Shown here: one piece after another, positions 1 through 62,181 of the stretch
Numbering within the stretch: the stretch's first letter is position 1
Layout: each line of letters begins with the position of its first letter
Assembly: GCA_051882055.1 (NCBI GenBank)
Contig: JBJERB010000025.1
Span: 15,740 to 77,920, forward strand
DNA length: 62,181 nt
Reading direction: 5' to 3'
Source of the DNA: Oscillospiraceae bacterium
GTDB lineage: Bacteria; Bacillota; Clostridia; Oscillospirales; Ruminococcaceae
Notes under the pieces: model-generated
Seen by the model: only the letters and a program-made list of their open reading frames with translations
Told to the model about the DNA's origin: nothing
Database searches by the model: none
Program-made: the position numbers and the translations under genes

Positions 1-1253
1 TCCATAACATAAACTGTATCAAGAGTATAAGATTTTGCAGCTTGTATTACCCGTTCTCTTGAAACATTGTTTATTATTTCGTTAACTTCATCAGGTGAAT
101 ATTGAGTTCCTCTGACTCTTTGAGTAAAATACCATGAATTTAATGCAAGCACACTGTCATAATTAGATCTGAATCCATTATACAATGCTTTTTTAGTATT
201 TTCAAGCAATTCATCAGAGAAATCGCCGTCGGCAATTAATGAAAACTGGTGAAGTATTTCCGATTTAGCCTTTTCAACATTTTCTTTTTCTATACCGCTG
301 TTAATGATCATAGTTTTCTTACATTCCGCAATATGGGATGAACAATAATAGCAGAGCGATAGCTTTTCACGCACATTTGCAAAAAGATATGAAAACGAAG
401 TTCCGCCGAACATAGCACACATTAGCTTCTGAGCATAGAAATCCTCATTTTCTGTTTTAAAAGCCATTATCATTTTAGATTGATTAACTTCATATTGTTC
501 TTTGATTTCAACAGCTTCATGTTTTATAATTGAAGGACAGTTAAAATTTATCTCCGAATTATAATCTCTTTTTAAATTCGAAAAGCTGTCGATAATCAGC
601 TTCTCTGCTTTATCAGCTTTTCCCCCTCCGACAACAGAAATGTCAATATAACTGTTGCGGAGCAATACACAATAAGCATTATACAAATCACTTTGAGTGA
701 TTTTTTCCACCTGTTCTACAGTACCGTTTTCATAAATTGATGCCGGTTCGTTTTGATAAATAAATTCACTTGCACGAAGAGCAGCATATCCACGCCTGTC
801 ATTTATTTCACTCTTGATATCTTCTATAAGTTCCTTTTTCCTTAATTCAAAATATTTTTCAGGAAATCTATTATCATTGATATCAGGATTTAATATGCAA
901 TCAAGCAATATTTTTATAGCTTCCTCTGAAACCTTTTCATTATTCAAAGTATAATCGTCACCAATATACCGAATACTGATTCCTGTTATCTGATAATCTC
1001 CCATAGTATATGCAAATGATTTCAGTTGTGAATCATAAAGACCAATCAACTTTTCATTAAGCTTTGTCCTTGATTTCACATTACTGTTGGAAGTACCCAA
1101 CAAAGCAGACAGCAATGAATTTAGCGGAGCGGTATCTCTATTCAGCTTTGTAACAAAACGAACAGCCACTAAATTTGTTTTAAATTTATTGTCATAAACA
1201 CCGGAAAGAGAAATACCCTTTCCGATTTTTCTTTGAAAATATGAAACAGACAT
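1..1253 (-). CDS. M16 family peptidase-like protein (YmfF-like), runs off the left window edge
   Basis: Not in the ORF track. Manual minus-strand reading from ATG at 1253 gives MSVSYFQRKIGKGISLSGVYDNKFKTNLVAVRF; a later segment reads GGTSFSYLFANVREKLSLCYYCSS. Both motifs are typical of YmfF/M16 insulinase-fold proteins. Confidence 0.8.
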   Translation of the reverse strand, partial: MSVSYFQRKIGKGISLSGVYDNKFKTNLVAVRFVTKLNRDTAPLNSLLSALLGTSNSNVKSRTKLNEKLIGLYDSQLKSFAYTMGDYQITGISIRYIGDDYTLNNEKVSEEAIKILLDCILNPDINDNRFPEKYFELRKKELIEDIKSEINDRRGYAALRASEFIYQNEPASIYENGTVEQVEKITQSDLYNAYCVLLRNSYIDISVVGGGKADKAEKLIIDSFSNLKRDYNSEINFNCPSIIKHEAVEIKEQYEVNQSKMIMAFKTENEDFYAQKLMCAMFGGTSFSYLFANVREKLSLCYYCSSHIAECKKTMIINSGIEKENVEKAKSEILHQFSLIADGDFSDELLENTKKALYNGFRSNYDSVLALNSWYFTQRVRGTQYSPDEVNEIINNVSRERVIQAAKSYTLDTVYVM

Positions 1254-1380
1254 TTATATGACCATATTCCTCATAGAAGAATATGCACTCCTTTCTGCAA
1301 ATTTAAAATACATTTAAATTGTTACTCAAATATTATAGCACAAAATCAAGATAATTACTATAGATTTAATAATTTTTTTA

Positions 1381-1418
1381 TAAAAACAAAAGTGAGCAGA
1401 CTTTTTTGATCTGCTCAC
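1381..1418 (-). terminator. Intrinsic terminator closing the upstream non-coding/micro-ORF transcript
   Basis: Minus strand: GTGAGCAGA-tcaaaaaag-TCTGCTCAC stem followed by TTTTGTTTTTA. Confidence 0.85.
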
Positions 1419-2313
1419 CTTATCGTTATATTTTATTAACTAAATTTTTATGCACTTAAACGTACATTGGAATTCACTCCAATAAAAAATCTTAATTCGC
1501 TCCGAATTCCTCGGGTCAAACTAAATATTTAGGTGGACTCACTCCTTAATGTCAGATGTTTATCAACTTTGTGAATACATTATACATATGCATCACTCCA
1601 CATCATTTAGAATTTAACCTTCTAAACAAATATTATATTCAAGCCATCGGACTTAGTCCTTTCAAAATATTTTTAACCAAATTCAAACTAAAGATTCTGG
1701 CGGTCTCACTCCCTACTATTAAATAATAAGTCTCGAAATGCAATACATATTAATCATATTACATCACTCCACAGAATATTTTCTATTGAATTGGTGATGA
1801 TTTTTACATTGGAATCACTCTTTCAAATTATTTTAAAATCACCTTAAAAAAACTTGAAATGTGCATTGGATTCACTCCCTGCTGTTATTTATTCAGACGC
1901 CTAATAAAGTAAATCATATAAAACCCTTCTTTATTATTTCTGAACTATTAAATTGTAACATGTTTTGAATATCCAGTTTGTAAAAACCTATTATTAAAAT
2001 CGTCCTATGAGACTCTTGATTATTGTCTTAAATAACTGTCCGTTAAAGTATATCACCCTGTTGTCTGAGTTTTACTTAATTAAAATCACAATCTTTCGAG
2101 TCTCAGGATATTCTGCTGACTCTCTGTTGTTTCCATCGGACTCGCTCCCTTTCCAATTAATATTAGGATTAATATTGATATTATAAGACTTTGTCACATC
2201 CGATTGTAATATATAGTCTTAAAATATTACTTCAACATTTCCTTAATTTAGTACTTCGGAATTTAATGATTTAATAAAGCTATTGTTTTATTGAATCCCT
2301 TATTCCTTTTCCT
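1385..2313 (-). ncRNA. Candidate ~930-nt transcript carrying an array of SD-ATG/micro-ORF units (unknown family)
   Basis: Bounded by its own promoter and terminator; no entry in the ORF track; about 10 SD-like cores, all on the same strand. Confidence 0.55.
1456..1931 (-). repeat. Degenerate tandem array of nine ~57-nt units, each with a ~15-nt core GGAGTGA(A/G)TCC(A/G)ATG and a variable AT-rich spacer
   Basis: Core first-base anchors at 1878, 1821, 1770, 1712, 1659, 1599, 1545, 1480 (spacings 57, 51, 58, 53, 60, 54, 65), plus a divergent unit at ~1931 and an isolated copy at 2148. Confidence 0.85.
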
Positions 2314-2319
2314 TGATTA

Positions 2320-2348
2320 TAATATATCACATCTTTTGTCACTTGTCA
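2320..2348 (-). promoter_or_regulatory. Sigma-A type promoter pointing into the array
   Basis: Minus strand TTGACA-17 nt-TATATT with an extended TG (tgaTATATT) and an overlapping TATAAT. Confidence 0.75.
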
Positions 2349-2407
2349 ATAGTTTTTTTCAAAAAAATCATAACTTTTTTATTTAATATTACTTTTACAA
2401 AATATGC

Positions 2408-2436
2408 TTGACATTAATAATTCATAGGTGTATAAT
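2408..2436 (+). promoter_or_regulatory. Consensus sigma-A promoter, divergent from the array promoter
   Basis: TTGACA(2408-2413)-17 nt-TATAAT(2431-2436). Confidence 0.85.
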
Positions 2437-2517
2437 TAATATGTTGCAGTGAATAATTATGACGATTTATCCATTGCAACTCTTTTATTTATTATTCCCG
2501 AAAGGACGGTAATGACA

Positions 2518-2847
2518 ATGAACGAAGAATATACTCCTGATTTATACACCCTTGAAGATGAAGAAGGAAATGAGCAGACTTTTGAAATGCTGGACGCTAT
2601 GGAATATGAAGGGGAAAAATATTTTGCCCTGACTCCATATTTTGATGAACCTGAAGATATGATTGAAGATTCCGGAGAAGTTGTAATTCTGAAATCCGAA
2701 TTTGACGGCGACGAAGAAATTATGGTTTCCATAGACAACGACGAGGAATATGAAAAAATCGGCGGCATTTTTATGAAAAGAATTGAAGAAATGTTTGCTT
2801 TTGATGATGATGAAGACGAATGTGACTGCTGTGGACATGAGCAGTAA
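2518..2847 (+). CDS. DUF1292 domain protein (acidic)
   Basis: YTLEDEEGNEQTFEMLDAMEYEGEKYFAL pattern; RBS GAAAGGA at ~2500 favours a start at 2512 or 2518. Confidence 0.8.
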   Translation: MNEEYTPDLYTLEDEEGNEQTFEMLDAMEYEGEKYFALTPYFDEPEDMIEDSGEVVILKSEFDGDEEIMVSIDNDEEYEKIGGIFMKRIEEMFAFDDDEDECDCCGHEQ

Positions 2848-2978
2848 TTTAATCTTAAATCAGATAATTAAGCTGTTGTGTTTATACATGACGGCTTTTT
2901 TATATTTGACAGAACCCGTGTGCTGTGATAAAATATAAATACACTTTATTTTCAGCAATCTAAGAAAGGTTAATTTCT

Positions 2979-3512
2979 ATGAAACGTTTGTATTTTACCA
3001 GACACGGTCAAACAGTCTGGAATGTTGAGAACAAAATATGCGGAACTACCGACATTGAACTTACTGCTCTTGGAAAAGAGCAAGCCAAAGATCTTGGGAA
3101 CAAAATCAAAAACGGTAATTATGAAATTGATGAGATTCTATGCTCTCCTCTGATCAGAGCTTATGAAACAGCAAGAATTATTTCAGAGTATACGGGGATC
3201 CCTCTAAAAATTGAGCAGAGATTAACTGAACAAAACTTCGGTAAATACGAAGGGACAGCACGAAACGGTGAAGAATTCAAAATATCAAAAGCTTCCTTTG
3301 CCGACAGTTACGGGAATGGCGAATCAATGCTGAAACTGGCACAGCGGATTTATAATCTTCTTGATGAACTAAAGAAAGATGATAAAACTTATCTCCTTGT
3401 TGCACATAACGGCATAGCACGGATTGTAAATTCTTATTTTTACGACATGACAAATAATGAATATGCAAGTTTCGGAATAAATAACTGTGAAGTTTTAGAA
3501 TATGAATTATAG
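2979..3512 (+). CDS. Histidine phosphatase (phosphoglycerate mutase) family protein
   Basis: YFTRHGQT motif, SPLIRA, VAHNG. Confidence 0.9.
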   Translation: MKRLYFTRHGQTVWNVENKICGTTDIELTALGKEQAKDLGNKIKNGNYEIDEILCSPLIRAYETARIISEYTGIPLKIEQRLTEQNFGKYEGTARNGEEFKISKASFADSYGNGESMLKLAQRIYNLLDELKKDDKTYLLVAHNGIARIVNSYFYDMTNNEYASFGINNCEVLEYEL

Positions 3513-3520
3513 GAGCTTTT

Positions 3521-4042
3521 ATGAAAAAAGATAATATTCCCAAAGAAATTGAACGTAAGTATTTGATATATATTCCATCATCAGAAACTTTACATACACT
3601 TCCCGAATGTGAAAGATCTGAAATAGTTCAGACCTATCTGAATTCCGAACATCCGCTGACAAGCCGCAGAGTAAGAAAAAGAGGGCTACACGAAACAGGC
3701 TATAAATATTATTACACTGAAAAAACGCCGATTTCATTCGGAGAGAAATTTGAACTTGAAAAGGAAATAAGTGAGCAGGAATATATTGATCTGCTTAAAG
3801 AGGCTGACAGTGCTTGTCACCCTATTGAGAAAGAACGCTATTGCTTCAGGTATGAAAACCAACTGTTTGAACTTGACATATACAACTTCAGTGACAAATT
3901 TGCCACACTTGAAATCGAGCTTAAAAGCATAGATGATCCGGTTTATCTGCCGAATTTTATCAGTGTAATAAAGGATGTCACAAATGATAACAGATATAGT
4001 AACGCTTCCCTTTCTATGACGCAAAAACTTGATATATTTTAA
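3521..4042 (+). CDS. CYTH-domain (triphosphate tunnel metalloenzyme) protein
   Basis: EIERKYL, FELDIY, LEIEL, DVTNDNRYSN motifs. Confidence 0.85.
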   Translation: MKKDNIPKEIERKYLIYIPSSETLHTLPECERSEIVQTYLNSEHPLTSRRVRKRGLHETGYKYYYTEKTPISFGEKFELEKEISEQEYIDLLKEADSACHPIEKERYCFRYENQLFELDIYNFSDKFATLEIELKSIDDPVYLPNFISVIKDVTNDNRYSNASLSMTQKLDIF

Positions 4043-4046
4043 TTAT

Positions 4047-4078
4047 AAACGCCGAGAATACAATTTCTCGGCGTTTTT
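4047..4078 (+). terminator. Intrinsic terminator between convergent genes
   Basis: AAACGCCGAGAA / TTCTCGGCGTTT stem followed by a T run. Confidence 0.8.
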
Positions 4079-4124
4079 ATAAACAAATAAATAAAACATA
4101 AACTTTACGGACTTAGATAAACGA

Positions 4125-5057
4125 TTATTTCTTTGTTTTATAAAAATCATTTATCACTTTTTCAGCCGGTTTTCCGTATATTCTGTAACCCTTGTCCTTA
4201 AGTGCCTTAGAGCGACTGTATAAAACACCCGGCCAATCCCACACAGCAAACCCGTTTATCCATTCACGCTTTTCGCAGGCTTTAAACATTGCTTCAAACC
4301 AAGCTGCCTGACCCTTCAAATCAAGTTCTCCCTTTACAGACCAGTCATTGGGAACAAGATTTGAGTTTTCTGTGGACATACACCCACATTCAGCAAAGAA
4401 AAAAGGCTTGTTAAATTCTCTTACTACTTTTTCAATTCTGTCAAGCTGATTCTCCCAATCATTTATAGGATAATACCCGCTTGAAGATATAACATCAACA
4501 GCGTCCCACCATTTAACGTTATGCTCCTGATATTTATCTGTATTGTAAGAAATCAGTCCGCTGTATACTTTACGTATTTCTGAAATCAACTTACGCCATT
4601 CTTCTTCACGTCTTTCCGTCTGTACCATTTCACAGCCGGCAATAAACATTTCACATTCGGTATTTTGTGCAATTTCAGCATAATGAAGCTGAAAATCCGT
4701 ATATGATTTAAACCAGTTTCTCCATTTCGGTTCACAAGGAACATCTTCATCAAAGAAATTGATATGAGCTCTCCAAGTACCGTTTCTGCAATTTACTGTT
4801 GGTTTCAATGCTACTCTTAAAGCCCTGCTGTGTGCATAATGTATAAATTCTTCAAGTTCACTATCCCACATTGTTGCGTCCGTTTTATAATCTATACTCT
4901 CAGACTGGGGTGTTTCCTGAATCCCATTGGGGACAAGTATTATGAAATCCGCATTTGTATTTTCGATCATAGTGTCTAAGCTCTGCTTTGCAGACTTTTT
5001 AGATAATATATTTTTTCTTGCAAATGGTGCAAAAGTAATCCCTTTGATAAAATCCAT
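4125..5057 (-). CDS. Glycoside hydrolase family 113 (beta-mannanase/mannosidase-like), no signal peptide
   Basis: LKPTVNCRNGTWRAHI, GCEM, WWDAVDVISSSGYYP, FFAECG motifs. Confidence 0.8.
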   Translation of the reverse strand: MDFIKGITFAPFARKNILSKKSAKQSLDTMIENTNADFIILVPNGIQETPQSESIDYKTDATMWDSELEEFIHYAHSRALRVALKPTVNCRNGTWRAHINFFDEDVPCEPKWRNWFKSYTDFQLHYAEIAQNTECEMFIAGCEMVQTERREEEWRKLISEIRKVYSGLISYNTDKYQEHNVKWWDAVDVISSSGYYPINDWENQLDRIEKVVREFNKPFFFAECGCMSTENSNLVPNDWSVKGELDLKGQAAWFEAMFKACEKREWINGFAVWDWPGVLYSRSKALKDKGYRIYGKPAEKVINDFYKTKK

Positions 5058-5233
5058 AACAGATTCCTCCAAGAAGTTTTATTAATCCAGCTTTTTTGAA
5101 AGTATATCAGTTTATTATAACTATGATATAATATATGTGTTAATAAACAGTAAAAATCTAATTGATAATAAAACTAAAACAGGTTAAGCTCCGTATGAAA
5201 AATACGAGAGCTTTTATTATTTTATGTAAACAA

Positions 5234-5267
5234 ATCGACAAAATCAACGACATCGAAGTTATATAAT
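5234..5267 (+). promoter_or_regulatory. Putative spoIIG promoter with reversed Spo0A-box-like sites
   Basis: ATCGACA (5234-5240) and AACGACA (5246-5252) resemble reversed TGNCGAA; TATAAT at 5262. Confidence 0.4.
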
Positions 5268-5297
5268 TTTAACATAATATTGAACGGAGGCGGGATT

Positions 5298-6128
5298 TTG
5301 AAAATATATCTTGACGTTCTTATAATAACCAATTCGATTATCACTTTAATATACATTCAATGTATTTGTAAAATCACTCATATCAAAATCAGTAGAATAA
5401 GGCTTCTTTTAAGCAGTGCATTTGGTGGTATAGCCTCTCTTATAGTCATATTAAACAATGAAGGATTTATAAAATCCGCATTAATAACCACGCTAAAGCT
5501 ATTAATTGCAGGCATTATTATTTTAATCGCATTTAACATCAAATCATTTAAATTATCTCTGAAATACATATTCTTATATTTCCTGATGGACATTGTTTTT
5601 TCAGGAATATGCCTGATTATATGGCAAACCACAAAAAGCAAAATAATTTATGTAAAAAACTACACTGTCTATTTCAGCATTTCACTACTACACATGACAG
5701 TTGCGGCTATTCTGATTTATGGCATCATTTCAGTTTACGAATGGATATTAAGGCGAAAATTCAACAAAGCAGAAAAATACAAAGCAATATACTCCATAGG
5801 GGATTATGAAATTGAACTGAAAGCTATTGCCGACAGCGGAAACAAATTATGTGATCCGTTCACAGGTATTCCGGTGGTTATTTTTTGCTGTAACGAGCTT
5901 TTTGAGCATTTCAACCTTGACAATGAAAAACTGTTCCTGCAAAGCGGATTCAGGCTTACACCCTACTCCACTGTTTCAGGAAAAAGCGTTATACCGATAA
6001 CTTCAAAAGGAACTGTAAAAATCCTTGACGGTAATAACAATGTAAAAAATATAAGATGCTGCGTAGGTATTACAAGAAATAATAATCAACAAGCCCGGGC
6101 TATTTTTAATCCGTGCCTGATCACATAA
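5298..6128 (+). CDS. spoIIGA: Sigma-E processing peptidase SpoIIGA
   Basis: IYLDV N-terminus, multiple TM segments, DSGNKLCDP aspartic motif; directly upstream of sigE. Confidence 0.9.
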
Positions 6129-6151
6129 CAAACAGAAAGGATTTGATATAC

Positions 6152-6871
6152 ATGCGGTTAATTCACCAATTTAAAGAAAAAATCAATATTATCTTATTAA
6201 AATGCACAAATGCAGAAACAGATACTGTTGATTATATAAACGGTTCAGATTCTCTGCCTCCTCCCCTATCAAAAGAAGACGAGCTAAAAGCCTTTGACCT
6301 GATTAAAACAGACGAAAAAAAGGCACGTGAACTTCTGATAGTTCATAATCTTCGCCTTGTTGTTTATATTGCAAAGAAATTTGAATCAACCGGTGTGGGA
6401 CTTGAAGACCTTATTTCCATAGGTACAATAGGACTTATTAAAGCAGTGAAAACTTTTTGCCCCGACAAAAATATAAAGCTTGCTACATACGCTTCACGAT
6501 GTATTGAAAACGAGATACTCATGTTTTTAAGAAAAGCGTCACAATACCGCAATGAGATTTCCATTGACGAGCCTTTAAATATTGATTGGGACGGAAATGA
6601 ATTACTGCTTTCTGATATACTGGGTACCGACGATGATACGGTAAACAGAGGCATAGAAAGCGAAGTTGAAAAAGATTTGCTGAGAAAAGAAATCAACAAG
6701 CTCTCACCCCGTGAAAAGCAGATAATGGAGATGCGATTCGGGCTTCAGAACGGAAAGGAAATGACGCAAAAACAGGTTGCGGACATTGTAGGCATATCAC
6801 AGTCGTACATATCAAGATTAGAAAAAAGAATAATAAAATCCATAAAAAACAATTTAGAAAAAATCTGCTGA
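6152..6871 (+). CDS. sigE: Sporulation sigma factor SigE
   Basis: [51 protein letters not shown]. Confidence 0.95.
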
Positions 6872-6906
6872 TTAACGTTATGTAAAAATTTACATTAACA
6901 TATACT

Positions 6907-6935
6907 GCATATTGAAATGCTCCGGAGGCAATAAT
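6907..6935 (+). promoter_or_regulatory. Putative SigF/SigG-type forespore promoter for sigG
   Basis: GCATA-15 nt-GGCAATAAT resembles the SigF consensus GYATA-N15-GGnnAnAnT. Confidence 0.55.
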
Positions 6936-6962
6936 CTTATTATCAAGATCTCAGGAGTAAAT

Positions 6963-7733
6963 ATGCAGTACAATAAAGTTGAAATAAGCGGTGTCAACAC
7001 CGATGAACTTACCGTTTTAAAAGAAGCTGAAAAAACCGAGCTGCTAAAGCGGGTAAAACAAGGAGATAAAAAGGCCCGAGAACAGCTTATTAAAGGAAAT
7101 CTGCGTTTGGTTTTAAGCGTACTTCAGCGTTTTGTCAGCCGAGGCGAGTCCGCCGACGATTTATTTCAAGTGGGCGTAGTCGGACTGATTAAAGCCATTG
7201 ATAATTTTGATATTAACCTTGACGTAAGATTCTCAACATATGCCGTACCGATGATTTTAGGTGAACTAAGGCGATATATGCGGGATTATCAGCCCATGCG
7301 GGTAAGCCGTTCTCTCAGGGACATGGCATATAAAGCAATGCAGGCAAAAGAAAAACTTACAAACGAACATCAAAGGGAACCAACTGTTGATGAAATTGCC
7401 AAAGAAATAGGTGCAAAGCGAGGAGATGTAGTTACTGCTCTCGAATCTGTAAGTGATCCTATTTCCCTTTACGAACCTGTATATTCAGATGCCGGGGATA
7501 CTTTGTACGTTATGGATCAGGTAGGAGATAAAAACGATGCCTCTGATTGGCTTGAGGAGTTATCAATCAAGGAAGCCATAAATTCATTAATGCCAAGAGA
7601 AAAAAACATTCTGTATTTGAGATTCTTTCAGGGAAAGACTCAGGTGGAAGTGGCAAACAGCATAGGTATATCTCAAGCACAGGTATCAAGGCTGGAAAAA
7701 GGAGCTTTAAATAAAATTAAAAGTCAGATATAA
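6963..7733 (+). CDS. sigG: Sporulation sigma factor SigG
   Basis: NKVEISGVNT, DDLFQVG, FSTYAVPMI, GISQAQVSRLEK; follows sigE. Confidence 0.95.
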   Translation: MQYNKVEISGVNTDELTVLKEAEKTELLKRVKQGDKKAREQLIKGNLRLVLSVLQRFVSRGESADDLFQVGVVGLIKAIDNFDINLDVRFSTYAVPMILGELRRYMRDYQPMRVSRSLRDMAYKAMQAKEKLTNEHQREPTVDEIAKEIGAKRGDVVTALESVSDPISLYEPVYSDAGDTLYVMDQVGDKNDASDWLEELSIKEAINSLMPREKNILYLRFFQGKTQVEVANSIGISQAQVSRLEKGALNKIKSQI

Positions 7734-7770
7734 AAAAGGGACTGCATTTCAATTTGCAGTCCCTTGAATT

Positions 7771-8310
7771 TTAATCTTTTTTATAAACGGCAACAATTTC
7801 ACCGATATACTGAACATGATAATCCTTGTTTGCATACCACTGACCGTCGATAGAAACGTCAGTAAAGCATTCCGGCGTCATATTTTGCACATAAAGTTTT
7901 TTGCATACAACAACTGTTTTTGCTTGCTCAAAAGCGGTTGTATTATCTGTGAAAACCGGAGTCAGTCCTGTTTCTTTTGCCTTATCAACATCACGTCCGC
8001 TGTGGCTTCCGCAATAAGACAATGCTTTTCTTTGGCTTTCGTCAAAAAAGCTAAGGGTAAAGAATTCCGTATTATCTATAAATTCTTTTGTGTATCTTTG
8101 AGGTCTGATAACTGTTGTAGCAACATTCTTGCCCCACATTACACCCATAAATCCCCATGAAGCAGTCATGGTATTCCAACCGTTTTCATCTCCTGCTGTA
8201 ACAAGCATCCAATCCTTACCTATCATTTTGAAAGGATTAGCTTGCTCTGATGCAAGGCTTTCAGGCTCTATTCTTCTAAATCCTAACTCTTCCATTTTTG
8301 AATTACTCAT
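7771..8310 (-). CDS. Flavin reductase-like family protein
   Basis: WMLVTAG, NTMTASWG, GSHSGRDVDK. Confidence 0.85.
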   Translation of the reverse strand: MSNSKMEELGFRRIEPESLASEQANPFKMIGKDWMLVTAGDENGWNTMTASWGFMGVMWGKNVATTVIRPQRYTKEFIDNTEFFTLSFFDESQRKALSYCGSHSGRDVDKAKETGLTPVFTDNTTAFEQAKTVVVCKKLYVQNMTPECFTDVSIDGQWYANKDYHVQYIGEIVAVYKKD

Positions 8311-8366
8311 ATTAATATTCTCCTTTCTGAAAATTCAATATATTTTTCTTTTTACAAAAAAGAATA

Positions 8367-9125
8367 TTAGTTTTCTTTAAGCAAATCATTCATCGCATAA
8401 AGTCCTGCAGGTTTTCCTTTTAAGAAAACTGCTGCATTGACAGAACCAACGGCGAATACCGATTTTGAATGTGCTTCATGTTTTAAAGTGATGACTTCAT
8501 CTCTTCCGGCAAAAATTATTTCATGCTCTCCAACAATTGTACCGCCTCTTATAGCATGCATTCCGATTTCATTTTTAGTCCTTTTTGCACGAACCGAATG
8601 CCTATCGTAAACATAGTTATATTTATTATCGGCTTCTTCGTTTATAGAATTCGCAAGCATAATCGCAGTGCCGCTTGGAGCATCAATTTTTTGATTGTGA
8701 TGTTTTTCAACGATCTCAATATCAAACTGATCTCCAAGAACTTTTACGGCTCTCTGAGCCAAATCCGCAAGCAGATTTATGCCTAAAGACATATTAAAAG
8801 TAAAGAAAATCGGTACGCTTTCTGACGCTTTATGTATTTTTTCAATCTGCTCGGAAGAATATCCTGTTGTAGCAATTACTGCCGCAACACCCTTTGTCAA
8901 GCAGTAATCCAACAAATCATCAAGTAATGAAGGATGTGAAAAATCTATAATAACATCTGGCTTTTCCGGAAGATCGTTAAGTTTTTCAACAACAGGAAAA
9001 TCTGCATAGCTTTCAGCAACTTTATCTACTCCTGCAATCACCTTGCAATCGGCACGATTAGAAATAATATCAAAGATTACCCTACCCATTTTTCCGCATG
9101 CTCCGCAAATAGCAATATTAGTCAT
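8367..9125 (-). CDS. dapB: 4-hydroxy-tetrahydrodipicolinate reductase
   Basis: GACGKMG, EKHHNQKIDAPSGTA. Confidence 0.95.
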   Translation of the reverse strand: MTNIAICGACGKMGRVIFDIISNRADCKVIAGVDKVAESYADFPVVEKLNDLPEKPDVIIDFSHPSLLDDLLDYCLTKGVAAVIATTGYSSEQIEKIHKASESVPIFFTFNMSLGINLLADLAQRAVKVLGDQFDIEIVEKHHNQKIDAPSGTAIMLANSINEEADNKYNYVYDRHSVRAKRTKNEIGMHAIRGGTIVGEHEIIFAGRDEVITLKHEAHSKSVFAVGSVNAAVFLKGKPAGLYAMNDLLKEN

Positions 9126-9236
9126 ATTAATTATCCTTTCATATTTGCTGTTAAATTAAAAGGACGAATAATAATTTCATGATGTATTTGGTGAAACCGC
9201 TTACAGCAAAATCCGTATTATTCGCCCATTATTCTT

Positions 9237-10127
9237 TTATTTTACAAGACCGATGGCTTTCATTGATTTTAACAACTTTTCCTTATTGGATTCACTCAAT
9301 TCCACCAACGGCAATCTACACGGACCTGCTTTAAATCCCATTATATTAAGGGCTTCTTTAACAGGAATAGGATTGACGTCACAGAACAATGCATTTGTAA
9401 AGTCAAGCAAACGTGCTGCTTTTTTTCTTGCCTCGTCATACTTGTTCTCAAGGCAAAGCTGACAAATCTCATGTGTTTCAAAAGGCATACAGTTGGAAAG
9501 TACAGAAATAACGCCTTTTCCGCCCAAAGCCATAATAGGTATAATCTGATCATCGTTACCCGAATAAATATCCAGCGAATCCCCGCAAAGTGCTGCTATT
9601 TTAGCAACCTGACTTATGTTACCGCTTGCTTCTTTTACAGCCACAATATTGTCAATCTTTGCAAGTTCAGCACAAGTTTCCGGAGCGATGTTTACTCCGG
9701 TTCTTGACGGAACATTATAAAGAATAATCGGAAGATTTACCGCCTCTGCAATAGCAGAAAAATGCTTAATAAGACCTGCCTGAGAAGTTTTATTATAATA
9801 GGGCGTTACAACTAAAAGTGCGTCAGCCCCAAGCTTCTCGGCTTCTTTGGAAAGGTTAACTGCATATTCGGTGTGGTTGGAACCTGTTCCAGCAATTACA
9901 GGAACTCTTTTATTAACCTTTTCTACAGCATAACGAATACACTCCACATGCTCTTCATCAGTCATGGTAGCACTTTCGCCTGTAGTACCGCAAATTATAA
10001 TTGCATCTGTACCGTTATCAATATTGAAATCAATAAGCTGCCCCAATCTATCAAAATTAATGGAGCCGTCATCATTCATCGGTGTGGCTATAGCAACGCC
10101 TGCACCTGTAAAAATCGTATTTTTCAT
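9237..10127 (-). CDS. dapA: 4-hydroxy-tetrahydrodipicolinate synthase
   Basis: GTTGES, YNVPSRTG, KEASG, NPIPVK. Confidence 0.95.
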   Translation of the reverse strand: MKNTIFTGAGVAIATPMNDDGSINFDRLGQLIDFNIDNGTDAIIICGTTGESATMTDEEHVECIRYAVEKVNKRVPVIAGTGSNHTEYAVNLSKEAEKLGADALLVVTPYYNKTSQAGLIKHFSAIAEAVNLPIILYNVPSRTGVNIAPETCAELAKIDNIVAVKEASGNISQVAKIAALCGDSLDIYSGNDDQIIPIMALGGKGVISVLSNCMPFETHEICQLCLENKYDEARKKAARLLDFTNALFCDVNPIPVKEALNIMGFKAGPCRLPLVELSESNKEKLLKSMKAIGLVK

Positions 10128-10162
10128 AAATGTCTGACCTCCCGAAGTCATAAACTTATATA

Positions 10163-11245
10163 TTAATCAAAATAACCTTTTGCTGCAAGCAGCTCTGCCA
10201 TAAGAACAGCTCCGCCTGCCGCACCTCTTAATGTATTATGTGAAAGACATACAAACTTGTAATCATACTGAGTATCTTCACGAAGTCTGCCGATAGATAC
10301 AGCCATGCCGCCCTCAATGTTCCTGTCCAACTTAGCCTGAGGACGATTATCCTCTTCAAAATAGTAAAGGAACTGTTTTGGTGCTGAAGGAAGATTCAAT
10401 TCCTGAGGAACTCCGCTGAAATCTTTCCAAGCCTGAAGAATTTCTTCTTTAGTCGGCTTCTTTTCAAATGAAGCAAACACTGCAGCGGTATGACCGTCGG
10501 ATACAGGCACTCTCAGACATTGTGTTGTAATTGCAGGCGATTTAGCATTAACTATCTTGTCACCTTCAATGTGTCCCCAGATTTTAAGAGGCTCCTGCTC
10601 TGATTTTTCTTCTTCTCCGCCTATAAAAGGAATTACATTGTCCAGAATTTCAGGGAATGATTCAAATGTTTTTCCGGCTCCTGAAATAGCCTGATAAGTA
10701 CAAGCCAAAGCCTTTGTAACCTTAAATTTTTCCATCAAAGGATGAAGTGCAGGAACATAACTCTGCAATGAACAGTTAGACTTAACTGCAATAAAACCAC
10801 GTTTTGTTCCCAGTCGCTTTCTTTGGGCGTCAATAATTTCAATATGCTCCGGATTGATTTCCGGAACCACCATAGGAACATCAGGTGTGCCTCTATGAGC
10901 TGAATTGTTAGAAACTACCGGACATTCAGCTTTGGCATATGCTTCTTCCAACGCTCTGATCTGATCCTTTGGCATATCAACAGCACAAAATACAAAATCA
11001 ACCATTGATGCGATCTTATCTATGTCAGCAGTCGCATCCATTACCGTAAGTTCTCCGATTTCTTCAGGGATCGGCTCGCTCATAGCCCACTTTGAAGCTA
11101 CTGCGTCTTTTAATTTCTTTCCTGCCGAACGAGGAGAAGCGGCAACGCACACAACATTGAACCAAGGGTGTTTATCAAGAAGCAAAGAAAATCTTTGACC
11201 GACCATACCCGTTGCCCCGATAATACCCACGTTAAATTTTTTCAT
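10163..11245 (-). CDS. asd: Aspartate-semialdehyde dehydrogenase
   Basis: GATGMVGQRF, SNCS, YQAISGAG, HNTLRGAAG. Confidence 0.95.
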   Translation of the reverse strand: MKKFNVGIIGATGMVGQRFSLLLDKHPWFNVVCVAASPRSAGKKLKDAVASKWAMSEPIPEEIGELTVMDATADIDKIASMVDFVFCAVDMPKDQIRALEEAYAKAECPVVSNNSAHRGTPDVPMVVPEINPEHIEIIDAQRKRLGTKRGFIAVKSNCSLQSYVPALHPLMEKFKVTKALACTYQAISGAGKTFESFPEILDNVIPFIGGEEEKSEQEPLKIWGHIEGDKIVNAKSPAITTQCLRVPVSDGHTAAVFASFEKKPTKEEILQAWKDFSGVPQELNLPSAPKQFLYYFEEDNRPQAKLDRNIEGGMAVSIGRLREDTQYDYKFVCLSHNTLRGAAGGAVLMAELLAAKGYFD

Positions 11246-11413
11246 AGCTAAAAACTCCTTTTTCATTATGGCAAAGTTCACGAAAATACATTACAAAGAG
11301 ACGAGAAAATTGCACAAAACATAAAATTTAAACAAACAATAAAAAAACTGGTTGAAAACCAGTTCATCATACAATATAATAAGAATGTTGACACATTAAA
11401 AATGAAATATGTC

Positions 11414-11589
11414 GATAGCACTCCATCATAAGTTATGATGACAACTGGAGTTCTGTTAAAACTACAGTCAGCGTCAGGTTTCCCATGCCCAAGCTTCGGC
11501 AGTCGCACCTTTCACATTTACGAATAAGTCTTGGGAGACCCGGCTTGATTCGCCACGAAAATGCTACTGATTTTGACCGCACCTCTATC
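11414..11589 (-). promoter_or_regulatory. Lysine riboswitch (L-box)
   Basis: Minus strand ATAGAGGTGCG...AGTA...GAAAGG...GCCGAA...GGAGTGCTATC, upstream of asd-dapA-dapB. Confidence 0.9.
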
Positions 11590-11694
11590 TGTTCCTTTTT
11601 ATGATAACAAACAAGGAGGCATATGTCAAGAGGTATTACAAGGAAATTATTAATTTTTTGTAAAATAACACAATATATACACAGGAGATACAAT

Positions 11695-12741
11695 ATGCTT
11701 GATTTGAATAATATGAAAAAATCCGATTTTTATTATGAGTTGCCACAAGAGCTTATTGCTCAGCACCCCATTGAACCGAGAAATGCTTCACGTCTGCTTA
11801 AAGTAGACAGACAATCAGGGGAAATTAAGCATAATCATTTCTATAATTTATGCGATTATCTCAGAAAAGGTGATTTACTGGTCCTGAACGATTCAAGGGT
11901 TCTTCCTGCAAGGATTTACGGCGAAAAAGCTGACAACGGATCTTTTATTGAATTCCTGTTGGTAGAACAACGTGGAAATCTTGAATGGGAAATTCTTTGC
12001 CGTCCCGGAAAAAAAGCAAAAATAGGTACCGAATTCATTTTCGGCGGTGGAAAGTTAAAAGCGGTAATTACCGACATTTTGGAGGACGGCAACCGTATTG
12101 CAAAATTTGAATGCGAAAACAATTTTTTTGCCACGCTTGATGAAATCGGTCAGATGCCCTTACCACCATATATTACCGAAAAGCTTGAGGATAATGAACG
12201 CTATCAGACAGTATATTCAAACGAGCTTGGTTCCTCTGCGGCACCTACTGCCGGTCTGCATTTCACAAAAGAAATGCTTGATGATATACAGAAAAAAGGT
12301 ATAAACATAGGCTACGTGACGCTTCATGTCGGCTTAGGCACATTCCGTCCGGTCAAGGAAGAAAAAGTCCTTGATCACAAAATGCACCGTGAGCATTATG
12401 AGCTTCCTAAAGAAACAGCTGACCTTATAAACAAAACTAAATCCGAAGGCGGACGGGTTATTGCTGTGGGTACAACATCCTGCAGGACACTTGAAAGCGT
12501 GGCAACCTTCAACAACGGTAAGATCGTTCCTTGCGACGGTTATACGGACATTTTTATTTATCCCGGATACAAATTTAAAGTACTTGACGGTCTTATAACA
12601 AATTTTCATCTTCCGGAAAGCACTCTTATAATGCTTGTTTCGGCTTTTCTTGGGTATGATAAAACAATGAACGCTTATAAAACCGCTGTTGAGGAAAAAT
12701 ACAGATTCTTTTCTTTCGGCGACAGCATGATTATTATATGA
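11695..12741 (+). CDS. queA: S-adenosylmethionine:tRNA ribosyltransferase-isomerase
   Basis: [42 protein letters not shown]. Confidence 0.97.
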
Positions 12742-12745
12742 ATCC

Positions 12746-12965
12746 GGATTTATAAGAGCATAGTTGTTTATCAGTCGGGGCAAACCTTTCTGAAGAAAGG
12801 TTCTTCCCCGAACCCTTTTCCAAAGACTTCTAATTATTTTTTTCATTAGGGGCATTTGCCCCTATGAAAAAAATCGTTAAAAATTTTAGGAAGGGAGTTT
12901 GAGGGAGAACCCTTTTTTAAAAGGGTTTCCCTCAACTAATCAGCAAGTATAGTCCCTATAAATTC
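12746..12965. repeat. ~220-bp imperfect palindrome (REP/MITE-like element) with internal hairpins
   Basis: The left arm aligns along its length to the reverse complement of the right arm, centred on GGGGCATTTGCCCC (12849-12862). Confidence 0.8.
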
Positions 12966-12995
12966 TTATTGATATAACAAGAAAGGAGCGGGAAT

Positions 12996-13370
12996 ATGGA
13001 GATAAATCAATATTTCAAGAGTATAATTGATTCTGATTTACAGTCTGTTGTGATTTGTGATCTCAATCATACAATAATATATATGAACCCTGCTGCAATT
13101 TCCAACTATTCCAAATCCGGTGGAAAATCACTTGTGGGAAAATCAATTTTCGACTGTCACAACAGCGACTCTAAAAACAAAATCGAAAAGGTCGTTGATT
13201 GGTTCATAAAAGATACTTCAAATAACAGAGTATTCACCTTTCACAACAACAAACACAATCGTGACGTTTATATTATAGCTTTAAGGGACAACAATAATAA
13301 TCTTATCGGTTACTATGAAAAACACGAAAGCAGGAACACTGAAACTGAAAACAAATATGATTTAAATTAA
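12996..13370 (+). CDS. Stand-alone PAS-domain protein
   Basis: VVICDLNHTIIYMNPAA, LVGKSIFDCH, LIGYYEKHE. Confidence 0.8.
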   Translation: MEINQYFKSIIDSDLQSVVICDLNHTIIYMNPAAISNYSKSGGKSLVGKSIFDCHNSDSKNKIEKVVDWFIKDTSNNRVFTFHNNKHNRDVYIIALRDNNNNLIGYYEKHESRNTETENKYDLN

Positions 13371-13380
13371 GGAGAACTAA

Positions 13381-14523
<1,143 letters not shown>

Positions 14524-14538
14524 AGGAAAGGACAAAAT

Positions 14539-15102
14539 ATGAGACTGACTGAACTACTACTCCTTGCTATAGGGCTTTCAATGGACGCTTTTGCCGTTTC
14601 GGTAACCAATGGACTGTGCATAAAAAAAATCGGCTGGAAAGGTGCCGCAGCCTGCGGTCTGTGCTTTGGATTGTATCAGGGGCTTATGCCCACTATCGGC
14701 TATGCACTCGGTAAAACCTTTGAAAATTTTATTACCGGTATAGACCATTATATTGCTCTTATTCTTCTTGGCTTTATCGGAGGAAAAATGCTTATAGACG
14801 GTATAAAAAACAAAGATGAAGAAATAAATAACAATACTTCTCTTACATTGGGATTGCTTATGGTTCAGGGAATTGCCACAAGTATCGACGCACTTGCAGT
14901 CGGAGTTAGTTTCGCTGCACTGTCTGTCAACATTGTAAGTGCAGCCACTTTTATTTGCTGTATTACATTTCTATTCAGCTTCTGGGGAGTATTTATCGGC
15001 AAAAAATTCGGAACCATATTAAATAACAAAGCACAAATACTCGGTGGTATTATTCTTATCGGCATCGGAGTTAAAATTTTTATAGAGCATACGTTTTTTT
15101 AA
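14539..15102 (+). CDS. mntP: Manganese efflux pump MntP family
   Basis: LSMDAFAVS and ATSIDALAVG motifs. Confidence 0.9.
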   Translation: MRLTELLLLAIGLSMDAFAVSVTNGLCIKKIGWKGAAACGLCFGLYQGLMPTIGYALGKTFENFITGIDHYIALILLGFIGGKMLIDGIKNKDEEINNNTSLTLGLLMVQGIATSIDALAVGVSFAALSVNIVSAATFICCITFLFSFWGVFIGKKFGTILNNKAQILGGIILIGIGVKIFIEHTFF

Positions 15103-15125
15103 AAATATAGAATATTACTATATTA

Positions 15126-15166
15126 TGACCTTGTCCCGTTATTCAAAAGGGCAAGGTCAGTTTTCT
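15126..15166 (+). terminator. Intrinsic terminator after tgt-mntP
   Basis: TGACCTTG / CAAGGTCA stem followed by GTTTTC. Confidence 0.6.
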
Positions 15167-15405
15167 TCCGACATTTAAGTAAGTACAAGCTCCAACTAAA
15201 AGCATAATATTTCCAACTGTTTAAAAGTAGGGTAACATCTATACTCAGTTATACTGTAAAAGAATTTTGGGATTCTTATGTTTATTGCAACATTCGATTT
15301 TAATTAATTCATAAACATAACGTGTAAATTTAATAATAAAGCCATAAATTTATGATATTATCAACAAGTCGGATTTAATACTTTAAGAAAAGAAATGACA
15401 GAACA

Positions 15406-16065
15406 ATGATTAAACTTATTATTTTTGATTTAGACGGAACTTTAGTTAATTCAATATACGACCTTGCCGACGCTGTTAACGATTCTCTCACAGAACTTGG
15501 ATATCCTACTCACGAAGTGGATAAATATTATCATTTTGTGGGAGACGGTACACTTAAACTATCAGAAAGAGCATTGCCTGAGAATCATAGAAATCAGAAA
15601 GAAATATTACAACTTCACAGTATGTTTTCTGAAAGGTATCAGAAATGCTGTCTTAATAAGACGAAAGCATATGAGGGTATTAATGAAGTCTTACATAATC
15701 TGAAAGAATCCGGTATAAAATGTGCTGTGGCTTCAAACAAGCCTGATAATTTTGTTAAATACATTGTTTCTCAGCTCTTTGGCAATAATACTTTTGATTG
15801 TGTGGTCGGAAAAAAGGATAGCGTTCCGGCAAAACCCGCACCGGATATAATTTATGATATTCTCGGTATATTGAATGAAGATAAAAATAAAACCTTATTG
15901 GCGGGAGATTCCGACGTGGACGTAAAAACTGCACATAACAGCGGAATTAAGTGTATTGGCTGCGTCTGGGGATTTCGTGGGGAAACTGAATTAAAAAATG
16001 CAGGTTCCGACTTTTTTGCTTACAAGCCGTCGGATATTAATAAAATAGTCAACTGCATTTTATAA
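15406..16065 (+). CDS. HAD family hydrolase (phosphoglycolate phosphatase-like)
   Basis: FDLDGTL, SNK, KPAPD, GDSDVD, WGFR. Confidence 0.9.
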   Translation: MIKLIIFDLDGTLVNSIYDLADAVNDSLTELGYPTHEVDKYYHFVGDGTLKLSERALPENHRNQKEILQLHSMFSERYQKCCLNKTKAYEGINEVLHNLKESGIKCAVASNKPDNFVKYIVSQLFGNNTFDCVVGKKDSVPAKPAPDIIYDILGILNEDKNKTLLAGDSDVDVKTAHNSGIKCIGCVWGFRGETELKNAGSDFFAYKPSDINKIVNCIL

Positions 16066-16082
16066 GCGGATGGAGGATAATT

Positions 16083-17741
16083 ATGCTTGAAAACTTTTAC
16101 AAAAGATTTGTAAACGAAGAATTCGATGAAAACGGAGTACTTAGTAAATTTGAATTAAATCTGAAAGATAATTTCAACTTTTCCTATGACGTAATTGATG
16201 AATTAGCTGAAATTGTACCGGATAAAACAGCAATATATTGGGTAAACGAAAACGGCGAGGAACATAAATTTTCTTTTAAAGATTTGAAAGAGAAAAGCAA
16301 TCAGGTCGCCAACATGATGATAGCCCACGGCGTAAAAAAAGGCGATATGGTAATGTCGGTTCTTAAACGTCATTATGAATACTGGTTTTTGGCTTACGGA
16401 CTTATGAAAATGGGAGCAATACTTATTCCGGCTACAAACCAGCTGATGAAAAAAGATTTTACTTATCGTTTTAAATCTGCCGATGTAAAGTATATTGTCG
16501 CAACAGGTGAAGATAATGTTCCGGATCATGTTGACAGTGCTTTGAAAGAATATGACGGAATGATTGAAAAGTTTATCACACATGGTTCAAAAGAAGGCTG
16601 GATTGACTTTTTAAGTGAAATTGATAAGTATCCGAAGACCCTTGAACGTATTCCTAATCGTGTCGATGAACCTATGCTGCTGTATTTCAGTTCAGGCACT
16701 ACAGGATATCCTAAAATGATACTCCACAGATACTCCCTTGCAGCAGCTCATATTATTACAGCAAAGCATTGGCATCACCTTGATGAAAATTCCTTGCATC
16801 TTACTGTTTCCGAAAGCGGATGGGCAAAGTGTGCATGGGGTAAAATGTACGGTCAGCTTATTTGCGGAGCTACTGTATTTATATATGACTTTGACAGGTT
16901 CCATCCTTCGGAACTACTCAAGGTGATTCAGGATTATAAAATCACATCCTTCTGTGCACCGCCGACTATGTATAGATTCTTTATTAAAGAAGGTCTTGAA
17001 AATTATGACCTTTCATCATTAAAATACAGCTGTATTGCAGGCGAAGCTCTTAATCCGGAAGTATTCAATAAATGGTATGAATACACCGGTCTGAAATTAA
17101 TGGAAGCTTTCGGTCAGACAGAAACTGCTGTTATCGTAGGAAATCTGTATGGAATGGAGCCGAAGCCAGGCTCAATGGGTAAACCTACTCCCCTTTACGA
17201 TGTTGATATCGTTGATAAAAAAGGCAAGCCCGTTAATGTCGGCGAAACAGGAGAAATTGTAATCAGAGCTGAAAGAGGAAAACACCCAGCTCTATTCAAA
17301 GAATATTACAGAAACCCTGTTGACTGCGATAAAGCATGGCGATACGGAATATATCATACCGGTGATACCGCATATAAAGATGAGGATGGATACTATTGGT
17401 ATGTAGGAAGAACCGACGACCTTATCAAAGCGTCAGGATATCGTATAGGGCCTTTTGAAATTGAAAGTATCCTCATGGAGCATCCGTCAGTTCTTGAATG
17501 TGCTGTCACTGCCGCTGATGATCCAATCAGAGGAAAGGTCGTAAAAGCAACAATCGTTCTTACAAAAGAATATAAAGATAAAGGCGATGAGGCACTTGTT
17601 AAGGAGCTACAAACTTATGTTAAACAGTCTACAGCACCTTATAAATACCCAAGAATAGTTGAATTTGTGGACGAGCTTCCTAAAACTATAAGCGGTAAGA
17701 TCAGACGTGTTGAAATCAGAGAAAACGATGCAAAGAAATAA
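16083..17741 (+). CDS. AMP-binding acyl-CoA synthetase
   Basis: YFSSGTTGYPK, FGQTET, YHTGD, ELPKTISGKIRR. Confidence 0.9.
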   Translation: MLENFYKRFVNEEFDENGVLSKFELNLKDNFNFSYDVIDELAEIVPDKTAIYWVNENGEEHKFSFKDLKEKSNQVANMMIAHGVKKGDMVMSVLKRHYEYWFLAYGLMKMGAILIPATNQLMKKDFTYRFKSADVKYIVATGEDNVPDHVDSALKEYDGMIEKFITHGSKEGWIDFLSEIDKYPKTLERIPNRVDEPMLLYFSSGTTGYPKMILHRYSLAAAHIITAKHWHHLDENSLHLTVSESGWAKCAWGKMYGQLICGATVFIYDFDRFHPSELLKVIQDYKITSFCAPPTMYRFFIKEGLENYDLSSLKYSCIAGEALNPEVFNKWYEYTGLKLMEAFGQTETAVIVGNLYGMEPKPGSMGKPTPLYDVDIVDKKGKPVNVGETGEIVIRAERGKHPALFKEYYRNPVDCDKAWRYGIYHTGDTAYKDEDGYYWYVGRTDDLIKASGYRIGPFEIESILMEHPSVLECAVTAADDPIRGKVVKATIVLTKEYKDKGDEALVKELQTYVKQSTAPYKYPRIVEFVDELPKTISGKIRRVEIRENDAKK

Positions 17742-17784
17742 ATAATGGGGCTGTTATCAGCCCTGTTTTTTACAAGGAAGTGAT

Positions 17785-18408
17785 ATGATGCTGCTTTATG
17801 AATACCCTCCTGCTTCCGACCGTGCCGGTATACAGCGTAAAGCTATCAGAGATTTGGATGAGCATAAAAAAATGCAGAAAAACATGTATAAAAATCTTCT
17901 TCTCGCAGCACTTATAATAGCTGTTGGATTTCTTGCCAATACGGTTATAATTAAAGTCGTTTTATGGATTATCGGCATCGGAAATGTTATCACTGCCCTT
18001 CTTCTTTATAACGTTTCATCTCTTTCGAGAAATTCAAAAATTTACACTAAAATTTTTGATGATAAAATAGAAAACTGTCAGGCAAGTATTATCTCAAAAG
18101 AACTGACTTATATAACATTCTATTATGATGATTCTCTTGAATCTTATCAAAATAACATAGGCGATTTGCTGGTTAAACTTAAACCCGAATATAAATCGTC
18201 GATTTATGTAGAAGATAAAAGCGGAAAGCGTCAGGTTAAGCCTGAAAACAATATGCTGAAGCTTAGATTTCAGGACACAAAAGCAAAGCTTTTCCTAATT
18301 GAAAATCTTTATGAAAAGATAAACTACCCTCATAAGGATTACAATGTTATCGAAGATGAAGAAGATGAGGATGATAAATGGGATCCTCTTCATAAACATG
18401 GTCTGTAA
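17785..18408 (+). CDS. Hypothetical membrane protein (2 TM segments)
   Basis: 207-aa ORF with RBS AAGGAAG and two hydrophobic segments. Confidence 0.7.
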   Translation: MMLLYEYPPASDRAGIQRKAIRDLDEHKKMQKNMYKNLLLAALIIAVGFLANTVIIKVVLWIIGIGNVITALLLYNVSSLSRNSKIYTKIFDDKIENCQASIISKELTYITFYYDDSLESYQNNIGDLLVKLKPEYKSSIYVEDKSGKRQVKPENNMLKLRFQDTKAKLFLIENLYEKINYPHKDYNVIEDEEDEDDKWDPLHKHGL

Positions 18409-18474
18409 ATGTAAAATTTGTATGAATTCCCCTTGAAAGTCAAAATTAAATGTGTTATACTGATTTTAAACACA

Positions 18475-18712
18475 TTGACCAAGAGAGTAAGCCGATTTGT
18501 GGATTTAAAGAGAGAGAGGCAGCGTTTATTCGCTTTCTGAAAGCCGTCTTATTTCTAAATCTGCCGAAGTTCACTTGCGAGTGGTTACGCCGAAAGTTTT
18601 TAGTAAGCGTAAACGTCATTCTGCGTTAAGGATAAGAGAGTGTTGGCTCTTGACTAATAGGTGGTATAGCAAGATAATGTCTTGTCCTGATTAGTTCGGG
18701 ACAAGATTTTTT
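18475..18712 (+). promoter_or_regulatory. T-box leader with Phe specifier codon
   Basis: AGTA/AGAGA/CTGA stem I motifs, specifier TTC at 18570-18572, T-box-like AGGTGGTATAGC, terminator TCTTGTCC/GGACAAGA-TTTTTT; upstream of pheS. Confidence 0.88.
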
Positions 18713-18744
18713 ATTATATAAATCATTGAAAGGATTGAATAAAT

Positions 18745-19764
18745 ATGAAAGAACAGCTGAAAAGCATTGAAATTCGTGCTAAACAAGAGCTGGAAAAAAT
18801 TACGGAGCAAAAACTGCTTGAAGATTTCAGAGTCAAGTTCCTTGGTAAAAAAGGAGAAATCACCGCAATACTAAAACAAATGGGAAAGCTTTCACCTGAA
18901 GAACGCCCTGTTGTAGGACAGCTGGCAAACTCTGTTCGTACCGATATTGAAGAAGCTATTGCACAAAAGCAAGCTGAGCTTAAATCTGCTATTGCTAAAA
19001 AAAGACTTACATCGGAAACTATTGACGTAACACTTCCGGGTAAAGCACAGAAAATCGGTAAGCCCCACCCTCTTAATGCAGTGCTTTCAGAAGTTGAAGA
19101 AGTATTCCTGGGAATGGGATTTGATATTGTTGAGGGTCCTGAGGTTGAAACGGATCATTATTGCTTTGAGGCTCTGAATATGCCTAAGCATCACCCTGCA
19201 AGAGATACACAGGATACATTTTATATAAATGACAATGTTGTTTTGAGGACCCAGACTTCCAGCGTACAGATTCGTACAATGGAAAAAATGAAACCGCCGA
19301 TCAGAATTATTTCACCGGGAAGAGTTTACCGTTCAGACGCTGTTGACGCTACCCACTCCCCTTTATTCCACCAGATTGAAGGCTTGGTTATCGATAAAGG
19401 TATTACAATGAGCGACCTTAAAGGCACACTTGAAATGCTGATGAAACGTCTTTACGGTGAAGATGCTAAAATAAGACTTCGTCCACACCATTTCCCTTAC
19501 ACAGAACCCTCTGCCGAAGTTGATTTGATGTGCTTCAACTGTCACGGCAAAGGCTGCTCTATGTGTAAAGGCGAAGGTTATGTAGAACTCCTCGGCTCGG
19601 GAATGGTACACCCAAAGGTACTCGAAGGCTGCGGAATAGACCCTGAAATATACAGCGGTTTTGCTTTCGGTATCGGACTTGAGCGTATTACTATGGGCAG
19701 ATATAATATTAACGATATGCGTCTGCTGTATGAAAACGATATGAGATTTCTCGGACAGTTTTAA
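18745..19764 (+). CDS. pheS: Phenylalanine--tRNA ligase alpha subunit
   Basis: [31 protein letters not shown]. Confidence 0.97.
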
Positions 19765-19801
19765 TTGAATCAGATTGAAACGAAAGGTGGATTTATAAAT
19801 T

Positions 19802-22207
19802 ATGGATTTATCAATGAAATGGCTTGCAGACTATGTTGACTGCGGCTGTGATATAAAAGAATTTTGTTCGGCTATGACATTGTCAGGCTCAAAAGTTGAA
19901 AGCTATGAGCAGGAAGGCGAATTCCTTTCAAATGTGGTTGTGGGAAAAATACTGTCTGTTGTTCCGCATCCGGATTCTGACCATATGGTTATAACACAGG
20001 TAGATGTGGGAGATGAAGAACCGGTTCAGATAGTAACCGGTGCTCAGAATGTAAATGAAGGAGATTTTGTACCTGTTGCTAAACACAAATCAACTGTGCT
20101 TCATGACGGAAAACAGGTTAAAATCACTAAAGGAAAGCTCAGAGGCGTTGTGTCTAACGGTATGCTCTGCTCTCTCGGAGAACTGGGATTGACTAAAAAT
20201 GACTTTCCGTATGCAATCGAAGACGGTATCTTTATTCTTGGAGATGACTGCGATAAAAACGTGGGTATGGATTTGAAAAAAGCTATCGGTTTTGATGATA
20301 CAAAAGTAGAATTTGAGATCACTTCAAACAGACCCGACTGTATGTCCGTTATCGGATTGGCTCGTGAAGCCTCAGCAACATTTAATGTTCCGCTTAATGT
20401 AAAAACGCCTGAATATAAAGGCATTGACGAAAATATAAATGACATCCTTTCCGTAAAGGTGGAAAATACAAAGCTTTGCCCAAGATATATGGCAGGCATA
20501 GTTAAAAATGTAAGGACAAAGCCCTCGCCCCGTTGGTTGAGAGAAAGACTTCGTGCCTGCGGAGTACGTCCTATCAATAACTTTGTTGACATTACAAACT
20601 TTGTAATGCTTGAATACGGTCATCCAATGCACGCTTTTGACCTTCGCTATGTTGACGGTAAATCTATAGTTGTAAGAAATGCTGAGGCAGGTGAAAAAAT
20701 TACTACTCTTGACGGTGTTGAACGTGAACTCTCAGAAGAAATGCTGGTAATTGCAGATGCTAATAAGCCTGTAGCAGTTGCAGGGGTAATGGGCGGAGAA
20801 TACAGCGGTATCATGGAAGATACAACTACTGTTGTGTTTGAATCAGCATGTTTTGACGGGGCTTCTGTACGTACAACCGCTAAAAAGCTGGGGATGAGAA
20901 CCGAGGCTTCATCTAGATATGAAAAAGGACTTAACCCAAACAATGCTTATGAAGCTCTTATGAGAGCTTTTCAGCTGGTTGAGGAGCTTGACGCTGGCGA
21001 TGTTGTCAGAACTTTTATCGACTGCGATAATTGTGATAAAGAACATAAATCAGTTGAATTTGATTCACAGTGGATAAATAACTTCCTCGGTACGAATATC
21101 CCTGAAAAAGACATGGTAAAGTATCTTACACGTCTTGGATTTGAAGTTAAAAGCGGCAAAGTTATTGCTCCGTATTACAGAATTGATATTGAATGCAAAG
21201 CGGATATTGCCGAAGAGGTTGCCCGTATTTACGGATATGACAAGATTCCAAGTACTCTGGTTTCGGGAGTAGCCGAAGCTAAAAGAACGCCTAAGCAAAA
21301 GTTTGAACGCTCGGTAGTTTCGGCAATGCTTTCAATGGGAGTAAATCAGATTTCCACTTTCTCATTTGTTTCACCTAAATATTTTGATAAGATCAATCTT
21401 CCGAAAGACTCAAAGCTGAGAAATCCCGTAGTTATTACAAATCCTCTCGGCGAAGATACAAGCGTTATGAGAACTACTATTCTTCCGTCTGTATGTGAAG
21501 TGCTTTCAAGAAATTACAACTATCGAAATGCAGAATGTGCCGTTTTTGAGCTTGCCAATGAGTATATTCCCGTAGAAGGCGAAGTTCTCCCTATTGAGCC
21601 TCACCGCCTCGGAATCGGAATGTATGGAAACGATGTTGATTTTTACAGCTTAAAAGGTATAGTTGAAGGACTTATGGATAAAATCGGAGCTGTAAACGTA
21701 GAATTTGAACGTCCTGACAGTAACACAATTTTTGATGAATATACTGCCTTCCACCCCGGCAGAGTGGCTGTTGTAAAAGTTGACGGCGAAGAAATGGGTA
21801 TTTTCGGCGAGCTTCATCCTGATGTTTTGGAAAACTATTCTGTGGGTGTAAGAGCTTATGCAGGAAAAATCAATATCAGCGAACTCATGGATAAATGTGA
21901 ACCCCAGAAGACTTATAAACCTCTTCCGAAATTCCCTGCTACAACCCGTGACCTCTCACTTATCTGTGATGATGAAATACCGGTTGCAAAAATTGAAAAG
22001 ACAATCAAGAAAGCAGTTGGAAATATCCTTGAAAAAATTTCTCTCTTTGACGTTTATAAGGGAAAACAAATTGAAGAGGGTAAAAAGTCGGTTTCATATT
22101 CAATTTCCATGAGATCCCATGACGGTACTCTTACCGACGAACAGGCTGATAAAGCAATGGAAAAAGCACTTAAAGCCCTTAAAGAAATCAATGTTTCATT
22201 AAGATAA
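19802..22207 (+). CDS. pheT: Phenylalanine--tRNA ligase beta subunit
   Basis: ITSNRPD, VDITNFVMLEYG, EEVARIYGY, PKFPATTRD. Confidence 0.97.
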   Translation: MDLSMKWLADYVDCGCDIKEFCSAMTLSGSKVESYEQEGEFLSNVVVGKILSVVPHPDSDHMVITQVDVGDEEPVQIVTGAQNVNEGDFVPVAKHKSTVLHDGKQVKITKGKLRGVVSNGMLCSLGELGLTKNDFPYAIEDGIFILGDDCDKNVGMDLKKAIGFDDTKVEFEITSNRPDCMSVIGLAREASATFNVPLNVKTPEYKGIDENINDILSVKVENTKLCPRYMAGIVKNVRTKPSPRWLRERLRACGVRPINNFVDITNFVMLEYGHPMHAFDLRYVDGKSIVVRNAEAGEKITTLDGVERELSEEMLVIADANKPVAVAGVMGGEYSGIMEDTTTVVFESACFDGASVRTTAKKLGMRTEASSRYEKGLNPNNAYEALMRAFQLVEELDAGDVVRTFIDCDNCDKEHKSVEFDSQWINNFLGTNIPEKDMVKYLTRLGFEVKSGKVIAPYYRIDIECKADIAEEVARIYGYDKIPSTLVSGVAEAKRTPKQKFERSVVSAMLSMGVNQISTFSFVSPKYFDKINLPKDSKLRNPVVITNPLGEDTSVMRTTILPSVCEVLSRNYNYRNAECAVFELANEYIPVEGEVLPIEPHRLGIGMYGNDVDFYSLKGIVEGLMDKIGAVNVEFERPDSNTIFDEYTAFHPGRVAVVKVDGEEMGIFGELHPDVLENYSVGVRAYAGKINISELMDKCEPQKTYKPLPKFPATTRDLSLICDDEIPVAKIEKTIKKAVGNILEKISLFDVYKGKQIEEGKKSVSYSISMRSHDGTLTDEQADKAMEKALKALKEINVSLR

Positions 22208-22338
22208 TATCTTTTCCATATTTGGTTTGTGTAAATTAAATGAAATTTATAAAAAGGGCTTGTTATTTTTAATAAAATGGGTTATAATATAATTAATTAA
22301 GAATTTAGTTGTAACTTTTTTATAAGGGAGTTGAGCTT

Positions 22339-22584
22339 ATGCACGAACAGACTATGGAATTTTCAGTAGCACGAGATAAAGACAGTGAGCTGAAAAGGAA
22401 TCTTACAAAAATTTATGACGCTTTGAAAGAAAAAGGCTACAATCCTATTAATCAGATTGTCGGATATATCCTTTCAGAAGATCCGACTTACATAACAACA
22501 TACAATAATGCACGAAGCTTGATTCGTCACATTGACAGAGATGAGCTGTTACAGGAGCTTGTTAAGTCTTATCTTCAGGCATAA
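22339..22584 (+). CDS. IreB/ReoM family (DUF965) regulatory phosphoprotein
   Basis: [26 protein letters not shown]. Confidence 0.92.
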
Positions 22585-22680
22585 TTTTAATTTGAGCAGA
22601 AAGTGACTATTCGCTTTCTGCCTTTTTATTCTGTATTTGTATATATGAAATTTAATGGCTTTTTATTTGAAAGGATTTTT

Positions 22681-23673
22681 ATGTGTAAAAAGATATTTTC
22701 TCTTTTGTCTGCTCTTGTTCTGATATTTACATTGAATATTACAGCCTTTGCTCAAAAGGAGTATAAAGAAATTCAAGTTGACGTTCCTCCAAAAATTGTA
22801 TTTCTCGGAGATTCGATAGCAACCGGTTACGGTCTTGAAGGATACGAAAACGGCAAATCAAATTGTAATTCATATGCTAATCAGCTCTCGCAAGAGTATA
22901 AATCTGAACTCAACGGCAAATGCATTACCCAATCGGAAAATTATGCTATTGACGGTCAGACATCTTCCGAATTACTTGAAAAGCTAAACAAAGGTGTTTA
23001 TGACAATTCATTGAAAAACTGCGACGCAGTGGTAATTTCCATCGGCGGCAATGATTTGTTAAGCATTTTGTGGGGATTATTTTCAAAATACACCTCTGTT
23101 GATTCTTTGGAAGATGAAAATAACTTTAATCTTTCTGAAATTGTGAAAACGATTACTAATATGAGTTCGGAACTTGATAATAATCTGAAAGCATTTGATA
23201 ATAATATTTCAAAAATTGCATCTTGTATCAACAAAAAATCCAATGCGGTTTTGATTATTCAGACCCTGTATAATCCGTTTAATCAATTTACGGAAATTAC
23301 ACAGCTAAAAGATTTTGCTGAACAAAAAATCTCTGCTCTTAACGATATAATACTAACCCACAAAGACGATGCCGATTCTGAATATTTAATTGCAGATGTA
23401 TATTCTGATTTTGTTAATAAAGGATCTGAACTTACGAGAATAAACAGCATGGATATTCATCCAAACCAGCAAGGGCATAACGTCATTGCACAGCGTGTTG
23501 ATAAAACTATACGTCTTGAAAATTATTCTTATCTTGAAGAAATAGAAACACAATCGGCTCAGGCCAGCCCTAAAAGCTCCGATAATGCTGTAATTTTAAT
23601 TTCTTTGGGAATTGTCGCTGTGCTTGTTTCCATAGCTGTTGTAATAGTATATAAATTTAAACGTTCAAAATGA
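22681..23673 (+). CDS. Secreted/anchored SGNH/GDSL hydrolase
   Basis: Signal peptide, FLGDSIATG, IGGND, DIHPN, C-terminal TM plus basic tail. Confidence 0.88.
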   Translation: MCKKIFSLLSALVLIFTLNITAFAQKEYKEIQVDVPPKIVFLGDSIATGYGLEGYENGKSNCNSYANQLSQEYKSELNGKCITQSENYAIDGQTSSELLEKLNKGVYDNSLKNCDAVVISIGGNDLLSILWGLFSKYTSVDSLEDENNFNLSEIVKTITNMSSELDNNLKAFDNNISKIASCINKKSNAVLIIQTLYNPFNQFTEITQLKDFAEQKISALNDIILTHKDDADSEYLIADVYSDFVNKGSELTRINSMDIHPNQQGHNVIAQRVDKTIRLENYSYLEEIETQSAQASPKSSDNAVILISLGIVAVLVSIAVVIVYKFKRSK

Positions 23674-23686
23674 AAGGACAAATATA

Positions 23687-24676
23687 ATGAGGACATTTAT
23701 GGTGGATTTTGAGAATGTGAACTCAAAAGGACTTACAGGTATCGAAAAGCTGAATCAGGAGGACAGAGTAATAATACTCTACAGTGAAAACTCGGATACT
23801 ATCAGCTTCGAAATGCATAAAAAAGTTTTGGAATCAAGAGCTGATATTCGATATTTCAAAGTAAAGGTCGGCGGTAAAAACGCACTTGATTTTCAACTGG
23901 CTACACTATTGGGATATTTGGTTTCAAAAGGAGATAGTACTCATATTTTCATTGTCAGCAATGATAAAGGCTTCGACAGACTTCATGATTTCTGGAACGG
24001 CAATGATTTTATTTCAGAAAAATGTATAGTTTATCGGATTCCCAACATATCCAAAGCTCATACAACTAAAAATGACAGTTCAATTTATATAGAAAATGAC
24101 CGTGAGAATAATGAAGATTCTAATTGCAGAAAAGACGATTCAGTAATTAATAATAATGTAGAAATAAAAAAGACTTCCGCCAAAGGTATAAGAAAGCCAA
24201 GAAAGAACCTGTCAGAGCTTTTATCAGAGCTTTTGAAAGATATCTGTAATGACGAAGATATAGATAAAATAAAAGAGTGTCTTCTTCACGCTTTGTCAAA
24301 GGAAGATTTTCATAACTCAATGGCAAAAATCTTTAAACAGCAAGCTACAGATTTTTATAAGTTATTGCGTCCTAAATATATTCGTTTGAAAAACTTATCT
24401 GATAAAGAAAATGGAATATCATCACAAATGGCAGAGGGAAAAGAAAAAAGCGAAAAAATCAATCAACTCTCCGCTGAACTAAACAGAATTTTATCTGATA
24501 CTTGTTCAAATGAAGATATAAATAATATAAAAAAATGTATATGCTCCACTCAGACAAAACAGGCTCTCTATTTGTCAATGTTAAAAATCTATAAAAGAGA
24601 ACGTGGCTGTGAAATATATAAACTATTAAAACCCGAGTATGACAAACTCGTGACACTGAAGGAGGAAAACGCATGA
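23687..24676 (+). CDS. PIN/NYN-like domain protein with duplicated C-terminal domain
   Basis: VDFENV, KNALDFQL, IVSNDKGF. Confidence 0.8.
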   Translation: MRTFMVDFENVNSKGLTGIEKLNQEDRVIILYSENSDTISFEMHKKVLESRADIRYFKVKVGGKNALDFQLATLLGYLVSKGDSTHIFIVSNDKGFDRLHDFWNGNDFISEKCIVYRIPNISKAHTTKNDSSIYIENDRENNEDSNCRKDDSVINNNVEIKKTSAKGIRKPRKNLSELLSELLKDICNDEDIDKIKECLLHALSKEDFHNSMAKIFKQQATDFYKLLRPKYIRLKNLSDKENGISSQMAEGKEKSEKINQLSAELNRILSDTCSNEDINNIKKCICSTQTKQALYLSMLKIYKRERGCEIYKLLKPEYDKLVTLKEENA

Positions 24677-25188
24677 AATTAATGATTGCCTCAGATATAC
24701 ACGGCTCGGAATATTATTGTAAAAAAATGATAGAAGCTTACGAAATTCATAAACCGGACAAGCTACTCCTTCTGGGCGATTTGCTTTATCACGGGCCGAG
24801 AAATGCTTTGCCGGATGGATATAATCCAAAAGGCGTAATCTCTTTATTAAATTCACTTAAAGAAAAAATCATATGCGTCAGAGGCAACTGCGACAGCGAG
24901 GTTGACCAAATGGTGCTTGACTTCCCTATAATGGCTGAATATGCCTTGCTTTATATTGATGGAAAAGCAATTTTTGCAACTCATGGCCATCTCTATAATA
25001 ACAATAATCTTCCGTCACTTAATCATGGGGATATTCTGCTTAACGGTCATACCCACATACCGATGATTGAAGATAAGGAAAGCTATACATACATTAATCC
25101 GGGTTCTGTATCTATTCCGAAAAACGGTTCGGAGCATAGCTATCTGATAATGGAAAACGGAGAATTCACATTTTGCTCATTAAAATAA
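24673..25188 (+). CDS. Metallophosphoesterase, YfcE family
   Basis: SDIHG, GDLLYHGPRN, VRGNCD, GHTH, NPGS. Confidence 0.9.
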   Translation: MKLMIASDIHGSEYYCKKMIEAYEIHKPDKLLLLGDLLYHGPRNALPDGYNPKGVISLLNSLKEKIICVRGNCDSEVDQMVLDFPIMAEYALLYIDGKAIFATHGHLYNNNNLPSLNHGDILLNGHTHIPMIEDKESYTYINPGSVSIPKNGSEHSYLIMENGEFTFCSLK

Positions 25189-25244
25189 GCCGAATCATAT
25201 GACACGGCTTTTTGATGCTGTATCCGATTTACGGATACAGTTTT

Positions 25245-26372
25245 TTATTCTATTGAAGCGGTAATTCCGTTTACTGATATGTCCGGATCGTCAAGGTCGA
25301 TTATCAGGCATTTCTTTCCGTCAATTATCTGAGTTCTGACCTTGTCAACAGCATCTTTTTTTATGTTTACTGTTATGCTGGGAACAGACAGCACTGTCTT
25401 TTTATCCACAAGATTTACAGCTGTCAAGGGCTTATCTCCCATAGCGGTTTCGTACACCTTGGGTAAATGCTCTAACTTTTCCTGACTTACACCAGATTCC
25501 CATAAAATAGACGACAACCGATTCTTGTCAATAGTAGGTATTTCTGTTTCATGACTGTTTTGATCAACTATTTCCTGTATCTTTTCATTTACGGTAGTTA
25601 TCATTGAATAGTCCAGCTCGTCAGCCACAACATTATTCAGTATTGCATGGAAAGTTGCTTTTTCTGACTGACATGACATTACAAATTCACAGCCTAACAA
25701 GTTATCCACAATCGATGTATTAGGCTTCTTAGCATTTTTGGTATAATACATTACCCCATTAACATCAGGAGTTCTGTCATTGAAAACAGGAAACAGAAAT
25801 CCGTCAGAAGGCAATTCCACAATTCTATCACTGTCTGCTTTTTTAGCTATTTCATTTGTTTCCTCATTATAAACAAGACCGTCAATTCGCAAATTTACCG
25901 GACATATAGCCGTGATTATAAAATTATAATCCAGATCAGCGTCTTCACCAAAATCGTCATTTTTGTTCTTTTTTAATACACTGTATGTACAATAAGCAGA
26001 AAATATTGAATATGTGGAAACATATTCCGTTTTTTCAACGATTTCATTTAAAAACTTGTCGGAAATATCATCATCCGTAAACTTGCTTTTTAAAACTTCA
26101 TATAAGAAAGACTGGCTTCCGCCGTCACTGTATGACTCCTTTGGGAAGCTATATTCCAAAAGGTTTTTACCGATTTGTCCGCTCAGCACCTTTTTCAGAA
26201 TAATCATAATTAGTTCAGCTTCTTCAGCAGGTAATGTATTATAAAGCCTGTTGGACTTGTATTTAATATTTTTTTCAGAGTCAACAAAAGCAGATATAAC
26301 ATGACCAACCGTAAAAAATCCACAGTCATCTGAAAAATTCTTTTTAATTTCAGCAATTTCTTTTTTGTTCAT
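25245..26372 (-). CDS. DUF4317 family protein
   Basis: MNKKEIAEIKK start, GFLFPVFNDR motif. Confidence 0.75.
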   Translation of the reverse strand: MNKKEIAEIKKNFSDDCGFFTVGHVISAFVDSEKNIKYKSNRLYNTLPAEEAELIMIILKKVLSGQIGKNLLEYSFPKESYSDGGSQSFLYEVLKSKFTDDDISDKFLNEIVEKTEYVSTYSIFSAYCTYSVLKKNKNDDFGEDADLDYNFIITAICPVNLRIDGLVYNEETNEIAKKADSDRIVELPSDGFLFPVFNDRTPDVNGVMYYTKNAKKPNTSIVDNLLGCEFVMSCQSEKATFHAILNNVVADELDYSMITTVNEKIQEIVDQNSHETEIPTIDKNRLSSILWESGVSQEKLEHLPKVYETAMGDKPLTAVNLVDKKTVLSVPSITVNIKKDAVDKVRTQIIDGKKCLIIDLDDPDISVNGITASIE

Positions 26373-26497
26373 TACTAATCTCTCCTGTAATTTTGTACGA
26401 AAATAATTATACCATAACAAGCACCATATTTCAAGTACAAATAATTATCTGTACAAAAAAGCTCCCTGTTTTCAGGGAGCTTAATTATTCAATTCAG

Positions 26498-27895
26498 TTA
26501 AACAGGATGAACCTTATTTTCAGGATCTGAATGCTTTCCGTCAACTCCGTATAACTTATTTCTTCTCTGTTCAAAGAACTTAGGAGCTACTTTCGGGAAC
26601 ATTGCATAAGTGAGAACATCTTCTTCCTGCTCTGTCCACTCTGAACATTCCTTTTTCATTTGCTCAAGTTCAGGTTCAAGCAGATCGGCAGGACGACAAG
26701 TAATAGGCTCTTCCGAGCCAAGAATCTTTTTCTGGAATTCAGGGTCGATCTCAACAGGTGTTTTGCCGTATTCACCTTTTACGAGGCCCTTGAACTCTTT
26801 TGTCACGGTTTTGTATCTCTCTCCCATGATTACATTAAATACAGCCTGTGTTCCTACAATCTGTGAAGTAGGCGTTACAAGCGGAGGAAATCCTGAATCC
26901 TTACGAACTCTCGGAACTTCCTTCAAAACTTCCTCAAGCTGGTCAGCCTTTCCTGCCTGCTTAAGCTGTGACAGCAAGTTTGAAAGCATACCGCCCGGCA
27001 CCTGATAAAGCAATGCGTTTGTATTTGTTGCAAGCATTGAAGGATCAAGCAAACCACTGTCAATGTATTTTTTGCGAAGAGTCATAAAATAATCTCTGAT
27101 TTCATTCAGCTTGACAAGATCAAGTCCTGTATCGTACTCTGTGCCTTGGAATGTTGCTACTATTGATTCTGTAGGTGCATGAGAAGTACCCAGAGCCAGA
27201 GGGGATATTGCAGTATCAACGGCATCAACGCCCGCCTCTACAGCTTTCAGGATGCACATTGACGCAAGACCTGAAGTGTAATGAGTATGAAGCTGTACCG
27301 GAATTTTTACAACAGATTTAATGTCTTTTACAAGAGTAGAAGCCTCATAAGGAGTCAGCAATGCCGCCATATCCTTGATACAAATAGAGTCGGCACCTGC
27401 TTCTTCAATTCTCTTTGCATAATCCATATAATACTGGTGAGTGAAAACTTCACCGAGGGTATATGAAATTGCAACCTGAGCATGACCTTTTTCCTTGTTT
27501 GCAGCTTTAATTGCAGTTTCAAGGTTACGTATATCATTTAAAGCATCGAAAATTCTGATTATATCAATACCGTTAGCAATGGACTTCTGTACAAAATATT
27601 CAACCAGATCGTCTGCATAATGACGGTATCCAAGCATATTCTGTCCTCTGAAAAGCATCTGCAACTTAGTGTTGGGCATTTCTTTTCTAATGGTTCGCAG
27701 TCTTTCCCATGGATCTTCGTTTAAAAATCTTATACAAGAATCAAATGTTGCACCGCCCCAGACTTCAGCAGAATAGTATCCGATTTTATCCATCTGAGAA
27801 AGAATAGGACGCATTTCGTCAATGGACATTCTCGTTGCTATAAGCGACTGATGAGCGTCACGAAGAGCGGTTTCTGTAATTTTTAGCTTTGACAT
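26498..27895 (-). CDS. Pyruvate/oxaloacetate carboxyltransferase (OadA/PycB/transcarboxylase 5S type), no biotinyl domain
   Basis: LRDAHQSLIATRM, WGGATFD, IKDMA, HTH, PPLVTPTSQIVG. Confidence 0.9.
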   Translation of the reverse strand: MSKLKITETALRDAHQSLIATRMSIDEMRPILSQMDKIGYYSAEVWGGATFDSCIRFLNEDPWERLRTIRKEMPNTKLQMLFRGQNMLGYRHYADDLVEYFVQKSIANGIDIIRIFDALNDIRNLETAIKAANKEKGHAQVAISYTLGEVFTHQYYMDYAKRIEEAGADSICIKDMAALLTPYEASTLVKDIKSVVKIPVQLHTHYTSGLASMCILKAVEAGVDAVDTAISPLALGTSHAPTESIVATFQGTEYDTGLDLVKLNEIRDYFMTLRKKYIDSGLLDPSMLATNTNALLYQVPGGMLSNLLSQLKQAGKADQLEEVLKEVPRVRKDSGFPPLVTPTSQIVGTQAVFNVIMGERYKTVTKEFKGLVKGEYGKTPVEIDPEFQKKILGSEEPITCRPADLLEPELEQMKKECSEWTEQEEDVLTYAMFPKVAPKFFEQRRNKLYGVDGKHSDPENKVHPV

Positions 27896-27943
27896 TTATT
27901 TCATTCCTTTCAAAAGAACGTATGGATTAGACAATTATGTAGT

Positions 27944-28303
27944 TTATCCGATTACAGCAACCACTGTACCTGTTTCAACAGCAGAGCCTTTAGTAGTATT
28001 TATGCTGAGTACCTTTCCTGCACATGGAGCATTAACGTCGTTTTCCATTTTCATAGCTTCAAGAACCACAATAGCCTGACCTGCTTCGACAGTGTCGCCC
28101 ACTGCTACCTTAATATCAAGAATTGTTCCCGGCATAGGAGCGGTAACTTTGGTTCCGTCTGCAACAGGTGCAGCCGGTGCTGCGGCAGGAGCAGGAGCCG
28201 CTGTGGGTGCAGGAGATGCTGCAACAGGAGCAGAACCTCCGTCTACTTCTTCAACTGCTACATCATAAGCTTTTCCGTTTACTGTAATGTTATATCTTTT
28301 CAT
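27944..28303 (-). CDS. Biotin carboxyl carrier protein
   Basis: Ala/Pro linker, APMPG, EAMKM. Confidence 0.95.
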   Translation of the reverse strand: MKRYNITVNGKAYDVAVEEVDGGSAPVAASPAPTAAPAPAAAPAAPVADGTKVTAPMPGTILDIKVAVGDTVEAGQAIVVLEAMKMENDVNAPCAGKVLSINTTKGSAVETGTVVAVIG

Positions 28304-28332
28304 AATAAAACCACCTTATCTTAGAATTAATA

Positions 28333-29715
28333 TTACAACTGAATATTGCTGTGCTTCTTGGGAAGTCTTGAAATTCTCTTTCCTGCCATAATCTCAATAG
28401 CATTTATAAGTTCCTCACGAAGCTGTGCAGTTTCAACAACATTATCAATACAGCCGTTTGCAGCGGCAACAGCACTGTTTGCCTGCTCTTTAGCGTATTT
28501 ATCAGCAAGAGCTTTTCTTGCTTCGGCCAGATTTTCGGCACCCTTGAGCTGATCATGTTCAAGGAATTCAACAGCAGTAATAGGATCAAGAGCCGAAATA
28601 ACAGCGTTCGGGGTTGCAAATACCAAATCAGCGTTAGCACCCTTTCCTGCAAGTGCAATAAATGCAGGTCCGCAAGCCTTTCCTGTTACAACTGAAATTT
28701 TAATTGTAGTAGCCTCGGCATAAGCATGAGCAAGTTTAGTCATTTCTCGAACAGCTCCGGCAGCTTCGGTAGAATCATCAGCCTTGAAACCTTCCGTATC
28801 CACAAGTGTTATAACAGGGATTGCGTAAGCATCGCAAGTTCTGACAAAACGAGCAATCTTTGTGCAGTCATCAGCTGTCAACTTTCCGCTTGCTTTATTT
28901 GTAGCTACAATACCAACAGTTGCTCCGCCTATCGAACCTAATGCCGTATATGAAGAATCTCCATATTCAGCAGAAAGCTCTGTAACACTTTTTGCATCGC
29001 AAATCGCTTCCGTCTGTGAGCCTGCGTCAGCTCCGAATGATGTTTCCGGAATCTCAAACTCATACATAGGAACAGGTGAAAGATTGTTCTGGGGAAGTTT
29101 AAGCAATATATTTTTAGCTGATTCAACAGCATCCTTATCAGTATCTGTAATTATTGCAGCCGTACCGTTCTTAGCAGCATTTTCAGCCGAGTTTTCAATA
29201 TTGCCGTTAGGTGCAACATAAAGCTCAGAGTCCTTTGTTGCTATAACAAAATCAGCAGATTCAGCAAGCATTGCACTTGCACCGGCACAAGTTCCTGCAA
29301 TAACAGATATCTGCGGAACTACGCCTGAAAGGTTTGAAGCCCACATAAGAAGCTCGCCGTAAGCGTTGAGTGCCTTACATCCATTAGAAAGATCAGCACC
29401 GAAGGAATCATAAATTCCCACAACAGGTACTCCTGTTTTAGCGGCGAGGTCGTATACTTTAATAATCTTTTTAGCCTGAACTTCTGTCATGGCACCGCTT
29501 TTCACATTAAAATTCTGAGAAAAAGCATAAACAGGATTACCCTCAACATAACCAAAAGCAGTTATAACTCCTGCCAAATCGGAATCAGCCGAATAATAAG
29601 GGTCAAGCTCAGAGAATGTACCTTCATCAAACAAATATGTCAATCGGGTTCTTGCGGAAGACGGAGCTTCAGCTTTAGCTTTAAGCTCAGCAAGATTTGT
29701 GATAGAATCAGACAT
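28333..29715 (-). CDS. Acyl-CoA carboxyltransferase (12S/MmdA-like), divergent
   Basis: SGVVPQISVIAGTCAG, KIARFVRTCDAYAIPVITLVD, PKKHSNIQL. Confidence 0.85.
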   Translation of the reverse strand: MSDSITNLAELKAKAEAPSSARTRLTYLFDEGTFSELDPYYSADSDLAGVITAFGYVEGNPVYAFSQNFNVKSGAMTEVQAKKIIKVYDLAAKTGVPVVGIYDSFGADLSNGCKALNAYGELLMWASNLSGVVPQISVIAGTCAGASAMLAESADFVIATKDSELYVAPNGNIENSAENAAKNGTAAIITDTDKDAVESAKNILLKLPQNNLSPVPMYEFEIPETSFGADAGSQTEAICDAKSVTELSAEYGDSSYTALGSIGGATVGIVATNKASGKLTADDCTKIARFVRTCDAYAIPVITLVDTEGFKADDSTEAAGAVREMTKLAHAYAEATTIKISVVTGKACGPAFIALAGKGANADLVFATPNAVISALDPITAVEFLEHDQLKGAENLAEARKALADKYAKEQANSAVAAANGCIDNVVETAQLREELINAIEIMAGKRISRLPKKHSNIQL

Positions 29716-29959
29716 ATAGTTTCCTCCAATCAATTAAACTTGAATCGGCATGAAAACAACATGATATTTCATACCTATACAAATTAAATTATACTATTTT
29801 TCCGCCCTTATATCAAGTGAAACATTAAGTTTTTTACGTTTAATATAATGTTTGTTAATCTTTTGTACATACAAAAACAGAGAGCAGAAGTTCTGCTCTC
29901 TGTTAAACTTCAATTAATTATCCGCTCTGCACCGGAATAATAATACTGTATTTCAATAG

Positions 29960-30694
29960 CTATTTCCCTTTTGAAATTGCTGTCCTTATTGCACGGAGTT
30001 CATCGGGTTTAAGTTCTCTGTATTCTCCCGGCTGAAGCATACCCAAACGGAGAGGACCTATTGAAGTCCTTTTTAATCTGGCAACTTCAAGTCCTACTTC
30101 CTCACACATTTTTCTTATCTGTCTGTTTCTGCCTTCATGGATGGTGATCTGCAATACCACTCTTCCCGGCTGTTTGTCAAGAACAATCACTGTTGCCGGC
30201 TGAGTTTTTCTTCCGTCTATTACTATACCCTCAGAAAGCTGAACAAGCTGTTCGTCATTAATATCCGGACGAACCGTCACACGATAAGTTTTTGAAATAT
30301 GATGAGAGGGATGCATAATCTCATTTGCAAAATTCCCGTCGTTGGTAAAAAGCAATAATCCCTCTGAATTCTTGTCAAGACGACCGATAGGATATACCCT
30401 GTCCGGAAAATCAGAAATCAAATCGGTAACGCATTTGCGGTCAAATTCATCATTCATTGTAGTCACATATCCTCTGGGCTTATGTAACATAATATAATGC
30501 AATTCTTTTCTTTTAGAGGTTCTTATTTGCTCACCGTCAACGGTAATTAAATCTTTATTAGGCAACGCCTTGTCTCCTAATTTGCAAAGTCTTCCGTTTA
30601 CCTTAACTCTGCCCTGAGAAATAAATTCCTCGGCTTTTCTACGGGAGCAAAAACCGCTGTCCGCAATAATTTTCTGAATCCTGATTTTCTCCAT
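29960..30694 (-). CDS. rluB: rRNA pseudouridine synthase, RluB/RsuA family
   Basis: S4 domain SRRKAE, GRLDKNSEGLLL, EGRNRQIRKM; in the scpAB context. Confidence 0.85.
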   Translation of the reverse strand: MEKIRIQKIIADSGFCSRRKAEEFISQGRVKVNGRLCKLGDKALPNKDLITVDGEQIRTSKRKELHYIMLHKPRGYVTTMNDEFDRKCVTDLISDFPDRVYPIGRLDKNSEGLLLFTNDGNFANEIMHPSHHISKTYRVTVRPDINDEQLVQLSEGIVIDGRKTQPATVIVLDKQPGRVVLQITIHEGRNRQIRKMCEEVGLEVARLKRTSIGPLRLGMLQPGEYRELKPDELRAIRTAISKGK

Positions 30695-30763
30695 AACATT
30701 CACCTTTCTCAATGCTTCACAGCATAAATAATTATGTAAAAGGGGAGAAATCCCCTTTTTTGA

Positions 30764-31903
30764 TTAACTAAAGCATAATTTAATCTTATCTAAAAATTTA
30801 GAAAAGAAGCTTTTTTCTATAGCCTTAATTCCATTTACAGATTGTACCGTATAAATAGGTTCTTCGTGAATAAGCTCATCATTTATATAGTATTTAACGC
30901 TTCCTACATTGACGTTTTCAGCAACGGGAGCGTATAAAAAATGGTTTAAATGCACTTCGGTTTTTACATTCTCTGCTAAGCCTTTCAGCATATTTAAAGA
31001 TACATTTTTCGTTCTGCATTTAACTGTTTCACTGTTTCCGCCTACAACATTGACGTTAAAATCGGAGCTTTCCAAAGGAAGAGCTTGTTTTTTATACATT
31101 TCAAATCCGTAATCGTATAGTCTTGAATGATCAAGCCAGTCGTCAGGATCATTCAGAGTGACACAAATCAAAGTCCCTCCGTCCCTTTCACAAGCCGACA
31201 CAAGACATCTCCTGGCTTTATCGGTAAACCCAGTTTTTACTCCAATAACACCCTCGCAGGAATTAAGAAGCTTATTTGAATTTGTGAGCCAGCGTTCATA
31301 AGGAGGATTACCAAATTTGACTTTGGCGGTAAATTTACCGCATATTTCTCTGAAATCGGAATTTTTTAAAGCTTCCCTTGTTAAAACCGCCATATCATAA
31401 GCAGTTGAGTAATGCTCCTCCGTATTTTCGTCAAGGCCGGAAGGTGTAACAAAATGTGTTGACGTTAATCCCAATTCCACAGCCCGCTCATTCATAAGCT
31501 CAACAAATGCGTCTACAGAACCGCTTATTCTTACCGCAGCTGCGTTGGCTGCGTCATTTCCGCTGGGCAAAAGCATTCCGTAAATAAGCGTACGCATTGT
31601 CACAATATCGCCCTCTTTAAGCCCCATGGACGAGCCTTCAACTTTGATGGCGTCTTTATCAACTACAAACTCCTCATCAAGATCTCCGCCGAATTCCAAT
31701 GCAAGCATAGCAGACATTATTTTTGTAGTACTTGCCATTGGCAATTTTGCTTTTGAATTCTTCTCATAAAGCACTTCTCCGGTAAGATTGTCCATAAGTA
31801 TTACGCCTTTAGCGGATACATCGGGAGCATTTGTCGCAGATACATTAAACGATAACATAGACAACGAAAGAGCAACCGCAGTAAGCAATCCAATTTTTTT
31901 CAA
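30764..31903 (-). CDS. dacB: D-alanyl-D-alanine carboxypeptidase (DacB-like)
   Basis: ASTTK, SGN, KTG motifs; signal peptide; next to ytfIJ. Confidence 0.8.
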   Translation of the reverse strand: MKKIGLLTAVALSLSMLSFNVSATNAPDVSAKGVILMDNLTGEVLYEKNSKAKLPMASTTKIMSAMLALEFGGDLDEEFVVDKDAIKVEGSSMGLKEGDIVTMRTLIYGMLLPSGNDAANAAAVRISGSVDAFVELMNERAVELGLTSTHFVTPSGLDENTEEHYSTAYDMAVLTREALKNSDFREICGKFTAKVKFGNPPYERWLTNSNKLLNSCEGVIGVKTGFTDKARRCLVSACERDGGTLICVTLNDPDDWLDHSRLYDYGFEMYKKQALPLESSDFNVNVVGGNSETVKCRTKNVSLNMLKGLAENVKTEVHLNHFLYAPVAENVNVGSVKYYINDELIHEEPIYTVQSVNGIKAIEKSFFSKFLDKIKLCFS

Positions 31904-31969
31904 TTATCACACATCCTTTTTTATTTATAATGTGCGGTAAAACGGATTTAATTCTGAATTTTTAAAAAA

Positions 31970-32362
31970 TTATTCCTCAGATTTATCCTTGCCGGTTTTT
32001 TTGTCGATAAAATCTATAACTTTGTCAACAACGTCAGGAACAACATTTACAACTGCATTTTCGTAAGGAGTGTTTGTTGTCATCTGCAAAAGCTTTGTTT
32101 CGCCGTTATGAACGGCAATAAACGCAACAGGACTGATTGTTACTCCTGCTCCGGAACCGCCGCCGAACTGGTCTTTAGGGCTTTTGGTAGGCAGGTCAGA
32201 TCCGCCCGAGGCAAATCCAAAGGAAACCTTTGAAATCGGGATAATAGTTGTACCGTCCGCTGTAACGATAGGTTTGCCCACTACAGTTTCACAGTCAACC
32301 ATTTCATGGATTTTTTCCATTGCCGTTTTTACCAAGCTTTCAAGTTTTGCATTCTCACTCAT
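31970..32362 (-). CDS. ytfJ: GerW/YtfJ sporulation protein
   Basis: IIPISKVSFGFASGG, FGGGSGAG. Confidence 0.9.
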   Translation of the reverse strand: MSENAKLESLVKTAMEKIHEMVDCETVVGKPIVTADGTTIIPISKVSFGFASGGSDLPTKSPKDQFGGGSGAGVTISPVAFIAVHNGETKLLQMTTNTPYENAVVNVVPDVVDKVIDFIDKKTGKDKSEE

Positions 32363-32363
32363 T

Positions 32364-33254
32364 TTACTGTACCTCCAGTTTATCTTCAATTTTTATTTCT
32401 TTTGTTTCATGGGATTTTCTTAGCCTTTTTTGCTTTAAATAAACAATACCAAAATTAACTCCGACGCAAAAAGCTATTGCTATCATAGCACTGGGACGAA
32501 CCCTAATAAAACATTCGCCCTCGCCGTCTATGGTATTTTTAACAAAAACGCAATTAACGTCTGCTTTTCTTATTTTCACGGTAAAAGCATTAGCTAATTC
32601 TCCCAAAGTATTAAACAATATGCCTTGAACTGTTCCATAATAAATTGCCGCTTCATGGGCGTCTTCCCTGCCTACTTCTACATTAATTTTCAGATCTGTT
32701 ATACGTATTGTTTTGAGCAGTTTTTTAAAATATTTCCACCCCATAGGCAGATATGGCTTGATTTTATAATATTTTTCTTTAAATTCGGAAAATTTGCTTT
32801 CTTTTTTGATGTCTGTTTTGTTATTTTTTCTCTTTGATTTTTCATTATGCTTTATTGAAGAGGATTTATCATTATTTTCATCATAAGATGTATTTTTAGG
32901 ATTTTCAATGGTAGTATTAATACTTTCACTTACAAAATCTGAATTATCTTCAAACTCTGTATTTATATCTTCTGTGTTTTCAGAAATGATTTCACTGCTG
33001 AAATCATCGTCTATATTATCCGTAAATTCTTTTTTCTTTTTATTTTTAAGCTTTTGGGGTTTTACCTTAGTTCTTTTGATTTTTTCTTTTTTAGGCTTTC
33101 GTGGATAAAGATTGATAAACAAATACTTTACCTTAATTTCAAAGCCTTCATCATCAAATTTCAAATATGCTCTGACCGAAAAATGCAGAATTATGACAAC
33201 AGCAGCAATTATCGAAATAAATATCCATAATACAATAATTGTCATCATCTCCAT
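32364..33254 (-). CDS. DUF2953 (YtfI-like) protein
   Basis: N-terminal TM, DAHEAAIYYG; upstream of ytfJ; exact start uncertain. Confidence 0.75.
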   Translation of the reverse strand: MEMMTIIVLWIFISIIAAVVIILHFSVRAYLKFDDEGFEIKVKYLFINLYPRKPKKEKIKRTKVKPQKLKNKKKKEFTDNIDDDFSSEIISENTEDINTEFEDNSDFVSESINTTIENPKNTSYDENNDKSSSIKHNEKSKRKNNKTDIKKESKFSEFKEKYYKIKPYLPMGWKYFKKLLKTIRITDLKINVEVGREDAHEAAIYYGTVQGILFNTLGELANAFTVKIRKADVNCVFVKNTIDGEGECFIRVRPSAMIAIAFCVGVNFGIVYLKQKRLRKSHETKEIKIEDKLEVQ

Positions 33255-33271
33255 TCGGAAGAAATACGTCT

Positions 33272-33835
33272 TTAATCAACAGATTGTTCAGGATCTGTAA
33301 TATCGTCAATGGTAATCTGCTCCTGTTTTTCGGGAATGGGAGGCAAATCTCCCAAACCGGTGAGCTGAAAACTTCTCAGAAAATTATCGGTAGTTTTATA
33401 TGCAATAGGTCTGCCCGGCAAATCAAGTCTTCCGGCTTCTACAAGAAGACCTTTTTCAACCAGTGAATTAACAACACCCGAAGAATCCACTCCTCTGACG
33501 TGTTCAACAAAACTCTTTGTTACCGGCTGATTATATGCAACAACTGCAAGCACTTCCATAGCCGCAGAAGAAAGAGCCGTATTCTTTTTTATTTCCAGAG
33601 CAGTTTTTACAAACGGAGCATATTCTTTCTTTGCGGCAAGCTGATAGGAAGAATTAAGTTTTAGCAATTCTATACCGCTGTCCGCCACATCATATTTCTG
33701 TTGAAGCATTTCCAAAAGCTCAAGGGCTTCACTTTCAGTTATTTCAAGTGACAAGCACAGCTTATCAAGTTCGACAGGATCTCCTCCCGCAAAAAGAATG
33801 GCTTCCAATGCAGGCAATTTTTCTCTTATGTTCAT
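33272..33835 (-). CDS. scpB: SMC-Scp complex subunit ScpB
   Basis: LEAILFA, LSSAAMEVLAVVAYNQPVT, GRPIAYKTT. Confidence 0.95.
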   Translation of the reverse strand: MNIREKLPALEAILFAGGDPVELDKLCLSLEITESEALELLEMLQQKYDVADSGIELLKLNSSYQLAAKKEYAPFVKTALEIKKNTALSSAAMEVLAVVAYNQPVTKSFVEHVRGVDSSGVVNSLVEKGLLVEAGRLDLPGRPIAYKTTDNFLRSFQLTGLGDLPPIPEKQEQITIDDITDPEQSVD

Positions 33836-33870
33836 ATATTGTTCCTTTTCTCCCAGTTTATTCATAATGA

Positions 33871-34974
33871 TTATCCGTAACGCCAATAATTACATCTGTT
33901 ATCGTTTCCCACAGAACTATAGCCCCAGTAATATTTTCTCCTGTTCCAATAATTCGGCTTAAACACATCAATAACATATTCCTGAGACTTTATTTTTTCA
34001 ACAGTTGGCTCATCAAAGGTTAAATTATCCGTTTCTCCACAGTCAACGGACAATAATTCCAAATCGTTTTCATCCGAATGAACAATCTCCGGAGGACAGC
34101 TTATAACATGTTCGCTGTAAACCCTCTCAGTGGACACCTTCACCACTGATTTTGAAGAAGTGTTATCCGCTTGAATATCTTCATTATCTGAAGTGATATA
34201 TTTTCTGTTTTCCTTCGGATTATCAATATTATCAGGCTGTTTTACTTTAATTTCTTCGTTTTCAACGCTATTATTTTTTTCTTTTCTGATAAATCTGATT
34301 TCGGAATTATCTTCATTTATGTATATTCTGCCCGACTTAGTCAATTCCAAGACTGCAAGAAAGGTTGCAACCTTTTCAGACTTATCGGTTACTCCCTCAT
34401 AAAGATCGGACATATTATAGACTCCGGTTTTATAGAGCTTTTTAAGCACAAAGATAATTTTAGATGTAACCGAAACTATTTTATGTGATACTATGGGTGA
34501 AAAAATTTCCGCACGGAGAGGCCGGCTGTTTCTGCTCTTTGCCGATATACCCATATATGCGTTATACAAAACCTCAGGTTCATGGACTCTTGTATAGGTT
34601 TTATCAATTATTACAGCTACGGGATTTCTAACGAAAATGTCATTTCCCACATAGAGATTTTTCAGATCTTCCGCAGCTTTTTTACATATTGAATATTCTA
34701 TGATCTGCCCCTGAAGATCTCTCTTAAGTTCTTCGGCTTCTTCCGGCTGAGGCAGCAGCGACATGGTTTTAATATAAATAAGACGAGCCGCCATTTCAAG
34801 AAATTCACCTGCAGACTCATAATCCTGCTCGTCAAGCTGATTCATATATTCAAGATACTGATCAAGCAGCAAAGATATTTCGATATCGCAAATATTCAGT
34901 TTATGTTTTGATATAAGGTGCAAAAGCAAGTCAAGAGGTCCCTGAAAAGCGTCAAGTTTAAACTGAACAGCCAT
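33871..34974 (-). CDS. scpA: Segregation/condensation kleisin ScpA with C-terminal extension
   Basis: FQGPLDLLLHLI, FLEMAARL, TFLAVLEL. Confidence 0.92.
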   Translation of the reverse strand: MAVQFKLDAFQGPLDLLLHLISKHKLNICDIEISLLLDQYLEYMNQLDEQDYESAGEFLEMAARLIYIKTMSLLPQPEEAEELKRDLQGQIIEYSICKKAAEDLKNLYVGNDIFVRNPVAVIIDKTYTRVHEPEVLYNAYMGISAKSRNSRPLRAEIFSPIVSHKIVSVTSKIIFVLKKLYKTGVYNMSDLYEGVTDKSEKVATFLAVLELTKSGRIYINEDNSEIRFIRKEKNNSVENEEIKVKQPDNIDNPKENRKYITSDNEDIQADNTSSKSVVKVSTERVYSEHVISCPPEIVHSDENDLELLSVDCGETDNLTFDEPTVEKIKSQEYVIDVFKPNYWNRRKYYWGYSSVGNDNRCNYWRYG

Positions 34975-34976
34975 AT

Positions 34977-35639
34977 TTACCTCGCAATCAGGTTAGCTAT
35001 CGGATCAACCCAGAATGTAATTATATCCATTAATTTAAACATGCGATTCTGAAGCCAATTAAGAGGAGCATTGAGTATAGGGGAAAATACCAGTACAATG
35101 AAAGCAATTGAAATAACCATTTGATACTGTGCTATAAATCTATCAAATTTAGGTCCGGTAAAATAAGACATTATTTTGGAACCGTCAAGTGGCGGAATAG
35201 GAAGCAAATTGAATACTGCAAGCCCCACATTTACTGCAACAAAATATTGAAGTATAATAACAAGCCAATAAAGACCGTCCGTCGGATTATTAAAGTAAAA
35301 CGGACAAACAAGCTTATATACTATCATGCCCAATAAAGCAACAATAAGATTTGATATAGGACCTGCCGCTGCCGTAAGAGCCATTCCCTTGCGGTATTTT
35401 TTGAAATTAATAGGATTGACTTGAACTGGACGTCCCCAGCCAAATCCGGTTAATACCATACAAATTGCACCCAGCGGATCAATATGTGCCAACGGATTCA
35501 AGGTAAGTCTGCCCTGATAACGGGGAGTATTATCACCTAATTTAGTAGCACTCCAAGCGTGTGCATATTCATGTATAGGTATTACCATAAAAAGAACAAT
35601 CAAATTAACTCCGATTTTCATAATCGACTGAACGTTCAT
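34977..35639 (-). CDS. Site-2 protease (M50) family
   Basis: HEYAH, AAGPISN, FNLLPIPPLDG. Confidence 0.92.
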   Translation of the reverse strand: MNVQSIMKIGVNLIVLFMVIPIHEYAHAWSATKLGDNTPRYQGRLTLNPLAHIDPLGAICMVLTGFGWGRPVQVNPINFKKYRKGMALTAAAGPISNLIVALLGMIVYKLVCPFYFNNPTDGLYWLVIILQYFVAVNVGLAVFNLLPIPPLDGSKIMSYFTGPKFDRFIAQYQMVISIAFIVLVFSPILNAPLNWLQNRMFKLMDIITFWVDPIANLIAR

Positions 35640-35967
35640 TAAAAATGCCTCCATTATTATGTTCTGTTTTTATTTCAAAAATATATACATTTACATTATA
35701 CACTATTAAAACCAAAAATTCAAGGATTATTTTATTACAATAGTTTATATCAAAAAATCAGGCTGATATCAAACTGATACCGCTTTTTGCTTGACAATTT
35801 ACGTTAAATATGAGATAATTAAATGAAAATAATTTCTCGAAAGGACGCTTTTTGATGTTATATAACTTAAAAAACAATATATTCGTTCCTTTTGATAAAT
35901 TACCCGGCGTTCGAGTCTGAATTTAAAATCACGGGATAATTTTATTTGAAAGGAATGTTATATTATT

Positions 35968-38589
35968 ATGAAAAAAGAGCTTTCAAAGCTTTACGAACCC
36001 TCAGAAGTTGAGGATAAGATCTACAAATATTGGACTGACAACAAATGCTTTCATGCAGAAAGGGATTCACAAAAAGAGCCATATACTATTGTAATCCCTC
36101 CTCCTAACATTACAGGACAGCTACACATGGGACATGCTCTTGACAACACTCTCCAGGATATTCTTATCCGCTGGAAGAGAATGTCCGGTTACTGCACTTT
36201 ATGGATACCGGGTACAGACCATGCTTCTATTGCAACAGAAGCTAAAATCGTTGAAGCAATGCGTAAGGAAGGACTTACAAAAGACGATATCGGCAGAGAA
36301 AAATTCCTTGAGCGTGCATGGGACTGGAAAAAACAATACGGCGGACGAATTGTTGAACAGCTGAAAAAACTTGGTTCATCCTGCGACTGGGACAGAGAAC
36401 GTTTCACCATGGACGAAGGCTGTTCAAAAGCGGTCAAGGAAGTATTTGTAAAGTATTACGACAAGGGACTTATTTACAGAGGAGAAAGAATTATCAACTG
36501 GTGTCCGCACTGCCGAACATCAATTTCAAATGCAGAAGTTGAATACGAGGATCAAGCAGGCCATTTCTGGCATCTCAGATATCCGCTGACCGACGGTTCG
36601 GGATATGTTGAGCTTGCAACCACTCGTCCCGAAACATTGCTGGGCGATACTGCCGTTGCCGTAAATCCAAAGGACGAAAGATATCAGGATATTATCGGAA
36701 AAACAGTTACTCTGCCTTTGGTAGGTTGTGAAATCCCGGTTGTTGCAGACAGCTATGTAGACATGGAATTCGGCACAGGTGTTGTTAAAATCACTCCTGC
36801 TCACGATCCTAACGACTTTGAAGTAGGAGCAAGACACAATCTGCCAATTATAAATGTAATGACCGAGGACGCTAAGATAGTAAACGACTATCCTGAATAT
36901 GCAGGTCTTGACAGATACGAAGCCCGCAAGAAAATAGTTGAAGATCTTGAAAAAGGCGGTTTCTTGGTTAAAGTTGAAGATCACGAACACAATGTAGGAA
37001 CCTGCTATCGATGCGGAACTACAGTTGAACCCAGGGTTTCCCTTCAGTGGTTTGTAAAAATGAAAGAGCTTGCAAAGCCTGCTATCGAAGCAGTTAAAAA
37101 CGGCAATATAAAATTTGTGCCAAAGCGTTTTGAGAAAAACTATCTCCACTGGATGGAGGACATCAGAGACTGGTGCATTTCACGTCAGCTCTGGTGGGGA
37201 CATCAGATCCCTGCTTTTTACTGCGACGACTGCGGTGAAACAATTGTAACAAAAGAAGACCATGCAGTTTGTCCGAAATGCGGAAAAGAAATGAGGCAGG
37301 ATCCCGATACCCTCGACACATGGTTCTCATCTGCTTTATGGCCGTTTTCAACTTTAGGCTGGCCGGACAAGAATCCTGACCTTGATTATTTCTATCCCAC
37401 AAGCACTCTCGTAACCGGATATGACATTATCCCGTTCTGGGTTTCAAGAATGATCGTTGCAGGCCTCGAAAACATGAACGAAAAGCCTTTTGATACTGTT
37501 CTTATTCACGGTCTTGTTAGAGATTCGCAGGGCAGAAAAATGTCCAAATCCCTTGGCAACGGCATTGATCCCCTGGAGATTATCGACAATTACGGTGCCG
37601 ACGCATTGCGTTTCATGCTGGCAACGGGCAATGCACCCGGAAACGACATGAGATTTATTGAAGAGAAGGTAAAGGCAAGCCGTAATTTTGCAAACAAGGT
37701 CTGGAACGCTGCAAGATATATAATGATGAATCTACCCGAAGATTTTAATGCTGATAAGCTTCCCGAAAACCTTAATGTTGAAGATAAGTGGGTAATTTCT
37801 AAATTCAATACCCTTGCTAAGGTAGTAAATGAAAATCTCGAGAAATTTGAGCTTGGCGTTGCGGTACAGAATCTATACGATTTTATATGGGACGTTTACT
37901 GCGACTGGTACATTGAGCTTACAAAGCCCAGAATTGCCGCAGGCGGAGAAACAGCTATCACTGCACAGACCGTACTTGTATGGGTAATGAAAGGAATGCT
38001 GAAGCTTTTACATCCGTTTATGCCGTTTATCACAGAGGAAATCTGGCAGGCACTTGTAAACGACGGCACCTCAATAATGCTGAACATCTTCCCTGTTTAT
38101 GATGAATCGTTGTCATATACTGAGGACGAAGTTAAATTTGAAAAGATAATTGAAGCAATCAAAGGTATTCGTGCCACAAGGAACGGAATGAACGTTCCTC
38201 CGTCGGTAAAAGCCAAGGTTTACATTGAAACTTCGGAGCAGGATATTTTCAATTCCGGCGTTATGTTCTTTGAACGACTTGCTTCCGCATCGGAAGTTGA
38301 CATAGCCGACAAATGGGATATACCCGACTCTGTGACAGTTGTAACAGACTGTGCAAGAATTTTTATTCCTCTATCTGACATTATTGATGTTGAAAAGGAA
38401 TTAGCTCGTCTTGACAAGGAAAAGAAAGCCGTACAAAAAGACCTTGATTTTCTTAACGGTAAGCTGAACAATCAGGGCTTCCTTGCAAAAGCTCCCGAAA
38501 AGCTGATAGAAGCCGAAAAGGCAAAACTTGCAAAAGCACAGGAAAAAATGGCTAAAATCGAAGAGTCTATTGCAGCTTTGAAAAAATAG
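35968..38589 (+). CDS. valS: Valine--tRNA ligase
   Basis: PPPNITGQLHMGH, WCISRQLWWGH, KMSKS, C-terminal coiled coil. Confidence 0.98.
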   Translation: MKKELSKLYEPSEVEDKIYKYWTDNKCFHAERDSQKEPYTIVIPPPNITGQLHMGHALDNTLQDILIRWKRMSGYCTLWIPGTDHASIATEAKIVEAMRKEGLTKDDIGREKFLERAWDWKKQYGGRIVEQLKKLGSSCDWDRERFTMDEGCSKAVKEVFVKYYDKGLIYRGERIINWCPHCRTSISNAEVEYEDQAGHFWHLRYPLTDGSGYVELATTRPETLLGDTAVAVNPKDERYQDIIGKTVTLPLVGCEIPVVADSYVDMEFGTGVVKITPAHDPNDFEVGARHNLPIINVMTEDAKIVNDYPEYAGLDRYEARKKIVEDLEKGGFLVKVEDHEHNVGTCYRCGTTVEPRVSLQWFVKMKELAKPAIEAVKNGNIKFVPKRFEKNYLHWMEDIRDWCISRQLWWGHQIPAFYCDDCGETIVTKEDHAVCPKCGKEMRQDPDTLDTWFSSALWPFSTLGWPDKNPDLDYFYPTSTLVTGYDIIPFWVSRMIVAGLENMNEKPFDTVLIHGLVRDSQGRKMSKSLGNGIDPLEIIDNYGADALRFMLATGNAPGNDMRFIEEKVKASRNFANKVWNAARYIMMNLPEDFNADKLPENLNVEDKWVISKFNTLAKVVNENLEKFELGVAVQNLYDFIWDVYCDWYIELTKPRIAAGGETAITAQTVLVWVMKGMLKLLHPFMPFITEEIWQALVNDGTSIMLNIFPVYDESLSYTEDEVKFEKIIEAIKGIRATRNGMNVPPSVKAKVYIETSEQDIFNSGVMFFERLASASEVDIADKWDIPDSVTVVTDCARIFIPLSDIIDVEKELARLDKEKKAVQKDLDFLNGKLNNQGFLAKAPEKLIEAEKAKLAKAQEKMAKIEESIAALKK

Positions 38590-38595
38590 TAACAC

Positions 38596-38626
38596 AAAAA
38601 AGGCTATCTCAACTGAGATAGCCTTT
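38596..38626. terminator. Bidirectional terminator
   Basis: AAAGGCTATCTC / GAGATAGCCTTT between convergent genes. Confidence 0.8.
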
Positions 38627-38638
38627 ATATTTATGTGA

Positions 38639-39190
38639 TTATTTATTCTTATACATTATTTTTGTCTTGATATCTACATTATCATAGCCCCATTTAAATG
38701 AAATTCCTGTAGACACGAGATAAAATAAAGGTGCAAACAGCATCATTATATACAATGCCGGTAATGCTTCACTTACATATGCCGAGTGTGCAGTCAAATC
38801 AATCAAAGGAAAAAAGCAGGCATTGAGAATCTTATATACAGGCAGGAAATTACCTATCAGCCCACTTTTTGAAAGCATAAGTATTCCCAACAGGACATAG
38901 CTGGGAGTCATGGCCACCGCACCAAGTGTATAACCGAAATTTCTGCAAGGCTCAGCACCGTGAAGTCTGACCTTATTTCTGCACTGCTCTCCCACTTTAA
39001 GCCCGAAATCCGCCATTAAGCACACAAGCATGAGTATTCCGATAATACCGAAAATAAAATTTGCAGTCTTACCCAGCGACACTGAAAAAGCCCAGAAGAA
39101 CAAGAAAGTAAAAAGTCCGAAAAACTCAGTTTCAAGAACTTTCAACAAGGTTTTTCCGATATATTTTTTCTTATCAATTTTATTGTCCAT
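38639..39190 (-). CDS. Hypothetical multi-pass membrane protein
   Basis: 183-aa hydrophobic ORF with RBS AGGAG. Confidence 0.7.
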   Translation of the reverse strand: MDNKIDKKKYIGKTLLKVLETEFFGLFTFLFFWAFSVSLGKTANFIFGIIGILMLVCLMADFGLKVGEQCRNKVRLHGAEPCRNFGYTLGAVAMTPSYVLLGILMLSKSGLIGNFLPVYKILNACFFPLIDLTAHSAYVSEALPALYIMMLFAPLFYLVSTGISFKWGYDNVDIKTKIMYKNK

Positions 39191-39397
39191 GATAAATGCT
39201 CCTATTTTAAATTTTTATAATTATAACACGTTTTATCTTATTTTTCAACTAAAAATTTATTACGGTTGTAAAAAACAAATAACTGTGCTATAATTGACAT
39301 AGCTAAATGGCTTATTGAAAATATAGAAATATATGTATCGGTTTGAGATATGATTTTATAAAATACAAAAGACCCTATTTAAAAGGAATGATAGTAA

Positions 39398-40132
39398 ATG
39401 AGAAACACAGTATTTGTAACCGGCGGTTCGGGGGGAATAGGAAGCGAGATTTGCCGTGAATTCGGAAAACTGGGATATCCTGTTGCAATCGGATACAACA
39501 CAAATAAAAAATCAGCAGAACTTATTGCTGAAGAAATAACTGCCTCCAATGGTATAGCAATGGCTGTCAAATGTGATGTTTCCAACATTCAAAGCATTAA
39601 CAATGCTATAAATATTATAAAAGATAATCTCGGTGATGTTGAGATTTTAGTAAATAATGCAGGTACGGCAAACATAAACCTGTTTACTTCCCTAACCACT
39701 GAAGAAATATATGACTTAATTAATACAAACCTGATCGGTGCTATGCTTTGTTCAAAAGCGGTACTTCCCCACATGATAAACCGCAAGCACGGTAAAATAA
39801 TAAACATTACATCTGTTTGGGGTGAAGTCGGAGCATCATGCGAAACGGTTTACTCCGCAGCCAAAGCAGGACTTATCGGCTTCACAAAAGCACTGGGCAA
39901 AGAGGTCGCTCCCAGCGGAATAAATGTGAATGCTATTTCTGCCGGATTGATTGACACGCCCATGAACGATAATTTATCAACTGATGATATTTCCGAAATC
40001 ATAAATGAGATTCCTGCAAACAGGATCGGGCAGCCCAAAGACATTGCAAAGGCTGTTATGTTCTTGGCGTCTGAAAGTGCAGACTATATATGCGGACAAA
40101 TTATACGTGTAGACGGTGGCTGGCAGGGTTAA
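39398..40132 (+). CDS. SDR oxidoreductase, FabG/YmfI-like
   Basis: TGGSGGIG, NNAG, VWGEVGASCETVYSAAK (YmfI-like segment). Confidence 0.85.
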   Translation: MRNTVFVTGGSGGIGSEICREFGKLGYPVAIGYNTNKKSAELIAEEITASNGIAMAVKCDVSNIQSINNAINIIKDNLGDVEILVNNAGTANINLFTSLTTEEIYDLINTNLIGAMLCSKAVLPHMINRKHGKIINITSVWGEVGASCETVYSAAKAGLIGFTKALGKEVAPSGINVNAISAGLIDTPMNDNLSTDDISEIINEIPANRIGQPKDIAKAVMFLASESADYICGQIIRVDGGWQG

Positions 40133-40821
40133 AGTCTAACCTCAACAGGATTATTAAGCTGAATACTATCGGGAGTTACAATGCTGTCAAAGGCAAGAAT
40201 TGTGACTCCTTTATTTTGTGCCTGTTTTAACGCATCGCCGAATTCCTTATGAGTTTCATTATTTGGGGTAAAATATTTAATATTATTCATTTGTATCAAG
40301 AAAACTACATACGCATCAAATCCCGATTCCACACATTTTATAAGTTCCATGATATGCTTAACCCCACGCTGAGTAGGTGCGTCGGGGAACATACATACGC
40401 CGTCTTTTTCAAGTGTACAGCCTTTCACCTCCACATAAGCCTTTCTATCTGCATTTTCCGACTCTACGTAAAAATCGAACCTTGAATTAAAAAAGGTGCT
40501 TTCGGGTTTAACCACAGGATTCTTACCTAAAAAAGCCCCTGATTTTATCCATTCTTCAACTGCTCTGTTGGGAATCTGACTATCCATATTAATCAGTCGG
40601 TCGCCTTTTTTGACTGCAACAAGATCATATTTTGTTTTTCGGTTAATATTATCGGACTTTTCAAGATAAACCGTTGCTCCCTGCAAAAGAAGCTCACGAC
40701 ATCTGCCGGTATTCTTTACATGGCAGACTGTGGTTTTTCCGTCAATCTCAACATTGGCAATGAATCTGTTAGGACGTGATTTAAACACACCCTGACAGAT
40801 ATTTTTATACTTTACGGACAT
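40129..40821 (-). CDS. sfsA: DNA/RNA nuclease SfsA
   Basis: RPNRF, HVKNTGRCRELL, SRFDF, EVKG, FPDAPTQRG. Confidence 0.93.
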   Translation of the reverse strand: MSVKYKNICQGVFKSRPNRFIANVEIDGKTTVCHVKNTGRCRELLLQGATVYLEKSDNINRKTKYDLVAVKKGDRLINMDSQIPNRAVEEWIKSGAFLGKNPVVKPESTFFNSRFDFYVESENADRKAYVEVKGCTLEKDGVCMFPDAPTQRGVKHIMELIKCVESGFDAYVVFLIQMNNIKYFTPNNETHKEFGDALKQAQNKGVTILAFDSIVTPDSIQLNNPVEVRL

Positions 40822-40839
40822 GTTTTTACCTTTCTCAAA

Positions 40840-41130
40840 TTAACTAAAATACATTACACACAACAGAAAAATGACCAACTGACAGACAAATATCAACGGT
40901 ACACCAACAAAAAATTTAACATGCTTTGTTTTATGATGAAACAAATTCATTCCCACCAAAGCTCCTAACGAGCCGCCCACAACGGCAAGTAAAATCAAAG
41001 TGCTTTCAGGCACACGCCACTTATTTTTCACAGCTTTATACTTATCAATACCATACACAGCAAAAGTAATTAAATTAACAGCTACATAAACAAACAGAAG
41101 CGGAAATCTATATTCAATTATAAAATTCAT
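40840..41130 (-). CDS. DUF1294 membrane protein
   Basis: YGIDKYKA, WRVPESTL, GGSLGA, HKTK. Confidence 0.88.
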   Translation of the reverse strand: MNFIIEYRFPLLFVYVAVNLITFAVYGIDKYKAVKNKWRVPESTLILLAVVGGSLGALVGMNLFHHKTKHVKFFVGVPLIFVCQLVIFLLCVMYFS

Positions 41131-41258
41131 TATATCACCTTTTGAAGTATTATAATATAGTAAATTTACAATGAACCTTACATAACAAGAGTACAAATCT
41201 GAATAATATGTACGGGACTGACTTGAATCAGTCCATTATATACAAAGCCAGACTCACA

Positions 41259-44087
41259 TCATTTTTCAAGCATTTTTGCCAAATATTTACCCGTGTAAGA
41301 TTTTTCACATTTAACAATCTGTTCGGGAGTACCTGTCGCAACAATTGTGCCGCCGTTTTGTCCGCCTTCGGGTCCCAAATCAATTATATAATCCGCAGTT
41401 TTTATAACATCAAGGTTATGCTCAATAACAAGCACAGTATTTCCCGAATCCACAAGCTTTTGCAAAACATCTATAAGTTTATGGACGTCGGCTGTATGAA
41501 GTCCGGTCGTAGGTTCATCAAGAATATAAATCGTTCTGCCTGTTGAACGCTTTGAAAGCTCTGTTGCAAGTTTTACACGCTGTGCTTCTCCTCCTGAAAG
41601 AGTTGTTGCAGGCTGTCCGATTTTGATATATCCCAAGCCCACTTCATACAGAGTTTCCAGCTTTCTCTTTATTTTAGGAATATTAGCAAAAAACTCCACT
41701 CCCTCTTCAACGGTCATTTCCAGCACATCATAAATAGATTTACCTTTATATTTTACTTCCAGGGTTTCACGGTTATAACGTCTGCCTTTACAAACCTCAC
41801 AAGGGACATACACATCAGGCAGAAAATGCATTTCAATTTTCAGTATACCGTCACCCTCGCATGCCTCACAGCGTCCGCCTCTGACATTAAAAGAAAATCT
41901 TCCGGAATTATATCCTTTCATTTTTGCCTCGTTAGTAGAAGCAAAAAGATTACGAATATCTGTAAACACTCCTGTATAAGTTGCAGGATTTGACCGAGGA
42001 GTTCTTCCTATAGGCGACTGGTCGATATCAATTACCTTATCAAGATTTTCAATGCCTTTAATTTCTTTAAAATCGCCTGAACGTATTCTCGCACGGTTAA
42101 GCCGATTAGCCAAATCTTTATAAATTATCTCATTCACAAGCGATGACTTTCCGCTGCCTGACACACCGGTTACACAAGTAAAAGTACCAAGAGGTATCTT
42201 TATAGTGACATCTTTAAGGTTATTCTGTTTAGCACCGACAACAGTCAGAAACTCTCCGTTGCCTTTTCTTCTGATATCGGGAACTTCAATCTTTTTCTTA
42301 CCGCTCAGATACTGCCCGGTTACAGACCTTTCACAAGCCTTGATATCGTCAATGGTACCGGCACAGACGATTTCTCCGCCGTGTATGCCTGCTCCGGGAC
42401 CCACATCCACAATATAATCGGCATTATACATAGTATCCTCGTCATGCTCAACAACGATGAGAGTATTCCCCAAATCACGGAGTCTTTTCAGAGTCGCAAT
42501 CAGCTTATCGTTATCACGCTGATGAAGACCGATCGACGGTTCGTCAAGAATATACAGCACACCCATGAGAGATGAGCCAATCTGAGTAGCAAGGCGTATA
42601 CGCTGACTTTCTCCTCCTGACAATGTACCGCTGGAGCGAGAAAGAGTAAGGTATTCAAGTCCGACGCTTTTCAAAAATCCAAGACGTTCTTTTATTTCTT
42701 TTATGATTCTTTCACCGATTAGTCGTTCACGTTGAGTAAGCTTCAATTTATCAAAAAAGTCAAGAGCATCGGTAACGGAAAGATGGGTAAGCTCGCTTAT
42801 ATTAAGTCCTCCCACAGTAACCGAAAGGCTTTCTTTTTTCAAACGCTCCCCCTTACAGGACGGACATTTTTCATCGCTCATATAGCTTTCAATATCCGCC
42901 TTTGAATAATCACTGGTTGACTCTGCATAACGACGTTCAAGATTATTCACAACGCCTTCAAAATCCCCTATATATTCGGCTTTATAGTTGCCTGTTTCCC
43001 GTGTGAGCTTCATTTTTTGTCCCTGTGTTCCATACAGAAAAATATCCAAAGCGTCCGGATCAAGATTTTTCACAGGCTCGTCCAATGAAATACCATAAGT
43101 TTCGGAAATAGCATTATAATACATCATTGCGATTGAACCGTCGTCAAGGTTATTCCAGCCGCTTGCCTTTATAGCTCCCTGCCTGATTGAAAGCTCTTTA
43201 TTGGGGACAATCAGCTTAGGGTCTATTTTTTTGAAAACTCCCAATCCTGTACACTTTTCACACGCACCGAATGGATTATTAAATGAAAACATTCTCGGCG
43301 TAAGCTCTTCTATAGAAATATTATGTTCAGGGCAGGAATAGTTCTGGGAAAAATGAAGTTCCTCTCCGTCTATCACATCGACTGTCAGCAGTCCTCCCGT
43401 CAAACCTGAAACGATCTCTATACTATCGGTCAATCTTGATTTTATATCCGGTTTTACCACGAGTCTGTCGACTACGATTTCTATAGTATGTTTTTTATTC
43501 TTTTCAATCTTTATTTCTTCAGACAAGTCAAAAGTTATACCGTCTATTCTCACACGGACATAGCCGGACTTTCTCGCTTGTTCCAGTTCTTTAACATGCT
43601 CGCCTTTTCTTCCTCTTACAATAGGAGCCAAAAGCTGAATTTTTGTACCCTGAGGCAGTTCAAGGATTTTATCCACTATCTGATCCACAGTCTGCTGTCT
43701 TATCTCTCTTCCGCAGACGGGGCAATGAGGTACTCCGATTCTTGCATAAAGCAGACGGAGATAATCATAAATTTCAGTTACTGTTCCCACAGTTGAGCGT
43801 GGATTTTTCGATGTGGTTTTCTGATCAATGGAAATTGCAGGAGAAAGCCCTGTAATTGAATCCACGTCCGGTTTTTCCATTTGTCCGAGGAACTGTCTTG
43901 CATATGAAGACAGCGATTCCATATATCTTCTTTGTCCGTCGGCAAATATTGTATCAAAAGCCAATGATGACTTTCCCGAACCGGAAAGTCCCGTCATAAC
44001 GATTAACTTATCACGAGGCAGTGTTAAATCAACATTTTTCAGATTATGCTCTCTTGCACCTTTAATTTTTATTTCATTGTTTTGCAT
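41259..44087 (-). CDS. uvrA: Excinuclease ABC subunit A
   Basis: Two GxSGSGKSS Walker A motifs, zinc fingers, LSGGE. Confidence 0.98.
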
Positions 44088-44583
44088 TATTTTGCTCCTT
44101 TAGTTTTTGTAAAAACTCATCCGATTCTTCCCTTGAATTAAATTTTATTACTTTTACGTTCGGATATTCATTCAGCAGATTTTCAATAACGGGACATACT
44201 TCCTCTTTAAAACTTCTGATATAATCAAGAAAATCATCATCTATACTGTCATTCCAAGGCATATCTTCACGTTCTATTCCTACACGCTCCAGTACAGACT
44301 TAATACAAATTTCTGTCGGAATATCAAACCACAGAACGCAGTCGCACTTTTCAAGCCTCATATCCAAAGTACGCTTATAATTGCCGTCTATTATCCACTC
44401 ATTACCTTCCAGTATTTCCGAAAGCCTTTCGTCAAATTCTTCTCTTGAAATGTTTGTCTTGTCGGGTTTATGCCATATCATGTCGAGGTGGAAAAGCGGC
44501 AGGTCTGACACATCACGGAGTTTTCTTGCAAAGGTACTTTTTCCGCTGCCGGGGCAACCGATAACTATTATTTTGTTATACAT
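44074..44583 (-). CDS. FlaR-like / adenylate-kinase-like P-loop protein
   Basis: [23 protein letters not shown]. Confidence 0.85.
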
Positions 44584-46550
44584 TACTTCTCCCCTCTTAG
44601 CTCTGCGATCTTATCACGCAAAAACGCCGCATGTTCAAATTCAAGCATTTTTGCAGCCTCTTTCATCTGCTTGGTCAGTTTATTAACAAGCTCCTCTGTT
44701 TCACGCTTGGAAAGCTTGGTCTTCTGACGAGCTTCATATTCAACCTCTTCTTTTGTGGAAATCTCAATCACATCACGAATATCTTTCTTAATTGTCTTGG
44801 GCACGATGCCATGTTCTTCATTAAATTTCATCTGAAGCTCTCGGCGACGCTCGGTTTCGGTAATTGCAAGCTCCATGGAACGTGTAACAGTATCAGCATA
44901 CATGATAACCTTACCCTCAGCGTTTCGTGCAGCACGTCCTATTGTCTGGATCAGTGAGCTTTCAGAACGCAAGAAGCCTTCCTTATCGGCATCAAGTATG
45001 GCAACCAGCGACACTTCGGGCAAATCCAGACCCTCACGAAGCAGGTTTATTCCCACAAGAACATCAAATTCCCCAAGACGCAGATCACGGATTATTTCCA
45101 TACGCTCGATAGTATCAATATCGTGATGCATATATCTTACGGCAATGCCGAATCCTTTAAGATAAGAGGTTAAATCTTCAGCCATTTTCTTTGTCAGGGT
45201 TGTTACAAGTACGCGTTCTTTTTTCTCGATTCTTAAATTAATTTCAGACAGCAGATCTTCGATCTGACCCTCAGTTGGTCGAACAGAAATTTCGGGGTCA
45301 AGCAGTCCGGTGGGACGTATAAGCTGTTCAACAATCTGCTGAGATTTTTCTTTTTCAATAGGTCCGGGAGTAGCAGATACAAAGACAGCCTGATTTATAT
45401 GCTGATAAAACTCATCAAAAGTAAGGGGTCTGTTATCAAGTGCAGACGGCAGACGAAAACCGTATTCGATCAATGTTTCTTTTCTTGCCCTATCCCCCGC
45501 ATACATTCCCCTTACCTGTGGAAGTGACACATGGGATTCGTCCACAATCAGCAGAAAATCATCGGGCAAATGGTCAAGTAGCGTATACGGAACTGCACCT
45601 TTAGGACGTCTTGCCAGCACTCTTGAATAATTCTCAATTCCTGAGCAGAATCCCACCTCTTCAAGCATTTCCATATCATAATTAGTACGCTGAGCAATTC
45701 TCTGAGCCTCTATAAGCATATCCCTTTCTTTGAAATATTTTATACGCTCATCAAGCTCTTCTTTTATCTCTTCTATGGCGTCACGCATTTTATCTTTTCC
45801 TACAATATAGTGACTTGCAGGGAAAACGGCTGCATGATTTAAGAATCTCAGAACTTCTCCCGTAACAACGTTTATCTCGCTTATACGTTCGATTTCATCG
45901 CCGAAAAATTCCACTCTCAAAGCCGTATCTGTAGAATTTGCAGGATATATTTCCACAACATCGCCACGGACACGGAATTTATTTCTTGTAAAATTAACAT
46001 CGTTACGCTCATACTGGATACCCACAAGCTGGGCTACCAGCACTTCTCTTGATTTTTCCATTCCCTTTCTTATGGAAACTACCATGGATTTATATTCTTC
46101 AGGGTCACCGAGAGAATATATACAGGAAACAGAAGCAACAATAATAACATCTCTGCGTTCAGCGATCGCCGTTGTTGCAGAGTGGCGGAGCTTATCAATT
46201 TCATCGTTTACCGAAGAATCCTTTTCGATATATACGTCTTTACTGGGAACATACGCTTCGGGCTGATAATAGTCATAATAAGACACAAAATATTCCACTG
46301 CGTTTTCAGGAAAAAATTCTTTAAACTCAGAACAAAGCTGTGCTGCCAATATTTTATTATGAGCAAGAACCAACGTAGGACGGTTTACCCTTTCAATCAC
46401 ATTTGCCATTGTAAATGTCTTACCTGAGCCTGTAACGCCCAGCAGGATCTGCTCTTTCATTCCTTTATTTATTCCATCCACCAGTTTATCTACAGCCTGG
46501 GGCTGATCACCGGCAAGTTTATATTCCGAAACTAATTTAAATCTATCCAT
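44583..46550 (-). CDS. uvrB: Excinuclease ABC subunit B
   Basis: [25 protein letters not shown]-terminal UVR domain. Confidence 0.98.
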
Positions 46551-46571
46551 ACTGCCTCCATTATGCAAAAG

Positions 46572-46585
46572 CGAACTAATGTTTG
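46572..46585. promoter_or_regulatory. LexA (Firmicute SOS/Cheo) box
   Basis: CGAAC-TAAT-GTTTG, just downstream of a minus-strand promoter TTTACA-17-TATAAT (46619-46591). Confidence 0.85.
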
Positions 46586-46752
46586 ATTATATTATACTAT
46601 AAATTATTTTAAATGTAAAGCACTTTTAAAGATTTTTTTATTAGACTATGCACTTGTATTATATGTATTTATACTGTATAATTAAGATATAGTAACAACA
46701 ATTACGCATTATAAAAATTTTATTAGTTTTTTAAAAAATATGAGGATTTACA

Positions 46753-47712
46753 ATGAGAGAATTTATAATTAACAGAAACGACGCAGGGCAACGAGTAGAC
46801 AAATTTATTACAAAAGCTATACCACTGCTTCCGAAAAATCTTCTTTACAAATACATCAGGCTTAAGAGAATCAAGTTAAACGGTAAACGCTGTGAAATAT
46901 CCACCCGTCTTAAAGAGGGTGATGTTATGCAATTATACATTAACGATGAATTTTTCGGTAACAGCAGCGAGGCTCACTCTTTTTTAAAAGCACCTGTCTC
47001 CTTAAATATTGTTTACGAGGACAATAATATTATGCTTTTGGACAAGAAGTGCGGTCTTGTTGTTCACGAAGACGAGAGTGGCAAGCCGGACACCTTGATA
47101 AACAGAGTTCTGCATTATTTATATGAAAAGGGTGAATACAACCCCGACAATGAAAATTCCTTTACACCTGCATTATGTAACAGGATTGACAGAAACACCG
47201 GAGGAATTGTAATTTGTGCAAAAAACGCCGAGAGTCTGAGAATACTAAATCAAAAAATCAAAGACAGAGAAATTCACAAGAAATACTTATGCATTACTGT
47301 TGGGATACCCCTAAAAAGTCATGATGTTCTTACCGCTTATCATCAAAAAAACGAGCAGACTAAAGTAGTTAAAATATCTTCACACAAGACAAATGAGAAT
47401 AAAACCATGATAACCGAATACAACGTTATCAAAGTTAACCGAGAAAACAATCTTGCTTTATTGGAAGTCAATCTCATTACCGGAAGGACTCATCAAATAA
47501 GAGCTCACATGGCTCACATAGGTTATCCGCTTCTGGGAGACGGAAAATACGGCATAAACAAAATCAATCGAAGTTTTAACATAAAAACCCAGGCTCTTTA
47601 TTCATACAAAATTTCTTTTGATTTTACCACCGAATCAGGCTGCCTTGAGTATCTAAGCGGAAAGCAATTTGCTGTTAAAGACGTATGGTTTGTAAACGAG
47701 TTTTTTGGATAA
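46753..47712 (+). CDS. RluA family pseudouridine synthase (RluC-like)
   Basis: S4 domain, NRIDRNTGG, TGRTHQIR, GDGKYG. Confidence 0.92.
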   Translation: MREFIINRNDAGQRVDKFITKAIPLLPKNLLYKYIRLKRIKLNGKRCEISTRLKEGDVMQLYINDEFFGNSSEAHSFLKAPVSLNIVYEDNNIMLLDKKCGLVVHEDESGKPDTLINRVLHYLYEKGEYNPDNENSFTPALCNRIDRNTGGIVICAKNAESLRILNQKIKDREIHKKYLCITVGIPLKSHDVLTAYHQKNEQTKVVKISSHKTNENKTMITEYNVIKVNRENNLALLEVNLITGRTHQIRAHMAHIGYPLLGDGKYGINKINRSFNIKTQALYSYKISFDFTTESGCLEYLSGKQFAVKDVWFVNEFFG

Positions 47713-47850
47713 TTTGAAATACTTGCAATTATACCGCAAATATGTTATAATAGTCTCAGCCCGGACGAGGCAATACACGATATAAGTTTATGATATCTAA
47801 AAGCAATGACCACAATATGTAAAGTATTTGTTTGAAAGGATATATTTGAA

Positions 47851-48711
47851 ATGATTGGCGATTTACACTGTCACACAACACTTTCTGACGGTTCTCTTGG
47901 AATTGAAGAAGTTATTTCACAGGCAAAACGCATGGAGCTTGACTGCCTTGCTATCACTGACCATGATACACTCTCTTCTTCCAACAGAGCAAAGATTCTG
48001 GGAGAAAGATACGGAGTTAAAATTATACCGGCTGTTGAATTGTCTGCTTGGGACAAAAAAAGAAACAGAAAAGTACATATTCTTTGTTACGCTCCCCAGA
48101 AGCCCGAGAGACTTGAAGGGCTATGTCTGAAATCCTGCGAAATCAGAAAAGAATGTGCCAAAGAAATGATAACAAAAGTTATGGAAAGATATCCTATACC
48201 CATTGACGCAGTCAGAATGTATACAAAAGGCTGCAAGAGCATTTATAAACAGCACATAATGCGTGCATTAGTAAATTACGGTTATGCTACGGAACTATAC
48301 GGTGAGATAAACCACAAACTTTTTGGATATCCTGATGGAGAATGTCTTGTAACAAGAGAATATCCGGACGTTAATTTTGTATTGGATTTAATTCATTCCT
48401 CTAAAGGCATTGCGGTTATGGCTCACCCATACTTATATGACAATATTGATTTACTAAAAGAACTAATCGACATAGGTAAAATAGACGGAATCGAAGTCAA
48501 TCACTTCTCTGCCAACGACAAACAAAAAGCAGAGCTTACAATGCTTGCAAATGAAAATGATCTTATTATCACAGGAGGTTCTGATTTCCACGGTTTATAC
48601 AATTCAACGATAACATATATCGGAAGTCACACAACCGACGAAAAAAATCTTGACAAACTTTTTAAGCTTATTCATACCAATTCTCAGAAAGCAGCCAAGG
48701 TTCATGTTTAA
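47851..48711 (+). CDS. PHP domain phosphoesterase
   Basis: DLHCHTTLSDG, TDHD, AHP, GGSDFHG. Confidence 0.92.
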   Translation: MIGDLHCHTTLSDGSLGIEEVISQAKRMELDCLAITDHDTLSSSNRAKILGERYGVKIIPAVELSAWDKKRNRKVHILCYAPQKPERLEGLCLKSCEIRKECAKEMITKVMERYPIPIDAVRMYTKGCKSIYKQHIMRALVNYGYATELYGEINHKLFGYPDGECLVTREYPDVNFVLDLIHSSKGIAVMAHPYLYDNIDLLKELIDIGKIDGIEVNHFSANDKQKAELTMLANENDLIITGGSDFHGLYNSTITYIGSHTTDEKNLDKLFKLIHTNSQKAAKVHV

Positions 48712-48756
48712 ATCACATTTTTTTACATACAATATTCATTGAAAGGTTATGATAAA

Positions 48757-49002
48757 ATGAAGCAGATTAATTATAAAACTCACGGAATATGCTCAAGAGA
48801 AATTATAATTGATGTCGACGGTGAAATAGTAAAGAACGTAAGATTTATCGGTGGCTGCAACGGCAACACAAAAGGGATTTCAAATCTTGTTGTGGGGATG
48901 AAGGTTGATGATGTAATAAGCAGGCTTAAAAACATAGACTGCAACGGAAAAGGTACTTCATGTCCTGCACAGCTCGCTGAAGCACTTGAGCAAATTAAAT
49001 AA
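48757..49002 (+). CDS. TSCPD-domain protein (TIGR03905-like)
   Basis: GICS, GGCNGN, GTSCPAQL. Confidence 0.88.
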   Translation: MKQINYKTHGICSREIIIDVDGEIVKNVRFIGGCNGNTKGISNLVVGMKVDDVISRLKNIDCNGKGTSCPAQLAEALEQIK

Positions 49003-49412
49003 AGCTAATAATCAACAATTTTTTTGCGGCTTATGCCGCATTTTTTGTCTTATAACTTATGACTGATATTCCCCCTAAAGTGGCGGAGATTATAGACTTT
49101 CATTTTTACAACCTCAATAAATTATAGATTTATTGAACTGACATTCTCCAACTGAAATCCTCTAAGAGCTAAAGTCCTCGGTCAATCGCCCCATGACTAT
49201 GTCAAATCTGTGACTTGACATTGATTTGACCTTAATGAATATTAAAACTTACTTGTAAATTTATATATTTTTTTATCAAAAACATACTTTAAATGTTGAA
49301 ATTACAAGATTAACGTGTTATAATTGTTTTAATAGGTTGATATACAATTTTTGTTAGCCATTTAAATACAAACGGAATAAAATCCGTAAGCAAAATTTAA
49401 GGAAAAATCAAT

Positions 49413-50390
49413 ATGAAAGAATTTATAATACCTATAGCTTCGGGAATAGCAATCGGTTGCTTAATTGGGGTAATAGCAACTTCTATGCTGAAAATAAACC
49501 CAAACCCCAAATTTAACGGTGCGGCGACGGTTAAGGCTGTTGCCGTTAATGCAGTTATTAACAGCTCAGCCCCGGATTCTTACGAATCATCAGTATTGGA
49601 TAACACAAGCAGTCTGTCTGATTCCCATATTTCATCAATCCAAGAATCATCAAATTCAGATAATTCATCGGAAACGTCAAGTGTCAAATCTGATTTTTCT
49701 ACCGTTGACAGCTCATCGGTTTTGGACGGAAGCAAGATCGGTTCAAGCAAACCCACAGGAGAAAAAACGGTATATCTCACTTTTGACGACGGACCTTCTA
49801 AACTAACCCCAAAGATTCTCGAAATCCTTGACAAATATGATGTTAAAGCCACTTTCTTTGTGACCGGCTTTGATAAAAGCTCTGCAAAATATATTAAAAT
49901 TGCACATGACAAAGGTCATACAATAGGACTTCACACCTATTCTCATAATTACGCTTCCGTTTATTCATCACCTGAAGCGTACTACAAGGATCTTAACAAG
50001 ATTGCCAACCTTTGCAAGAGCCAGATCGGATATATTCCGCATTACATTCGATTTCCGGGAGGAAGCTCCAACACAGTCTCAAAGCAATATTACAAAGGAA
50101 TAATGACCTATCTTTCCAAAGACGTGCTGAAAAAAGGTTACCAATATTATGACTGGAACAGTGCCAACGGTGATGCAATGGGAGGAAAACCCACTGCAAA
50201 CGAGCTTTATAAAAATGCCGTTTCTTCTGTGGGAAACACTGATATAGTTATGCTTTGTCATGATTCTGCCGACAAGCAGAACACAGTAAAATCCCTACCC
50301 AAGATTATAGAGTATTATAAATCCAAGGATTATACTTTTAAAGCTATTGATGACAAAACGTACACTGCACATCACAGAACAAACAATTAG
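49413..50390 (+). CDS. Membrane-anchored polysaccharide (peptidoglycan) deacetylase, CE4
   Basis: N-terminal TM, Ser-rich linker, TFDDGP, HTYSH, RFPGG, LCHD. Confidence 0.92.
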   Translation: MKEFIIPIASGIAIGCLIGVIATSMLKINPNPKFNGAATVKAVAVNAVINSSAPDSYESSVLDNTSSLSDSHISSIQESSNSDNSSETSSVKSDFSTVDSSSVLDGSKIGSSKPTGEKTVYLTFDDGPSKLTPKILEILDKYDVKATFFVTGFDKSSAKYIKIAHDKGHTIGLHTYSHNYASVYSSPEAYYKDLNKIANLCKSQIGYIPHYIRFPGGSSNTVSKQYYKGIMTYLSKDVLKKGYQYYDWNSANGDAMGGKPTANELYKNAVSSVGNTDIVMLCHDSADKQNTVKSLPKIIEYYKSKDYTFKAIDDKTYTAHHRTNN

Positions 50391-50463
50391 TTTTTATTTA
50401 CAAAACACAAACGTCCCGCTCCGAAAAATCGGAACGGGACATTTTTATTGCTCTGTTATTAAA

Positions 50464-51948
50464 TCAAAGATTTGTATAACCCATAAGACTTTCGTCAACT
50501 TCTTTTGCAACATCTCTGCCTTCACGTATAGCCCATACAACAAGGGACTGTCCCCTTCTCATATCGCCTGCCGCAAAAACATTTTCTATATTTGTTTTAT
50601 GAAGCCCATCTTCAGTAGCAACATTAGTTCTTCCATCAACATTAACACCAAATGCTTTTGTTACATAATCCTGGCTTCCCAAAAATCCGGCTGCGATAAG
50701 AACCAAATCAACATCAACTTTATATTCGCTGCCCTCGATTTCTTTCATTACCAGTCTGCCTGTTTTCGGGTCTGTTTCAGGATTCAGCTTTACAAGAACT
50801 GCTCCAATAACATTACCTTTTTTATCTTTCAGAAATTCTTTTACAGTAGTTTTATATACTCTTGGATCTTTTCCGAAAACACCGATAGCTTCTTCCTGAC
50901 CATAGTCAGTCTTACAAACTCTCGGCCACTGAGGCCATGGATTATCGCTTGCTCTTTCATCCGGAAGCTTTGGCATCATTTCAAGCTGAAGCACAGATTT
51001 TGCACCATGTCTTATACTTGTACCTACACAGTCATTTCCTGTATCTCCTCCCCCGATAACCATAACATTTTTGCCTTTGGCTGAAATGTGATTCTTATCG
51101 GTCAGACCTCCGTCAAGAAGTGCTTTTGTTGTTGATTTCAGGAAATCAACGGCAAAGTAGATCCCCTCGGCATCTCTTCCTTTTGCTTTAATGTCTCTCG
51201 GATTTGAAGCACCGCAGGCAAGTATAACTCTGTCAAAATCCTGTAGAATCTTTGAAGCCTTAATATCTTTTCCAACATTAATGCCGCACTTAAATTCTAC
51301 GCCTTCTTCTTTCATAATATCAATCTTACGGTCGATAATATGTTTCTCAAGCTTCATATTCGGAATACCGTACATAAGCAATCCGCCCGGACGGTCTTCC
51401 CTTTCAAAAACCGTTACACTATGACCACGCTGATTAAGCTGATCTGCCGCAGCAAGTCCCGAAGGACCTGAACCGATAACGGCAATTTTCTTTCCGGTTC
51501 TGACTTTAGGAATATTAGGTCCGCAATATCCGTTATCATATGCATTTTCAATGATTCCGAATTCGTTTGCTTTTGTTGTTACAGCATTGCCGTTTGCCCC
51601 ACAGGTACATGCAGCTTCGCAAAGTGCAGGACAAACTCTTGAAGTAAATTCAGGGAAATTATTAGTCATATGAAGTCTGTAATATGCCTGTTCCCAATTA
51701 CCCTTATATATAAGATCGTTCCATTCGGGAATAAGGTTATTAAGCGGACAGCCTGAAAAAGCATTACCTATTTTCATGCCTGCCTGGCAGAAAGGCACAC
51801 CGCATTCCATACATCTTGCACCCTGCTCAGCCTGTTCCTCCTTTGAAAGAGGAATATGAAACTCATTAAAATCCTTTATACGCTCTTTTACAGGAAGAGC
51901 TTCTGCGTCTTTACGCTCATAATCCAAAAATCCTGTTGGCTTTCCCAT
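50464..51948 (-). CDS. gltD: Glutamate synthase small subunit
   Basis: MGKPTGF, RCMECGVPFC, GGGDTGNDC, GQSLVVWAIREGR. Confidence 0.97.
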   Translation of the reverse strand: MGKPTGFLDYERKDAEALPVKERIKDFNEFHIPLSKEEQAEQGARCMECGVPFCQAGMKIGNAFSGCPLNNLIPEWNDLIYKGNWEQAYYRLHMTNNFPEFTSRVCPALCEAACTCGANGNAVTTKANEFGIIENAYDNGYCGPNIPKVRTGKKIAVIGSGPSGLAAADQLNQRGHSVTVFEREDRPGGLLMYGIPNMKLEKHIIDRKIDIMKEEGVEFKCGINVGKDIKASKILQDFDRVILACGASNPRDIKAKGRDAEGIYFAVDFLKSTTKALLDGGLTDKNHISAKGKNVMVIGGGDTGNDCVGTSIRHGAKSVLQLEMMPKLPDERASDNPWPQWPRVCKTDYGQEEAIGVFGKDPRVYKTTVKEFLKDKKGNVIGAVLVKLNPETDPKTGRLVMKEIEGSEYKVDVDLVLIAAGFLGSQDYVTKAFGVNVDGRTNVATEDGLHKTNIENVFAAGDMRRGQSLVVWAIREGRDVAKEVDESLMGYTNL

Positions 51949-51959
51949 TTCTATCCCTC

Positions 51960-54900
51960 CTACTTATTATTTACAATCTGATAGAATGCTTCGATCTGAG
52001 CCTGTTCTGTATTCAGACCCTTTTCTTCCATAGAAGCGATAGCAGCCATCATTTTCTTATAATCATGTGGTATTATCTTCTTAAACTTAGGCAGATATTC
52101 ATCAAAGTTATCTAAAATCTTCTTACCTTTTACAGATCCTGTAGCTTTAACATGTTCTTCAATAAGACCTTTCAGCTCGATAATATCATACTTTTCACTT
52201 ACTTCTGAGAACAATACCATTTCCTTATTAAGCTTTGTATAAAGATCCCTGTTTTCATCCAAAACATAAGCTACTCCGCCTGACATTCCGGCTGCAAAGT
52301 TTTTACCTGTTTTACCTATGATAACAACTCTACCACCTGTCATATATTCACAGCCATGGTCGCCTACGCCCTCAACTACTGCAACAGCACCTGAATTTCT
52401 GACGCAGAATCTCTCACCTGCAACACCGTTAATAAATGCTTTACCGCTGGTTGCACCGTAAAGAGCAACGTTACCGATAATAATATTATCTTCCGCATTG
52501 AAAGTTGATTCCTTAGGAGGATAAACAACCAATTTACCACCGGATAATCCCTTTCCGAAGTAATCGTTGCTATCACCTACAAGTTCAAGAGTAAGTCCGT
52601 TGGGGATGAATGAACCGAAGCTCTGACCGCCTGAACCGTTACAGATAATCTTAAATGTATCGTCCTCAAGAGTGTTATAATATTTCTTTGTGATTTCCGA
52701 ACCAAGAATTGTACCGAATGTACGGTCGGTATTCTTAACATTGACGGTAACAGTTTTCTTTGTACCCTTATCAATAGCCGACTTAAATTCTTTGAGCAAA
52801 ACTTTTTCGTCAAGAGTTTTTTCCAGCTTAAAGTCGTATTTATTCTTCTTAGAATACTCAACCTTTTCCGATACATAGTCAGGTCTTATAATATTTGAAA
52901 GATCTACTTCTCCTGCTGTACCCTCAAGACCTTCCTTCGGTTTTATAAGGTCAATTCTGCCCACAAGTTCATCAACTGTTTTAACTCCAAGCTTTGCCAT
53001 ATACTCACGTAGTTCCTGAGCCACAAAAAGCATAAAGTTCTCAACATATTCAGGCTTACCCATGAATTTCTTTCTAAGCTCAGGGTTCTGTGTAGCTACT
53101 CCAAAAGGACAAGTATCAAGATTACATACTCGCATCATTGCACAGCCCAGAGTAATCAGCGGAGCAGTTGCAAAGCCAAATTCCTCTGCACCGAGTATTG
53201 CGGCAATTACCACATCACGTCCTGTCATAAGTTTTCCGTCGGTTTCAATAACCACCTTATTTCTCAGTCCGTTCATAATAAGCGTCTGATGAGCTTCTGT
53301 CAAGCCAAGCTCCCAAGGCAGACCTGCATTATAAATTGAATTACGTGGAGCCGCTCCTGTACCGCCGTCATATCCTGAAATAAGGATAACCTCCGCACCG
53401 GCTTTTGCAACGCCTGCCGCAACAGTTCCAACACCCGTTTCTGAAACGAGTTTTACAGAAATTCTTGCACCCTTATTGGCATTTTTCAAGTCATAAATAA
53501 GCTGTGCCAAATCCTCAATCGAATAGATATCATGATGAGGCGGAGGAGAAATCAGAGATACTCCGGGAGTTGAATGACGTGTCTTTGCAATCCAAGGATA
53601 AACCTTTTTACCCGGGAGATGACCGCCTTCGCCGGGCTTTGCTCCCTGTGCCATTTTAATTTGTATTTCATCGGCAGAAGTCAGATATCTTGAAGTAACG
53701 CCGAAACGACCTGAAGCTACCTGCTTTATTGCCGAGCATTTATTTGTTTCACTGCCCTTTGTCAGCAGTCTGTCAAGGCTTTCGCCACCCTCACCGGAAT
53801 TTGACTTACCGTGAAGCCTATTCATGGCGATTGCCAACGCTTCATGAGCTTCCTGCGAAATTGATCCATATGACATAGCACCTGTTTTGAAACGCTTTAC
53901 AATAGATTCAACAGGTTCAACATCATCGATGGAAATACCTTTTTCAGGGAATTTAAAGTCCATTAGTCCACGGATGTTAACAGGATCCATTTCCTCAGAA
54001 ATCAGATGAGAATACTTTTTATACAGCTCATAATCTCCGGTTCTTGCCGCCTGCTGAAGGAGATAAATTGTCTGAGGATTATACAGATGCTCCTCTTTAC
54101 CGCTTCTGAACTTATGACTTCCTCTGCTTTCAAGTGCAGGATTAGTACCAAGTCCCAAGGGGTCGAATGCCGAAGTATGAAGTCTGTCAACATTCTTTTC
54201 AATATCCGCTAATGTAATACCCTCTATTCTGCTTACGGTATTGGTAAAATACTCATCTATAACATCAGAGCTTATACCTATAGCCTCAAAGATCTGTGAA
54301 CCTTGATATGACTGAATTGTGGAGATACCCATTTTTGAAGCGATTTTGACAATACCATGCAAAACAGCAGCATTATAATCATTTACTGCGGCATAATAAT
54401 CCTTATCCAGCAAATCATCACCGATAAGCTCATGAATAGTTTCCTGTGCAAGATATGGATTAATTGCACTTGCACCGTAACCAAGCAAAGTAGCAAAATG
54501 ATGTACTTCTCTCGGCTCGCCGCTTTCAAGTATGATAGCAAGAGATGTTCTCTTCTTTGTTACGACCAAATGCTGATGAAGTGCAGAAACAGCCAAAAGC
54601 GATGGTATAGCAAGGTGGTTTTCATCAACGCCTCTATCTGAAAGAATAAGGATATTTGCACCCTCGCTGATTGCCTTATCGGCTTCAATAAACAATCTGT
54701 TGACTGCCTTTTTCAGCTTTGTATTTTTATAATAAAGAATAGGAATAACCGCAACCTTAAATCCCGGAATATGCATATTTTTGATTTTCAGTATATCCGT
54801 TGATGTAAGTATAGGATTATGAACCTTAATAACTTTACAGTTTTCAGCTTTTTCCTCAAGAATATTTCCGTCTTCACCGATATATACCGTAGTTGATGTT

Positions 54901-56504
54901 ACGATCTCTTCACGGATAGCGTCAATAGGAGGATTAGTTACCTGAGCGAAAAGCTGTTTGAAATAATTGAACAATGGCTGAGGCTCTTTTGACAGCACTG
55001 CAAGAGGGCTGTCTGTTCCCATTGCGGCAATGGATTCAGCACCTGTTTTAGCCATCGGGAGAATTGAAGTCATTACTTCTTCATAAGTATATCCGAAAGC
55101 CTTCTGAAGCCTTTGTCTTTCCTCATAAGAATGTTCTTCAACCTTCATATTAGGTATTTTCAAATCAGCCAGATTTACAAGATTGCTGTCAAGCCATTCA
55201 CCGTAAGGCTGTTTAGAAGCATAATACTCTTTAAGCTCATCATCGTCGATAAGTCTGCCTTCAACAGTATCCACCAGCAGCATTTTACCGGGGCGAAGTC
55301 TTTCCTTAACCACAATTTTTTCAGGAGGAATAGGCAACGCACCAACCTCCGAAGACAGAATAAGATTGCCGTCGCTTGTAATATAATATCTTGAAGGACG
55401 CAGACCGTTTCTGTCAAGTACGGCACCCATCATATCACCGTCTGAGAACAAAATTGACGCAGGTCCGTCCCAAGGCTCCATCATAGTTGCATAATACTGA
55501 TAAAAATCCTTCTTACTCTGAGTCATTGTACCGTTATTATCCCAAGGCTCAGGAATTGTAATCATTACGGCAAGGGGCAGATCCATTCCGCTCATTACCA
55601 AGAATTCCAAAGTATTATCAAGCATCGCAGAGTCTGAACCCTCTGTATTTACAACAGGGATAAGCTTATCCAAATCGCCTTTCAGGTGTTCAGATTTCAT
55701 TGTTTCTTCACGGGCAAGCATTTTATCCGCATTACCACGAATTGTATTTATCTCGCCGTTATGAACAATCATTCTGTTTGGATGAGCTCTTTGCCAGCTT
55801 GGATTTGTGTTGGTTGAAAATCTTGAATGAACCATTGCGATTGCAGATTCATAATCTTCATCCTGCAAATCCAGAAAGAAGTTTCTCAAATCGCCCACTA
55901 GGAACATTCCCTTATAAACGATAGTTCTGCTTGAGAGAGATACAACATATGTATCTTCATTACTCTGTTCAAAAACACGTCTTGCGACATAGAGTTTTCT
56001 ATCAAAATCAAGACCCTTAGAAACGCCTTTCGGTCTCTTAATAAAGCACTGCATTATGCAAGGCATACATTCAACGGCTCTGTGTCCCAAAACTTCCGGA
56101 CGTGAAGGAACTTTTCTCCAGCCAAGTATCTGCAGCCCTTCCTTTTCAGCAATGATCTCAAACATTTTCATTGCCTGATTTCTTGCCAGTTCCTTTTGAG
56201 GGAAGAAAAACATACCTACGGCATAATCTCTTTCACCGTTAAGAGTAATACCCAAATCCTGCTTTGCAACCTTTTTGAAAAATTTATGTGAAATCTGCAG
56301 CAGAATACCGACACCGTCACCGGTTTTGCCTTCAGCGTCTTTACCGGCTCTATGTTCAAGAGTTTCAACAATCGTCAAAGCGTTTGCTACAGTGTCATGA
56401 CTTTTTATGCCTCTAATATTAACAACAGCTCCGATACCACAGTTATCGTGTTCAAATCTCGGAGAATAAAGACCTTTTAAGTTCGTTTTCGAGCTTTGCT
56501 CCAT
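51960..56504 (-). CDS. gltB: Glutamate synthase large subunit
   Basis: DNCGIG, HSRFSTNT, MEPWDGP, AQGAKPGEGG. Confidence 0.98.
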   Translation of the reverse strand: MEQSSKTNLKGLYSPRFEHDNCGIGAVVNIRGIKSHDTVANALTIVETLEHRAGKDAEGKTGDGVGILLQISHKFFKKVAKQDLGITLNGERDYAVGMFFFPQKELARNQAMKMFEIIAEKEGLQILGWRKVPSRPEVLGHRAVECMPCIMQCFIKRPKGVSKGLDFDRKLYVARRVFEQSNEDTYVVSLSSRTIVYKGMFLVGDLRNFFLDLQDEDYESAIAMVHSRFSTNTNPSWQRAHPNRMIVHNGEINTIRGNADKMLAREETMKSEHLKGDLDKLIPVVNTEGSDSAMLDNTLEFLVMSGMDLPLAVMITIPEPWDNNGTMTQSKKDFYQYYATMMEPWDGPASILFSDGDMMGAVLDRNGLRPSRYYITSDGNLILSSEVGALPIPPEKIVVKERLRPGKMLLVDTVEGRLIDDDELKEYYASKQPYGEWLDSNLVNLADLKIPNMKVEEHSYEERQRLQKAFGYTYEEVMTSILPMAKTGAESIAAMGTDSPLAVLSKEPQPLFNYFKQLFAQVTNPPIDAIREEIVTSTTVYIGEDGNILEEKAENCKVIKVHNPILTSTDILKIKNMHIPGFKVAVIPILYYKNTKLKKAVNRLFIEADKAISEGANILILSDRGVDENHLAIPSLLAVSALHQHLVVTKKRTSLAIILESGEPREVHHFATLLGYGASAINPYLAQETIHELIGDDLLDKDYYAAVNDYNAAVLHGIVKIASKMGISTIQSYQGSQIFEAIGISSDVIDEYFTNTVSRIEGITLADIEKNVDRLHTSAFDPLGLGTNPALESRGSHKFRSGKEEHLYNPQTIYLLQQAARTGDYELYKKYSHLISEEMDPVNIRGLMDFKFPEKGISIDDVEPVESIVKRFKTGAMSYGSISQEAHEALAIAMNRLHGKSNSGEGGESLDRLLTKGSETNKCSAIKQVASGRFGVTSRYLTSADEIQIKMAQGAKPGEGGHLPGKKVYPWIAKTRHSTPGVSLISPPPHHDIYSIEDLAQLIYDLKNANKGARISVKLVSETGVGTVAAGVAKAGAEVILISGYDGGTGAAPRNSIYNAGLPWELGLTEAHQTLIMNGLRNKVVIETDGKLMTGRDVVIAAILGAEEFGFATAPLITLGCAMMRVCNLDTCPFGVATQNPELRKKFMGKPEYVENFMLFVAQELREYMAKLGVKTVDELVGRIDLIKPKEGLEGTAGEVDLSNIIRPDYVSEKVEYSKKNKYDFKLEKTLDEKVLLKEFKSAIDKGTKKTVTVNVKNTDRTFGTILGSEITKKYYNTLEDDTFKIICNGSGGQSFGSFIPNGLTLELVGDSNDYFGKGLSGGKLVVYPPKESTFNAEDNIIIGNVALYGATSGKAFINGVAGERFCVRNSGAVAVVEGVGDHGCEYMTGGRVVIIGKTGKNFAAGMSGGVAYVLDENRDLYTKLNKEMVLFSEVSEKYDIIELKGLIEEHVKATGSVKGKKILDNFDEYLPKFKKIIPHDYKKMMAAIASMEEKGLNTEQAQIEAFYQIVNNK

Positions 56505-56751
56505 TCAAATCACCTTTCTTTGCCCTAACGACGGTTTGCCCACTGCATATTCCCATTACACATAAAACCACGTATCAGGCAGTTTATATTTTACAGATTA
56601 TTACTGTAATACGTTTAATAACAGCAGGACTGCATTTATTTCAAAAAAGAATTTAATTTATTTAAATCCTGCAATTCAAAATTCTATAAAATTGTCAGAA
56701 GCCTTTGTAAAATCAAAGAATTCCGACCAAAACAGAATATTTGACTTATTT

Positions 56752-56780
56752 ATTATATCACAGTGTTTCAAAAAATGCAA
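56752..56780 (-). promoter_or_regulatory. Sigma-A promoter for gltBD
   Basis: Minus strand TTGCAT-17 nt-TATAAT with TG extension. Confidence 0.7.
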
Positions 56781-56869
56781 GATTCAATTTAAAATCCTGC
56801 ACAAATTAATTATAAACTTTTTGTGAACGCAAAAAGAGCAGCAATATACATTGCTGCTCCAAATAGAAC

Positions 56870-59080
56870 TTAAACTTTTATGAAATGCAGAATTTTGGAT
56901 TGGAAATCGCCCCACATATCATCAGCGTGCCAAATTTTTGCGATATTTATACCGGCATTCATCAAAGCGGAACCCGAAAGCTTTATTTCAGGATTTGTTT
57001 CTTCATAATAATATGCATCAGGATCGAGGCCTTTTAATTTTACACGTCTTGAACGTTCATTAGGTTTTGCCAGCACCTGAACAAATTCAAACAAGGCTTC
57101 GCTTTTATCCTTTGCAACAAACATCCATGCGTCCCAAGTAATATCCTCAAAGGTATTGCCTATACGGTAATGGTCGCCTGTTCTTACAAGAGTATTATAT
57201 TTATTGAACTCGGCAATCTGCTGTGGAATCATATCCCTGTCTTCCTGAGGGATCTTTGTCACATCAAGCTCGTATCCGAAAGTTCCCACCATTGCCACAT
57301 GACCTCTTGTCTTAAAAGGGGTATTACGTCCAACAGTGTGATTTGGGCAATCGGAAACATGAGCACCCATTGCAGAACAGGGATAGCACATTGAAGTGCC
57401 GTGCTGTATTTTAAGTCTCTCAATAGCGTCAGTATCGTCGGAACACCAGATCTGCGGTGAATAATAAAGCATACCTGCGTCAAATCTTGCACCGCCTCCT
57501 GAACAGTTTTCCAACAGAATATCCGGATAATCGGTAGTTAATCTATCCATAACTTCATAAACACCCAGCACATATCTATGCCAAAGCTCTCTCTGACGAT
57601 TAGCAGGGAGTGCATTTGAACCAACCTCTGTAAGTTGTCTGTTCATATCCCATTTTATATACTCAATATTAGCGGAATCAAGAATTTTACGCATCATATT
57701 ATAAATATAGTCTCTGACTTCTTTTCTTGAAAAGTCAAGAACATACTGTTCTCTGCACAAAGTCAAATCTCTTCCCTGCACTTGAATCGCCCAATCCGGG
57801 TGTTCTTTATACAGCTTTGAATCAGGAGAAATCATTTCAGGCTCAAACCAGATACCGAATTTCATACCCAGCTTATTAACCTCGTCCACAAGATATTTCA
57901 AACCGCCCTTGATTTTGTCTTCATTTACAAACCAATCTCCAAGGGAGGAATTATCCGAATTACGATGTCCAAACCAGCCATCGTCCATAACAAGCATTTC
58001 AATACCCAGTTTTGACGCTTCTTTTGCTATGGATATCAGCTTGTCCGTATCGAAATCAAAATATGTTGCTTCCCAGTTATTAATAAGGATAGGACGTCTT
58101 TTATCCTTATACTTACCTCTAATAAGGTTATTTCTGAAAACATCATGGAACGTTCTGGACATCTTACCGATTCCCTGATCCGAATGAACCATTACTACTT
58201 CAGGTGCAACAAAGCTCTCGCCCGGTTCAAGCAGCCAATTAAAGTCAGTATGGTTTATCCCCATAAGAAATCTTGTTTTTCTATGCTGTGTAACCTCCGC
58301 TTTTGCGATAAAATTTCCCGAATAAACCAGATTAAATCCAAACACTTCCCCATTATCTTCATCTGCATTACATCTGCACAATGCTGCAAACGGATTATTC
58401 TGATGAGAAGATTCTCCACGCAATGAATCTACATACTGCTTGCCGTGATGCAGCTGACTTCTTACTATATGACGTTCTCTTGCCCAGGAGCCGTTCAATG
58501 TAATAAAGTCATATCTGTCACTGTCAAAATCAACACAAGCTGAAAGCACACGTGAAATATTACAAGGTCTTTTTCCTACATTTTCAACAACTGCTGAACG
58601 TGTAATAACGTCCAGTTTTTCAAAAGCGGAATAAATCAATGTCACTTCAAGACCTGCATATTTATCCTCAAGTACTATTTCCAAAGTATCTGCCGGGGAA
58701 TCTTCCGTAGCAAAAGTTGCGGGAAGACCTTCAAGTTTCGGCTTGCCGGCATAGATTTTATGGTTCTTATACCTTAAATCGCAAGCGGACATACCGTTTT
58801 CATCAAGGATTTTAAAAGCAGGGTCTCTATAATCTCCGATGCCGAAGCAAGGATATTCAAAAGGCAAAGTATCCATAAAACTTGCTTTATCACGGTTATT
58901 TGTAGCCGGAGTAAAGGGACTTTCGTCAAAACGAAGCAGATAAGTCAAATCACTGTCGGGTAATTTAGGACCGTAATAAATATGTGCAAGATATCCGTCC
59001 TCAACCACTTTCATCATATAATCGGTATCTTTAGCTCTGAGTTTAAAACTTTTCTCTTTCTCATTATAATATACAGGCAT
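56870..59080 (-). CDS. Alpha-galactosidase, GH36
   Basis: NNWEATYFDF, DDGWFG, GIWFEPEM, KWDMNR, CSGGGARFD. Confidence 0.95.
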   Translation of the reverse strand: MPVYYNEKEKSFKLRAKDTDYMMKVVEDGYLAHIYYGPKLPDSDLTYLLRFDESPFTPATNNRDKASFMDTLPFEYPCFGIGDYRDPAFKILDENGMSACDLRYKNHKIYAGKPKLEGLPATFATEDSPADTLEIVLEDKYAGLEVTLIYSAFEKLDVITRSAVVENVGKRPCNISRVLSACVDFDSDRYDFITLNGSWARERHIVRSQLHHGKQYVDSLRGESSHQNNPFAALCRCNADEDNGEVFGFNLVYSGNFIAKAEVTQHRKTRFLMGINHTDFNWLLEPGESFVAPEVVMVHSDQGIGKMSRTFHDVFRNNLIRGKYKDKRRPILINNWEATYFDFDTDKLISIAKEASKLGIEMLVMDDGWFGHRNSDNSSLGDWFVNEDKIKGGLKYLVDEVNKLGMKFGIWFEPEMISPDSKLYKEHPDWAIQVQGRDLTLCREQYVLDFSRKEVRDYIYNMMRKILDSANIEYIKWDMNRQLTEVGSNALPANRQRELWHRYVLGVYEVMDRLTTDYPDILLENCSGGGARFDAGMLYYSPQIWCSDDTDAIERLKIQHGTSMCYPCSAMGAHVSDCPNHTVGRNTPFKTRGHVAMVGTFGYELDVTKIPQEDRDMIPQQIAEFNKYNTLVRTGDHYRIGNTFEDITWDAWMFVAKDKSEALFEFVQVLAKPNERSRRVKLKGLDPDAYYYEETNPEIKLSGSALMNAGINIAKIWHADDMWGDFQSKILHFIKV

Positions 59081-59330
59081 AAACATAACTCCTTTTACTA
59101 ACATTTTTTGCGTGATAATTATACCATACTAATATAGAAAAAGCAACGATAAATAAAAAGATTTTATTTTTAACATAAAATTGCTTAGAATACAGAAAAA
59201 CAATTTATATTTTTTCTTCTAAAGTTTAAAATATATTAAATTATGTTGAAATTAAATCTTTTGTGTGTTATAATGAAATAAGTATATATTTGGCTGTGAA
59301 AAAGCCGAATTGTTAAAAGAGGTAATAGAT

Positions 59331-60842
59331 ATGAACAATTTTGACGTAATAATTGCAGGTTGTGGGGTTGCCGGACTTTACGGTGCCTTAAATCTTTCTC
59401 CTAATCTTAAGATACTTATACTTTCCAAAAGAGAATCCACACTCTGCAATTCGTCATTGGCTCAGGGAGGCATCGCCGGTGTATATAACAATCCGGCAGA
59501 TTCCACTGAATATCACAAGCACGACACTTTTGTTGCAGGAGGTTTTGAAAACGATCCTGTTTCAACCGATATTCTTGTAAACGAAGCAAAAATCGACATC
59601 GGAAAAATCATTGAATTGGGCGTTGAATTTGACAAGCTTCCCAACGGCGATTATCACCGCACTCTTGAAGGCGGTCACAGTATGCACCGAATTTTTCATC
59701 ACAAAGACGCCACAGGATTTGAAATAGAAACCACTTTACTTGAAAACGTCAAAAAATTACCTAATGTGGAAATATGGGAAAACGCCACTGTTTGCGACAC
59801 CAAGAAAACAAAAACAGGTTTTTCGTTTCTTGTTCTTAAAGACGGCGAACATACAGTTTGCAATTCACATTTTGCGATCTTTGCAACAGGCGGAATCGGA
59901 AGAGTTTATGAATACACCACCAATTCGGCTATTGCAACAGGTGACGGAATTACTATGGCATATAACATGGGAGCTGAAATTAAAAATCTCTGCTACATAC
60001 AGTTTCACCCCACAGCATTCAGCAATCATCATACCCGTGAATGTTTTCTTATCTCAGAAGCAGTCAGAGGCGAGGGTGCTTATCTTAAAAACTGCAACGG
60101 CGAAAGATTTATGCAGAATTATGACAAACGCCTTGAATTAGCACCGAGAGATGTGGTTTCTCACTGCATAATGTTTGAGTCCAAGAAAACCGGCTCTGAC
60201 AAATTTTATCTGGACATTTCCTACAAAGATCCTGAATTTATCAAGCAAAGATTTCCAATGATATACAAAAATCTGCTTGCGGTAGGCTATGACATGACAA
60301 AGGACATGATTCCGATTTATCCATGCCAACACTATCTTATGGGCGGTATTAATGTGAACACGCAAGCACAGACAAACATAGATGGGCTTTATGCATGCGG
60401 AGAATGTTCTCACACCGGAGTACACGGAAATAACCGACTTGCAAGCAACAGTTTGCTTGAAGCATTGGTATTTTCAAGACGAGCCGCAAACGATATAAAC
60501 CAAAAGGTTGCCGAACACGTCAGCAATTATATACCTTATGATTTTAATTTGCATGAAAATGCACCCCATATTCCAAAAGGAATCCGAACCGAAATCAGAA
60601 AAATCATGCAAAAAGCATATTTTGTAATTCCCGATATCAAAAATCTGTTCAGCGGATTTGAACGCATCAAAGAAATCAAAGAAATGCTTGACAACGGATA
60701 CTACAAAATCGACAGAGATTATGTGGAAGCAAAATCATTGGCTACCGTTGCATATATAGTTCTTGACGAAGCTTCAAAAATTGCTTCGGAAAATGCGGAA
60801 ATTACAACATTATCAGATGATAAGAAAGGAATTTACCAATGA
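59331..60842 (+). CDS. nadB: L-aspartate oxidase
   Basis: SSLAQGGI, LEGGHS, QFHPT, ELAPRDVV, HGNNRLASNSLLE; coupled to nadC. Confidence 0.93.
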   Translation: MNNFDVIIAGCGVAGLYGALNLSPNLKILILSKRESTLCNSSLAQGGIAGVYNNPADSTEYHKHDTFVAGGFENDPVSTDILVNEAKIDIGKIIELGVEFDKLPNGDYHRTLEGGHSMHRIFHHKDATGFEIETTLLENVKKLPNVEIWENATVCDTKKTKTGFSFLVLKDGEHTVCNSHFAIFATGGIGRVYEYTTNSAIATGDGITMAYNMGAEIKNLCYIQFHPTAFSNHHTRECFLISEAVRGEGAYLKNCNGERFMQNYDKRLELAPRDVVSHCIMFESKKTGSDKFYLDISYKDPEFIKQRFPMIYKNLLAVGYDMTKDMIPIYPCQHYLMGGINVNTQAQTNIDGLYACGECSHTGVHGNNRLASNSLLEALVFSRRAANDINQKVAEHVSNYIPYDFNLHENAPHIPKGIRTEIRKIMQKAYFVIPDIKNLFSGFERIKEIKEMLDNGYYKIDRDYVEAKSLATVAYIVLDEASKIASENAEITTLSDDKKGIYQ

Positions 60843-61690
60843 AATTAATGCAGTTTCAGATTGACGATATTATAAAAAACGCCCTGGCAGAGGATATTAA
60901 CTATGTTGATGTAACAACAGATTATTTAGTTGATGATAATTCAGTATCGACCGCAAAATACGTTTCAAAAGACGACGGGGTTTTATGCGGAATCGATGTT
61001 GCACTCAGAGTCTTTGAATTGCTTGACGAAAATATGTCATATAAAGTTTTTATCCACGACGGAGAAAAAGTAAAAAAAGGCGATATAATTGCTGAAATTA
61101 CAGGCTCTACACGGGCTTTGCTCAAAGGTGAAAGAACAGCCTTGAATTTAGTTCAGCATATGTCCGGTGTGGCAACGGCTACCAACAAATGCGTGGAACT
61201 GGTGAAAGGTACAAAGGCTTCTATTGCCGATACAAGAAAAACCTTACCGGGTCTGAGGATTTTGCAAAAATACGCCGTTACCGTAGGCGGAGGAAAGAAT
61301 CACAGATACAATCTATCCGACTGTGCAATGCTGAAAGACACTCATCTTGACGCATACGGAAGCATGACAAATGCTGTTAATGTTCTCAGAAAAAAAATGG
61401 GGCATACTATTAAAATAGAAGTTGAAGTCTCAAACCTTGAGCAGTTAAACGAAGCATTGGAGCTGGGCGTCGAGATAATAATGCTTGACAATATGTCAAA
61501 TGAAGACATGGCAAAAGCCGTAAAAATCACTGACGGCAGAGCAAAGCTTGAGGCTTCGGGAAATGTTACTGCCGAAACTATCAGAGGCATTGCAGAAACC
61601 GGAGTTGATATTATATCTTTAGGTGCATTGACCCATTCGGTTAAAGCATTTGATATTTCAATGAAAATAGTTCCAAATAAAAAAGCATAA
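60839..61690 (+). CDS. nadC: Nicotinate-nucleotide pyrophosphorylase (QPRTase)
   Basis: ERTALN, DTRKTLPGLR, IMLDN, EASG, GALTHS. Confidence 0.95.
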   Translation: MKLMQFQIDDIIKNALAEDINYVDVTTDYLVDDNSVSTAKYVSKDDGVLCGIDVALRVFELLDENMSYKVFIHDGEKVKKGDIIAEITGSTRALLKGERTALNLVQHMSGVATATNKCVELVKGTKASIADTRKTLPGLRILQKYAVTVGGGKNHRYNLSDCAMLKDTHLDAYGSMTNAVNVLRKKMGHTIKIEVEVSNLEQLNEALELGVEIIMLDNMSNEDMAKAVKITDGRAKLEASGNVTAETIRGIAETGVDIISLGALTHSVKAFDISMKIVPNKKA

Positions 61691-61738
61691 AGTTTTATAT
61701 AAAAAGCAACAAATATATCTGTGCAAGGAGGCGGATTT

Positions 61739-62181
61739 ATGGCAAGTATCATGGACGGGGAAAGACAATTTCACATTCAGACTTTGCCGGAGGAAGTGGG
61801 AAAATATGTTATTCTGCCGGGCGATCCGGGGAGAGTTCCTAAAATTGCATCTCTTCTTGATAATGCTGTTCAAGTTGCACACAACCGAGAATACAACGTA
61901 TACACAGGCACTCTCGACGGCGAAAAGGTAACGGTTTGTTCAACAGGAATAGGCGGACCGTCCGCTGCCATAGCTGTGGAAGAGCTTACAAAATGCGGAG
62001 CGGATACATTTATAAGAATCGGAACAAGCGGAGGAATTGATCTCAAAGTCAGCGGCGGAGATTTAATTATTGCGTCATCGGCTATAAGGGCAGAAGGAAC
62101 GACCGCTGAGTATTTACCTGAAGGATACCCTGCTGTTGCGGATTTTTCCGTTATAAATGCACTAAAGACTGCTGCCGAAAA
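61739..62181 (+). CDS. udp: Uridine phosphorylase, runs off the right window edge
   Basis: Manual translation after RBS AAGGAGG: [13 protein letters not shown]...ILPGDPGRV...NREY...[16 protein letters not shown]...IRIGTSG. Confidence 0.9.

Follow-up and report, generated by a model that had tools for sequence, protein, structure and literature searches.

Stand-alone RNAs with repeated, GGA-containing motifs that resemble ribosome-binding sites (RBSs) are known from the CsrB, RsmY and RsmZ family, and Firmicutes carry a number of large, structured or modular RNAs such as OLE, ROOL, GOLLD, the raiA motif and the type III antitoxin arrays. Closer to the element reported here are the small genes rreB and rreR of Alphaproteobacteria. 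As far as their available description goes (PMC5711450), these genes stand alone with their own promoter and terminator, have a short ORF and GTG starts, and hold the RBS in a predicted stem. The 165-nt rreB RNA has one site of perfect, 16-17 nt complementarity to the 16S rRNA tail; the 17 nt take in the 7 nt between the Shine-Dalgarno sequence (SD) and the start, and the GTG's first base. It encodes a conserved peptide of 14-18 amino acids, sediments with the 30S subunit and binds it tightly, is weakly translated, and depends on its start codon for stability. A 20-fold overproduction has no effect on growth, and the function is given as unknown.

Pairing near the start codon and protection of the 16S 3′ end have also been described in other settings. 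In the accessible part of a study of the S. aureus 70S structure (PMC13009471), only two extra start-proximal SD pairs are seen; they form on ordinary mRNAs and aid start selection. RNase R begins at the 3′ end of 16S rRNA, an SD oligonucleotide protects the 30S subunit from it, and the protein HPF overlaps the RNase R site on the ribosome (PMC10901742, in the portion available); protection by HPF has been described in S. aureus (PMC8406268, likewise in part).

The element that we describe is a real, conserved and apparently undescribed class of RNA gene. Like rreB and rreR, it is a small gene with its own promoter and terminator, with short ORFs, GTG among its starts, RBSs in predicted stems, and 16S complementarity that extends, in the same register, as far as the start codon. 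Unlike rreB, it has up to 13 or more sites with interrupted complementarity, on an RNA as long as 1.9 kb; most of the sites end 0-2 codons past the start, a start codon is missing altogether from some, a large covarying domain occupies the 5′ part, and the hosts are Clostridia. The extra start-proximal pairs in S. aureus indicate that Firmicute ribosomes can form such pairs, whereas in the array the complement extends to position -1 and recurs along a non-coding-like RNA. With CsrB and RsmY the element shares the stand-alone RNA and the repeated GGA-containing motifs; it differs in the lack of an Rfam match, in the failure to find CsrA in three genomes of the genus, and in its selected start and stop codons. 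OLE, ROOL, GOLLD, raiA and the type III antitoxin arrays are alike in size, strong promoter, and covarying structure or tandem modules, but here there is no Rfam match, the modules are not near-identical, and no toxin gene is conserved next to them. Our literature search found no description of this RNA; an entry in the supplementary tables of a survey of noncoding RNAs or small proteins is still possible.

The unit in the source genome

The window, which is the whole stretch of 62,181 nucleotides that was analyzed, comes from an Oscillospiraceae bacterium. The element occupies a gap (1381-2349) between yfmF (3-1253, minus strand; NCBIfam NF047422, above cut-off) and a divergent DUF1292 gene (2518-2847, plus strand, with its promoter at 2408-2436). 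A preliminary description had proposed that this gap is a separate transcription unit built of translation-initiation modules, and the conservation of the unit in relatives supports this. Its promoter is of the sigma-70 type (TTGACA-17-TATATT with an extended -10, TG) and lies on the minus strand at 2321..2349, one base away from the position first given. The same promoter with its upstream A-rich tract is found in 79 of 81 homologous loci, and it is this conservation that counts, since the match is one of 15 promoter-like ones where shuffled sequences lead us to expect 11.4, and by itself says little. An AT-rich stretch between this promoter and that of DUF1292 (2350..2395) is conserved as well, possibly as an UP element or as the site of a shared regulator. 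The intrinsic terminator had been correctly recognized: with a 13-pair stem and a U tract (1381..1421, minus strand), it is the sole terminator-like site (1421-1389) within 1000-2800. The stand-alone transcript predicted from promoter and terminator would thus be about 930 nt long (1389..2315, minus strand).

The ten SD cores begin on the minus strand at 2148, 1931, 1878, 1821, 1770, 1712, 1659, 1599, 1545 and 1480, exactly where they had been placed. Their distances from 1878 to 1480 are 57, 51, 58, 53, 60, 54 and 65 nt, which agrees with the range of 51-65 nt reported earlier, as does the count of seven cores with an ATG 12-13 nt from the first base. What lies between the cores had been taken for variable, AT-rich spacers and turns out instead to be micro-ORFs and stems. 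Site 1 (2086..2148) combines an extended SD with a 16-codon ORF (METTESQQNILRLERL; ATG at 2136, GTG in some homologues); site 2 (1885..1931) has an ordinary SD and a basic ORF of 10 codons (MIYFIRRLNK; ATG at 1917); site 3 (1828..1878) has an extended SD and a 12-codon ORF (MHISSFFKVILK; ATG at 1866). At site 4 (1804..1821) an extended SD is followed by nothing more than the start-stop ATG-TAA. Sites 5 (1719..1770) and 8 (1552..1599), of the type that we call C, have an SD and ORFs of 12 (MINMYCISRLII) and 11 codons (MYNVFTKLINI), and 6 nt behind the stop of each comes an extended SD of type D, in which CCA (site 6, 1698..1712) or CCT (site 9, 1531..1545) replaces the start codon. The extended SDs of sites 7 (1639..1659) and 10 (1456..1480) lead into Met-Ala-stop and Met-Tyr-Val-stop. 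All of these are on the minus strand, as is a conserved A[AC]AAYTGAATA-type motif (1946..1956) present in most homologues looked at; it is kept even in the most distant homologues of the family and is sometimes relocated beside the terminator.

Sites of the form SD-(T/A)CC-V-(RTG or CC) occur seven times in the array, as against a mean of 0.13 and a maximum of 2 over 300 dinucleotide shuffles. A somewhat tighter pattern leaves six, and every other 900-nt window of the genome has at most three. The cores are about 74-79% alike, and TRF finds no tandem array in the element. We also considered, and dropped, an array of the type III toxin-antitoxin or CRISPR kind (there are no near-identical tandem repeats, and the downstream gene varies) and a leader-peptide attenuator (the downstream genes are often convergent or variable). 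At the gathering threshold, no Rfam 15 family (OLE, ROOL, GOLLD, raiA, 6S and others) matches over the element in the window, which fits the earlier remark that it was not recognized as a known family.

The DUF1292 gene is a conserved context, and a functional partnership with it is not shown: its protein has no relative in the PDB (best E 0.47), its matches in the Atlas are DUF1292 clusters only, and the literature search gave no functional lead. Among 20 homologous loci, the Rfam scan returned only 6S RNA, with eight matches, all on the far side of DUF1292 and directly downstream of it (L011:272-479, L035:2824-3030, L090:1923-2133, L094:1242-1428, L102:1837-2030, L103:1295-1485, L108:1280-1470 and L117:1172-1359), so the order of the locus is often element, DUF1292, 6S; the window itself gave no Rfam match to 6S RNA. 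No tRNA or tmRNA was found in the window either. Elsewhere in the window are a lysine riboswitch (Rfam RF00168, 94 bits; 11408-11595, minus strand) and a spoIIGA-sigE-sigG cluster (5280-7733, plus strand), which makes the host a likely spore former, and in a sporulating cell the storage of ribosomes would matter.

Distribution, expression and RNA structure

How widespread is the element? The search of related genomes by BLASTN that had been suggested as a check on conservation detects it in 14 genomes out of 26 others from the genus, and in none of 34 more distant ones; in all 15 genomes with a match it is divergent from DUF1292. A one-junction pattern is present in 15 of 401 family genomes from seven genera (0 for the reversed control) and, among the GTDB species representatives, in 42 stretches from Ruminococcus, Hominimerdicola, Oscillospiraceae and uncultured Clostridia/Clostridiales. 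Two 25-nt side matches (G004 and G013) lie inside a coding gene and were dropped. In a survey upstream of DUF1292, scored partly by eye and covering 29 genomes with a match, the promoter and at least one site are found in 9 of 9 genomes of the genus and in 13 of 20 from other genera. A further set has the element at the DUF1292 locus in 4 of 8 family genomes and in 0 of 22 from other families, three of the loci being incomplete. The same grammar of promoter, site and short ORF also appears away from DUF1292 (G063, G028 and G195), and in other families (G042, with seven sites in the unit, G043, G045, G060, G048 and G050). A pattern run across the class matched in 7 of 111 genomes, four of them with short frames, and two of these four with a clear promoter. 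Two scans of viral contigs gave 0 matches. By these searches, the unit is present in many genera of Ruminococcaceae, with a length of about 0.5-1.9 kb and mostly divergent from DUF1292, and smaller forms occur in other families.

Some forms are much reduced. Those with one or two sites come nearest to the layout of rreB; one-site forms with a promoter, an extended SD and an ORF of 3-21 amino acids are seen in L146 (G060:C14), L223 (G493), L228 (G514) and L151 (G028), one of them right after tuf. In L165:520-1950 (G195), a whole small element stands away from DUF1292 in two tandem copies with their own terminators.

Two RNA-library runs yield contigs of 151-212 nt, 98-100% alike, over 1913-2285 inside the element. 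These come from two studies of the same year and habitat, possibly from one campaign, and give neither strand nor level; with DNA carry-over also possible, we regard them as a weak hint of transcription. For the flanking genes and tuf-fus-rps, the longest contig from the same two libraries is 102 nt with five differences, and such contig gaps cannot rank genes. A third RNA library has short, partial pieces only.

The RNA is predicted to fold better than 20 of 20 shuffled sequences (z -4.83), and in the predicted single-strand fold, the SD and the CC of the sites are mostly paired within the RNA. A structured 5′ domain (1967..2113, minus strand) is closed by a long-range helix of 2113-2106 with 1974-1967 and contains inner stems. 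The long-range helix is 97.5% paired, with four of its eight pairs changed on both sides; the five named helices of the domain, compared in 15 homologues from the genus, are 93.6% paired with nine two-sided changes. None of 500 shuffles does as well, and slid controls reach 25-47%. This alignment-based comparison shows selection for a covarying RNA structure in the 5′ half. RNAalifold picked another partner for one strand of the domain, and the segment of ORF 1 can pair alternatively with the spacer of site 1 or with a downstream strand, an alternative that may act as a switch. A pseudoknot in the C-D domain was not supported (67.5% of cells paired, 56% in the crossing helix). Mimicry of a K-turn or box C-D, of the tRNA T-arm, or of the tRNA 3′ end, compared with consensus sequences, was dropped because RTG is mostly followed by G/T, the stems are no longer than 2-3 bp, and CCN is variable at its third base.

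Reading frames and predicted pairing with the 16S tail

For the anatomy of the sites we used the 81 homologous loci, 79 of which have the promoter and give 47 distinct elements of about 0.8-1.9 kb; seven element ends were set by a fallback rule, one is cut by the contig and a few overrun, and some counted sites may lie outside. Promoter, terminator and the order of site types are conserved across elements, and the first site of the RNA carries a frame of 10-23 codons. Sites of types A and B consist of an SD, (T/A)CC(A/G/C), and ATG or GTG (GTG in 9 of 246), mostly with a stop 0-2 codons further on. In C sites, an SD whose spacer lies in a hairpin stands ahead of a basic frame of 10-12 amino acids, mostly ending in xLNI. 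D sites have the almost invariant core GG(A/G)GTGAGTCCR, for which the array is the sole location in the source genome, 6-7 nt behind a C-type stop; CCN stands in place of the start codon in 73 of 110 and AAR in 34 of 110. The number of sites ranges from 1 to more than 13 and has changed by tandem duplication (G087, G118). In L167 (G118:C12:23500-26500, minus strand), at least three near-identical tandem copies of about 139 nt, each with a C-type ORF and a start-less site, are a recent expansion. In L166:970-1370 (G176, a genome with HPF), Met-Glu-stop and Met-Asp-stop sites alternate about 55 nt apart.

Are the reading frames themselves kept? At A/B sites, the first in-frame stop falls within two codons in 170 of 245, as compared with 51 of 242 and 33 of 244 for the other two frames. 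C-type frames behave in the opposite way: they are open for 7-12 codons past the ATG in 83 of 83, while a stop closes the other frames in 36 of 83 and 24 of 81 cases within two codons. In 236 distinct contexts, the codon after M-X is TAA 36 times, TAG 30 times, TGA 25 times and TGG never, where a purely structural U-R-R constraint would lead us to expect about 21 TGG. When D sites are read as GTG-started MSPP frames, TGG appears four times at the putative stop. The sites counted belong to related sequences and cannot be taken as independent of one another; the effect is nevertheless large. As judged by these codon counts, it is shown that the frames are under selection at the level of translation and that both start and stop codons are selected. 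Since minimal frames have no useful product, what is kept would be the ribosome event itself.

The 16S tail used for duplex prediction was taken from G013. Its complement ends in TCCA before such a start, which is the motif of the array, with G at -1 as a wobble; TCC(A/G) is fixed at -4..-1 of the sites. The preliminary description had recognized neither this extension of the pairing nor the selected stops nor the covarying 5′ domain. The tail's GGAUC contributes its GG (G1529/G1530 by E. coli numbering) as the partner of the CC at -3/-2 in the best duplex of 203 among 207 sites with a start and 95 among 97 without one; for ordinary gene starts this is so in 31 of 744. The site counts are partly circular, as the sites had been picked for CC. 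The median predicted ΔG is -13.6 kcal/mol for A/B, -15.7 for D and -12.7 for C sites, and -10.7 for gene starts; D sites go down to -19.2 kcal/mol once the helix-45 strand is offered, and a change of CC to AA is predicted to lose about 4 kcal/mol. The base at -1 is A or G in 183 of 207 start-bearing sites, as pairing with U predicts, and T in 4 of 290 sites in a looser scan.

The perfect complement TGATCC before the start is almost absent (2 of 207 start-bearing and 0 of 97 start-less sites), and at many short-ORF sites the proximal helix has only 3-4 bp and lies past an internal loop. This near-absence suggests that the sites are interrupted, tuned-down versions of the rreB type, not members of the rre genes. 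Perfect 16S complementarity of at least 16 nt, by which rre genes are recognized, is replaced here by interrupted duplexes; the complementarity does reach the start codon (203 of 207 best duplexes, again partly circular); and where an rre gene has a single conserved sORF of 14-18 codons and a small RNA, there are ten sites here, of which only site 1 has such an ORF. By these features, the array appears to work as a multiplied rreB but fails membership among the rre genes. Nor does TCC(A/G) imitate a class of genes: at SD-led gene starts, CC occupies -3/-2 in 10 of 744 as compared with 8.3 expected, so the genome-wide search for the motif at gene starts, proposed as a way to candidate targets, gave no enrichment. 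The starts of tuf (G000:C49) and rpoB (G000:C80) are among those ten, with T at -1, a base rarely used in the array.

A possible ribosome shield, its rivals, and HPF

Of the three functions first offered for the array, a ribosome sink is the best reading. In the form that we propose, the RNA is a multivalent clamp for 30S subunits that protects the 16S 3′ end from RNase R, to which we give an even chance. The RNA would be abundant, and each site would receive a 30S subunit by way of an interrupted duplex, at most about 13 bp long, that makes initiation slow, as with rreB. Once the proximal pairs melt, initiation would follow, and the frame would end after 0-2 (or 10-16) codons; normal termination would free the ribosome at little cost, and it could dock again about 55 nt away. 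The D sites, which have no start codon and follow a C-type stop at 6-7 nt, would catch and park subunits that have just terminated, and throughout, the covered 16S tail would deny RNase R its single-stranded entry. The likeness to HPF would lie in the proposed job only, i.e., keeping RNase R off the 16S 3′ end at the 30S platform (PMC10901742 and PMC8406268, each as far as available). HPF is a protein that binds the 70S ribosome and forms 100S dimers, while the array is an RNA whose job we infer. In the literature searched, we found no natural RNA with such a shielding job.

Several points count against the clamp: pairing at -4..-1 should exclude the AUG from the P site, and the S. aureus structure has just two extra pairs; with only about ten sites per RNA, the RNA must be very abundant to matter, and overproduced rreB left growth unchanged; the predicted fold mostly occupies SD and CC within the RNA; and the perfect complement is hardly ever used. 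A translation-coupled switch or sensor, in which ribosomes on the micro-ORFs refold the RNA and so set its decay or release a partner, would make ribosome binding the input instead of the purpose. Start sites and ORF codons do lie inside stems, the ORF 1 segment has two alternative partners in the 5′ domain, and the stability of rreB depends on its start codon according to the available part of its description (PMC5711450); but the transcript has no regulated gene, the downstream neighbor varies (yfmF in 8 of the 15 genomes with the element, convergent genes elsewhere), and a copy number from one to more than 13 by tandem duplication fits dose better, which leaves the switch unlikely, if worth keeping in mind. 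Somewhat less probable still is a polycistronic message for micro-peptides, the basic xLNI peptides of 10-12 amino acids and the first peptide of 16-23 amino acids serving as signals or as ligands of the ribosome tunnel and the minimal frames being relics or couplers. This reading, also offered at the outset, keeps one point in that the 10-12 amino acid frames may give functional peptides: C-type frames preserve both frame and length, and toward their end the variation is mainly at third codon positions. It is at odds with the start-bearing CC sites, most of which are M-stop or M-X-stop, with the start-less D sites, with an ORF 1 shifted by compensatory deletion in G006 and G023, and with the xLNI codons, which also form a stem (82.5% paired).

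Two further readings invoke a ligand other than the 16S tail, and we hold both to be improbable. A sponge for some protein or sRNA with a set of target mRNAs marked by SD-UCCR-AUG, in its narrow form like CsrB, accords with repeated GGA-containing cores on a stand-alone RNA, and was the first of the early proposals. It would have no need for selected stop codons, however, and against it also stand the lack of enrichment at gene starts (10 of 744) and a D core confined to the array; CsrA itself (PF02599) was not found in G000 (80% complete), G013 (99%), G020 (100%) or G206, and is present in G114. We give the least credence to a decoy that traps or reports EF-P (or tRNA-Pro), with CCN in the E site and the D sites offering Pro-Pro codons. 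The initiator tRNA shares the D-loop read by EF-P, and efp is found in 5 of 5 genomes searched. The position of CC is fixed relative to the start codon though the SD distance varies, and D sites mostly have CCN at the start position (the 73 of 110 above). EF-P contacts the first two E-site bases, but the first base favored is G, not C (bioRxiv 2024.04.15.589488, as far as available). A decoy leaves the T at -4 and the A/G bias at -1 unexplained, where 16S pairing explains both; AAR takes the place of CCN in 34 of 110 D-like sites, and the yfmF neighbor is clade-limited.

For the clamp, the distribution of HPF is of particular interest. RNase R is found in 5 of 5 genomes searched. Searches for HPF (PF02482) came up empty in G000, G013 and G020, as in every searched genome of the source genus, and detected it in G114 and G206. 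A profile search of 68 further genomes detects it in 34; it was not found in the first-listed 25 element-bearing genomes of that search, which represent 12 genera. Nor was it detected in G063, G195 and 7 of 22 genomes of other families, and a search for its C-terminal domain likewise gave nothing in 4 of 4 element-bearing genomes without HPF; nearly all bacterial control genomes have a detectable HPF. In an RpoB tree built for 30 selected genomes of the family, those without HPF fall into about five groups and have 2-13 sites (median 7), those with HPF 0-8 (median 2.5), and contrasts between sisters are mixed: G176, with HPF, has eight sites, and G029, without it, has four where its HPF-bearing sister G136 has five. 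Among five genomes of other families without HPF, G048 and G050 have small forms, G052 has one site, and no element was found in G039 or G049.

We then fixed a prediction beforehand and examined 70 genomes from new genera, in 18 of which HPF was not found, using the DUF1292 loci of all 18 and of 42 of the 52 others; two had no DUF1292 match, and four loci with less than 1 kb upstream were left out. Sites were counted within 1.5 kb upstream of DUF1292, a range that misses elements elsewhere, and the genera are not independent. The median is four sites in genomes without HPF (n = 15) and one in those with it (n = 39; one-sided Mann-Whitney, p 0.010). At least four sites occur in 8 of 15 as against 6 of 39, and start-less sites in 9 of 15 as against 6 of 39. 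The mere presence of at least one site does not differ in this way (11 of 15 and 20 of 39, p 0.22); four of the 15 have none, and the 20 HPF-bearing genomes with sites count against an exclusive link of the clamp to HPF loss. A looser pattern that allows out-of-frame stops, by which the counts do not separate the two groups, served only to choose 20 stretches for reading. These counts point to an RNA that is older than the losses of HPF, coexists with HPF, and is larger and richer in start-less sites without it. If the RNA shields idle ribosomes, it would do so most of all in lineages without HPF.

If the clamp is right, this would be the first natural RNA that serves as a ribosome shield. A still broader reading, which we find tempting but rather doubtful, is RNA-based ribosome hibernation, in which a modular RNA parks and protects many subunits via the entire 16S tail; if true, it would exist in a small form across Oscillospirales and would have been expanded with start-less parking sites where HPF was lost. 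Even if the shield function is wrong, this is still a widespread, apparently undescribed gene class of selected start-stop and start-less ribosome sites, and the array opens a route to the purpose of extended SD genes of the rreB type. The Ruminococcaceae include main fiber degraders of rumen and gut, and the carriers of the element are Ruminococcus-like bacteria of these two habitats. For such cells, where they have no HPF, the RNA offers a testable answer to the question of how ribosomes may be kept up through starvation.
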